A stretch of DNA of 32,000 nt, from assembly GCF_009557235.1 (NCBI RefSeq), contig NZ_CP045650.1:1560001-1592000 (forward strand), given 5' to 3'. Of this stretch, positions 1 to 32,000 are shown piece by piece (positions within the stretch are counted from its first letter, which is position 1; every line of letters begins with the position of its first letter). A program made the translations under genes and the position numbers. Under the pieces are notes generated by a model. It was not told the DNA's origin. It did no database searches and was given only the letters and a program-made list of their open reading frames with translations. The stretch is from Acinetobacter wanghuae (GTDB taxonomy: Bacteria > Pseudomonadota > Gammaproteobacteria > Pseudomonadales > Moraxellaceae).

Positions 1-90
1 GGTGCTGCACTCGGTAATAAAATCTCTAAAGATAAAGCTGCAGATAAAGCAAAATCACGTCACTATAAGAAAAAACGTCGTTACCACTAA
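1..90 (+). CDS. 3' end of a CDS cut by the window edge. It has a Gly/Ala-rich segment followed by a Lys/Arg-rich tail, and is probably a paralogue of the next glycine-zipper gene.
   Basis: Frame 1 is open from base 1 to TAA at 88-90 (GAALGNKISKDKAADKAKSRHYKKKRRYH*). A hairpin plus T-tract follows at 125-147. The Gly-rich-then-basic-tail layout matches the 337-786 protein. Confidence 0.45.
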   Translation, partial: GAALGNKISKDKAADKAKSRHYKKKRRYH

Positions 91-124
91 GTTTGAAATA
101 TTCGACGCACTACATTTGACATTT

Positions 125-147
125 AAAGCACCTTCGGGTGCTTTTTC
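125..147 (+). terminator. Rho-independent terminator
   Basis: AGCACC-TTCG-GGTGCT stem-loop followed by TTTTT. Confidence 0.7.
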
Positions 148-336
148 AATTTAAATTAACACACTTAAATTCACATACGTAATGACGAAATCGATCGCCT
201 TTTTAATAGAAAAGGCATTATGAATAAAATAAGTAGAAAAAAACACAATTGAAAAACACAGCATCCATGATGGTTTTTGAATGATTGCTTACATTAATGA
301 CATGAACCAATAAATACTTCTTTGGGAGTTTTAAAA

Positions 337-786
337 ATGAAAATGAAATCTTTTTTATGTGCAGCAGCCTTAGCAACAACAGCCTTAACAGGCACAGCGT
401 ATGCAGGGAATAGCACTAATGTTGCCTTAACGTCTGCCTTAGGCGGTGTCGTTGGTGCAGCCATTGGTCAAAAGATGGGTGGCTCTACAGGTGCAATGAT
501 TGGTTCAGCAGTCGGTGGTGCGGGCGGTGCAGCAGCATCTGCCAATAAACGTGACCGTAATGCTGCCGCGATTGGCGCTGCATTAGGTGGCGTGGGTGGT
601 TATACCGTCGGTAAAAATGTTGCGGGTACCACAGGTGGTTATGCAGGTGCAGCATTGGGTTCAGCGGGTGGTTCAGTTTTAGGTAAAAACGTCGCTGAAG
701 ACCGTCGTTATAATGACCGCAATGAACGTTATGACCGTCGCTATAATCGTAACAATGGTTATTACAATTCACGTGGTCGTCGTTAA
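337..786 (+). CDS. Secreted glycine-zipper (2TM-type) domain protein with an Arg/Tyr/Asn-rich C-terminal tail
   Basis: GGGAG lies 8 nt upstream of the ATG at 337, so the ORF-track TTG at 322 was trimmed. The Sec-type signal peptide is MKMKSFLCAAALATTALTGTAYA. Repeated GxxxG/GGxxG blocks are present (GGVVGAAIGQKMGG, GSAVGGAGGAAA, GAALGGVGG). A terminator follows at 818-844. Confidence 0.75.
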   Translation: MKMKSFLCAAALATTALTGTAYAGNSTNVALTSALGGVVGAAIGQKMGGSTGAMIGSAVGGAGGAAASANKRDRNAAAIGAALGGVGGYTVGKNVAGTTGGYAGAALGSAGGSVLGKNVAEDRRYNDRNERYDRRYNRNNGYYNSRGRR

Positions 787-817
787 GTTATTATTTTTTA
801 AAACCCATTCTCCTTTT

Positions 818-844
818 AAGCATCTTCGGATGCTTATTTTTTTG
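818..844 (+). terminator. Rho-independent terminator
   Basis: AAGCATC-TTCG-GATGCTT stem-loop followed by ATTTTTTT. Confidence 0.75.
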
Positions 845-932
845 TGTGAGTTATTTATATATCGCATTTTATCGATATACAAAAAACGCTGAAAGTCGTA
901 TGCTCTATTCATTGTCTTAAAATGGATTGATC

Positions 933-1937
933 ATGCGCACTCTCGCTGAAACTCAATTTTCTATCTTAGAATTAGTGCCTGTTCGTGATGATAAAAGCAT
1001 TCATTTCGCTTTACAGCATGCTCTAGAACTCGCACAAACAGCAGAAAAACTTGGCTATAGCCGTATGTGGTTAGCAGAACACCATAATATGGATGGTATT
1101 GCGAGTTCAGCAACCGCTGTTCTTTTGGGTTATTTATTAGCAAACACTCAAACCATTAAAGTCGGTTCTGGCGGCATTATGCTCCCGAATCACGCACCTT
1201 TGGTCGTGGCAGAACAATTTGGTACGCTTGCAACCTTATATCCTGACCGTATTGAACTTGGTTTAGGTCGTGCACCCGGTACAGACCAACATACCATGCG
1301 TGCATTACGTCGCGGTCAGCGTGAAACTGAAGATCAATTCCCACGAGATGTGGTGGAAATTCTACAATACTTTAATGATCCAATGCCGCAACAACGCATT
1401 ATTGCAACTCCGGGGCAAAGTACACATGTGCCTGTGTGGTTACTTGGCTCAAGTCTATTCAGCGCGCAACTTGCCGCAAAACTTGGTTTACCCTACTCCT
1501 TTGCTTCTCATTTTGCACCGCGTATGCTCGGTCAAGCCATTCAATTGTATCGTGAGAACTTCGAACCTTCTGAATATTTAGATCGCCCTTATGTATCTAT
1601 GGGTGTGCCCACTTGCGTAGCAGACAGTGATGAAGAAGCTGCATTTTTAGCAACCAGTGCTTATCAACGTGTGCTTTCTCTTATTCGCGGTCATACTTTA
1701 AAATTAAAAGCACCCATTGACTCGATGGATGGTCTTTGGTCATCTGCAGAGAAAATGTCAGTCGATAATTTCTTTGCGATGGCACAAGTCGGCTCTAAGG
1801 AAACAGTGAAAGCCGGACTAGAAACACTCTTAGCGAAATATGATGTTGATGAGTTTATTTTCACTTGCGATATTTATGATACTGAAAAACGCTTAAATAA
1901 CTTTAACTTACTTATGCAAATTAAAAATTCCGTATAG
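933..1937 (+). CDS. LLM-class (luciferase-like) FMN-dependent oxidoreductase, YhbW-like
   Basis: The 334-aa product has an N-terminal block (FSILELVPV...[14 protein letters not shown]...[39 protein letters not shown]) typical of the luciferase-like monooxygenase family. The ATG at 933 is preferred over the TTG at 927. Confidence 0.85.
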
Positions 1938-1954
1938 ACAATGTCATGCCATTT

Positions 1955-1978
1955 AGCCCACATGATGTGGGCTTTTTC
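1955..1978 (+). terminator. Rho-independent terminator
   Basis: AGCCCACA-TGA-TGTGGGCT hairpin followed by TTTT. There is no T-tract in the opposite orientation. Confidence 0.75.
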
Positions 1979-2351
1979 CTTTTGTTATTGCTTTAAAATT
2001 TTGATGAACCGCAAGCCAAATATGCATCTTTAAAAATAGAAATAGAGATGTTAGCCGTATCGGTTCTTGTGCCCTTTCCCAAAATAAGAATTCAAAATGA
2101 GCTTTGATTTTTAGCTTTTTCCAAGTAATTGAAAGCCTATACAAATATTTAAATCATTCGATTTTTGTGATTTTAGAATCATCGAGAATGATACATATTC
2201 CACTTCAATGTTGGTTTTTTAATCGAGATAAAAATCAAATCAAAATGAACTCAGATTTCTTCGTTTTCAAACAAGGTTATTTTTATCATTTGTTCTTATT
2301 TATTGATCGTTTAAAGATATCAAAGCTGTCGTTTTGACACCCAAAACAAAG

Positions 2352-2384
2352 TGAAAAGAGCCAAGCTAAATTGGCTCTTTTTTG
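2352..2384 (-). terminator. Hairpin terminator downstream of ppsR, structurally bidirectional
   Basis: AAGAGCCAA-GCTAAA-TTGGCTCTT is flanked by an A-run on one side and a T-run on the other. It lies 7 nt beyond the ppsR stop. Confidence 0.7.
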
Positions 2385-2390
2385 AATATT

Positions 2391-3227
2391 TTAACTGATG
2401 CGACGCTTCAAACCGGTCATTTGCAGTACACGTGTTGAGATCTCTTCAATGGACATTTCAGAGACATTTAAGTGCTTAATGCCTTCGGAAATATAAATCC
2501 CTTCAATTGCACGAAGCTCCATTTCACATTGTCTAAAACTCGCATAACGGCTATTGGCTTTACGCTCAGAACGAATCGCAACAAGGCGATCGGCATCAAT
2601 CATGAGTCCAAACAACTTATTTTTATGTGGACGCAACACTGCAGGTAACCGGTTATCGTCCAAATCTTCTTCAGTCAGTGGATAGTTCGCCACACGAATA
2701 CCAAATTGTAATGACAAATAAATAGAGGTTGGCGTTTTACCAGAACGCGACACCCCGATCAAAATCAGATCGGCTTTATCATAATGACGAGTGCGCGCCC
2801 CATCGTCATTGTCTAAGGCAAAATGTACCGCATCAATACGGGCTTTATATGACTCTGTATCAGTCACCGCGTGGGTTTGACCGACTAAAGTTGTAGGTGT
2901 TGTACCTAACTCGTCAGCCAACTTACTAATAAGCCCTTCAAATACATCAAGATTTACTGCATTTGCCGTGTTAATAATGTCACGAACATAGGGATCGACC
3001 AATGTATCAAACACGAGGGGCTTTTCGCCGTCTTTTTGAGCTCTCGCATTGATCTCAGCTACGACATTAGTCGCAGCTTCTTCACTGGTAATATAGGGGA
3101 TAATATGAATGTCAAAATCAACATGCGGAAACTGCGCTAACAGTGAGTGGCCAAGGGTTTCAGCGGTAATGGCCGTCCCATCTGAAACAAAGAAAACACT
3201 ACGCTGAATCTGTTTACTTTCCGACAT
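2391..3227 (-). CDS. ppsR: Phosphoenolpyruvate synthase regulatory protein (bifunctional kinase/pyrophosphorylase, DUF299)
   Basis: The 278-aa product carries FFVSDGTAITAETLGH and the P-loop-like GVSRSGKTPTS. It appears to align along its length with E. coli YdiA/PpsR as I recall it. It is divergent from ppsA, as in E. coli. Confidence 0.93.
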   Translation of the reverse strand: MSESKQIQRSVFFVSDGTAITAETLGHSLLAQFPHVDFDIHIIPYITSEEAATNVVAEINARAQKDGEKPLVFDTLVDPYVRDIINTANAVNLDVFEGLISKLADELGTTPTTLVGQTHAVTDTESYKARIDAVHFALDNDDGARTRHYDKADLILIGVSRSGKTPTSIYLSLQFGIRVANYPLTEEDLDDNRLPAVLRPHKNKLFGLMIDADRLVAIRSERKANSRYASFRQCEMELRAIEGIYISEGIKHLNVSEMSIEEISTRVLQMTGLKRRIS

Positions 3228-3382
3228 TAAAATTCTCCTCCAACATTTGTCTTAGTGCTATATAATCTTTATAGTAAACCGATCTTACATGACTGTCGCT
3301 TAGTAAAATCAAAAAGCTAAGTAGATTTGCTATACTCTCATGCCAAGATAGTGATTAATACTGCAAAAGTGGAGTAACAACT

Positions 3383-5755
3383 TTGGAATCGCGCGTAATT
3401 GGTCTGGAAAAATTAGGGAAGCACGACGTAGAGCTCGTGGGTGGGAAAAACTCATCACTGGGCGAAATGATCAGCCATTTATCAAATGCTGGTGTGTCAG
3501 TACCAGGTGGTTTCGCAACCACAGCTGAAGCGTATCGTGAATTTCTCGAGCAAAGCGGCCTAAACGCTAAAATCAACGCAGAGCTTGCAGCGCTTAATGT
3601 TGATGACGTGAATGCTTTGGCTGAAACAGGCGCAAAGATTCGTCAATGGATTGTGGACACTCCACTTACACCTGCATTAGAGCAAGAAGTTCGTGCAGCA
3701 TTTGCAGAACTGTCTAACGGCAACCCTGATATCGCGGTTGCCGTTCGTTCATCAGCAACAGCAGAAGATTTACCTGATGCTTCATTTGCTGGTCAACAAG
3801 AAACCTTCTTAAACATTCGTGGCATCGACAATGTCTTGATCGCGATTAAAGAAGTGTTTGCATCTTTATACAACGACCGCGCAATTTCTTACCGTGTACA
3901 CCAAAACTTTGCTCATGATGTGGTTGCCCTCTCTGCCGGCATCCAACGCATGGTTCGCTCAGAAACTGGTGCTGCGGGTGTGATGTTTACCCTTGATACA
4001 GAATCTGGTTTCCGTGATGCGGTATTTATTACTGCGTCTTATGGCTTGGGTGAAATGGTCGTTCAAGGTGCAGTGAACCCTGACGAATTCTATATTTCTA
4101 AACCACTGTTAAATGCAGGTAAACACGCGATTCTTCGTCGTAACTTGGGTTCTAAACACCAAAAAATGATTTATGGCGAAGAAGCATCTGCAGGTAAATC
4201 TGTGGTTGTGGTTGACGTTGAAAAAGCAGATCGTCAACAGTTCGCACTAAATGACCAAGAATTACAAGATCTTGCTCGCCAAGCCTTGATCATTGAAAAC
4301 CACTACGGTTCTCCAATGGACATCGAATGGGCGAAAGACGGTGACGACGGTAAAATTTATATCGTTCAAGCACGTCCTGAAACTGTAAAAAGCCGTGAAA
4401 ATGTCGGCACCATGGAACGCTACCTACTTAAGCAAAAAGGTACTGTGGTTTGTGAAGGCCGTTCAATCGGTCAACGTATCGGTTCTGGTCGCGTACGTAT
4501 CGTTTCTTCAATTAAAGAAATGGATAAAGTACAAGACGGTGACGTTCTAGTATCTGACATGACCGATCCAGATTGGGAACCAGTGATGAAACGTGCTGCT
4601 GCGATTGTCACCAACCGTGGTGGTCGTACTTGTCACGCAGCCATCATTGCACGTGAACTAGGTGTTCCAGCGATTGTGGGTTGTGGTAATGCCACTGAAG
4701 TACTTGTTGATGGTCAAGAAGTGACTGTGTCTTGTGCTGAAGGTGACACTGGCTTCATTTATGAAGGCGCGCTTGATTTCGAAATTCAAACCAATTCAAT
4801 CGAATCAATGCCAAAACTACCGTTCAAAATTATGATGAACGTGGGTAACCCTGACCGTGCATTTGACTTCGCGCAAATTCCAAACGAAGGCATTGGCTTA
4901 GCACGTTTAGAGTTCATCATCAACCGTATGATCGGTGTGCATCCTAAAGCATTATTGAACATTGAAAGCTTGCCACGTGAAACACGTGCAGCAGTGATGG
5001 CACGTACTGCAGGTTACGCATCTCCAATCGAATTCTATGTTGAGAAATTGGTTGAAGGTATTTCAACTTTGGCAGCTGCATTCGCTGACAAACCTGTGAT
5101 TGTGCGTATGTCTGACTTTAAGTCAAACGAATATGCAAACTTGATCGGTGGTAAGTTATACGAGCCTGAAGAAGAAAACCCAATGTTGGGCTTCCGCGGT
5201 GCGAGTCGTTATGTGTCTGATAACTTCCGTGATTGTTTCGAACTTGAATGCCGTGCCTTGAAAAAAGCACGTGATGAAATGGGTCTAACCAATATCCAAA
5301 TCATGATTCCATTCGTACGTACGGTTGCTGAAGCGAAACGCGTGATTGAGCTTCTTGCACTGAATGGTCTTAAACGTGGTGAGAACGGTCTTAAAGTCAT
5401 CATGATGTGCGAATTACCAACCAATGCATTATTGGCGGATCAATTCCTTGAACACTTCGATGGCTTCTCTATCGGCTCTAACGACTTGACTCAGTTAACG
5501 CTTGGTCTAGACCGTGACTCTGGTATTGTTTCTCACTTGTTCGACGAGCGTGATGCAGCTGTGAAAGTGCTTCTTTCAATGGCAATTCAAGCATGTCGTA
5601 AAGCGGGCAAATATGTAGGTATCTGTGGTCAAGGTCCTTCGGATCACCCCGATCTTGCGCGCTGGTTGATGGAACAAGGTATTGAATCTGTGTCTTTAAA
5701 CCCAGACTCAGTGCTAGAAACTTGGTTCTTCCTTTCTGAAGAGCAAGCTAACTAA
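3383..5755 (+). CDS. ppsA: Phosphoenolpyruvate synthase (pyruvate, water dikinase)
   Basis: 790-aa product with a TTG start 7 nt after GGAG. It has the [12 protein letters not shown]-terminal motif, the phosphohistidine swivel motif [15 protein letters not shown] and the C-terminal PEP-utilising block [12 protein letters not shown]. Confidence 0.97.
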
Positions 5756-5771
5756 GTTTCATTCGTGATTT

Positions 5772-5805
5772 AAAAAAGGGTTCTCATATGAGAACCCTTT
5801 TTTGT
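5772..5805 (+). terminator. Rho-independent terminator
   Basis: AAAAAGGGTTCTC-ATAT-GAGAACCCTTTTTT. Confidence 0.85.
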
Positions 5806-6110
5806 TTCTATATTGAACGATCATATCCATGCAACTAAGCGCAATTCATTACATATAAAAACCAAATGACAATGTCATTACATCTTATGTAAACACTAAT
5901 AATTTGACCAAGTTTAAACACGCCACTACACGTGTTTATTCTATGTTTATGTATAAAGATAAGGCTATTTTCATCAACTGACCTTGAAATTTTCAGATTT
6001 ATCCTCATGTTTGAACATACGATTTTTGTTTGTTTTCATGTGCTTTTTACATAAAATCAAAGTATCAGTATTATCATTATCTTTCATTATTACTTGAGAT
6101 TTTAGCTATT

Positions 6111-6896
6111 ATGCAGATTTACTTGGCCCGAAATAATCAACAAGCTGGTCCATATTCCGTGGAGCAAATTAATCAAATGCTTGCCAGCCAGCAAGTTTTA
6201 TTGACCGATTTGGCTTGGCATCAAGGCATGGCCGAGTGGAAAGCTTTGGGTGAATTAACTCAAGGTAAATCTGTATACGAGCCAGCTGGATATGTAGCAG
6301 CGCCCCCAGTGACACCTACACAAAACACGACTTCTGCTGCGCAAACTCAAGCACCTAAACAGAAATTAGCAGAAAAAGACGTCAAGCTTGCCAGTATTCC
6401 AAGCCGCATATTGGCCAAAATTGTTGATTTATTACTCTGGTTGCCAGCGACATTTATACTCACAGCCTTCTTTAGCCCTGAAGAGGAAGTCAAATTTAGT
6501 CAGTTAAATGAACAATTCATGAATGTACTCATGAGTTCAAATGCAGATGCTGCTCTTGCCCAACAACTTCAGTCTCAAATGTTTGAAATTTTCCCGCAAC
6601 AAGCATTAATTGCAACGGGTTTATACCTGCTCGTTATGCTCGCGCTACAGGCATTTTTGATCGCTAAATCAGGTCAAAGTATTGGCAAGAAAATGACAAA
6701 AATTAAAATTGTGGATGCAGAAAGCCATGAAAAAGTCAGTTTGCTTCGTGCATTTACTATACGCAGCGTATTTTTCATTTTCCTAAATATTTTATCGATG
6801 CCACTGAGCACAATCATTGATTGGGTGTTTGGTTTTGGCAAAAAACGCCAAACATTGCACGATAAACTAGCAAAAACCAAAGTAATTAAACAGTAA
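6111..6896 (+). CDS. GYF_2 (DUF4339)-RDD family membrane protein
   Basis: The start was trimmed to the ATG at 6111. The N-terminus (YLARNNQQAGPYSVEQINQMLASQQVLLTDLAWHQGMAEWKALGEL) fits the GYF-2 domain pattern. The C-terminal half has hydrophobic helices and the RDD-family layout (SRILAKIVDLLLW ... KSGQSIGKKMTKIKIV). Confidence 0.75.
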   Translation: MQIYLARNNQQAGPYSVEQINQMLASQQVLLTDLAWHQGMAEWKALGELTQGKSVYEPAGYVAAPPVTPTQNTTSAAQTQAPKQKLAEKDVKLASIPSRILAKIVDLLLWLPATFILTAFFSPEEEVKFSQLNEQFMNVLMSSNADAALAQQLQSQMFEIFPQQALIATGLYLLVMLALQAFLIAKSGQSIGKKMTKIKIVDAESHEKVSLLRAFTIRSVFFIFLNILSMPLSTIIDWVFGFGKKRQTLHDKLAKTKVIKQ

Positions 6897-6909
6897 TTTT
6901 AGCCCATAT

Positions 6910-6935
6910 ATCAGGGATAATTCGCTATCCCTGAT
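6910..6935 (+). terminator. 10-bp stem-loop after the RDD gene, a possible terminator that lacks a T-tract
   Basis: ATCAGGGATA-ATTCGC-TATCCCTGAT perfect hairpin, followed by GCCGCAAAAGG. Confidence 0.4.
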
Positions 6936-7195
6936 GCCGCAAAAGGTATTGATTATAAACCAAAAACACTACGACTAAAGTCTAATCTCAACAACCAAAA
7001 TCGGTTTCTATAACAGGGATTTAAAGCAAGCTTACAGGTAGCTTACTTTTGCGATATCAGGCATAATGCCCTACAACGTAGCGGTGTATTATGATTGAAC
7101 ACTATTTTTTGCTGAAAAATAGAGCTCAATCTTCTGACACTTTGATGCTATCCCATAAAATATTAGGGAATGGGACTCTTCACCGAGGTTGTAAA

Positions 7196-8263
7196 ATGAG
7201 ACAAACAATTTTAGCTGTATTGTCTTTATCTACGATGACTGCACTCTTAACTGGGTGTGGTGGTGATATGGTACTTCTGAACTCTAAAGGTCCAGTCGCT
7301 CAAGGTCAATCTGACCTGATGATGACTGCGATTTACTTAATGCTGTTGGTGGTGATTCCATCAATTATCATGGCATTATGGTTCGGTTGGAAATATCGCG
7401 CATCGAATAAAGGCGCAGACTATAAACCAACATGGACACACTCAACTGCAATTGAAATTGTAGTCTGGGGTATTCCTGTCATTATTATCGGTATTTTAGC
7501 TTGGTTAACTTGGTGGGGTTCCCACAAGTACGACCCATACCGTCCGCTTGAGGCTGATAAAGCACCATTAACTGTTCAAGTTATTGCTGAACAATTTAAA
7601 TGGATCTTTGTTTACCCTGAACAAGAAATTGCAACAATCAACGAAATTCGTTTCCCTCTGGACACTCCAGTCGCGCTTCGTATTACATCTAACTTCACAA
7701 TGAACTCATTCTTCATTCCTTCGTTAGGTGGTCAGATTTACGCAATGGCGGGTATGCAAACTCACTTGAACTTGTTAGCAACTGAAGCGAGCCCAGCCGA
7801 AGGCTACCGCGGTTTCTCTTCTAACTATTCAGGTTATGGCTTCTCACAAATGCGCTTCCGTGCACATGCTGTGACTGATGACCAATTTGCACAATGGGTT
7901 TCTGCTGTTAAAGCAGGTAACGGTACTTCAGTTAACCCTAATGCAGTACAAAAAACTGTGCTAGACCAAGCTGAATTTGCAACATTACGCGACGGTAACC
8001 GTGGTAAACACCAAATCGAAGCATTGATTGCAAAAGCTAACACTCCCGAAGAGAAGGCTGCTGCTGAAGCAATGAAGCCTTACCCAACTAAGCCACATCC
8101 AGTGACTTATTACTCTTCTGTAGAGCAAGGTTTGTTTGAATCTGTGATTAACAACTACATGAGCAATTACCACGGTGCTGATCACTCAGCTGCTGCTGGT
8201 CACGAAGCGACTTCAGAAGCTCATGCAGACGTTGAACATGCGACTGCTTCTCAAGGGGAATAA
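7196..8263 (+). CDS. cyoA: Cytochrome bo3 ubiquinol oxidase subunit II
   Basis: GAGG lies 8 nt before the ATG at 7196. The lipoprotein signal is MRQTILAVLSLSTMTALLTGC. Two TM helices are followed by a cupredoxin-like domain (QFKWIFVYPE ... NSFFIPSLGGQIYAMAGM). It is the first gene of a cyoABCDE-ordered cluster. Confidence 0.93.
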   Translation: MRQTILAVLSLSTMTALLTGCGGDMVLLNSKGPVAQGQSDLMMTAIYLMLLVVIPSIIMALWFGWKYRASNKGADYKPTWTHSTAIEIVVWGIPVIIIGILAWLTWWGSHKYDPYRPLEADKAPLTVQVIAEQFKWIFVYPEQEIATINEIRFPLDTPVALRITSNFTMNSFFIPSLGGQIYAMAGMQTHLNLLATEASPAEGYRGFSSNYSGYGFSQMRFRAHAVTDDQFAQWVSAVKAGNGTSVNPNAVQKTVLDQAEFATLRDGNRGKHQIEALIAKANTPEEKAAAEAMKPYPTKPHPVTYYSSVEQGLFESVINNYMSNYHGADHSAAAGHEATSEAHADVEHATASQGE

Positions 8264-8266
8264 GAC

Positions 8267-10258
8267 ATGAGCTTATTAGGTAAGTTAGGTCCAGATGCAA
8301 TTCCTTACGATCCAATCGTATTGGTTACAGTTGCAATGATGATCTTAGGTGGTCTTGCTGTTGTAGCAGGTATTACCTACTTTAAAAAATGGAACTACCT
8401 GTGGACTGAATGGTTCACATCTGTAGACCATAAAAAAATTGGTATTATGTATATCTTCGTATCGATCGTCATGCTTTTGCGTGGTTTCGCCGATGCGATT
8501 ATGATGCGTCTTCAACAGTTCCTTGCAAAAGGTGGTGGCGAAGGTTATTTACACCCAGAACATTACGATCAGATCTTTACTGCCCATGGCGTAATTATGA
8601 TCTTCTTCGTGGCAATGGGTCTTGTTGTAGGTTTGATGAACATCTCTGTACCGCTTCAAATCGGTGCACGTGACGTTGCATTCCCATTATTAAACTCTTT
8701 GAGCTTCTGGTTATTTGCCGGCGCTGCGGGTCTAATGATGGCATCTCTTGCACTTGGTGAATTCGCTGCAACTGGTTGGATGGCTTATCCTCCACTATCA
8801 GGCATTGAATACTCTCCAGGCGTTGGTGTTGATTACTACATTTGGGCACTTCAGGTCTCAGGTCTTGGTACGCTTCTTACTGGTGTTAACTTCTTTGTTA
8901 CCATCATCAAAATGCGTGCTCCTGGCATGAAACTGATGGATATGCCGATTTTCACTTGGACATCTTTATGTACCGCTGTGTTAATCATTGCATCATTCCC
9001 TGTGTTGACTGCAACAATTGCAATGCTTTCTCTTGACCGCTACTTCGGTTTCCATTTCTTCACCAATGACATGGGTGGTAGCCCAATGTTGTATGTGAAC
9101 TTGATTTGGACTTGGGGTCACCCAGAAGTTTATATCTTGGTATTACCAGCATTCGGTATTTACTCAGAAGTGGTTTCAACGTTCTCTCGTAAAGCGTTGT
9201 TCGGTTACAAATCTATGGTGTATGCAACCATCGCGATCACAGTACTTGCGTTCGTGGTATGGGTTCACCATTTCTTCACTATGGGTGCAGGTGCCAACGT
9301 TAACGCGTTCTTCGGTATCATGACCATGGTTATTGCGATTCCTACAGGTGTGAAAATCTTCTCTTGGTTATTCACAATGTACAAAGGTCGCATCAGCTTC
9401 ACCACACCTATGCTTTGGACACTTGGCTTCCTTGTGACTTTCGGTATCGGTGGTTTAACAGGTGTGTTAATGGCAGTTCCACCAGCGGACTTCTTTGGTA
9501 CACAACTCGTTATTCTTGATCGCTCACTTCCATAACGTAATTATTGGTGGTGTAGTGTTTGCAATGTTCGCAGGTATCATCTTCTACTGGCCGAAAATGT
9601 TCGGTTGGAGACTGAATGAAACTTGGGGTAAAGCAGCGTTCTGGTTCTGGTTCTTCGGTTTCTACTTTGCATTCATGCCACTTTATATCCTTTTGGTTTC
9701 ATGGGTATGACACGTCGTTTGAATACATTTGATAACCCTGAATGGGACCCGTATGTAAACATCGCAATGTTTGGTGCTGTTCTGATTCTATTCGGTATTT
9801 TGTGTTTCGTTATGCAAATCGTAGTTGGTTTCTTACAACGCGAACAACGTTTAGATCTTACAGGCGATGCATGGGATGGCCGTACTTTAGAATGGGCAAC
9901 ATCTTCACCTGCTCCGTTCTATAACTTTGCTCACCTTCCTAAGATCAATGGTATTGATACTTTCTGGAATGACAAAGAAGCCGGTATTGCTTATGTAAAA
10001 CCTACGTCTTATGAAGACGTGCATATGCCGACAAATCGTGCAGCGGGTATCGTGATTGGTCTAATTATCACTGTTATGGGCTTTGCATTAATCTGGCACA
10101 TTTGGTGGTTAGCAATTGCAAGTTTCGTTGCTGCAATCATCAGCTTCATCGTTTCTTCGTTCACGAAGAAAGTGGACTACTATGTTCCTGCTGCTGAAGT
10201 TGAGCGTATTGAAAACGAACGCTATGCGATCCTTGAAAAACACTTGAAGAAGGACTAG
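8267..10258 (+). pseudogene. cyoB: Cytochrome bo3 ubiquinol oxidase subunit I, interrupted by two frameshifts into three fragments (8267-9535, 9495-9710, 9701-10258)
   Basis: All three fragments carry consecutive CyoB sequence: ...[15 protein letters not shown] | [19 protein letters not shown]...FMPLYIL | GFMGMTRRL...TLEWATSSPAPFYNF. Fragments 1 and 3 share a reading frame and fragment 2 is shifted by +1. The junctions fall at the T-run 9494-9496 and at TTTTGG 9691-9696. Confidence 0.85.
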
Positions 10259-10261
10259 GAC

Positions 10262-10882
10262 ATGGCTGACGTACTTCATCACGAAACTCATGGACACGAT
10301 GAACATCATCATCACGATGATACTGACATCACTGTCTTTGGTTTTTGGACTTACTTGATGAGTGACCTTGTACTATTCGGTACACTCTTCATCGCTTTCG
10401 CTGTTTTAAGTAGTCATATTCCAGTGGGCACGCCTTCTGCGAAAGACCTCTTTGGTGATTCACTCGGTTTTGTATTAACTGAAACCTTCGCCCTGTTGAT
10501 TTCTTCTGTAACCTTTGGTTTTGCAGTACTTGCTGCATACAAAAAAGACGTTTCAAAAGTATTAACTTGGTTAGCAATTACTTGGGTATTTGGTGCTTGC
10601 TTCATCGGCATGGAGCTTTATGAGTTCTCTCATTTAGTTCACGCGGGTCATGGCCCGAGCACTTCTGCATTCCTTTCTGCGTTCTTTACGTTGGTTGGTA
10701 CGCACGGTATCCACGTGACTTCAGGTTTGGTGTGGATGATTGTATTGATGATTCAAATCAAGAAATATGGTTTGACTCTTCCAAATACACGTCGTCTAGC
10801 GTGCCTAAGCTTGTTCTGGCACTTCCTTGACATCGTTTGGATCTGTGTATTCAGCGTCGTTTACTTGATGGGAGTTCTCTAA
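10262..10882 (+). CDS. cyoC: Cytochrome bo3 ubiquinol oxidase subunit III
   Basis: The 206-aa product has a His-rich N-terminus followed by [10 protein letters not shown] and five hydrophobic helices. Its position after cyoB fits the operon order. Confidence 0.93.
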
Positions 10883-11214
10883 TGAGTCATGATCATAACG
10901 CTGCTGGTGCATCACACGGAAACACAAAACAATATACGATTGGTTTTATCCTTTCAGTATTGTTGACTGTGATTCCTTTCGGCATGGTAATGGCAGGCAT
11001 GGGCGAAACTAGCCGTGGTCTGGTTATTGCTGTTGTCGCGATTACAGCTGTTGCTCAGATTCTTGTACAATTAATTTATTTCTTGCACATGAATTCATCT
11101 TCAGAGCAACGTTGGAACGTGATTGCATTTGTATATACAATCCTATGTATTGCTGTTCTATTGATCGGTTCTGTGTGGATTATGAATTACCTACACTACA
11201 ACATGATGATCTAA
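10882..11214 (+). CDS. cyoD: Cytochrome bo3 ubiquinol oxidase subunit IV
   Basis: 110-aa product with three TM helices. Its start overlaps the cyoC stop (TAATG). The ORF-track start at 10837 was trimmed. Confidence 0.88.
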   Translation: MSHDHNAAGASHGNTKQYTIGFILSVLLTVIPFGMVMAGMGETSRGLVIAVVAITAVAQILVQLIYFLHMNSSSEQRWNVIAFVYTILCIAVLLIGSVWIMNYLHYNMMI

Positions 11215-11224
11215 ACTGGTCGTC

Positions 11225-12103
11225 ATGCTGAGAAACTATTTATTCCTGACTAAACCAGGAATTCTCTTCGGTAACTTCGTTACCACTTTGGGTGGCTACT
11301 TTGTAGCTGCCCAAGGTTCTGTAGATTTCCTTCTCCTGCTGATTACTCTACTCGGTACCACCCTCGTTGTGGCATCAGGATGTGTGGTCAATAACATTAT
11401 TGATCAGGACATCGACCAGAAAATGCAACGCACACAAAAACGTGCTGTTGTTATTGAAGCTGTTTCCGTCCCTGTTGCTTTAGTTTTTGCTTTAGTTTTG
11501 GGTGTGATTGGCTTTAGTATTTTATGGTTTTGGGTAAATGCTTACGCTTTCCTCTTTGCCGTTATTGGTTTTGTTGTATATGTTGGTTTTTACAGCCTAT
11601 GGACAAAACGAACAACGATTCACCAAACTGTTGTGGGTAGTCTTTCTGGTGCAGCTCCGCCTGTGATCGGTTATACAGCTGTCACAAATCAATTTGACGT
11701 GGGTGCATTAATCATTTTCATTGGTTATGCGCTGTGGCAAATGCCACACTCATGGGCAATTGCAGTTTACCGTTTTGACGATTATAAAAATGCAGGCATT
11801 CCTATTTTACCTGTGGCTCGTTCAATTTATCGTACCAAAGTTGAATCACTGATTTATGTGATCCTCTTTACGATTTGCATGAATGCGCTATATGTATATG
11901 GCTATGCAAATGTTCTGTATTTAATCGTGGTTAATGTACTGTGCTTATACTGGTTATATTTGAGTGTTCTTGGTTTTAAAGCCGAAAATGATCAACTATG
12001 GGCGAAAAAGTATTTTCTGTTTTCAGTGATACTGATTACCATCGTCAGTGTATGTTTCAGTTTTACCTCTACTGCACCTAGTGTGGTTCAGGTTATTTTT
12101 TAA
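11225..12103 (+). CDS. cyoE: Protoheme IX farnesyltransferase (heme O synthase)
   Basis: 292-aa polytopic UbiA-family protein (NNIIDQDIDQKMQRTQKR motif). It is the last gene of the cyo cluster. Confidence 0.92.
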   Translation: MLRNYLFLTKPGILFGNFVTTLGGYFVAAQGSVDFLLLLITLLGTTLVVASGCVVNNIIDQDIDQKMQRTQKRAVVIEAVSVPVALVFALVLGVIGFSILWFWVNAYAFLFAVIGFVVYVGFYSLWTKRTTIHQTVVGSLSGAAPPVIGYTAVTNQFDVGALIIFIGYALWQMPHSWAIAVYRFDDYKNAGIPILPVARSIYRTKVESLIYVILFTICMNALYVYGYANVLYLIVVNVLCLYWLYLSVLGFKAENDQLWAKKYFLFSVILITIVSVCFSFTSTAPSVVQVIF

Positions 12104-12133
12104 GAAGATAGAGTTCTACTCTATCTTTTTTTA
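12104..12133 (+). terminator. Rho-independent terminator of the cyo operon
   Basis: AGATAGAG-TTCTA-CTCTATCT followed by TTTTTT. Confidence 0.85.
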
Positions 12134-12260
12134 TATCTGCTTTAAATATTCTTAAAATCCCCTTCTCAAATATTCCATTCTTAAAGAAAATCACTTTTGC
12201 ATTTTCTAAATTTCCAAATGCTATGAAAGTTGTTCAGATTTGATAAAAATCGTTATTGGC

Positions 12261-12289
12261 TTGAATTTGTCAGTAAAAAGCACTAAAAT
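12261..12289 (+). promoter_or_regulatory. Candidate sigma70 promoter of the rpsF operon
   Basis: TTGAAT, a 17-nt spacer, then TAAAAT, about 115 nt upstream of the rpsF ATG. This is a sequence pattern only. Confidence 0.45.
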
Positions 12290-12403
12290 TCACGCTTCGC
12301 TTTTAATAGCGACACAATCTATCAATTGCTATTGCTTAAGGTTGTGACTCCTTGCTTCAATTTAATTATGAATTGGGGCTGCCTAAACCGTAAGGAGCTG
12401 ACA

Positions 12404-12790
12404 ATGCGTCACTACGAAATCGTACTATTGGTACATCCAGACCAAAGCGATCAAGTTGTGGGAATGGTAGAACGTTACCTAACTCACATCAAAGAAGCTG
12501 AAGGTCAAATCCACCGTCTAGAAGACTGGGGTCGTCGTCAATTGGCTTACCCAATTAACAAGATCCATAAAGCTCATTACATTCTTATGAATGTTGAGTG
12601 TGGTCAAACGACTCTTGATGAACTTGAAGAATTGTTCCGTTACAACGACGCAATCATTCGTAGCTTGATCATCCGTCGTGAAAATGCAATCACTGAAGAG
12701 TCATTGCTTGCTAAAAGTGCTGAAGAAAAGCGTGCGCGTAAAGCTCAACGTGAAGAAGCACAACAATCTCAAGATTCTGCTGAAGCATAA
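12404..12790 (+). CDS. rpsF: 30S ribosomal protein S6
   Basis: AAGGAG lies 6 nt before the ATG at 12404. The [19 protein letters not shown]-terminus is present, as is an acidic C-terminal tail. Confidence 0.96.
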
Positions 12791-12802
12791 GGAGAACATT
12801 AA

Positions 12803-13030
12803 ATGGCACGTTTTTACCGTCGTCGCAAGTTCTGCCGCTTTACAGCTGAGAAAGTTGCGTACATCGATTACAAAGATATCGACACTTTAAAACAGTACAT
12901 TACTGAAAACGGCAAAATTGTTCCTAGCCGTATTACAGGTACTAAAGCTCGTTACCAACGTCAATTAGCGCTTGCTATTAAACAAGCTCGCTACTTGTCT
13001 TTGATCCCTTACACTGACAATCATAAGTGA
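12803..13030 (+). CDS. rpsR: 30S ribosomal protein S18
   Basis: 75-aa product ([16 protein letters not shown]...[23 protein letters not shown]). Confidence 0.96.
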
Positions 13031-13039
13031 GGTTGAGCT

Positions 13040-13486
13040 GTGGATATTATTTTATTACAACGCATTAAAAACCTTGGTAAATTAGGCGATAAAGTTTCAG
13101 TTAAAGCTGGTTACGGCCGCAACTACCTTATCCCTCAAGGTCAAGCAGTAGCTGCTACTGAAGCAAACACTGCTGCATTTGAAGCTCGTCGCGCTGAACT
13201 TGAAAAAGCTGAAGCTGACGTGTTAGCTGCTGCTCAAGCACGTGCTGACCAATTGAACGAAGTGAACATCGTAATCACTGCTAAATCTGGTGATGAAGGT
13301 AAACTATTCGGTTCAATCGGTACTCGTGATATCGCAGACGCATTAACAAATGCTGGTCTTACTGTTGACCGTGCTGAAGTTCGTCTTCCAAATGGCGCAC
13401 TTCGCAACACTGGTGAATTCAACATCGCAATCCAATTGCACCATGATGTTGTTGCAGAAGTTCTCGTTACAATCGTAGCTGAGTAA
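13040..13486 (+). CDS. rplI: 50S ribosomal protein L9
   Basis: 148-aa product with a GTG start 7 nt after GAGG. The [34 protein letters not shown] block parallels E. coli L9. Confidence 0.95.
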
Positions 13487-13496
13487 TTTCTCACCC

Positions 13497-13530
13497 GAAA
13501 AAGAGCATGCATTCGCATGCTCTTTTTTTA
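13497..13530 (+). terminator. Rho-independent terminator
   Basis: GAGCATGC-ATTC-GCATGCTC followed by TTTTTTT. Confidence 0.85.
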
Positions 13531-13704
13531 TCTGTATAAAATCATCAAAGCCATACCTGTCTAAAAATTATTATTTTGTCCGCTTAAATTAAAAAAATAG
13601 GCTTCGCATTTTTTTATAGAGCGCGTATGATTTCCATTCGTAGTGAATAAAAGCTATTCATCTCCGATAATGTTTAACCATTGTATTTAAAATCAGGGAT
13701 TTAT

Positions 13705-15147
13705 ATGTCACAGGCGAATGCCAGCAAAAAGCAGAACAACGCTAAAGCTGAAACCAATATCGAGAATTCGAGTCTCAAAGAGTTTCGCACCCCACCCCAC
13801 AATTTAGCGATTGAACAAGCTGTACTTGCTGCATTAATGACCGTTGCCGAATCTTTCGAGCAAGTCGGTGATGTGCTGACTGAAAATGATTTTTATGCAA
13901 CCCGTCATAAATATATTTTCCGAGCAATTGATCAGCTCTCAAAAGAAAACTCACCTTATGATGCCGTATTGGTGAATGACTGGCTCATTAAACAAAACTT
14001 ACTTGAAGCCGTGGGTGGTGAAGAGTATTTAATGCAATTGATGGCAGATTCTCCATCAAGTTTCTATAACTTAGAAACCTATGCCGGCAAAATCAAAGAA
14101 TTTGCGACGTTGCGTAGCATGATTAAAGTCAGCTCTGAAATTTTACAAAATGCCTATGACACTAAAGGTCGTCCGGTCAGTGAAATTCTAGATTTAGCTG
14201 AAACTAATATTTTCTCGATTGCAGAACAACATAATAATAATGCCAAAGCACAAGGTCCAAAACCGATTAACTCGGTTGTGGCAGATGTATTTGATAAATT
14301 AAACGAACTGTCGCAAATGGAAGGCAGTATTACCGGCTTAACCACAGGTTTCGTCGAATTAGATAACAAAACCTCAGGTATGCAATCCGGTGATTTAATT
14401 ATTGTTGCAGCACGTCCATCGATGGGTAAAACCACATTTGCCATGAATTTGGTGGAAAGTGTCTTATTTAACAACAATCTACCTGCCCTTGTCTATTCAA
14501 TGGAGATGCCCGCTGACTCCATCGCAATGCGTTTGATTTCATCGTTTGGTCGTGTGCATCAAGGTCATTTACGTTCGGGTAAAATGGACAGTGATGAATG
14601 GTCAAAAGTGACCAGTACCATTGTGCACTTACAAGAAAAAAATCTGTATATCGATGACTCCTCTGCACTGCCGCCAACGGAATTACGTTCACGTGCACGT
14701 CGTATTGCAAAAATGCATGGCGGTAAATTGGGCTGCATCATGGTCGATTACCTTCAGCTCATGAAAGTACCCGGCATGGGCGATAACCGTGTGGGTGAGA
14801 TTTCGGAAATTTCTCGTAGCCTAAAAGCACTGGCAAAAGAAATGCAATGTCCGGTCATTGCTTTATCACAGTTGAACCGTGCACTGGAAAACCGCCCCAA
14901 TAAGCGCCCGGTGATGTCAGATTTGCGTGAATCTGGTGCAATTGAGCAGGATGCCGATTTGATTATGTTTATTTACCGTGATGAGGTTTATAACAAAGAG
15001 TCAAAAGAAGCTGGTACTGCTGAAATTATTATTGGTAAACAACGTAACGGACCGATTGGTACTGTTCGTTTGGCCTTTGAAGGTCAATACACCCGTTTTA
15101 GTAATCTCTCACCTGAGTTTTATGCTCAGTATGATGATGAAGATTAA
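13705..15147 (+). CDS. dnaB: Replicative DNA helicase
   Basis: 480-aa product, with the start trimmed to the ATG at 13705. It has PPHNLAIEQAVLAALM, the Walker A motif ARPSMGKTTFAMN, the Walker B motif IMVDYLQLM and SQLNRALENR. No intein-sized insertion is present. Confidence 0.96.
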   Translation: MSQANASKKQNNAKAETNIENSSLKEFRTPPHNLAIEQAVLAALMTVAESFEQVGDVLTENDFYATRHKYIFRAIDQLSKENSPYDAVLVNDWLIKQNLLEAVGGEEYLMQLMADSPSSFYNLETYAGKIKEFATLRSMIKVSSEILQNAYDTKGRPVSEILDLAETNIFSIAEQHNNNAKAQGPKPINSVVADVFDKLNELSQMEGSITGLTTGFVELDNKTSGMQSGDLIIVAARPSMGKTTFAMNLVESVLFNNNLPALVYSMEMPADSIAMRLISSFGRVHQGHLRSGKMDSDEWSKVTSTIVHLQEKNLYIDDSSALPPTELRSRARRIAKMHGGKLGCIMVDYLQLMKVPGMGDNRVGEISEISRSLKALAKEMQCPVIALSQLNRALENRPNKRPVMSDLRESGAIEQDADLIMFIYRDEVYNKESKEAGTAEIIIGKQRNGPIGTVRLAFEGQYTRFSNLSPEFYAQYDDED

Positions 15148-15198
15148 TATTTTAAACTTCATTATCTGTTTCTCACCTTCCCGCTAGGAGTATTCAAG

Positions 15199-16269
15199 GT
15201 GCGTCAAGCTACAGTTTATATTGACAGTGCAGCACTGCAATATAATTTAAACCGTGTCAAACAACTTGCCCCAACAGCTAAAATCGTCAGCATGGTCAAA
15301 GCCAATGCTTACGGACATGGAGTTAAAGACTGCCTAGCAGCCTTAAAAGACAGCGATGCTTTTGGTGTCGCCTGTTTAGAAGAAGCACTTGAAATTCGTG
15401 ACTTAGGCTATTTACAACCTATTACCCTGATTGAAGGCATTTTTTCATCTGATGAAATGCAAATCGTGATTGATCAAAAGATTGAATGTGTCGTTCATCA
15501 TCAACAGCAACTTGATTGGCTGATGGCGCATAAAGATGCGTATATTGCACAAAATCTAAAAGTTTGGGTCAAACTTAACAGCGGTATGAACCGTCTTGGT
15601 TTCAAAATTCACGAAATTAAAGATGTCATCAACACATTAAAAGCTGAAGGCTTTACCTGTGTTTTGGCGATGCACTTCGCCAATGCTGATGCCGATCACC
15701 CTCTGAATGATGAGCAAATTCGTCAGTTCTTAGAAGTGAAAAATGATTGCGCCCCACTCATGGGCTCATGCTGTAATTCTGCAGCAATTTATAAATATCC
15801 TGAACTGCATTTTGATTATGTACGTCCCGGCATTATGTTATACGGTGCAACGCCTTTTGCAGACCGTTCAGTGGCGGACCTCGATCTAAAACCTGTCATG
15901 ACATTTACAGCAGAAGTGATTGCTTTAAATGATATTCAAGCGGGCGAACATGTCGGTTATGGCTCTACATTTACAGCTGAAAAAGATATGACCTTAGCAA
16001 TTGTATCGATTGGTTATGGCGACGGTTATCCACGTGCCTTCCCGAAACAAAACTATGTCGCAATTAACAGTCAGCAAGTCCGTTTAGTCGGTCGTGTTGC
16101 CATGGATATGATTGCCATTGATGCCACCGGACTTAACCTACAACTTGGTACAGAAGTTGAACTTTGGGGTAAAACACGTCTTGTTGATGATGTGGCTGAA
16201 GCCAACGGTACGATTGGTTATGAACTACTCTGTCGTATGAGTAGTCGTCCAGTACGTATTCCTCAGTAA
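15199..16269 (+). CDS. alr: Alanine racemase
   Basis: 356-aa product with a GTG start 8 nt after AGGAG. It has the PLP-lysine motif VKANAYGHG and the C-terminal YELLCRMSSRPVR. The dnaB-alr adjacency matches E. coli. Confidence 0.93.
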   Translation: MRQATVYIDSAALQYNLNRVKQLAPTAKIVSMVKANAYGHGVKDCLAALKDSDAFGVACLEEALEIRDLGYLQPITLIEGIFSSDEMQIVIDQKIECVVHHQQQLDWLMAHKDAYIAQNLKVWVKLNSGMNRLGFKIHEIKDVINTLKAEGFTCVLAMHFANADADHPLNDEQIRQFLEVKNDCAPLMGSCCNSAAIYKYPELHFDYVRPGIMLYGATPFADRSVADLDLKPVMTFTAEVIALNDIQAGEHVGYGSTFTAEKDMTLAIVSIGYGDGYPRAFPKQNYVAINSQQVRLVGRVAMDMIAIDATGLNLQLGTEVELWGKTRLVDDVAEANGTIGYELLCRMSSRPVRIPQ

Positions 16270-16279
16270 TCATAGAAAC

Positions 16280-16312
16280 AAAAAAAGCCCAACATATGTT
16301 GGGCTTTTTTTT
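16280..16312. terminator. Bidirectional Rho-independent terminator between alr and the BLUF gene
   Basis: AAAAAAAGCCCAACA-TA-TGTTGGGCTTTTTTTT, with A and T tracts on both sides. Confidence 0.85.
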
Positions 16313-16317
16313 GCAAC

Positions 16318-16737
16318 TTATGCGGCTTCTTGCTCTTGTTGTACCAATTCATTCAAAAACAAATCCACATGATGCTGTTCAAATTCGTACGGCTTAAATT
16401 CATCAAAGCCCATACGCTGACACAAAACTTGAATGTCACTACGCTTTGATACGTATTTCATTGACCATTCACTAAACTTTTGTACCTCGATGTCTTTAAT
16501 TTCAAATAAACGAATATTTTCATGACGCGGATCTTTATAGAGTTTTTCAAGTAACATCTTTAATTTTTCAGCATCTCCCTCAAGACATTGAAAAAAATAG
16601 CCATCGGAAAAATACAACACACCATTAATCTGGTTTAAGGTATTGAAATTGCGTGCTTCACTTAAAATATTGGTTAAATCGGACAATAAATCCGCTTTTT
16701 TCGATTTACTTTGACTGACATAACAAAGTTGTTGCAT
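16318..16737 (-). CDS. Short BLUF-domain blue-light photoreceptor (BlsA-like)
   Basis: 139-aa product. The BLUF signature residues sit at the expected spacing: Tyr6 (LCYVSQS), Gln50 (YFFQCLEG), and Trp91/Met93 (SEWSMKY). GAGG lies 5 nt before the ATG. Confidence 0.85.
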   Translation of the reverse strand: MQQLCYVSQSKSKKADLLSDLTNILSEARNFNTLNQINGVLYFSDGYFFQCLEGDAEKLKMLLEKLYKDPRHENIRLFEIKDIEVQKFSEWSMKYVSKRSDIQVLCQRMGFDEFKPYEFEQHHVDLFLNELVQQEQEAA

Positions 16738-16807
16738 GGTTACCTCACATCATTGTTTTTATAGGTGAAACTTAGTGTAACCAAATTTAACGGACTTAGA
16801 TACGTTG

Positions 16808-17542
16808 TTAATTAAAGTATTCTTCTGTCGGGATAGGCAATTCTTGTAAACCTTTTTTCAGCAATTCAGACCATTGTCGACTAATCGTATTGAAATATGA
16901 ATCATCTTCAGAGATACGCTTGCCTTGAGGCAACTCAAGACTATCACGATGATAAACCAGCACATCGAGTGGCATACCCACCGAAACATTCGAACGTAAA
17001 GTGGATGCAAATGAAATCAGCGAACATCTTAAAGCTTCATCTAGCGGCATTTCAAAACTCAAAGCGCGATCTAAAATCGGCTTGCCATATTTACTTTCGC
17101 CAATTTGAAAATACGGCGTATCTCGCGTCGCACAAATAAAATTCCCTTGCGGATAAATATTATAAAGCTGCATATCTTGATCTTTAATTTGTCCACCCAC
17201 CAACAAACTACAATAATAATTGCTTTGTTCCATGGTGTCCGCAGTGACATTTTCAATAACTTTTTTGAGGGTACTTCCAATCAATTCAGCTACATCAAAC
17301 ATGGTGTGTAACGACAGAATATTGGGCTCCTGTCGCAATTCAAGTTGATTTTTAATATGCCCAATCACCGCTTGGGTCGTTGCTAAGTTTCCTGAAGCCT
17401 GAATGACAATGAGGCGCTCTCCCGGAATACCGAAAGTGTATAACTTACGAAAAACAGAGATATGATCCACACCCGCATTGGTACGTGTATCACTAATAAA
17501 GACCATACCTTGCTCTAAGCGAAGCGCACAACAATACGTCAT
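16808..17542 (-). CDS. Anbu-type proteasome-beta-like Ntn peptidase
   Basis: The start was trimmed to the ATG at 17542, with AGGA 9 nt upstream. The product begins MTYCCALRL, with Thr directly after the initiator Met. Asp lies at mature position 17 and Lys at 32, resembling the proteasome beta Thr1/Asp17/Lys33 set. It is the last gene of the ATP-grasp/alpha-E/transglutaminase operon. Confidence 0.8.
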   Translation of the reverse strand: MTYCCALRLEQGMVFISDTRTNAGVDHISVFRKLYTFGIPGERLIVIQASGNLATTQAVIGHIKNQLELRQEPNILSLHTMFDVAELIGSTLKKVIENVTADTMEQSNYYCSLLVGGQIKDQDMQLYNIYPQGNFICATRDTPYFQIGESKYGKPILDRALSFEMPLDEALRCSLISFASTLRSNVSVGMPLDVLVYHRDSLELPQGKRISEDDSYFNTISRQWSELLKKGLQELPIPTEEYFN

Positions 17543-17561
17543 TTTTAACATTCCTTCGAAA

Positions 17562-18341
17562 CTAACAACTGAGTACTTGAACGATGGAATGCATCGATTC
17601 CACACCGCCCTTGTCTCTCACACCGCGTACGGGTGCAACATCCCAATAATCACGACCAATCGCCACATAGACATGTACAGACGGCGTAAACAATTGATTA
17701 CTGACATCAAAACAATACCATGCTTGGTCTATAAATACCTCAGCCCATGCATGACTTGCAAGATGCGATACATTTTGTGCATATAAATATCCAGAGACAT
17801 AACGCGCAGGCAAGCCTAAATATTTACACATCGCAATAAAGATATGACTGTGATCCTGACAGACACCCTGCCTTGACTGAAATGCATCAATCGCTGAACT
17901 CTGCACAGAACTGCTATTCGATATATAAGGAACATGAACCAAAATTGCAGCAGCCAATCCAATCAAGGATTGTCGATTTAACGTTTTTACATGATGGTCA
18001 GCAAAGGCTTTCATCTCGCTATTACATGCTGTGGTGGGTGTCGGCTGTAAAAACAACATCGGATGCAGATTGTCTTGCATGCCGACATCTAAGTCTGTAT
18101 TTAATTCAATAATACCCTGCGCCATGATGGTCAAATGCTGATAAGGCTGACGCTGAGTACTGGTCATCCATGTATTTCCAAAGGCATCTTTCATCATCTG
18201 TTTTTGACCGGGAACACTCACATGCCAATGCTCGACACGCTGATGCTGATTTTGCATTGGTGTCATTTTGATGTACTGAATACTGCTTAAAACGTCCATG
18301 CTATAGCTGTAATGGGTTTGATGATTCACCATCAATTTCAT
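17562..18341 (-). CDS. Transglutaminase-like cysteine protease-fold protein (Bact_transglu_N plus transglutaminase core)
   Basis: 259-aa product with the typical N-terminus MKLMVNHQTHYSYS. Cys/His/Asp candidates sit in GVCQDHSH, SHAWAEV and CFDVS. The start overlaps the alpha-E stop (ATGA). Confidence 0.85.
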   Translation of the reverse strand: MKLMVNHQTHYSYSMDVLSSIQYIKMTPMQNQHQRVEHWHVSVPGQKQMMKDAFGNTWMTSTQRQPYQHLTIMAQGIIELNTDLDVGMQDNLHPMLFLQPTPTTACNSEMKAFADHHVKTLNRQSLIGLAAAILVHVPYISNSSSVQSSAIDAFQSRQGVCQDHSHIFIAMCKYLGLPARYVSGYLYAQNVSHLASHAWAEVFIDQAWYCFDVSNQLFTPSVHVYVAIGRDYWDVAPVRGVRDKGGVESMHSIVQVLSC

Positions 18342-18940
18342 ACTTCAGCCTCAAACATATGATGAATGTAGTCACTAAATTGATAAAAATGCATTAAATC
18401 GGGAGCGGCACGAAGTTTCTGCCAATATTCTTGTAGATTTGACCAACCCATCCCGACTAAGGTATCGACTACATCATCAATTTTAGCCACAGTCACATGC
18501 GATGCTTCATTAAAGCGAAGAGCATGATCGAGTTGCTCTAAACACTGACCTAAACTAAAGAACAAAAATAAATCTGCGGATTCAGCTTCCAATACATCTT
18601 GACAGTCATTCACCACATCACAGATATAACCGGTATTTTGATCGGCATTTCGAATCAGTTGAATAAGTTCTGCATAAGCAGATGCAGATAAAACACCACG
18701 TAGCTCATGAATATTGGCTTTTGCTGTTTGGAATTGTTGCGTAAATGACGCAGGTTGCGTGGTATCTAATACCAAGGCATTTAATGAACTTGCATCAAAT
18801 GCGGGTAAACAAAAGGCATGCGCATAAGCAATAGCATCTTCATCTTTAGCAAAAGGAAAATGAGCACATAAAAACTGTGTACGTGCCAAATAACGACCTA
18901 ACCAAAAAATATGCTGTGCATTAGAGTTTAATAAAACCAT
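18338..18940 (-). CDS. Alpha-E domain protein (DUF403), short variant
   Basis: 200-aa product whose N-terminus (NAQHIFWLGRYLARTQ) matches the characteristic alpha-E start (aeslyWlGRYlERae). AAGGA lies 7 nt upstream of the ATG. It sits between the ATP-grasp and transglutaminase genes. Confidence 0.75.
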   Translation of the reverse strand: MVLLNSNAQHIFWLGRYLARTQFLCAHFPFAKDEDAIAYAHAFCLPAFDASSLNALVLDTTQPASFTQQFQTAKANIHELRGVLSASAYAELIQLIRNADQNTGYICDVVNDCQDVLEAESADLFLFFSLGQCLEQLDHALRFNEASHVTVAKIDDVVDTLVGMGWSNLQEYWQKLRAAPDLMHFYQFSDYIHHMFEAEV

Positions 18941-18961
18941 AACAGAGTCCTTTTGGTATTT

Positions 18962-20515
18962 TTATGAATGTAAATTATCGATGATCCATGTGTCTTTGAT
19001 GCCACCACCTTGGGACGAGTTGACCACTAATGAACCTGCCTGCATCGCCACACGAGTCAGACCACCCGGTACAATCTCGGTACGATACGGTGAACTCAGC
19101 ACAAAGGGACGCAAATCAATATGACGTTCTGCTACACCATGTGCACTGATGGTTGGGCAAACTGAAAGCTCCAAGGTTGGCTGTGCAATATAGAGCTCTG
19201 GAGAAGCAATGATTTTCTCTCTAAAGGCTTCAATTTGCTGTGCGGAGGCTTGCGGACCGATCAACATACCGTAACCCCCTGAGCCTTGCGCCTCTTTCAC
19301 CACAAGCTGTCCAAGATGATCTAAGACATATTCCAAATCTTGGGCTTCTCGGCACTGGTAAGTCGGCACATTTTTTAAAATGGCTTTTTCACCTAAGTAG
19401 AATTCAATCATTTTATCCACGTAAGGATAAATCGATTTGTCATCAGCGACACCTGTACCGGGTGCATTGGCAATGACCACGTTGTGTTGCAGATATACTG
19501 ACATTAAGCCTGGCACACCTAAGGTACTGTCAGGCTTAAAGCATAATGGATCAAGATAAGCATCATCGACACGTCTATAAATAACATCAACTTGTTGGCG
19601 ACCGCGTATGGTTTTTACATAAACTCGAGAATTTTCAACAAATAAATCACGTGATGTTACCAAAGGTACATCCATCTCTTTGGCAAGAAACGCATGTTCA
19701 TAGTAAGCACTATTAAAACGACCCGGCGTCAATACGACAATAAATGGCTTATCGACATACGCATTTTCAGTCAAAATCTCTTTGAGTAATTGTGGATATT
19801 GTTCAATGCCAGAAATATGTGTTTGCTCAAATAATTTTGGCATTAATTTTTGGCTAATTTTGCGGCTTTCAAGCATATAAGATACACCCGACGGTGTCCT
19901 TAAATTATCCTCAAGCACATAGCACTCACCTTTGGCATCGCGAATAATATCGATCCCGCTGATTTGGCTATAAATGCTGCCCTTTAAGCTATGCTGATAC
20001 ATATGGGGTTGATACGCTTCATGCGTCAGCACTTGCAGTTCAGGCACAATATTGGCTTTTAAAATGTCTTGTGAATGATAAATATCATGTAAGAATAAAT
20101 TGAGTGCGCGCACACGTTGTGAACACCCCAAAGCAATAGTATCCCACTGCTTACGTGCCATAACACGTGGAATCACATCAAAAGGAATCGTTCGCTCAGT
20201 GCCTTCCTCATCACCATAAACCGTAAAGGTAATACCTTCATATAAGAAATGATCTTTTGCTGCCTGATTCAGCGCCTTTAATTCCTCTAAAGTATGCTGT
20301 GACAACCATTCTTCTATTTTCTGCCCTGCCTGACCGAGCATCGCTTGATCATCACGCATTTCATTAAAAAATAAAGATGAAAACTGCTGAAACAAGACAT
20401 GTGACTTTTTCGTGGTCGAATGAACACGATCCGTTGAATCCGTAAAATGATGTTCAGTTTTATTAAAGTTATCAATCGTTGGCGTGATATTTGTATCCAG
20501 GTTCTCTTTAAGCAT
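18962..20515 (-). CDS. Circularly permuted type-2 ATP-grasp amidoligase (DUF404/DUF407, COG2308-like)
   Basis: The start was trimmed to the ATG at 20515, with GAGG 5 nt upstream. Conserved blocks are GITFTVYGDEEGTERTIPFDVIPRV, RVRALNLFLHDIY, VLEDNLRTPSGVSYMLE and GVADDKSIYPYV. Confidence 0.85.
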   Translation of the reverse strand: MLKENLDTNITPTIDNFNKTEHHFTDSTDRVHSTTKKSHVLFQQFSSLFFNEMRDDQAMLGQAGQKIEEWLSQHTLEELKALNQAAKDHFLYEGITFTVYGDEEGTERTIPFDVIPRVMARKQWDTIALGCSQRVRALNLFLHDIYHSQDILKANIVPELQVLTHEAYQPHMYQHSLKGSIYSQISGIDIIRDAKGECYVLEDNLRTPSGVSYMLESRKISQKLMPKLFEQTHISGIEQYPQLLKEILTENAYVDKPFIVVLTPGRFNSAYYEHAFLAKEMDVPLVTSRDLFVENSRVYVKTIRGRQQVDVIYRRVDDAYLDPLCFKPDSTLGVPGLMSVYLQHNVVIANAPGTGVADDKSIYPYVDKMIEFYLGEKAILKNVPTYQCREAQDLEYVLDHLGQLVVKEAQGSGGYGMLIGPQASAQQIEAFREKIIASPELYIAQPTLELSVCPTISAHGVAERHIDLRPFVLSSPYRTEIVPGGLTRVAMQAGSLVVNSSQGGGIKDTWIIDNLHS

Positions 20516-20746
20516 ACAAACCTCAGTTGTTATAAATTTGTGTTTTAAGTACAGCAATATTTGTGCCACCTAAAACAAGCACCTCACTCTATTAGGCAGT
20601 GCCCTTGTCTACAACTCAATGTAGTTTTTGCTTCAACATGTATCAAAATATAGCAATGTGACCGCAATAAACCTTGCTAAAGCACTGAAGTTTTTTTATT
20701 GTGGTGAACATTGATGTTTCACTTCCTTCATTGTTAGCTTTAAATT

Positions 20747-21745
20747 ATGTCATCACAAGAAAAAGAAACCTCCAACAGCCTGTATCGCCAATGGCAAATT
20801 TTGTCTCGTTTAAGTACGGGCAAATGGATGGGTACACGTGAATTACAAGAAATTTTGGTTCGTGAAGGCGTGGATATTAGTTTGCGTACCATCCAACGTG
20901 ATTTAAATCAAATCGCGCAGCGTTTTCCTATTGAAAGCAGTAAGACTACTCCACAAGGTTGGCGTTGGCGTTCTGATGCACCCATTCAAAGCTTGCCGCA
21001 TATGACCAGTTCTCAAGCGGTGACCTTTATGATGGTGGAAGAACATCTTAAGCATTTATTACCACCTAGTCTGATTGATGAAATGAACCCGTGGTTCGAT
21101 TTAGCACGACGTAGCCTATCGACCCAAAATAATGTGCGTCAATGGATCAATCGCGTGCGTATTGTACCTGCCAATCAACCTTTGATTCCTCCGGTGGTGG
21201 AACGTGCTGCTCAGCAAGCAATTTATGAAGGCTTATTACAAGACAAACAACTTGAATGTATTTATCAAGGTCGCGGACAACATAGTGAAGAGAAAACCTA
21301 TATTCTAAACCCTTTGGCTTTAGTCCAAAAAGGATCGATTATTTATTTGGTATGCACGCGTCACGATCGTTCAGATATCCAAACCTTTGCCTTACACCGC
21401 TTTAAATCCGCCACAGTGTTAAATACACGCGCATTGCATCCGGTGAATTTTGATATTGATGAATATATTGATTCAGGTGCTTTGGGCTTCCGTGTCGACT
21501 TCAATCAGCCTACTGAAAATATCACCTTAAAATTACATATGAGTGAAGCCGATGCTCACTATTTTGAGGAAAGCCAACTGAGTCTTGATCAATCTATTGA
21601 GAAATTAGAGGATGGTATGGCACTCATTACCGCAACTGTACCCTATACCTCTCAACTCATTTGGTGGCTCAGAAGCTTTGGTAAAAAAATTCGACACATT
21701 GAACCTGAACAAGTTGCAAATATGGTGAATCAAGTCGATGAATAA
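20747..21745 (+). CDS. HTH-WYL-WCX transcriptional regulator (YafY/PafBC/CapW-like architecture)
   Basis: 332-aa product. It has an N-terminal winged HTH (LYRQWQILSRL...TRELQEIL...SLRTIQRDLNQI). A central WYL-like beta-rich block follows (YILNPLALVQKGSIIYLVCTRHDRSDIQTFALHRFKSATVL), then a C-terminal extension. It is divergent from the ATP-grasp operon. Confidence 0.8.
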   Translation: MSSQEKETSNSLYRQWQILSRLSTGKWMGTRELQEILVREGVDISLRTIQRDLNQIAQRFPIESSKTTPQGWRWRSDAPIQSLPHMTSSQAVTFMMVEEHLKHLLPPSLIDEMNPWFDLARRSLSTQNNVRQWINRVRIVPANQPLIPPVVERAAQQAIYEGLLQDKQLECIYQGRGQHSEEKTYILNPLALVQKGSIIYLVCTRHDRSDIQTFALHRFKSATVLNTRALHPVNFDIDEYIDSGALGFRVDFNQPTENITLKLHMSEADAHYFEESQLSLDQSIEKLEDGMALITATVPYTSQLIWWLRSFGKKIRHIEPEQVANMVNQVDE

Positions 21746-21748
21746 ATT

Positions 21749-21772
21749 AAAAAAAGTCCCATAAAGGGACTG
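21749..21772 (-). terminator. Short hairpin whose T-tract lies on the minus strand. It may terminate a minus-strand transcript and weakly stop the WYL gene.
   Basis: The minus strand reads AGTCCC-TTTAT-GGGACT-TTTTTT. On the plus strand the hairpin is followed by GATAATTTG only. Confidence 0.4.
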
Positions 21773-21823
21773 ATAATTTGTGATTATATTTTTGTAATAA
21801 GACTGTCTAATCGGTGAAAATTT

Positions 21824-21876
21824 ACAGCATATTTTAATGTTATGCATTTAAGATTTGCAGCTTTAAAATATGCTGT
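21824..21876. repeat. Perfect 14-bp inverted repeat with a 25-nt spacer
   Basis: ACAGCATATTTTAA (21824-21837) and TTAAAATATGCTGT (21863-21876) are exact reverse complements. Confidence 0.9.
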
Positions 21877-21905
21877 CCGTTGCTGAGCCATGAACATGCG
21901 CAAAC

Positions 21906-21956
21906 TCACGAACATGCTAAGTCTGCGCGATTAAAACGAATGGATCTCATGGTCAT
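21906..21956 (-). CDS. Candidate 16-codon small ORF (MTMRSIRFNRADLACS)
   Basis: AAGGAG (21965-21970) lies 8 nt upstream of the ATG at 21956. A promoter-like TTCACA-17 nt-TAGATT lies at 22017-21989. The 14-bp inverted-repeat hairpin and a hairpin plus T-tract lie downstream on the same strand. There is no homology evidence. Confidence 0.2.
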   Translation of the reverse strand: MTMRSIRFNRADLACS

Positions 21957-22219
21957 CTATTCAACTCCTTTGCTGTGGGAACCTGTTTAATCTAATCCAA
22001 TGTGAAACAGCTGTGAAATAACAACAATGCATGTGTTTTGCTGAAATGATGTTTAAGAAAATTTTGGCTATGTTTAGATTATTCGAATATAAAACAATCC
22101 AATAATTATTTAAGTCACAACTCAAGTTAACGACGAACAACAATTTTTTACTTGTATCAAAGTCTTAGCCGATGCACATTGAACAGAATGATCAATAAAA
22201 AATCGGATTTAACTTTACA

Positions 22220-23890
22220 ATGGCAAACCCAGCTCAGCTTACACGGCATAAATTACTTAACACATTCTTCTCTCGGCATTCCGTTTGGTTTGCCTGCATT
22301 TTTATTGCTTTGCTTTTTACTTTATTTCACGTCGGCTATTCGCCACGTTATATCTACCATTTTCTGCCTGAAACCTTAGTCAATTCACTGTGGATTATTA
22401 CGGGTATATTAAGTCTTGTTGGTCTATATGATGTTCTACAAAATAAACATTCAATTTTAAAGAACTACCCAATTATGGGACATTTTCGCTATATTTTTGA
22501 AGAGTTTAGACCCGAAATTCGTCAGTATTTCATTGAATCAGATCAGGATGCCTTACCTTTTTCGCGTATGCAGCGTAGCCTCGTTTACCAACGTGCCAAA
22601 AATGAAAATGCCGATAAGCCCTTTGGTTCGATTATTGATGTTTACCAACATGACTATAAATTTGTAAGTCATTCTATTACCCCTGCAAAACCTGCCAATA
22701 TTGATACCTTTCGGATTCAAATTGGTAATGATCAATGTCGCCAACCTTACAGTTCATCCATTTTAAATATCTCTGCCATGAGCTTCGGGAGTTTAAGTGC
22801 GAATGCGATTCGCGCCTTGAATTTAGGCGCAAAAATGGGCGGTTTTTATCATGATACGGGTGAAGGTAGTATCAGTCCGTATCATTTAGAAAATGGTGGG
22901 GATATCGTCTGGGAACTTGGCAGCGGTTATTTTGGTTGCCGTACGCTTGATGGACAGTTTGATCCCGTTAAATTTGCAGAACAAGCCGCATTACCGCAAG
23001 TAAAAATGATTGAACTAAAAATGTCTCAAGGTGCTAAACCCGGACATGGTGGAATTTTACCTAAAGACAAAATATCGGAAGAAATTTCACAAATTCGTGG
23101 TGTCAGCCGAGAGGAAGACTGTATTTCACCCTCAAGTCATCCAGCATTTAATACCCCATTAGAAATGATGCATTTTATTCAGCAGCTACGTGAACTCTCA
23201 AATGGTAAACCCGTCGGCTTTAAATTATGTCTGGGGCAACCGTGGCAATTTATGAGTATTGTCAAAGCAATGCTTGAAACCAACATTGTGCCCGATTTTA
23301 TTGTAGTGGATGGCTCTGAAGGGGGTACAGGTGCAGCGCCCATTGAACTGATTGATTTTGTAGGCACGCCGCTTCGTGAAGGTTTGCTCTTTGTGCATAA
23401 TACCCTTATTGGTGCAGGTTTACGCGATCAGATCAAACTTGGTGCAAGTGGTAAAATTATTAGTGCATTCGATATTGCCAGTACGCTTGCGATTGGTGCG
23501 GACTGGGTCAATTCTGCACGTGGCTTTATGTTTGCTGTCGGCTGTATTCAAGCGCAAAGCTGTCATACCAACCAATGCCCTGTGGGTCTCGCGACCCAAG
23601 ATGTTGATCGCCAAAAAGCGGTTCATGTTCCAACCAAGGCTGAACGCGTGTTTAACTTCCATAAAAATACCTTAGGTGCGCTGTCTGAGTTGATCGCTGC
23701 CGCGGGGGTTGAACACCCTTCACAAATTAAAGCGCATCATTTGGCACAGCGAATTAACAGCCATGAAATTAAAAATTATGCACAGTTACACTTCTGGTTA
23801 AAGGATAAAGAATTATTGAATTGTGAAAATATTGATGAAGATAATTTTTATTATCGAATGTGGAGCTTAGCCCAAGCCGATAAATTCTAA
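22220..23890 (+). CDS. Membrane-anchored FMN-binding glutamate synthase family protein (GltB FMN-domain homologue, COG0069-like)
   Basis: 556-aa product with two N-terminal hydrophobic helices. Conserved blocks are ISAMSFGSLSANAIRALN, IELKMSQGAKPGHGGILP and VVDGSEGGTGAAP. Confidence 0.85.
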   Translation: MANPAQLTRHKLLNTFFSRHSVWFACIFIALLFTLFHVGYSPRYIYHFLPETLVNSLWIITGILSLVGLYDVLQNKHSILKNYPIMGHFRYIFEEFRPEIRQYFIESDQDALPFSRMQRSLVYQRAKNENADKPFGSIIDVYQHDYKFVSHSITPAKPANIDTFRIQIGNDQCRQPYSSSILNISAMSFGSLSANAIRALNLGAKMGGFYHDTGEGSISPYHLENGGDIVWELGSGYFGCRTLDGQFDPVKFAEQAALPQVKMIELKMSQGAKPGHGGILPKDKISEEISQIRGVSREEDCISPSSHPAFNTPLEMMHFIQQLRELSNGKPVGFKLCLGQPWQFMSIVKAMLETNIVPDFIVVDGSEGGTGAAPIELIDFVGTPLREGLLFVHNTLIGAGLRDQIKLGASGKIISAFDIASTLAIGADWVNSARGFMFAVGCIQAQSCHTNQCPVGLATQDVDRQKAVHVPTKAERVFNFHKNTLGALSELIAAAGVEHPSQIKAHHLAQRINSHEIKNYAQLHFWLKDKELLNCENIDEDNFYYRMWSLAQADKF

Positions 23891-23906
23891 TTCAATATAA
23901 GCATAT

Positions 23907-23938
23907 AAAAAAAGCGAAGGTTATCCTTCGCTTTTTTT
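23907..23938. terminator. Bidirectional Rho-independent terminator
   Basis: AAAAAAAGCGAAGG-TTAT-CCTTCGCTTTTTTT lies between convergent genes. Confidence 0.85.
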
Positions 23939-23955
23939 ACATCAATGACATTACA

Positions 23956-24999
23956 TTAGTAATAAACTTTTGACCCATGCGCATGTAGAAATGCAGGAAT
24001 CAGTCCTGTCAATGCAGCACGAATATCTGAACGCTCGTTAATGAGTTGATGTGACCCTTCCTCTAACATCAATAACGTCTGTAAGCGAAATTTACGTCGA
24101 ATAAATTCAATGTTATAACGCCAGTCTACGGTTTGATCCTGTGCACCTTGTGCTAACCATACTGGAATTCGGCATGCGGGGCGCGCTTCCATTTCCTGCA
24201 TCCATTTCGACATGGCTAAAATCCAATCCATACCCATCATACGGGGTTGCAGTGGATCCTTCAGGCGGACAAAGCGTAAAAACTCAGGATTATGATTATT
24301 GCGACGGAAATGACGCGGCACTTCACGCTTAATACGGCGAATAATGCCCAAACCGACCGAGTTATGCCACCATGCAGTTTTTGCTGGGCGAATCAGTGGC
24401 GATAACAGAAGTACGCGATCAACAAAGGGATTTTCACGTCGTTCAGCAAATTCAAGTAAATGATGCATCCAAATCGCACCACCAGTACTTTGCCCAATCC
24501 CGAGCCAAGGCTTAGGTAACTGTGTCGCCTGCCGTACATAGCGATGTACCGCATGCAAAACTTGCTGATAATGATCAAAGTTTTGAATACTGGCAGGTGA
24601 ACCATCACTTAAACCATGTCCCGGCAAATCAAAGGTTAGTACACTAAAACCTTGATCAATTAACTCTTGCACAATCGGCTGATAAATCCCGCTATGCTCT
24701 AAGTAGCCATGCAGTAAAAATACCGTGCCTTTTACTTTCTCAAAGGGCAGTTTTTCAAGCAATGGCTCAAAGACTTGTACATGAATCTTAAACAAAGGCA
24801 TTTGGACAAAGCCTTGCCAATGTTTGCAATTTAATCCCTCAAAACCATATAACTTACGATAAGCTTGCAGTTCAACTGAAGGTGCATCTAAACGGTTTAA
24901 ATTTAAGGCTTGTAACACTTGTGGTGTAACATCACGACTTGGAACAGGCAGGTCGAGCTGTTTGAGAATGGTCGGATTTAAAAATGGAATATCTGACAT
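23956..24999 (-). CDS. Alpha/beta hydrolase (lysophospholipase / monoacylglycerol-lipase-like)
   Basis: The start was trimmed to the ATG at 24999, which overlaps the upstream stop (TAATG). It has HGYLEHSGIY, LPGHGLSDG and the nucleophile elbow GQSTGG. Confidence 0.8.
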   Translation of the reverse strand: MSDIPFLNPTILKQLDLPVPSRDVTPQVLQALNLNRLDAPSVELQAYRKLYGFEGLNCKHWQGFVQMPLFKIHVQVFEPLLEKLPFEKVKGTVFLLHGYLEHSGIYQPIVQELIDQGFSVLTFDLPGHGLSDGSPASIQNFDHYQQVLHAVHRYVRQATQLPKPWLGIGQSTGGAIWMHHLLEFAERRENPFVDRVLLLSPLIRPAKTAWWHNSVGLGIIRRIKREVPRHFRRNNHNPEFLRFVRLKDPLQPRMMGMDWILAMSKWMQEMEARPACRIPVWLAQGAQDQTVDWRYNIEFIRRKFRLQTLLMLEEGSHQLINERSDIRAALTGLIPAFLHAHGSKVYY

Positions 25000-26138
25000 T
25001 AAGGTACCTCTCGACAGTCGGTCGAACCAAACCACATATCACGAATAGTGGCTAACATTTCATAATTAGCACGGCGGCTATGGTCATAATTGTGTACGCT
25101 TGGACGCCATGCAGTCAAAGCACTCGGCATCGGTGCTTCAACAGGGATGGTTTGAATCCCATTTAAAGCAAAAAGACGGCGTGTACGTGGCATATGATAA
25201 CGATCCGTAATTAAAATCACGGTCGGTGCACCACCTTTTTTCTGCAACAACAATGAACTAAACCGGGTATTTTCACAGGTGTTCATGCTGCGGTCTTCGA
25301 GTAACTTGGCATCAACATCATAATTTTTCAGCCAACGTTGCATATACGGTGCTTCAACCCCACTCAGCACAATCGGAAGACGATATTGCTTCTCGACTTT
25401 TAAGGTGGTTTCTAGGCGCAGACGGGTGTAATCGTTGACGATAATATCTTCGCCATTGTCATGTAAGGTCAAGCCACCACCAAGCACCACAATCGCATAG
25501 GGCTGAGATACTGCTTGATCTTGCGTTTGAGCTGTTTTATTGGCGTAAATTTCAGATGCTGCATCAATATCTGAGGCTGCATTGCTGATCGCTGCTTCGT
25601 ATTCAGATAAATCATGCATGGTTAAAAATTCAGTATATTGATCAATCTGTTCTTTATTTTCAGAACTGTTCCAATTTAATAATTCAACAACATTTTGACT
25701 TGGATCAATAGGTGCTTGCTGGTTATTTTTAACCAACAATGGGACTTGTATATTTTCTTTTTGCGCTTGCGCTTTTTCTTCTTGTTCCTCACGTTGCAGA
25801 TTCAACAACTGTTCTTGAAGAATTTTATAGCGTGCTTGAATTAAAGTGATATTTTCCGAACCATGTTCCGAAATATCTTGTTCCATGACTTTTAAATATG
25901 CCTGACGAGCAATCCATAAATCTGAGCCTGGTTCTAAATTTTCATTTTCACTTAAAGCAGCTTGCTTTTGACTTTGTGCCGCAATTTCATTCACTTCAAA
26001 AGGCACAAAGGTATTCAGCCCTTTTACCACCAAACGAGAATAAAAGGGCGAATATAAAAACACCAAAAAACAGCCGAATAGCACAAATAGCACCGAAATG
26101 TATTTGACTAGACGAACCATCCAATGGGTATCATTCAT
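24999..26138 (-). CDS. DUF218 (YdcF/ElyC-like) envelope-associated protein with an N-terminal TM helix and a coiled-coil region
   Basis: 379-aa product with a hydrophobic N-terminus and a Q/E-rich helical region. The C-terminal blocks (IVVLGGG ... PIVLSG ... SMNTCENTRFS ... ILITDRYHMPRTRRLF) fit DUF218. Confidence 0.75.
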   Translation of the reverse strand: MNDTHWMVRLVKYISVLFVLFGCFLVFLYSPFYSRLVVKGLNTFVPFEVNEIAAQSQKQAALSENENLEPGSDLWIARQAYLKVMEQDISEHGSENITLIQARYKILQEQLLNLQREEQEEKAQAQKENIQVPLLVKNNQQAPIDPSQNVVELLNWNSSENKEQIDQYTEFLTMHDLSEYEAAISNAASDIDAASEIYANKTAQTQDQAVSQPYAIVVLGGGLTLHDNGEDIIVNDYTRLRLETTLKVEKQYRLPIVLSGVEAPYMQRWLKNYDVDAKLLEDRSMNTCENTRFSSLLLQKKGGAPTVILITDRYHMPRTRRLFALNGIQTIPVEAPMPSALTAWRPSVHNYDHSRRANYEMLATIRDMWFGSTDCREVP

Positions 26139-26141
26139 GCA

Positions 26142-27182
26142 TTAATTTTCCTGATGTGAACGAATCAAGCCCTGCTCATCAAATAAAACAGGCTCAGGTT
26201 CAAGTGCGATATTAAATTGATTCCATACATCCTGCTGAACTGCTCGATATGTAGCACGAACGTCTTTGAGTGATGCATCAGCATAATTGACCAAAACAAG
26301 TGCTTGTTTATGGAACATACCAACGACACCCAATTGCTTGCCTTTCCAGCCACTTTGGTCAATCAGCCAACCTGCGGCTATCTTAACGTGATCGTTGGGC
26401 TGAGGATAATGAGGTAATTGTGGGAATTTTTGTGCAATTTGGTCAAATACTTTTTGCTCAAGTACAGGATTTTTAAAGAAACTGCCCACATTGGGATATT
26501 CTTGTGGATTAGGCAATTTACTTTGACGAATATGAATCACCTGACGTTGCAAGTTTTCTGCTGTCTGTTCATCAGCCACTGCTGCTTTTAAATCCCCATA
26601 ATTGAGTTTCAAATGTGCTTGCTTGAGTAATTTGAAGATCACATGCGTAATCACGTAACGGTTAGGATCATCTTTAAAAATACTATGCCGATAAGCAAAG
26701 TCGCAATCTTTGGCAGCAATTGCGCTAAATTGTTTCAGTTTACGGTCATAGACTTCAACTGAATCAATAAACTCACCCACTTCTACCCCATACGCACCAA
26801 TATTTTGTACAGGTGAAGCACCCACCAAACCGGGAATAAGCGCAAGGTTCTGTAAACCATACAACTGCTCTTTGGTCGTCCATAGCACAAAATCATGCCA
26901 AATTTGACCTGCCCCAACCTTTAAACGTTGTTGGACATCATCGCCATCTAATAATTCAATGCCTTGAATATCCATATGTAGCACAAGCGCATGAATGTGT
27001 TCTGGCAATAACATATTGCTACCGCCAGAGAGAATTAAAATATTCAGCTGTTGTTGCTCGGCAAAATCAAGTGCAGCAAGCAAGTCTTCAGTGGATGTTA
27101 TTTTTGTATAGTGCGAAGCAATCGCATCTAAATTCAACGTATTAAAGGGCTTAAGTTGAACCTGTGTCTGAATATGCATCAC
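26142..27182 (-). CDS. murB: UDP-N-acetylenolpyruvoylglucosamine reductase
   Basis: 346-aa product. It has [46 protein letters not shown] and VGSFFKNP, matching my recollection of E. coli MurB. Confidence 0.94.
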
Positions 27183-27689
27183 TTAAACCTTAAGAATTTT
27201 TTGTTTAAAAATTTCAACCCAAGCCAAACTACTTGACTCACATTGATCAATCACGCGTTCAAAGCCCGCTGCACCACCATAATAGGGATCGGGTAAGGCT
27301 TGTTTTGGATAATCTGAATCATGTTCGCTCATGAGCGCCACCTCTGCACGGAGATGTCCAAATTCACGTTTGGCTTGTGCTTGTAACGCCAAGATATCCG
27401 CTAAATTATCATGATCCATCGCAAGGATGAGATCAAATTCAATAAAATCATGCGTTTTCAATTGGCGTGCACGTAGGCTCGATAAATCATAACCACGCTT
27501 TAGCGCATGTTCCTGACTACGCGTATCAGGCGCTTTATTGGGATGATAATTACTAGTTCCCGCAGAATCGACCATGACATTGAGTTCTTGTTCATCACAA
27601 TAATGTCTAAGAATCACTTCTGCCGTGGGAGAACGACAAATATTTCCCAAACATACACATAACACCTTAAATGGCGTTTTGGATGACAT
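27183..27689 (-). CDS. Low-molecular-weight protein-tyrosine phosphatase
   Basis: The start was trimmed to the ATG at 27689, with GAGG 6 nt upstream. The active-site loop is CVCLGNICRSP and a DPYYG motif is present. Its stop abuts the murB start. Confidence 0.88.
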   Translation of the reverse strand: MSSKTPFKVLCVCLGNICRSPTAEVILRHYCDEQELNVMVDSAGTSNYHPNKAPDTRSQEHALKRGYDLSSLRARQLKTHDFIEFDLILAMDHDNLADILALQAQAKREFGHLRAEVALMSEHDSDYPKQALPDPYYGGAAGFERVIDQCESSSLAWVEIFKQKILKV

Positions 27690-27807
27690 AAACAACCTCA
27701 GCATCGCTTTATTTCTAAGATTCTTATGTTAAGTTATTTAGATAATGAATCCTATATCACAACGACAGAATAATTTTGAATTTGATATAAAAATGAAGGA
27801 CAACAAG

Positions 27808-28968
27808 ATGAATCGATTTCAGTTCCAAACAGTGCCCAATATCATTGCAGGCTTAGGCACAATTCAAGAACTCAGACACATCCTTCAAGAAGGTCATTAT
27901 GAGCGAGTGCTTGTGGTCAGTGATTCCGTACTCATTGAGAAAAACCTCCATCATCCTATTTTAGAAATTATTGAAGCTATTGGCATTGATTATGCCATTT
28001 ATTCCGATGTGGTCGCAGATCCTGCTGAACATATCGTACTTGATGCGGTAGCCTTCGCCAAACAAGAAAATATTGATATTGTGCTTGGTTTTGGAGGTGG
28101 TAGTTCTTTAGATGTTGCCAAACTGATTGCAATATTAACTCATCCGAATCAGCATCAATCTCTTACAGATTTATACGGTGTAGGCAATGTAAAAGGTCCT
28201 CGATTACCTTTAATTGTCATCCCAACCACAGCCGGTACAGGTTCAGAAGTTACGCCTATTTCGATTGTCACAACTGGTGAAACTACTAAAACTGGAATTG
28301 TTTCTCCCATTCTTTATGCCGATACCGCAATTTTGGATGCGACCTTTACGCAAGATTTACCGCGGCATATCACAGCAGCCACAGGCATTGATGCGATGGT
28401 GCATGCCATTGAAGCCTATACCTCTAAAATCAAAAAAAATCCCTACTCGGATATGCTCGCGAAACATGCATTGAAGCTGCTTAATGCAAACCTAAACCGT
28501 GTTTTAAATGATGGTTCGGATTTAGAAGCGCGACAAAATATGCTGGTGGGTTCGATGCTCGCAGGTCAAGCTTTTGCCAATGCACCTGTCGCAGCAGTGC
28601 ATGCCATGGCTTATCCGTTGGGTGGACATTTTCATATTTCACATGGGCACAGTAATGCGTTGGTACTCACTGAAGTCCTGAAATTCAATGCGCCCGCAGC
28701 CAAACAACACTATGCCGAACTGATGACATGGCTTGACCCGTATAGCAAGGGCTGCCATGAAGGCTTAACCGATTTATTTATTGATCATTTTAATAATCAT
28801 CTAAAGAAAAGTGGGCTTAAACTTAAGCTAAATGAATTTGACGTCCCGGAGCATATGCTCATGATCATGGCGGAAGATGCCATGAAGCAAACGCGTTTAT
28901 TACAAAATAATCCGCGTGAAATGACACTTGAAGATGCGTATGGCATTTACCAAGCTATTTATGCCTAA
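27808..28968 (+). CDS. Iron-containing (group III) alcohol dehydrogenase
   Basis: The start was trimmed to the ATG at 27808, with GAAGGA 7 nt upstream. It has GFGGGSSLDVAK, IPTTAGTGSEVT, and the His-rich metal site HAIEAYTS ... HAMAYPLGGHFHISHGHSNA. Confidence 0.88.
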   Translation: MNRFQFQTVPNIIAGLGTIQELRHILQEGHYERVLVVSDSVLIEKNLHHPILEIIEAIGIDYAIYSDVVADPAEHIVLDAVAFAKQENIDIVLGFGGGSSLDVAKLIAILTHPNQHQSLTDLYGVGNVKGPRLPLIVIPTTAGTGSEVTPISIVTTGETTKTGIVSPILYADTAILDATFTQDLPRHITAATGIDAMVHAIEAYTSKIKKNPYSDMLAKHALKLLNANLNRVLNDGSDLEARQNMLVGSMLAGQAFANAPVAAVHAMAYPLGGHFHISHGHSNALVLTEVLKFNAPAAKQHYAELMTWLDPYSKGCHEGLTDLFIDHFNNHLKKSGLKLKLNEFDVPEHMLMIMAEDAMKQTRLLQNNPREMTLEDAYGIYQAIYA

Positions 28969-29004
28969 ACTCGTTTAAATCAATACAAATACGACTCACA
29001 ATTT

Positions 29005-29445
29005 ATGAAAATAGCAATTAAACAACGTCAAGATTATGCCTTCTTTTTGCCCATCCAAACCCGTTGGGCCGACAATGATATGTTTGGACATGTCAATAAC
29101 GTCACTTATTACAGCTATTTCGATACCGCAGCAAACGCTTTATTGATTCAACATGCCGGTTTCGACCCAAAGCAATCTCCCATGATTGGTTTGGTGGTCA
29201 ATTCAAACTGCCAATTTAATCAAGAGTTGTCTTATCCTGAAGTGATTGAGGTCGGGGTCGCTATTGAGCGTATCGGACGATCATCCTTAACCTATGATTT
29301 AGCCATTTTTAAACAGGGTCAAACCGAAGCAGCAGCCCAAGGCAATTTTGTGCATGTGTTTGTCGAGCGTGAGACACGAAAAAGCACCTCGATTCCGTTT
29401 GAAATGCGAGGTGCTTTAGCTCAATTTTTGTCAGCAGATAAGTAG
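29005..29445 (+). CDS. 4HBT/YbgC-like acyl-CoA thioesterase (hotdog fold)
   Basis: 146-aa product with RWADNDMFGHVNNVTYYSYFD, the typical catalytic-Asp N-terminal block. Confidence 0.8.
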   Translation: MKIAIKQRQDYAFFLPIQTRWADNDMFGHVNNVTYYSYFDTAANALLIQHAGFDPKQSPMIGLVVNSNCQFNQELSYPEVIEVGVAIERIGRSSLTYDLAIFKQGQTEAAAQGNFVHVFVERETRKSTSIPFEMRGALAQFLSADK

Positions 29446-29447
29446 CT

Positions 29448-31490
29448 TTATTTCAGCTGAATATTGTGTAATTCACCATCAAATTGTTTCAGTAAATCCT
29501 GTACCGCAGGCTCAGCATGTAACAGTTCTTCAGCGCGTTTAAATGCACGCGCTTTACGATCATGTTGCATGCTATATGGGGTCAGTTGTTCAACATCTTC
29601 AAATTTGACACTAAACACGGTTTGCGGCCACTGTGATTTGAGCGCAGCTTCTAAATTATGCTGTAACTGTGTCAATAGCTGTTGATATTGCTCAGGTACA
29701 TGGAAAGTCGATTCTGCATTAATCGATCCCAACATAATCCCGTACTGTGCTAACTCTTGTACCGCCGGTGAAAGTTGACTATTACGGAACCAATATTCCC
29801 ATTTTTCAACCGTCCACTCACCGTCTAACACCTGTTCAGGAATTTTTAAAATATCCTGTGGCATTAAGGTTTGATCGGCTGAGCTTTCATTGCTTAAAGC
29901 TGTCACAGATGCGGATTGAATTTCGGCTTCAGTTATATCAATGTTTGCAGCTACTTGTGACGTTTCAGATGCGGTAGAGGCTTGTTCAGGGAGGTACTCC
30001 GCTAACAGGAAATCATCGCTACTGGCTTCCGATTCAACTTCAACTGTTTCAGCAATAGCCTCATCAAAACCAAACAAGCCATCTTCGACACTGGCATCAA
30101 AAATGATGTGATCTTTTGTTGGCTCAGCAGCTTGAACTACAGTTTCTGCGTTTACAACATGTTGATCCACAACTTCATCTAAAAAATCATCGGATGATGG
30201 CTCATGCGCAACCACAGTTGATGACTGAACAGAATCATCTTCAAGTTCATAATCATCATCAAGCGGGAATTCTTCAACCACAGGCTGAACGGTTTTCTGA
30301 ACTACTGCTTGCATTTGAGGTTGAGCAATTGCTACCTGTTCAATGGATTGTACGTGTGCAACTTGCTGAACATTAACCGCACTGCTCTGAGGAATTTCAT
30401 TGACCTGTAATGGACGGAATGCCAATAAGCGCAGCACCGTCATTTCAAAGCCTTGCTCTTGCGTCACTGCCAGTTGTAAATCCGCACGACCTTTGCAAGC
30501 AATTTGATAATACAACTGCAAATCTTGCGCTGATATTGAGCCTGATAATTGCATGATTTTTTGATTAATCTCAGCGCTGTATTTTAGGCTTAGATCTGGC
30601 AAATATTGTAATAATGCCAATTCATGCAACATCGAAATCAATTGATCCAACACGAGCGATACATCAAGTGCTTGTTGACGAAACTGGAACAACAACTCAC
30701 TGACACGTGACTTGTGATTCTGATGAATCGCCATAATCAGGTCATAAATAATAGTGCGATCAATGAGCCCCAGCATTTCTTTGACATCTTGATGGGCAAT
30801 TGCACCTTGACCATAAGCAATGGCTTGATCGGTCAGTGACAACGCATCACGTAGTGACCCTTGCGCAGACTCAGCGATTTGCCAAATGGCATCTTGATCA
30901 GCATGAATGCTTTCGAGTCCAAGAATATGACCGAGATGATGCGTAATTTCATCGACTGCCAAGGGACGCAAGGTAAATTGCAAACAGCGTGAAATGACCG
31001 TAATCGGTAGCTTTTGTGGATCTGTCGTTGCAAATAAGAACTTCACATGTTCAGGCGGTTCTTCCAATGTTTTCAATAAAGCATTGAAAGAATGCGTTGA
31101 TAGCATGTGCACTTCATCGATGAGATAGACCTTAAAGCGCCCTTGCGTTGGTGCATACGGCACGTTATCAAGCAGTTCACGCGTATCTTCGACTTTGGTC
31201 CGCGATGCCGCATCAATCTCGATTAAATCGATAAAACGACCTTCATTGACTGCGGTGCAGGTTGGACAAACTTCACATGGGGTCGAAGTCACACCAGTTT
31301 CACAGTTCAAGCACTTCGCCAAAATACGCGCAATGGTGGTTTTCCCGACACCACGTGTTCCCGTAAACAAATACGCATGGTGCAAACGGCCACGCTCAAG
31401 CGCACTCGTTAAGGCACGTGAAACGTGGTTTTGACCCACCAATTCGTTAAAATTACGAGGACGATATTTTCGCGCAAGTACTTGATACAT
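29448..31490 (-). CDS. dnaX: DNA polymerase III subunit tau/gamma
   Basis: 680-aa product. It has MYQVLARKYRPRNFNELVGQ, Walker A GTRGVGKTT, the Zn module CETGVTSTPCEVCPTC, the Walker B motif YLIDEVHML and SRC. A long acidic linker precedes the C-terminal tau domain. Confidence 0.95.
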   Translation of the reverse strand: MYQVLARKYRPRNFNELVGQNHVSRALTSALERGRLHHAYLFTGTRGVGKTTIARILAKCLNCETGVTSTPCEVCPTCTAVNEGRFIDLIEIDAASRTKVEDTRELLDNVPYAPTQGRFKVYLIDEVHMLSTHSFNALLKTLEEPPEHVKFLFATTDPQKLPITVISRCLQFTLRPLAVDEITHHLGHILGLESIHADQDAIWQIAESAQGSLRDALSLTDQAIAYGQGAIAHQDVKEMLGLIDRTIIYDLIMAIHQNHKSRVSELLFQFRQQALDVSLVLDQLISMLHELALLQYLPDLSLKYSAEINQKIMQLSGSISAQDLQLYYQIACKGRADLQLAVTQEQGFEMTVLRLLAFRPLQVNEIPQSSAVNVQQVAHVQSIEQVAIAQPQMQAVVQKTVQPVVEEFPLDDDYELEDDSVQSSTVVAHEPSSDDFLDEVVDQHVVNAETVVQAAEPTKDHIIFDASVEDGLFGFDEAIAETVEVESEASSDDFLLAEYLPEQASTASETSQVAANIDITEAEIQSASVTALSNESSADQTLMPQDILKIPEQVLDGEWTVEKWEYWFRNSQLSPAVQELAQYGIMLGSINAESTFHVPEQYQQLLTQLQHNLEAALKSQWPQTVFSVKFEDVEQLTPYSMQHDRKARAFKRAEELLHAEPAVQDLLKQFDGELHNIQLK

Positions 31491-31625
31491 GTATGCTCCT
31501 TTTTACAGGTTTAAGCATACTGTTTTTTTGCTCAATAGTGAAATAAATACAAGACGAGCCATAACAAAAATATGCGGCTAAAATTCAAATGAAATCTATT
31601 TTAAAACAAATGCTTTGGACTCAAA

Positions 31626-32000
31626 TTAGACTTCACGCGCTAAGATAAAATCACTTTGCATTTGATAACGTTTGCCTGTTTGATCTTCACGTATTTCTAA
31701 AACTTGGCTTTCAAGGTCAATAAATAACAGATTTCGCTTTGTCACTTGTAGCAGTTCAACTTTGTTTGCATCCTTTGAATCAAAATGCAGATGACCTTGG
31801 ATGGTTTCGACCTCATTATTTCCACTCATACTTTCCCGATACAAAGTATAAGTCTGGTCTTCATGCAAACTTAAGCTAACCGCCATACCTGGACAATCTT
31901 CACAACGTGACAAACAGCCCATACAAGGTGTTGTACCCTGATAATCCCCGACCCACTGTGGAATGTGCGCTTTAGCTTGAATAGCTTCTTTAGATGAAAC
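31626..32000 (-). CDS. NlpE N-terminal-domain (copper-resistance-like) protein, with its 5' end outside the window
   Basis: The reading frame stays open upstream of the ORF-track Met to the window edge (VSSKEAIQAKAHIPQWVGDYQGTTPCMGCLSRCEDCPGMAVSL...). The Y-x-G-x-x-P-C ... C-x-G pattern and a lipocalin-like beta-rich remainder fit this domain. Confidence 0.6.
   Translation of the reverse strand, partial: VSSKEAIQAKAHIPQWVGDYQGTTPCMGCLSRCEDCPGMAVSLSLHEDQTYTLYRESMSGNNEVETIQGHLHFDSKDANKVELLQVTKRNLLFIDLESQVLEIREDQTGKRYQMQSDFILAREV

Follow-up and report, generated by a model that had tools for sequence, protein, structure and literature searches.

An Anbu-1 operon with a predicted sigma-54 promoter and a short alpha-E protein in Acinetobacter wanghuae

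Gene content and layout

The window analyzed here, a 32-kb stretch of Acinetobacter wanghuae DNA, contains four minus-strand genes at 16808-20515 that form an intact, tightly packed unit. They encode an ATP-grasp ligase (18962-20515, 517 aa, ATG start), an alpha-E protein (18338-18940, 200 aa), a transglutaminase-like protein (17562-18341, 259 aa), and the proteasome-like protease Anbu (16808-17542, 244 aa, N-terminus MTYCC). Gaps of 21 nt (18941-18961) and 19 nt (17543-17561) separate the first and the last pair of genes, respectively, and the stop codon of the alpha-E gene overlaps the start of the transglutaminase-like gene in an ATGA at 18338-18341, exactly the arrangement of same-strand genes, short gaps, and overlap described in the original prediction. 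Each of the four starts is preceded 6-10 nt upstream by a Shine-Dalgarno-like GAGG or AAGGA. Three longer-ORF starts were rejected: GTG 20569, which falls inside the promoter described below, and GTG 17605 and ATG 17551, which other species lack.

Pfam searches placed all four proteins in named families with scores above the gathering cut-offs (CP_ATPgrasp_2, Alpha-E, Bact_transglu_N with Transglut_core, and Proteasome), and three of them, Anbu, the ligase, and the transglutaminase-like protein, have relatives of solved structure. The motifs quoted in the original prediction were all found, and its assignment of the gene set to the Anbu operon of Valas and Bourne and of Iyer et al. was borne out by these profile matches. 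NCBI annotation already names the four proteins, and operons of this kind have been described before (Valas & Bourne 2008; Iyer 2009; Fuchs 2017). That the locus is an Anbu-1 operon is virtually certain; the new elements are a sigma-54 promoter, a short alpha-E, a fixed WYL neighbor, and a BLUF gene ahead of the sole terminator.

The operon is syntenic throughout the genus Acinetobacter, within a conserved core synteny that includes DnaB and alanine racemase, and the GC content of the locus resembles that of the host. Identical gene order (ATP-grasp, alpha-E, transglutaminase-like, Anbu) was found in Klebsiella, Saliniramus, Lonepinella, Vitreoscilla, and Psychrobacter, and the four-gene order with tight or overlapping junctions is conserved from alpha- to gamma-proteobacteria.

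Ligase, transglutaminase-like protein, and Anbu

By its full-length match to PF14403 (CP_ATPgrasp_2; 5.6e-151, profile positions 1-374 of 374), the 517-aa protein is classed as a circularly permuted type-2 ATP-grasp ligase. The nearest solved ligase, 3N6X (1.6e-168 over query residues 66-512), was deposited as a putative glutathionylspermidine synthase. An N-terminal alignment revealed an Acinetobacter-specific extension of approximately 50 aa, whose tip, MLKExxDTN, is conserved and whose linker varies, and ligase length is mostly 510-528 aa across the genus (a few reach 555) versus 474-485 aa in Vitreoscilla and Lonepinella. Psychrobacter has a single 765-aa gene comprising ligase and alpha-E, and a second fused fragment was also found; such natural fusions support the two proteins working together. 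The mycobacterial ligase homologues Rv2411c and Rv2567 of M. tuberculosis belong to an ATP-grasp/alpha-E/transglutaminase cluster without Anbu, its alpha-E presumably canonical, and these Anbu-less clusters were reportedly covered in the 2009 work of Iyer and colleagues. Both homologues were negative in GABA-trehalose ligation, a single substrate pair.

The transglutaminase-like protein matches PF08379 (Bact_transglu_N, 3.5e-15) and PF01841 (Transglut_core, 5.1e-20). Its predicted catalytic residues align with the Cys, His, and Asp of 3ISR (1.8e-17) and form a triad, C161/H197/D212, that is conserved in all nine taxa compared, which strengthens the candidates originally proposed for this fold.

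Anbu scores 5.6e-8 against the Pfam Proteasome family and aligns over nearly its full length with 5LOX, the Pseudomonas aeruginosa Anbu (5.7e-87), and with 5NYW (1.4e-79). The crystal chain of 5LOX begins at a Thr aligned to query residue 2. Thr1, Asp17, and Lys32 are present in 117 of 118 close homologues starting Met-Thr and are conserved in 10 loci from alpha- and gamma-proteobacteria, so the proposed Thr at mature position 1 with Asp17 and Lys32 is well supported. All 10 loci likewise keep the MTYC start and its Shine-Dalgarno site, whereas the upstream ATG is not conserved; from sequence, Anbu is read as having a Met-Thr start and no propeptide. Its S1 pocket, T20-F30-A48-L52-T55, is identical at three of five positions to that of P. 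aeruginosa (T20-F30-T48-L52-S55), the two changes, Ala for Thr at 48 and Thr for Ser at 55, being conservative; most Acinetobacter Anbu sequences have T-F-T-L-T. With no basic residue among the five, the predicted pocket fits the amphiphilic Anbu-1 type as opposed to the basic Anbu-2. As published for Anbu-1, the protein is an open-ring dodecamer built of dimers, without alpha subunits, and binds proteasome inhibitors of the peptide-aldehyde and epoxyketone classes, and Fuchs 2017 favors a protease role (PMC5666114).

A short form of alpha-E

The alpha-E protein is approximately 110 aa below the family norm (200 vs ~310 aa) and lacks the C-terminal third. It matches PF04168 at 4e-9 (37 bits, cut-off 20.8) over profile positions 5-172 of 294 only, and hhalign paired its residues 1-171 with residues 1-206 of the canonical form (probability 98.7%, E 3.6e-16). 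The short protein ends opposite approximately canonical residue 206 and has no counterpart of the invariant P238-R239. Length is 198-204 aa genus-wide in Acinetobacter. The first "ER" motif reads RYL[T/A/S]R, and the 112 Acinetobacter sequences matching the motif pattern all lack its Glu; the second reads E-Q in 82 of 114 pattern matches, having lost its Arg; short forms from Psychrobacter retain RYSER. An AlphaFold model is all-helical (pLDDT 88.5). Family membership as originally assigned is upheld by Pfam and hhalign, but the atypical short form had been overlooked: on length and motifs, the Acinetobacter protein is classed as a divergent short subfamily and not a typical member. It is presumed to be the partner subunit of the ligase.

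A sigma-54 type promoter and nitrogen control

A sigma-54 type -24/-12 promoter, TGGCACAAATATTGCT, lies on the minus strand at 20553..20568, an exact match to TGGCAC-N5-TTGCT that precedes the first ATG by 37 nt, and transcription is predicted to start near 20542. It is the sole match in the window at zero or one mismatch, with 0.06 exact matches expected. TGGCA and ATTGC are invariant in six aligned Acinetobacter species, with flanks down to 67% mean identity, and A. baumannii carries an exact copy, extending conservation to seven species. We consider it likely that the operon is sigma-54 driven, with nitrogen shortage the probable inducing condition. The locus is best read as a single operon that depends on sigma-54 and belongs to the known Anbu-1 type.

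The promoter fits the published NtrC/sigma-54 control of this module by nitrogen limitation in Pseudomonas putida and Burkholderia cenocepacia. PP_2685-2688 of P. putida are up 4-37 fold under nitrogen limitation or on a poor nitrogen source and have been assigned to NtrBC (PMC7801951, PMC8050072), and an ATP-grasp/alpha-E/transglutaminase cluster of B. cenocepacia is sigma-54 dependent and 6-9 fold lower in an ntrC mutant (PMC5491218). Moreover, sigma-54 regulons predicted for alpha-, beta-, and gamma-proteobacteria show enrichment of COG3484 (PMC12316311). The Pseudomonas operon (PP_2685-PP_2688 in P. putida; PA1733 is the P. aeruginosa Anbu) shares the four families, gene order, and tight packing with that of A. 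wanghuae, and both Anbu proteins begin Met-Thr, carry T1/D17/K32, and have an S1 pocket that is Anbu-1-like. The Acinetobacter operon differs in its 200-aa alpha-E without the C-terminal third and first-motif Glu, in the additional ligase N-terminus, and in the WYL regulator alongside.

Sigma-54 control is not universal, because the motif is absent from the short-alpha-E operons of Lonepinella, Vitreoscilla, and Psychrobacter. The Klebsiella and Saliniramus motifs have two mismatches each, a level at which matches are frequent by chance. Two alignments showed conserved blocks in the intergenic control region from which the operon and the WYL gene diverge (20516..20746), but no conserved inverted repeat or recognizable NtrC dyad was found in it, and no enhancer-binding-protein site could be identified upstream of the promoter.

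Neighboring genes

The divergent gene on the plus strand (20747..21745) encodes a 332-aa HTH-WYL-WCX transcription regulator (Pfam WYL 2.2e-13, WCX 7.6e-10). It adjoins the operon in all seven Acinetobacter species examined, even where its other neighbor differs, and at 79-90% it is more conserved than the operon proteins. This PafBC-like protein is a candidate local regulator of the operon. WYL regulators such as PafBC, which is encoded in the Pup-proteasome locus (PMC8223512), sense nucleic-acid signals, and PADLOC lists WYL models as defense-associated. The Acinetobacter module could accordingly be damage or phage responsive under its WYL neighbor instead of responding to nitrogen starvation. 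We regard this as very improbable: PADLOC returned no defense-model hit for any of the four operon proteins, only the WYL neighbor matching generic WYL models; the core synteny and host-like GC content speak against it; a sigma-54 type promoter is not activatable by a WYL protein alone; and no WYL regulator lies beside the operon in the five other genera examined.

On the other side, 70 nt downstream of Anbu on the minus strand, is a BLUF blue-light sensor gene (16318..16737, 139 aa, Pfam BLUF 7.5e-26), present in four of the seven Acinetobacter species. No terminator was found between Anbu and this gene. The unit's only terminator is a strong bidirectional intrinsic one at 16280..16311 (14-bp stem flanked by A and T runs on either side), which it has in common with the convergent alanine racemase gene. 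The BLUF gene may be carried along on the operon's transcript as a passenger, but it does not belong to the core.

Proposed function

Our best reading is that ligase, hydrolase, and protease form a nitrogen-starvation module for the turnover of proteins or peptides, with a chemistry that we infer as follows. Nitrogen limitation would activate the promoter through an enhancer-binding protein, most likely NtrC, as the promoter itself and the Pseudomonas and Burkholderia data suggest. The ATP-grasp enzyme and alpha-E would act as one ligase, using ATP to form an amide or isopeptide bond that attaches an amino-acid-like mark to carboxylates or amines of proteins or peptides, and the transglutaminase-like Cys-His-Asp enzyme may trim, reverse, or transfer this bond. 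Removal of the initiator Met would expose Thr1 of Anbu, which could then degrade the resulting unfolded polypeptides without ATP. The net outcome would be recycling of amino-acid nitrogen, and the Acinetobacter version would be one with a minimal 200-aa alpha-E that has gained a WYL-type regulator as its constant neighbor. We place the probability of this overall explanation, a sigma-54 Anbu-1 operon recycling amino-acid nitrogen through ligation and degradation, at roughly 45%; the tagging-and-degradation chemistry is itself a tentative proposal. Counting against turnover, the operon has neither a tag gene nor a linked unfoldase ATPase: as originally predicted, no conserved small ORF lies within or beside it, and the annotated neighbors include no unfoldase gene.

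The Pup-proteasome (PafA, Dop, Pup, Mpa, 20S) follows a similar logic, with an ATP-dependent amide ligase, a bond-undoing enzyme, and a Thr1 protease. Amino acid recycling under nitrogen starvation has been proposed for it in mycobacteria as a survival role, and the WYL-type PafBC in its locus (PMC8223512) parallels the WYL neighbor found here. In contrast, the Acinetobacter operon lacks a Pup-like tag gene and an AAA unfoldase, its ligase has the ATP-grasp fold rather than that of PafA/Dop, and its protease belongs to a type with an open ring and no alpha subunits. The relation is one of analogy, not membership.

A different comparison is offered by the bifunctional glutathionylspermidine synthetase/amidase GspS, in which the product of an ATP-dependent amide-forming ligase domain is cleaved again by a papain-like cysteine amidase. 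The A. wanghuae operon resembles it in the ligase/amidase pairing and in the annotation of 3N6X, and differs in that the two activities would reside in separate proteins, accompanied by alpha-E as a partner and by a proteasome-like protease. By this likeness, or by that to gamma-glutamylation catabolic routes, the target could be a small molecule or short peptide instead of proteins, the ligase conjugating a nitrogen-containing metabolite and the Cys-His-Asp enzyme and the Ntn-hydrolase Anbu hydrolyzing the conjugate or a small peptide, for nitrogen scavenging or buffering. The NtrC regulons containing the module are mostly concerned with scavenging small nitrogen compounds (urea, nitrate, polyamines), the solo Anbu of Azospirillum is set among amidase, amidohydrolase, and ABC-transporter genes, and the missing tag and unfoldase also suit such a role. 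A peptide-synthesis system was proposed by Iyer et al. 2009, as cited in PMC5666114. Anbu, however, is published as assembling from several subunits into a ring-like structure whose active sites and S1 pockets are proteasome-like and which binds proteasome inhibitors, from which the authors of that study infer processive proteolysis and consider peptide synthesis less likely (PMC5666114); the negative ligation result for Rv2411c/Rv2567, from one substrate pair only, also weighs against a small-molecule target, which we consider doubtful.

Ligase and protease need not share a substrate, because the trio occurs without Anbu in Burkholderia and Anbu occurs alone in Azospirillum. The B. cenocepacia cluster I35_5080-5083 has the same ligase/alpha-E/transglutaminase-like core, with alpha-E presumed canonical, and adds a second large transglutaminase-like protein, with no proteasome-like protease reported (PMC5491218). 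Expression alongside the remaining proteins of the operon yielded no altered form of Anbu (Fuchs et al., PMC5666114). Anbu might thus work on its own as a protease that acts on damaged or unfolded proteins independently of ATP, clustered with an unrelated trio for starvation control. This is unlikely, given the conserved gene order and tight or overlapping junctions from alpha- to gamma-proteobacteria and the retention of Anbu in all four short-alpha-E lineages examined, and turnover by ligase and protease together remains our preferred reading.

The original prediction held that no substrate, ligation product, tag, or phenotype had been assigned to this operon type. The literature searched contained no substrate or ligation product, in keeping with that statement; the claim as to phenotype did not quite hold. 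Fuchs et al. found the operon non-essential without stress (PMC5666114). Besides the nitrogen induction assigned to NtrBC, transposon mutation of P. aeruginosa PA1732 gives phenotypes in quorum sensing and biofilm tolerance (PMC3197603).

Identity and Organization of the Operon

The four minus-strand genes encode, in order of transcription, an ATP-grasp ligase (18962–20515, 517 aa), an alpha-E protein (18338–18940, 200 aa), a transglutaminase-like protein (17562–18341, 259 aa), and the proteasome-like threonine protease Anbu (16808–17542, 244 aa). They are separated by a 21-nt gap, a 4-nt ATGA overlap, and a 19-nt gap, respectively, and a GAGG or AAGGA element precedes every one of the four starts. 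All four proteins fall above the curated cut-offs in the Pfam families named by the original prediction: CP_ATPgrasp_2 over the full length of the ligase (5.6e-151), Alpha-E (4e-9), Bact_transglu_N (3.5e-15) with Transglut_core (5.1e-20), and Proteasome (5.6e-8). NCBI product names exist for each (circularly permuted type 2 ATP-grasp protein, alpha-E domain-containing protein, transglutaminase family protein, and proteasome-type protease), and no specific NCBIfam model matches any of them.

Solved structures related to three of the proteins were found. The ligase matches 3N6X (1.6e-168), and the transglutaminase-like protein matches 3ISR (1.8e-17) with its Cys, His, and Asp aligned, the triad C161/H197/D212 being present in all nine taxa compared. 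Anbu matches the Pseudomonas aeruginosa enzyme 5LOX (5.7e-87), whose mature-chain residue 1, a threonine, pairs with residue 2 of the query; Thr1, Asp17, and Lys32 occur in 117 of 118 close homologs that start Met-Thr, as expected from the earlier claim of a threonine at mature position 1. Family assignments, solved relatives, and conserved catalytic residues together confirm the identification as an Anbu operon far beyond chance. The operon is intact and coupled, and its catalytic residues are conserved. It is a true and complete example of an operon type that has already been published and whose function is unknown, and within that type it is ordinary. Its lineage-specific features are worth recording, namely a short alpha-E protein, an extended ligase N-terminus, a WYL-domain neighbor, and a clear sigma-54 promoter. 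Judged from its residues (T20-F30-A48-L52-T55), the S1 pocket is of the amphiphilic Anbu-1 kind represented by P. aeruginosa Anbu (T20-F30-T48-L52-S55), not the basic Anbu-2 kind (Fuchs et al., PMC5666114).

The starts and stops originally assigned to the four reading frames are exactly those best supported here. A longer ligase frame from GTG 20569 was rejected because its start falls within the promoter, as was a longer Anbu frame whose codons 5' of MTYCC are conserved in no other species; the Anbu start ATG-ACN-TAY-TG and its ribosome-binding site are kept in ten alpha- and gammaproteobacterial loci. The ligase begins with an Acinetobacter-specific extension of about 50 aa (20365–20515, minus strand), with a conserved tip (MLKExxDTN) and a poorly conserved middle; neither 3N6X nor the Saliniramus, Vitreoscilla, and Lonepinella enzymes have this extension. 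An AlphaFold model of the ligase, consulted for the order of this extension, was set aside owing to its mean pLDDT of 48 and shallow, genus-only alignment.

A BLUF photoreceptor gene (16318–16737, minus strand) lies 70 nt 3' of Anbu on the same strand. The interval between them contains no terminator, and the sole strong terminator, which is bidirectional, follows the BLUF gene at 16280–16311. The BLUF gene appears to be a variable passenger as it is found in only four of seven Acinetobacter species (A. wanghuae, A. lwoffii, A. schindleri, and A. shaoyimingii), being missing at the locus in A. chinensis, A. johnsonii, and A. baumannii; its interspecies identity is only 57%. An Rfam search for RNA elements returned a single sub-threshold match, Trp_leader at 16209–16312 (plus strand; 25.9 bits against a gathering score of 41), which coincides with the terminator and the last part of the alanine racemase gene and is almost certainly spurious.

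A Short Alpha-E Protein and Its Fusion to the Ligase in Psychrobacter

The alpha-E protein covers only positions 5–172 of the 294-position Pfam model, canonical members being 313 aa long in Saliniramus and 309 aa in Klebsiella. Profile–profile comparison establishes homology between the short and canonical forms (probability 98.7%, E 3.6e-16), with residues 1–171 of the former aligning with 1–206 of the latter; nothing in the short one corresponds to the C-terminal ~110 residues of the canonical form, among them an invariant Pro-Arg. At the first motif the sequence is RYL[T/A/S]R, with glutamate in none of 112 pattern-matching Acinetobacter sequences; in the second motif the glutamate is kept and the arginine usually replaced by glutamine. 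Length is steady at 198–204 aa across the genus, with identity falling to ~41% at its lowest in A. baumannii, and this stability argues against a pseudogene. The stripped-down 200-aa protein marks the portions of alpha-E that are dispensable.

A profile search across 1.84 billion representative proteins recovered no more than 80 relatives of the short form, with canonical members marginal at E ~1e-4. Beyond Acinetobacter, the named ones belong to Psychrobacter, Lonepinella koalarum, and Vitreoscilla, each in a complete four-gene Anbu operon. The AlphaFold model of the short protein is confident and all-helical (pLDDT 88.5); a Foldseek search with it found no solved structural relative.

In the window, the ligase and alpha-E genes share a reading frame, with one TAA and seven codons between them (18938–18964, minus strand). 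Psychrobacter sp. I-STPA10 encodes both in one 765-aa gene, joined by a low-complexity Asn/Ser-rich linker (locus L038, 5102–7399), and a second fused fragment was found in metagenomic data. The fusions and the shared frame are evidence that ligase and alpha-E probably work as one unit. Natural fusions should also ease biochemistry. NCBI additionally carries a 218-aa stand-alone annotation of the Psychrobacter alpha-E part.

Predicted Sigma-54 Control

A −24/−12 sigma-54 promoter of perfect consensus, TGGCACAAATATTGCT, lies on the operon strand at 20553–20568 (minus strand), 37 nt 5' of the ligase ATG. It is the sole match in the 32-kb window even when one mismatch is allowed, with 0.06 exact matches expected. 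Its TGGCA and ATTGC elements are invariant in a six-species alignment in which mean intergenic identity is 67%, and A. baumannii carries an exact copy of the motif. Sigma-54 control of the operon in Acinetobacter is therefore a well-supported prediction. It agrees with published nitrogen and sigma-54 control of the module elsewhere: Pseudomonas putida PP_2685–2688 are induced 4–37 fold by nitrogen limitation or nitrate, an effect attributed to NtrBC (PMC8050072, PMC7801951), and the Burkholderia cenocepacia ATP-grasp/alpha-E/transglutaminase cluster is sigma-54 dependent and 6–9 fold lower in an ntrC mutant (PMC5491218). A 2025 survey likewise lists COG3484 among the functions overrepresented in the sigma-54 regulons predicted for alpha-, beta-, and gammaproteobacteria (PMC12316311). 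The promoter offers a clear predicted induction signal, matching the nitrogen-limitation control shown in other genera.

A search of the control region for an NtrC dyad, a conserved inverted repeat, or another activator-binding site identified none that is conserved. Despite conservation within the genus, control by sigma-54 is not universal, since Klebsiella and Saliniramus have candidates only at two mismatches, a level of similarity common by chance, and the motif was not found at the Lonepinella, Vitreoscilla, and Psychrobacter operons.

Genome Neighborhood and the WYL Regulator

The operon has host-like GC content and sits in a core syntenic order of ribosomal protein genes, dnaB, alanine racemase, operon, and WYL regulator, an arrangement shared by A. 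lwoffii, A. schindleri, A. shaoyimingii, A. chinensis, A. johnsonii, and A. baumannii. The alpha-E protein of the window is 99% identical to the A. wanghuae one. The operon occurs throughout Acinetobacter, A. baumannii with its straightforward genetics included. A genome-collection scan with Anbu returned almost exclusively the A. lwoffii group plus one Saliniramus locus, and wider taxa were sampled via plasmid records and exact-protein look-ups.

Divergent from the operon is an HTH-WYL-WCX regulator (20747–21745, plus strand), which is more conserved than the operon proteins and adjoins the operon in all Acinetobacter loci examined, even where its other neighbor changes. It is not beside the operon in five other genera. 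By analogy it recalls PafBC of the Pup-proteasome locus, which has the same domain type (PMC8223512), and its position makes it a candidate regulator of the operon. A model in which a WYL-controlled system responds to damage or serves in defense would draw on this neighbor and is less likely; none of the four operon proteins matched a PADLOC defense model, and the defense-system reading was rejected on this basis. Beyond the regulator lies a 556-aa protein with a glutamate-synthase FMN domain (PF01645; 22220–23890, plus strand) in A. wanghuae, A. lwoffii, and A. johnsonii, replaced by an MFS transporter in A. shaoyimingii and A. chinensis.

Possible Function of the Module

Work on Anbu and its partner genes dates back to 2008–2009, with crystal structures since 2017, yet the substrate is still missing, and the system counts among the better-known orphans of bacterial proteolysis. 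The original prediction held that no substrate, product, or phenotype had been assigned. The literature searched on Anbu, the three-domain combination, the family names, and the P. putida, P. aeruginosa, and Mycobacterium tuberculosis genes indeed assigns no substrate or product, and none of the recent preprints mentioning Anbu, Rv2411c, or Rv2567 gives the module a function; one from 2026 reports Rv2411c and Rv2567 as negative in one reaction tested, and another, on a pneumococcal Ntn protease, merely cites Anbu as a relative. A phenotype does exist, as a P. aeruginosa PA1732 mutant has lower quorum-sensing reporter activity and poor biofilm–tobramycin fitness, both unexplained (PMC3197603). 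The present locus leaves the substrate problem unsolved and its rediscovery is unsurprising, although three practical handles are gained, namely the predicted induction signal, the stripped-down alpha-E, and the natural fusions.

We propose that nitrogen limitation would switch on the promoter via an NtrC-type activator, and that the ligase with alpha-E would modify a protein or peptide by forming an amide or isopeptide bond, which the Cys-His-Asp protein would trim, reverse, or transfer. Anbu would degrade the resulting polypeptides, recycling amino-acid nitrogen, a role proposed for the Pup-proteasome in starving mycobacteria (PMC8223512). The leading alternative is that the module acts on small molecules or short peptides, in a pathway resembling glutathionylspermidine synthetase/amidase. 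In its favor are how 3N6X is annotated, the scavenging bias of NtrC regulons, and the presence of neither tag nor unfoldase; Anbu itself speaks against it, through its proteasome-like architecture and its binding of inhibitors (PMC5666114). A looser model, in which the four genes are co-regulated and have no substrate in common, is less likely. The operon and its surroundings were searched for a small tag gene and contained only tiny unconserved frames, in line with the first reading of the sequence.

More speculatively, the Anbu module with a short alpha-E, seen in Moraxellaceae, Lonepinella, and Vitreoscilla, could be a distinct minimal version of the ligase that dispenses with the ER glutamate and the C-terminal third, with ligase and alpha-E fused in Psychrobacter and the module wired in Acinetobacter to sigma-54 and a PafBC-like WYL sensor. 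It would be a Gram-negative functional counterpart of the Pup-proteasome, marking and degrading proteins in a tagless or self-tagging manner and triggered by nitrogen shortage or damage. We consider this reading improbable, at roughly 15%. If true, the Psychrobacter fusion and genetically tractable Acinetobacter would be systems for finding the long-missing substrate.

Observations at Other Loci

In Saliniramus, the canonical Anbu operon is directly preceded by a same-strand RadC-like JAB-domain gene (locus L029, 1888–2577). Klebsiella pneumoniae carries a canonical operon (alpha-E 309 aa; locus L033, 3810–7747) on a conjugative 173-kb IncFII plasmid, adjoining trehalase and sugar-transport genes. 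Azospirillum brasilense has a solo Anbu, lacking its three usual partners, on a 753-kb replicon (locus L034, 7001–7735), with ABC-transporter, amidase, amidohydrolase, and hydroxyisourate hydrolase genes as neighbors.

Elsewhere in the window, cyoB, encoding cytochrome bo oxidase subunit I (8267–10258, plus strand), is broken across three reading frames. The piece at 8267–9535 corresponds to COX1 profile positions 1–336 and that at 9495–9707, in another frame, to 336–401, the last piece (9701–10258) returning to the first frame. Both breaks fall within T-rich runs, which points either to a pseudogene or to two sequencing errors that compensate each other.

Follow-up and report, generated by a model that had tools for sequence, protein, structure and literature searches.

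The window, by which is meant the whole 32,000-nucleotide stretch of Acinetobacter wanghuae DNA that was analyzed, was found to carry a 332-aa transcription regulator gene with a C-terminally extended HTH-WYL protein product, positioned divergently from an ATP-grasp gene across an intergenic region of 231 bp (34% GC vs 41% for the window). This arrangement, first described in an earlier note on the same DNA, was borne out by agreement of the open reading frame, the Pfam WYL/WCX matches, and an AlphaFold2 model. On the opposite strand, genes for a circularly permuted type-2 ATP-grasp protein (amidoligase), an Alpha-E protein, a transglutaminase-like protein, and the proteasome-type protease Anbu (COG3484), with Thr1 following the initiator Met, were organized in one operon (order per PMC5666114). 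The MLKEN start of the ATP-grasp protein was conserved in four species, and the MTYC N-terminus of Anbu was invariant in an alignment with genes annotated as 'proteasome-type protease'. The regulator was the only WYL open reading frame in the window, a single gene followed by a terminator hairpin which probably isolates it from the downstream Glu_synthase-domain gene. For the regulator and the operon proteins alike, NCBIfam returned nothing informative.

Table 1. Features of the regulator/Anbu locus (positions are those of the window; promoter assignments are predictions)
Feature	Position	Strand	Basis or remark
Anbu, proteasome-type protease, COG3484	16808..17542	-	Pfam Proteasome; starts Met-Thr-Tyr-Cys
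Transglutaminase-like protein	17562..18341	-	Pfam Bact_transglu_N + Transglut_core
Alpha-E protein, short (200 aa)	18338..18940	-	Pfam E 4e-9
CP_ATPgrasp_2, first gene of operon	18962..20515	-	Pfam E 6e-151
Intergenic region	20516..20746		231 bp
Predicted sigma-54 -24/-12 promoter of Anbu operon	20553..20568	-	TGGCAC-AAATA-TTGCT (TGGCACAAATATTGCT)
Palindrome CTACA-N6-TGTAG	20609..20624
Semi-conserved ACTCAAT block	20614..20620		between both promoters; ~45-65 nt upstream of -24 element
Palindrome TAGCAA-N17-TTGCTA	20651..20679
Probable sigma-70 promoter of ddaA	20674..20702	+	-35 TTGCTA 20674-20679; 17-nt T-rich spacer; -10 TATTGT 20697-20702
Imperfect inverted repeat GTGAACA-TTGA-TGTTTCAC	20704..20722		within predicted ddaA 5' leader; 1-nt bulge needed
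ddaA-type gene	20747..21745	+	332-aa wHTH-WYL-WCX transcription activator
wHTH	20753..20968	+	~residues 3-74
WYL domain	21215..21418	+	residues 157-224; Pfam E 2e-13
WCX domain	21518..21727	+	residues 258-327; Pfam E 8e-10
GC-rich hairpin, probable bidirectional terminator	21755..21771		3' of ddaA; terminator scan

Membership of the regulator in the WYL family, presumed in the earlier note, was established by HMM search, with the WYL and WCX matches both exceeding the Pfam gathering score. No Pfam HTH model matched at threshold when the N-terminal 125 aa were searched, and because only sub-threshold winged-helix matches (residues 14-60) were obtained, the HTH was assigned from the predicted structure. 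In the AlphaFold2 model (pLDDT 89.6), the N-terminal domain was composed of three helices and a beta-wing. Foldseek aligned the model over its full length with DriD, PafBC, CapW, and BrxR; the top match was to DriD (8tpk/8tp8; E 1e-14, TM 0.56-0.58 over ~333 columns) and the second best to PafBC (9fnd). As judged from the predicted fold, the wHTH-WYL-WCX architecture is real. PADLOC analysis detected no defense model match among the neighbors, including the ATP-grasp and Anbu proteins, and related the WYL protein only to generic CRISPR-associated WYL models with no BrxR- or CapW-specific assignment.

The regulator was found to match DdaA, a published global activator of the DNA-damage and anti-phage responses of Moraxellaceae (Song et al. 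2025, NAR, PMC12392091; Ellison et al. 2026, NAR, PMC13010146). Five residues (R47, R51, Y173, Y200, and A229) were present at the same residue numbers as in DdaA of Acinetobacter baylyi. These included: (i) the recognition-helix arginines R47 and R51, which are required for promoter binding by A. baylyi DdaA (PMC12392091, PMC13010146) and are located inside helix 46-59 of the model; (ii) Y173 and Y200, the ssDNA-sensing tyrosines of the DdaA WYL domain (PMC12392091, PMC13010146); and (iii) A229, a published DdaA suppressor site. In the published tree, the hallmark of the DdaA cluster is replacement of the first beta4 Arg by Ala, which separates the cluster from DriD and PafBC. When the FALHR segment of the regulator was aligned with WRLDR of the DriD sequence RSWRLDR, A215 and R218 were found at the corresponding positions; among 102 family members, position 215 was Ala in 76 and Arg in none, while R218 was invariant. 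DriD was also the nearest solved relative by sequence as well as fold, in agreement with the published DdaA tree.

The studied DdaA proteins are those of A. baylyi (ACIAD2439), Acinetobacter baumannii ATCC 17978 (HKO16_RS19275), and Acinetobacter radioresistens (A0A7U9PMQ2). The regulator family, at 331-336 aa and 38.4-38.7 kDa, was similar in size to A. radioresistens DdaA (334 aa, 38.685 kDa), with no exact match to this mass and length among the 120 homologues listed. A single ortholog group, 79-100% identical, was identified across Acinetobacter including A. baumannii, and the regulator itself showed 79-94% identity within the genus. From the residue numbering, the beta4 hallmark, and this one-group family structure, we infer that the regulator is orthologous to the studied DdaA proteins. 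The 88 genomes analyzed by the DdaA authors include that of A. wanghuae. The A. baumannii 'plasmid' records in PLSDB were found to be chromosomes.

As determined experimentally in A. baumannii, A. baylyi, A. radioresistens, and Acinetobacter nosocomialis, DdaA is a homodimeric wHTH-WYL-WCX activator that senses ssDNA through its WYL domain, recruits RNA polymerase, and has replaced the LexA SOS system in Moraxellaceae (PMC12392091, PMC13010146). It acts at a box, CGWCA-N5-TGWCG, which precedes by ~50 bp the start sites of targets such as recA, aciT, ssb, uvrA, dgt-ruvAB, CRISPR-Cas, and restriction-modification genes, and the ddaA gene itself is neither self-regulated nor induced by UV or MMC in Acinetobacter (PMC12392091, PMC13010146). 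The parallel with PafBC drawn in the earlier note was therefore apt, as the regulator matches a DriD/PafBC-like, ssDNA-sensing regulator of DNA-damage and anti-phage functions. The accompanying proposal that the Anbu module is held under ligand-gated repression by the WYL protein does not fit with DdaA, which is described as an activator and not a repressor.

Alignment of the intergenic regions of nine Acinetobacter species revealed that the two promoters were the only strongly conserved elements. On the ddaA side, the best-conserved block was a probable sigma-70 promoter, TTGCNA-N17-TATTGTGT, detected in seven of the nine species and with the -35 hexamer one base off in the other two (TTGAAA and TTACGA); within this block, the 14-mer GTTTTTTTATTGTG was exact in six species. 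The putative promoter scored 8/12, under the threshold of a simple promoter scan. Between the two promoters, the ACTCAAT block was partly conserved in about five of the nine species and, speculatively, could have an architectural (IHF-like) role or be related to an enhancer. Rfam analysis of positions 20300-21000 yielded noise-level miRNA matches only, with no riboswitch or known sRNA.

An imperfect inverted repeat near the start of the regulator, given in the earlier note at 20703-20721, was found to exist one base away at 20704-20722 and to need a 1-nt bulge. A role as an operator was not upheld: none of the other eight Acinetobacter species in the comparison had the repeat, and at least one repeat of the same quality was generated in 42% of the shuffles of the intergenic region, which is chance level. 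The two further palindromes, CTACA-N6-TGTAG and TAGCAA-N17-TTGCTA, were present as described, each with one arm and no more inside a conserved element. An 11-nt inverted repeat (ACCGCAATAAA/TTTATTGTGGT) was likewise ruled out as an operator based on its left arm, which was not conserved. Across the nine aligned intergenic regions, no conserved dyad or palindromic operator was detected.

On the Anbu side, a predicted sigma-54 promoter was identified in the correct orientation, separated from the downstream ATP-grasp ATG by 37 nt, with GAGG as the ribosome-binding site. The element has GG at -24 (20566-20567), GC at -12, and the spacing of TGGCAC-N5-TTGCW. The pattern TGGCAY-N5-TTGCW was fully conserved in seven of the nine Acinetobacter species and in a sister contig (L089), was weakened to CGGCAT in ANC 4470, and was degenerate in Acinetobacter bohemicus, where the operon has decayed. 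The same element precedes the Anbu operons of many other genera; overall, the strict pattern was detected upstream of the ATP-grasp gene at 21 of 63 Anbu loci compared with 0.8 expected (a 26-fold enrichment). This consensus match and its conservation point to sigma-54 control of the operon. A sigma-54 promoter requires an AAA+ enhancer-binding protein, and the predicted promoter would therefore make the operon dependent on such a protein. COG3484 has been reported as enriched among predicted sigma-54 regulons, and the Anbu operon of Pseudomonas putida (PP_2685-PP_2688) is described in PMC7801951 as induced by nitrogen limitation and controlled by NtrC, P. putida being the one species for which such control is known. 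By analogy with P. putida, the enhancer-binding protein of the Acinetobacter operon would most likely be NtrC acting under nitrogen limitation. An NtrC-type dyad (TGCACC-N5-GGTGCA) conserved among the aligned intergenic regions of the nine species was not found when these were inspected by eye.

We also considered whether the WYL protein acts locally on the divergent Anbu operon by binding the intergenic region between them, such that a DNA damage, phage, or nucleotide signal would release or activate operon expression, as the earlier note had suggested. The two genes share the 231-bp region, and their divergent pairing holds throughout the genus, being retained in all nine Acinetobacter species as well as in L089, a 65%-identical sister contig with different outer flanks; such persistence goes beyond what might be expected of random synteny. 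Nonetheless, the DdaA box was not detected, even with up to two mismatches, in the shared intergenic region of any of the nine species, nor with up to one mismatch in the intergenic region or operon at any of these loci. The intergenic regions of the window were devoid of the box in general, and the sites with at most one mismatch elsewhere in the 15-32 kb analyzed per locus were few, isolated, and not conserved. The operon instead has its own conserved sigma-54 promoter, of a type that a WYL protein alone cannot activate, and the proposed operator repeat was at chance level with the two promoters as the only strongly conserved elements. The phyletic pattern also counts against a local link. 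Using the family HMM (E up to 1), a WYL neighbor within 10 kb of Anbu was found at all 10 loci of the Acinetobacter lineage and at none of the 80 other Anbu loci, including those of Psychrobacter and Agitococcus, such that the co-occurrence anticipated in the earlier note does not extend beyond this lineage. Close DdaA-family homologues in other lineages likewise lie beside other genes. In addition, one A. bohemicus assembly had its ATP-grasp and transglutaminase genes destroyed, while the regulator was intact at 88.5% identity. Finally, the Anbu, transglutaminase, and ATP-grasp genes were not named among the DdaA-regulated genes in the main text of PMC12392091 and PMC13010146 or in the accessible part of the preprint supplement. 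Taken together, local regulation of the operon by the WYL protein is considered quite unlikely. In vivo DdaA sites do far outnumber motif predictions, with 104 ChAP-seq peaks compared with 14 predicted sites (PMC12392091), and deletion of ddaA alters more than 300 genes (PMC12392091, PMC13010146); thus, non-canonical or indirect effects of DdaA on the operon are conceivable.

Other forms of coupling between the two units were given still less weight. DdaA could be a substrate or partner of adjoining proteases, in the manner of Pup-proteasome control of PafBC levels. In four lineages a DdaA-family gene was found next to a protease gene, with three protease families represented: Anbu (Acinetobacter), LonA (L089), and a LonC-type protein (Psychrobacter and a related lineage). 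The LonC-type gene of Psychrobacter lies beside the closest homologue of that genus, a DdaA-family member that is 48% identical and has no Anbu neighbor. A link of PafBC with the Pup-proteasome system has been published. This association is, however, one of genomic context in a small sample without statistics; one homologue (P0126) has NUDIX and ruvB genes but no protease gene as neighbors, the LonC-type gene is located in the conserved gidB-parAB region and may be merely syntenic, and PMC5666114 cites no biochemical evidence for protein degradation by Anbu. A post-translational link is viewed as very unlikely. An equally low likelihood is assigned to promoter cross-talk, in which a sigma-54 enhancer would overlap the ddaA promoter and nitrogen status would modulate ddaA, or transcription of ddaA would affect the operon, with no binding of DdaA. 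The ddaA promoter block is ~105-150 bp upstream of the -24 element, where upstream activating sequences are typically located, and the exact 14-mer attests to unusual conservation of its spacer; yet no dyad or NtrC-like site was recognized, the T-run varies (in ULE_I001 and A. bohemicus), and -35/-10 hexamers at 17-nt spacing fully explain the block. In the broadest formulation, DdaA would influence, or be influenced by, the adjacent Anbu module through a non-canonical binding site or because DdaA is proteolyzed or covalently modified, with a coupling like that of PafBC and the Pup-proteasome having evolved independently in Acinetobacter and the LonA/LonC-type neighbors in other Moraxellaceae reflecting the same coupling; this we regard as quite unlikely. 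If a local link were true, it would provide the first regulatory handle on the functionally orphan Anbu and echo the actinobacterial PafBC/Pup-proteasome pairing.

The locus is, with good probability, best explained as two independently regulated and already known units positioned back to back, with their adjacency representing lineage-specific synteny and not a regulator-target pair. The ddaA gene would be expressed from its own sigma-70-type promoter (predicted start near 20709-20711) without autoregulation, while the ATP-grasp/Alpha-E/transglutaminase/Anbu operon would be transcribed from the -24/-12 promoter (predicted start near 20540-20545) and driven by an AAA+ enhancer-binding protein, most likely NtrC under nitrogen limitation as for PP_2685-2688. 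The adjacency would have arisen in the Acinetobacter lineage and persisted as synteny. For this explanation, the domains and fold, residues, absence of the box, promoter elements, and phyletic pattern were computed, and the function of DdaA and the NtrC dependence in other genera were taken from published papers. Under this explanation, the regulator would be the recently characterized protein that serves Acinetobacter as master activator in its response to DNA damage and phage, and the Anbu operon would follow a sigma-54/nitrogen-limitation logic known from earlier reports on Pseudomonas. In practice the outcome is negative yet of use, in that divergent adjacency should not be taken here for a regulator-target pair, and work on Acinetobacter Anbu would do best to start at nitrogen limitation, rpoN, and ntrC and not at DNA damage.

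Compared with known systems, the A. wanghuae operon has the same four-gene content as PP_2685-PP_2688 of P. putida, for which induction by nitrogen limitation is published; the A. wanghuae operon differs in its unusually short Alpha-E protein (200 aa) and in having no recognized NtrC site. CapW and BrxR have the same three-domain architecture as the regulator but are shorter (~285 aa), are weaker structural matches (E 1e-8 to 1e-5, TM ~0.3), and belong to a separate clade of repressors that act at palindromic operators in their own promoters beside CBASS or BREX; the regulator locus has neither a neighbor matching a defense model nor a conserved palindrome. PafBC of actinobacteria is also similar, as a WYL-family activator that responds to ssDNA, controls a DNA-damage regulon independent of LexA, and is encoded beside a proteasome-related locus. 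It differs, however, in having two paralogous HTH-WYL-WCX chains (PafB and PafC, in tandem or fused) and in acting by sigma adaptation at the -26 element, whereas DdaA is the product of one gene, forms a homodimer, and has its box ~50 bp ahead of start sites; homology between the Pup-proteasome and Anbu operons is limited to the beta-subunit fold. DriD of Caulobacter crescentus (PDB 8tp8, 8tpk, and 7tzv) was the best match to the regulator in the PDB by sequence and structure. This activator is homodimeric, senses ssDNA, and has a box, CGAC-N7-GTCG, similar to that of DdaA. DriD is only ~17% identical to the regulator, retains both beta4 arginines (RSWRLDR) where the first is Ala in the regulator, and is in a different phylogenetic cluster from DdaA. 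No difference was found between the regulator and DdaA itself when compared by published residues and size, and the two share the genus, the wHTH-WYL-WCX architecture, a similar length (332 vs 334 aa), the five residue positions, the beta4 Ala, and DriD as the nearest relative.

The WYL regulator encoded in the window, from Acinetobacter wanghuae (100% identical to WP_153371628.1), was compared with DdaA, the WYL-family activator which took the place of the LexA SOS system in Moraxellaceae; DdaA directly activates recA, aciT, ssb, uvrA, dgt-ruvAB, CRISPR-Cas and restriction-modification genes, and its box is CGWCA-N5-TGWCG (PMC12392091, PMC13010146). No Pfam HTH model passed for the window protein, with weak winged-helix matches only (residues 14-60). 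An AlphaFold2 model (102 input homologues, pLDDT 89.6) has an N-domain of three helices and a wing, together with a helical linker, a WYL barrel and a WCX domain; it was matched over its full length by DriD in Foldseek (E 1.6e-14, TM 0.56-0.58), while PafBC, CapW and BrxR scored more weakly. The Pfam domains and the full-length DriD match uphold the WYL family assignment of the earlier note, and its analogy with PafBC was apt for the regulator itself. Its observation that this gene lies divergent from an ATP-grasp/Anbu operon, whose minus-strand start is 231 bp away across an intergenic region of 34% GC, was also found to be correct, as the domains, the fold and the divergent operon at that distance were all confirmed. 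The window regulator agreed with DdaA on every testable feature, including (i) the recognition-helix residues R47 and R51, the ssDNA-sensing Y173 and Y200, and the suppressor site A229, functionally tested in A. baylyi DdaA (PMC13010146) and found here at identical numbers; and (ii) size and mass. The regulator family formed one ortholog group with 79-100% identity across Acinetobacter, A. baumannii included, and the 88 genomes analysed in the 2025 DdaA study include A. wanghuae (PMC12392091). From these sequence features, we infer with high confidence that the window regulator is an ortholog of DdaA.

Features of the regulator, the Anbu operon and their surroundings (window coordinates)
Feature	Position	Strand	Remarks
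WYL regulator gene (ddaA-type), 332 aa	20747-21745	+	Pfam WYL (residues 157-224) and WCX (residues 258-327), both above threshold
Circularly permuted ATP-grasp gene	18962-20515	-	
Short Alpha-E gene	18338-18940	-	200 aa; Pfam match limited to model positions 5-172 of 294
Transglutaminase gene	17562-18341	-	
Anbu protease gene	16808-17542	-	Protein starts MTYC
Predicted sigma-54 -24/-12 promoter, TGGCAC-AAATA-TTGCT	20568-20553	-	Consensus TGGCAY-N5-TTGCW; conserved block of nine-species alignment
Probable sigma-70-type promoter, TTGCNA-N17-TATTGTGT	20674-20702	+	Conserved block; position right for WYL gene
ACTCAAT block	20614-20620		Semi-conserved
BLUF blue-light sensor gene	16318-16737	-	Between alr and the Anbu gene
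Two ORFs	26142-27704	-	Match MurB/LMWPc pair by size and order

Alignment of the intergenic region from nine Acinetobacter (A. wanghuae, A. baumannii, A. lwoffii, A. venetianus, A. kookii, A. bohemicus, ANC 4910, ANC 4470 and ULE_I001) revealed strong divergence apart from two conserved blocks. The TGGCAY-N5-TTGCW block lies 37 nt 5′ of the ATP-grasp ATG, with a GAGG ribosome-binding site after it; it has the textbook form of a sigma-54 promoter and is predicted to be that of the operon. ANC 4470 carries a weakened version (CGGCAT) and A. bohemicus a degenerate one. In the probable sigma-70-type promoter of the WYL gene, the -35 hexamer was one base off in two species and the T-rich spacer was identical in most, not all, of the nine. 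The ACTCAAT block between the two promoters may be architectural. The imperfect inverted repeat reported upstream of the regulator does exist, but its real site is 20704-20722, one base off, and a bulge is required; as a meaningful element it did not stand, being absent from the eight other Acinetobacter species and equalled in quality in 42% of shuffles. Two further palindromes noted in this region fared no better: in each, only one of the two arms fell within a conserved block, the other not being conserved.

Control of the operon is most likely exerted through the predicted sigma-54 promoter. Promoters of this type need an AAA+ enhancer-binding protein, a role that the WYL protein cannot fill; no site for such a protein was recognised in the intergenic region of the nine-species alignment. 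A strict sigma-54 pattern was detected 5′ of the ATP-grasp gene at 21 of 63 Anbu loci, compared with 0.8 expected from the background rate in the same loci, and strict and relaxed patterns together at 29 of 64 (the window itself counted), with matches in Acinetobacter, Enterobacterales, Burkholderiales, Methylomonas, Alcanivorax, Bordetella, Accumulibacter and Hyphomicrobiales. This distribution agrees with published data: nitrogen limitation is a strong inducer of Anbu in P. putida (as cited in PMC5666114 and PMC6376114), PP_2685-2688 are assigned to NtrB/NtrC control in PMC7801951, the predicted sigma-54 regulons of Proteobacteria are enriched in COG3484 (PMC12316311), and a transglutaminase cluster of B. 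cenocepacia is dependent on sigma-54 and NtrC.

The rival proposal, made in the earlier note, that the WYL regulator controls the divergent operon was unsupported by motif, conservation or phyletic evidence. No DdaA box with up to two mismatches was found in any of the nine Acinetobacter intergenic regions, where three-mismatch boxes occurred at the chance rate; boxes with at most one mismatch were absent from the intergenic region and operon of every one of these loci, and those elsewhere in the 15-32 kb per locus were few, isolated and not conserved. No gene numbered ACIAD243x (A. baylyi DdaA is ACIAD2439) appeared in the A. baylyi DNA-damage-induced gene list, nor did transglutaminase, proteasome, peptidase or ATP-grasp entries in a portion of the DdaA preprint supplement that takes in the opening part of the predicted regulon tables. 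An indirect or non-canonical DdaA effect on the operon may nevertheless occur, since the 104 ChAP-seq peaks of DdaA far outnumber its 14 predicted motif sites (PMC12392091). Published work finds no induction of ddaA itself by UV, MMC or ciprofloxacin and places the loss of its self-regulation in the ancestor shared by Acinetobacter, Moraxella and Psychrobacter (PMC12392091, PMC13010146). Just 5′ of the ddaA homologue on L089, a metagenomic sister contig (65% identity), a two-mismatch DdaA-like box (CGACAACCATTGCCC, 9971-9985) may be left over from the self-regulation described in basal Moraxellaceae.

The earlier note had suggested counting WYL neighbours of Anbu operons across genomes. An alignment of diverse Anbu proteins was searched against one genome per species, giving 80 loci, each with 10 kb on either side, spread over Gamma-, Beta- and Alphaproteobacteria and further groups, plus four from PLSDB; all six-frame ORFs were then searched twice, once using the window protein and once using an HMM of this protein plus 141 diverse homologues (E up to 1). 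By both searches WYL neighbours were confined to Acinetobacter, with 0 of 80 non-Acinetobacter loci positive, the Moraxellaceae relatives Agitococcus and Psychrobacter included. (Three 3.7-4.1 Mb A. baumannii "plasmid" records, NZ_CP064203.1, NZ_CP077849.1 and NZ_CP104448.1, are evidently mislabelled chromosomes.) L089 repeats the divergent arrangement of regulator and Anbu operon, with different outer flanks and a lonA gene directly downstream of the regulator (region 10001-13643); among Acinetobacter loci dnaB-alr always forms the left flank, while the right one varies. More distant homologues had other neighbours: a LonC-type gene (LonC_helical/AAA_32/Lon_C) directly upstream, near gidB-parAB, in Psychrobacter (48%; L086 7026-11137), one lying a gene away in the same region for a 41% homologue (L091 5796-11053), and an overlapping NUDIX gene and adjoining ruvB for a 44% homologue. 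In one A. bohemicus assembly (GCA_020742465.1, L095 4697-7000) the operon is partly decayed: no ATP-grasp ORF of at least 50 aa was present over ~1.4 kb (tblastn fragments only, 36% identity), most of the transglutaminase is deleted (last 66 residues left) and the -12 element of the sigma-54 promoter has degenerated, with Anbu, Alpha-E and ddaA (88.5% identical to the window regulator) intact. The survey, homologue neighbourhoods and this decay thus show that the pairing is lineage-specific and that the regulator is kept independently of the operon. MurB and LMWPc genes recur a few kb right of ddaA in A. kookii, A. bohemicus and the 41% lineage, and together with the ORFs of matching size and order in the window this hints at an ancestral chromosomal position for ddaA, alongside which the operon was placed later. 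A residual curiosity is that the pairing persists through the whole Acinetobacter lineage and that protease neighbours occur in several Moraxellaceae lineages, with three families (Anbu, LonA and LonC-type) adjoining DdaA-family genes; real functional coupling of the regulator and the Anbu operon is very improbable.

The operon itself also varied. Alpha-E is its least conserved protein (41% identity to A. baumannii versus 74% for ATP-grasp and Anbu), and in Psychrobacter it is fused to ATP-grasp in a single ORF of ~790 aa (L011 6636-9014, L012 6765-9116, L014 6723-9086). The BLUF gene is a variable insertion at the operon 3′ end, given its patchy presence at this position (A. wanghuae and ULE_I001; not A. 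baumannii, A. kookii or A. bohemicus). Two Anbu paralogues lie <4 kb apart in the Acidithiobacillus caldus megaplasmid, where they adjoin glnA-ntrBC, and in two betaproteobacterial MAGs (L005 6365-7132 and 9905-10771; L049 5888-6670 and 9325-10050; L081 2039-2812 and 5486-6235).

Overall, the regulator and the operon are both already known units. The nearest solved relative of the window regulator by sequence and fold is DriD, the same as in the published DdaA tree. DdaA is said to be distinguished from DriD and PafBC by replacement of the first of two beta4 arginines with alanine, and this hallmark is present in the window regulator, whose FALHR (A215, R218) aligns with WRLDR of DriD.
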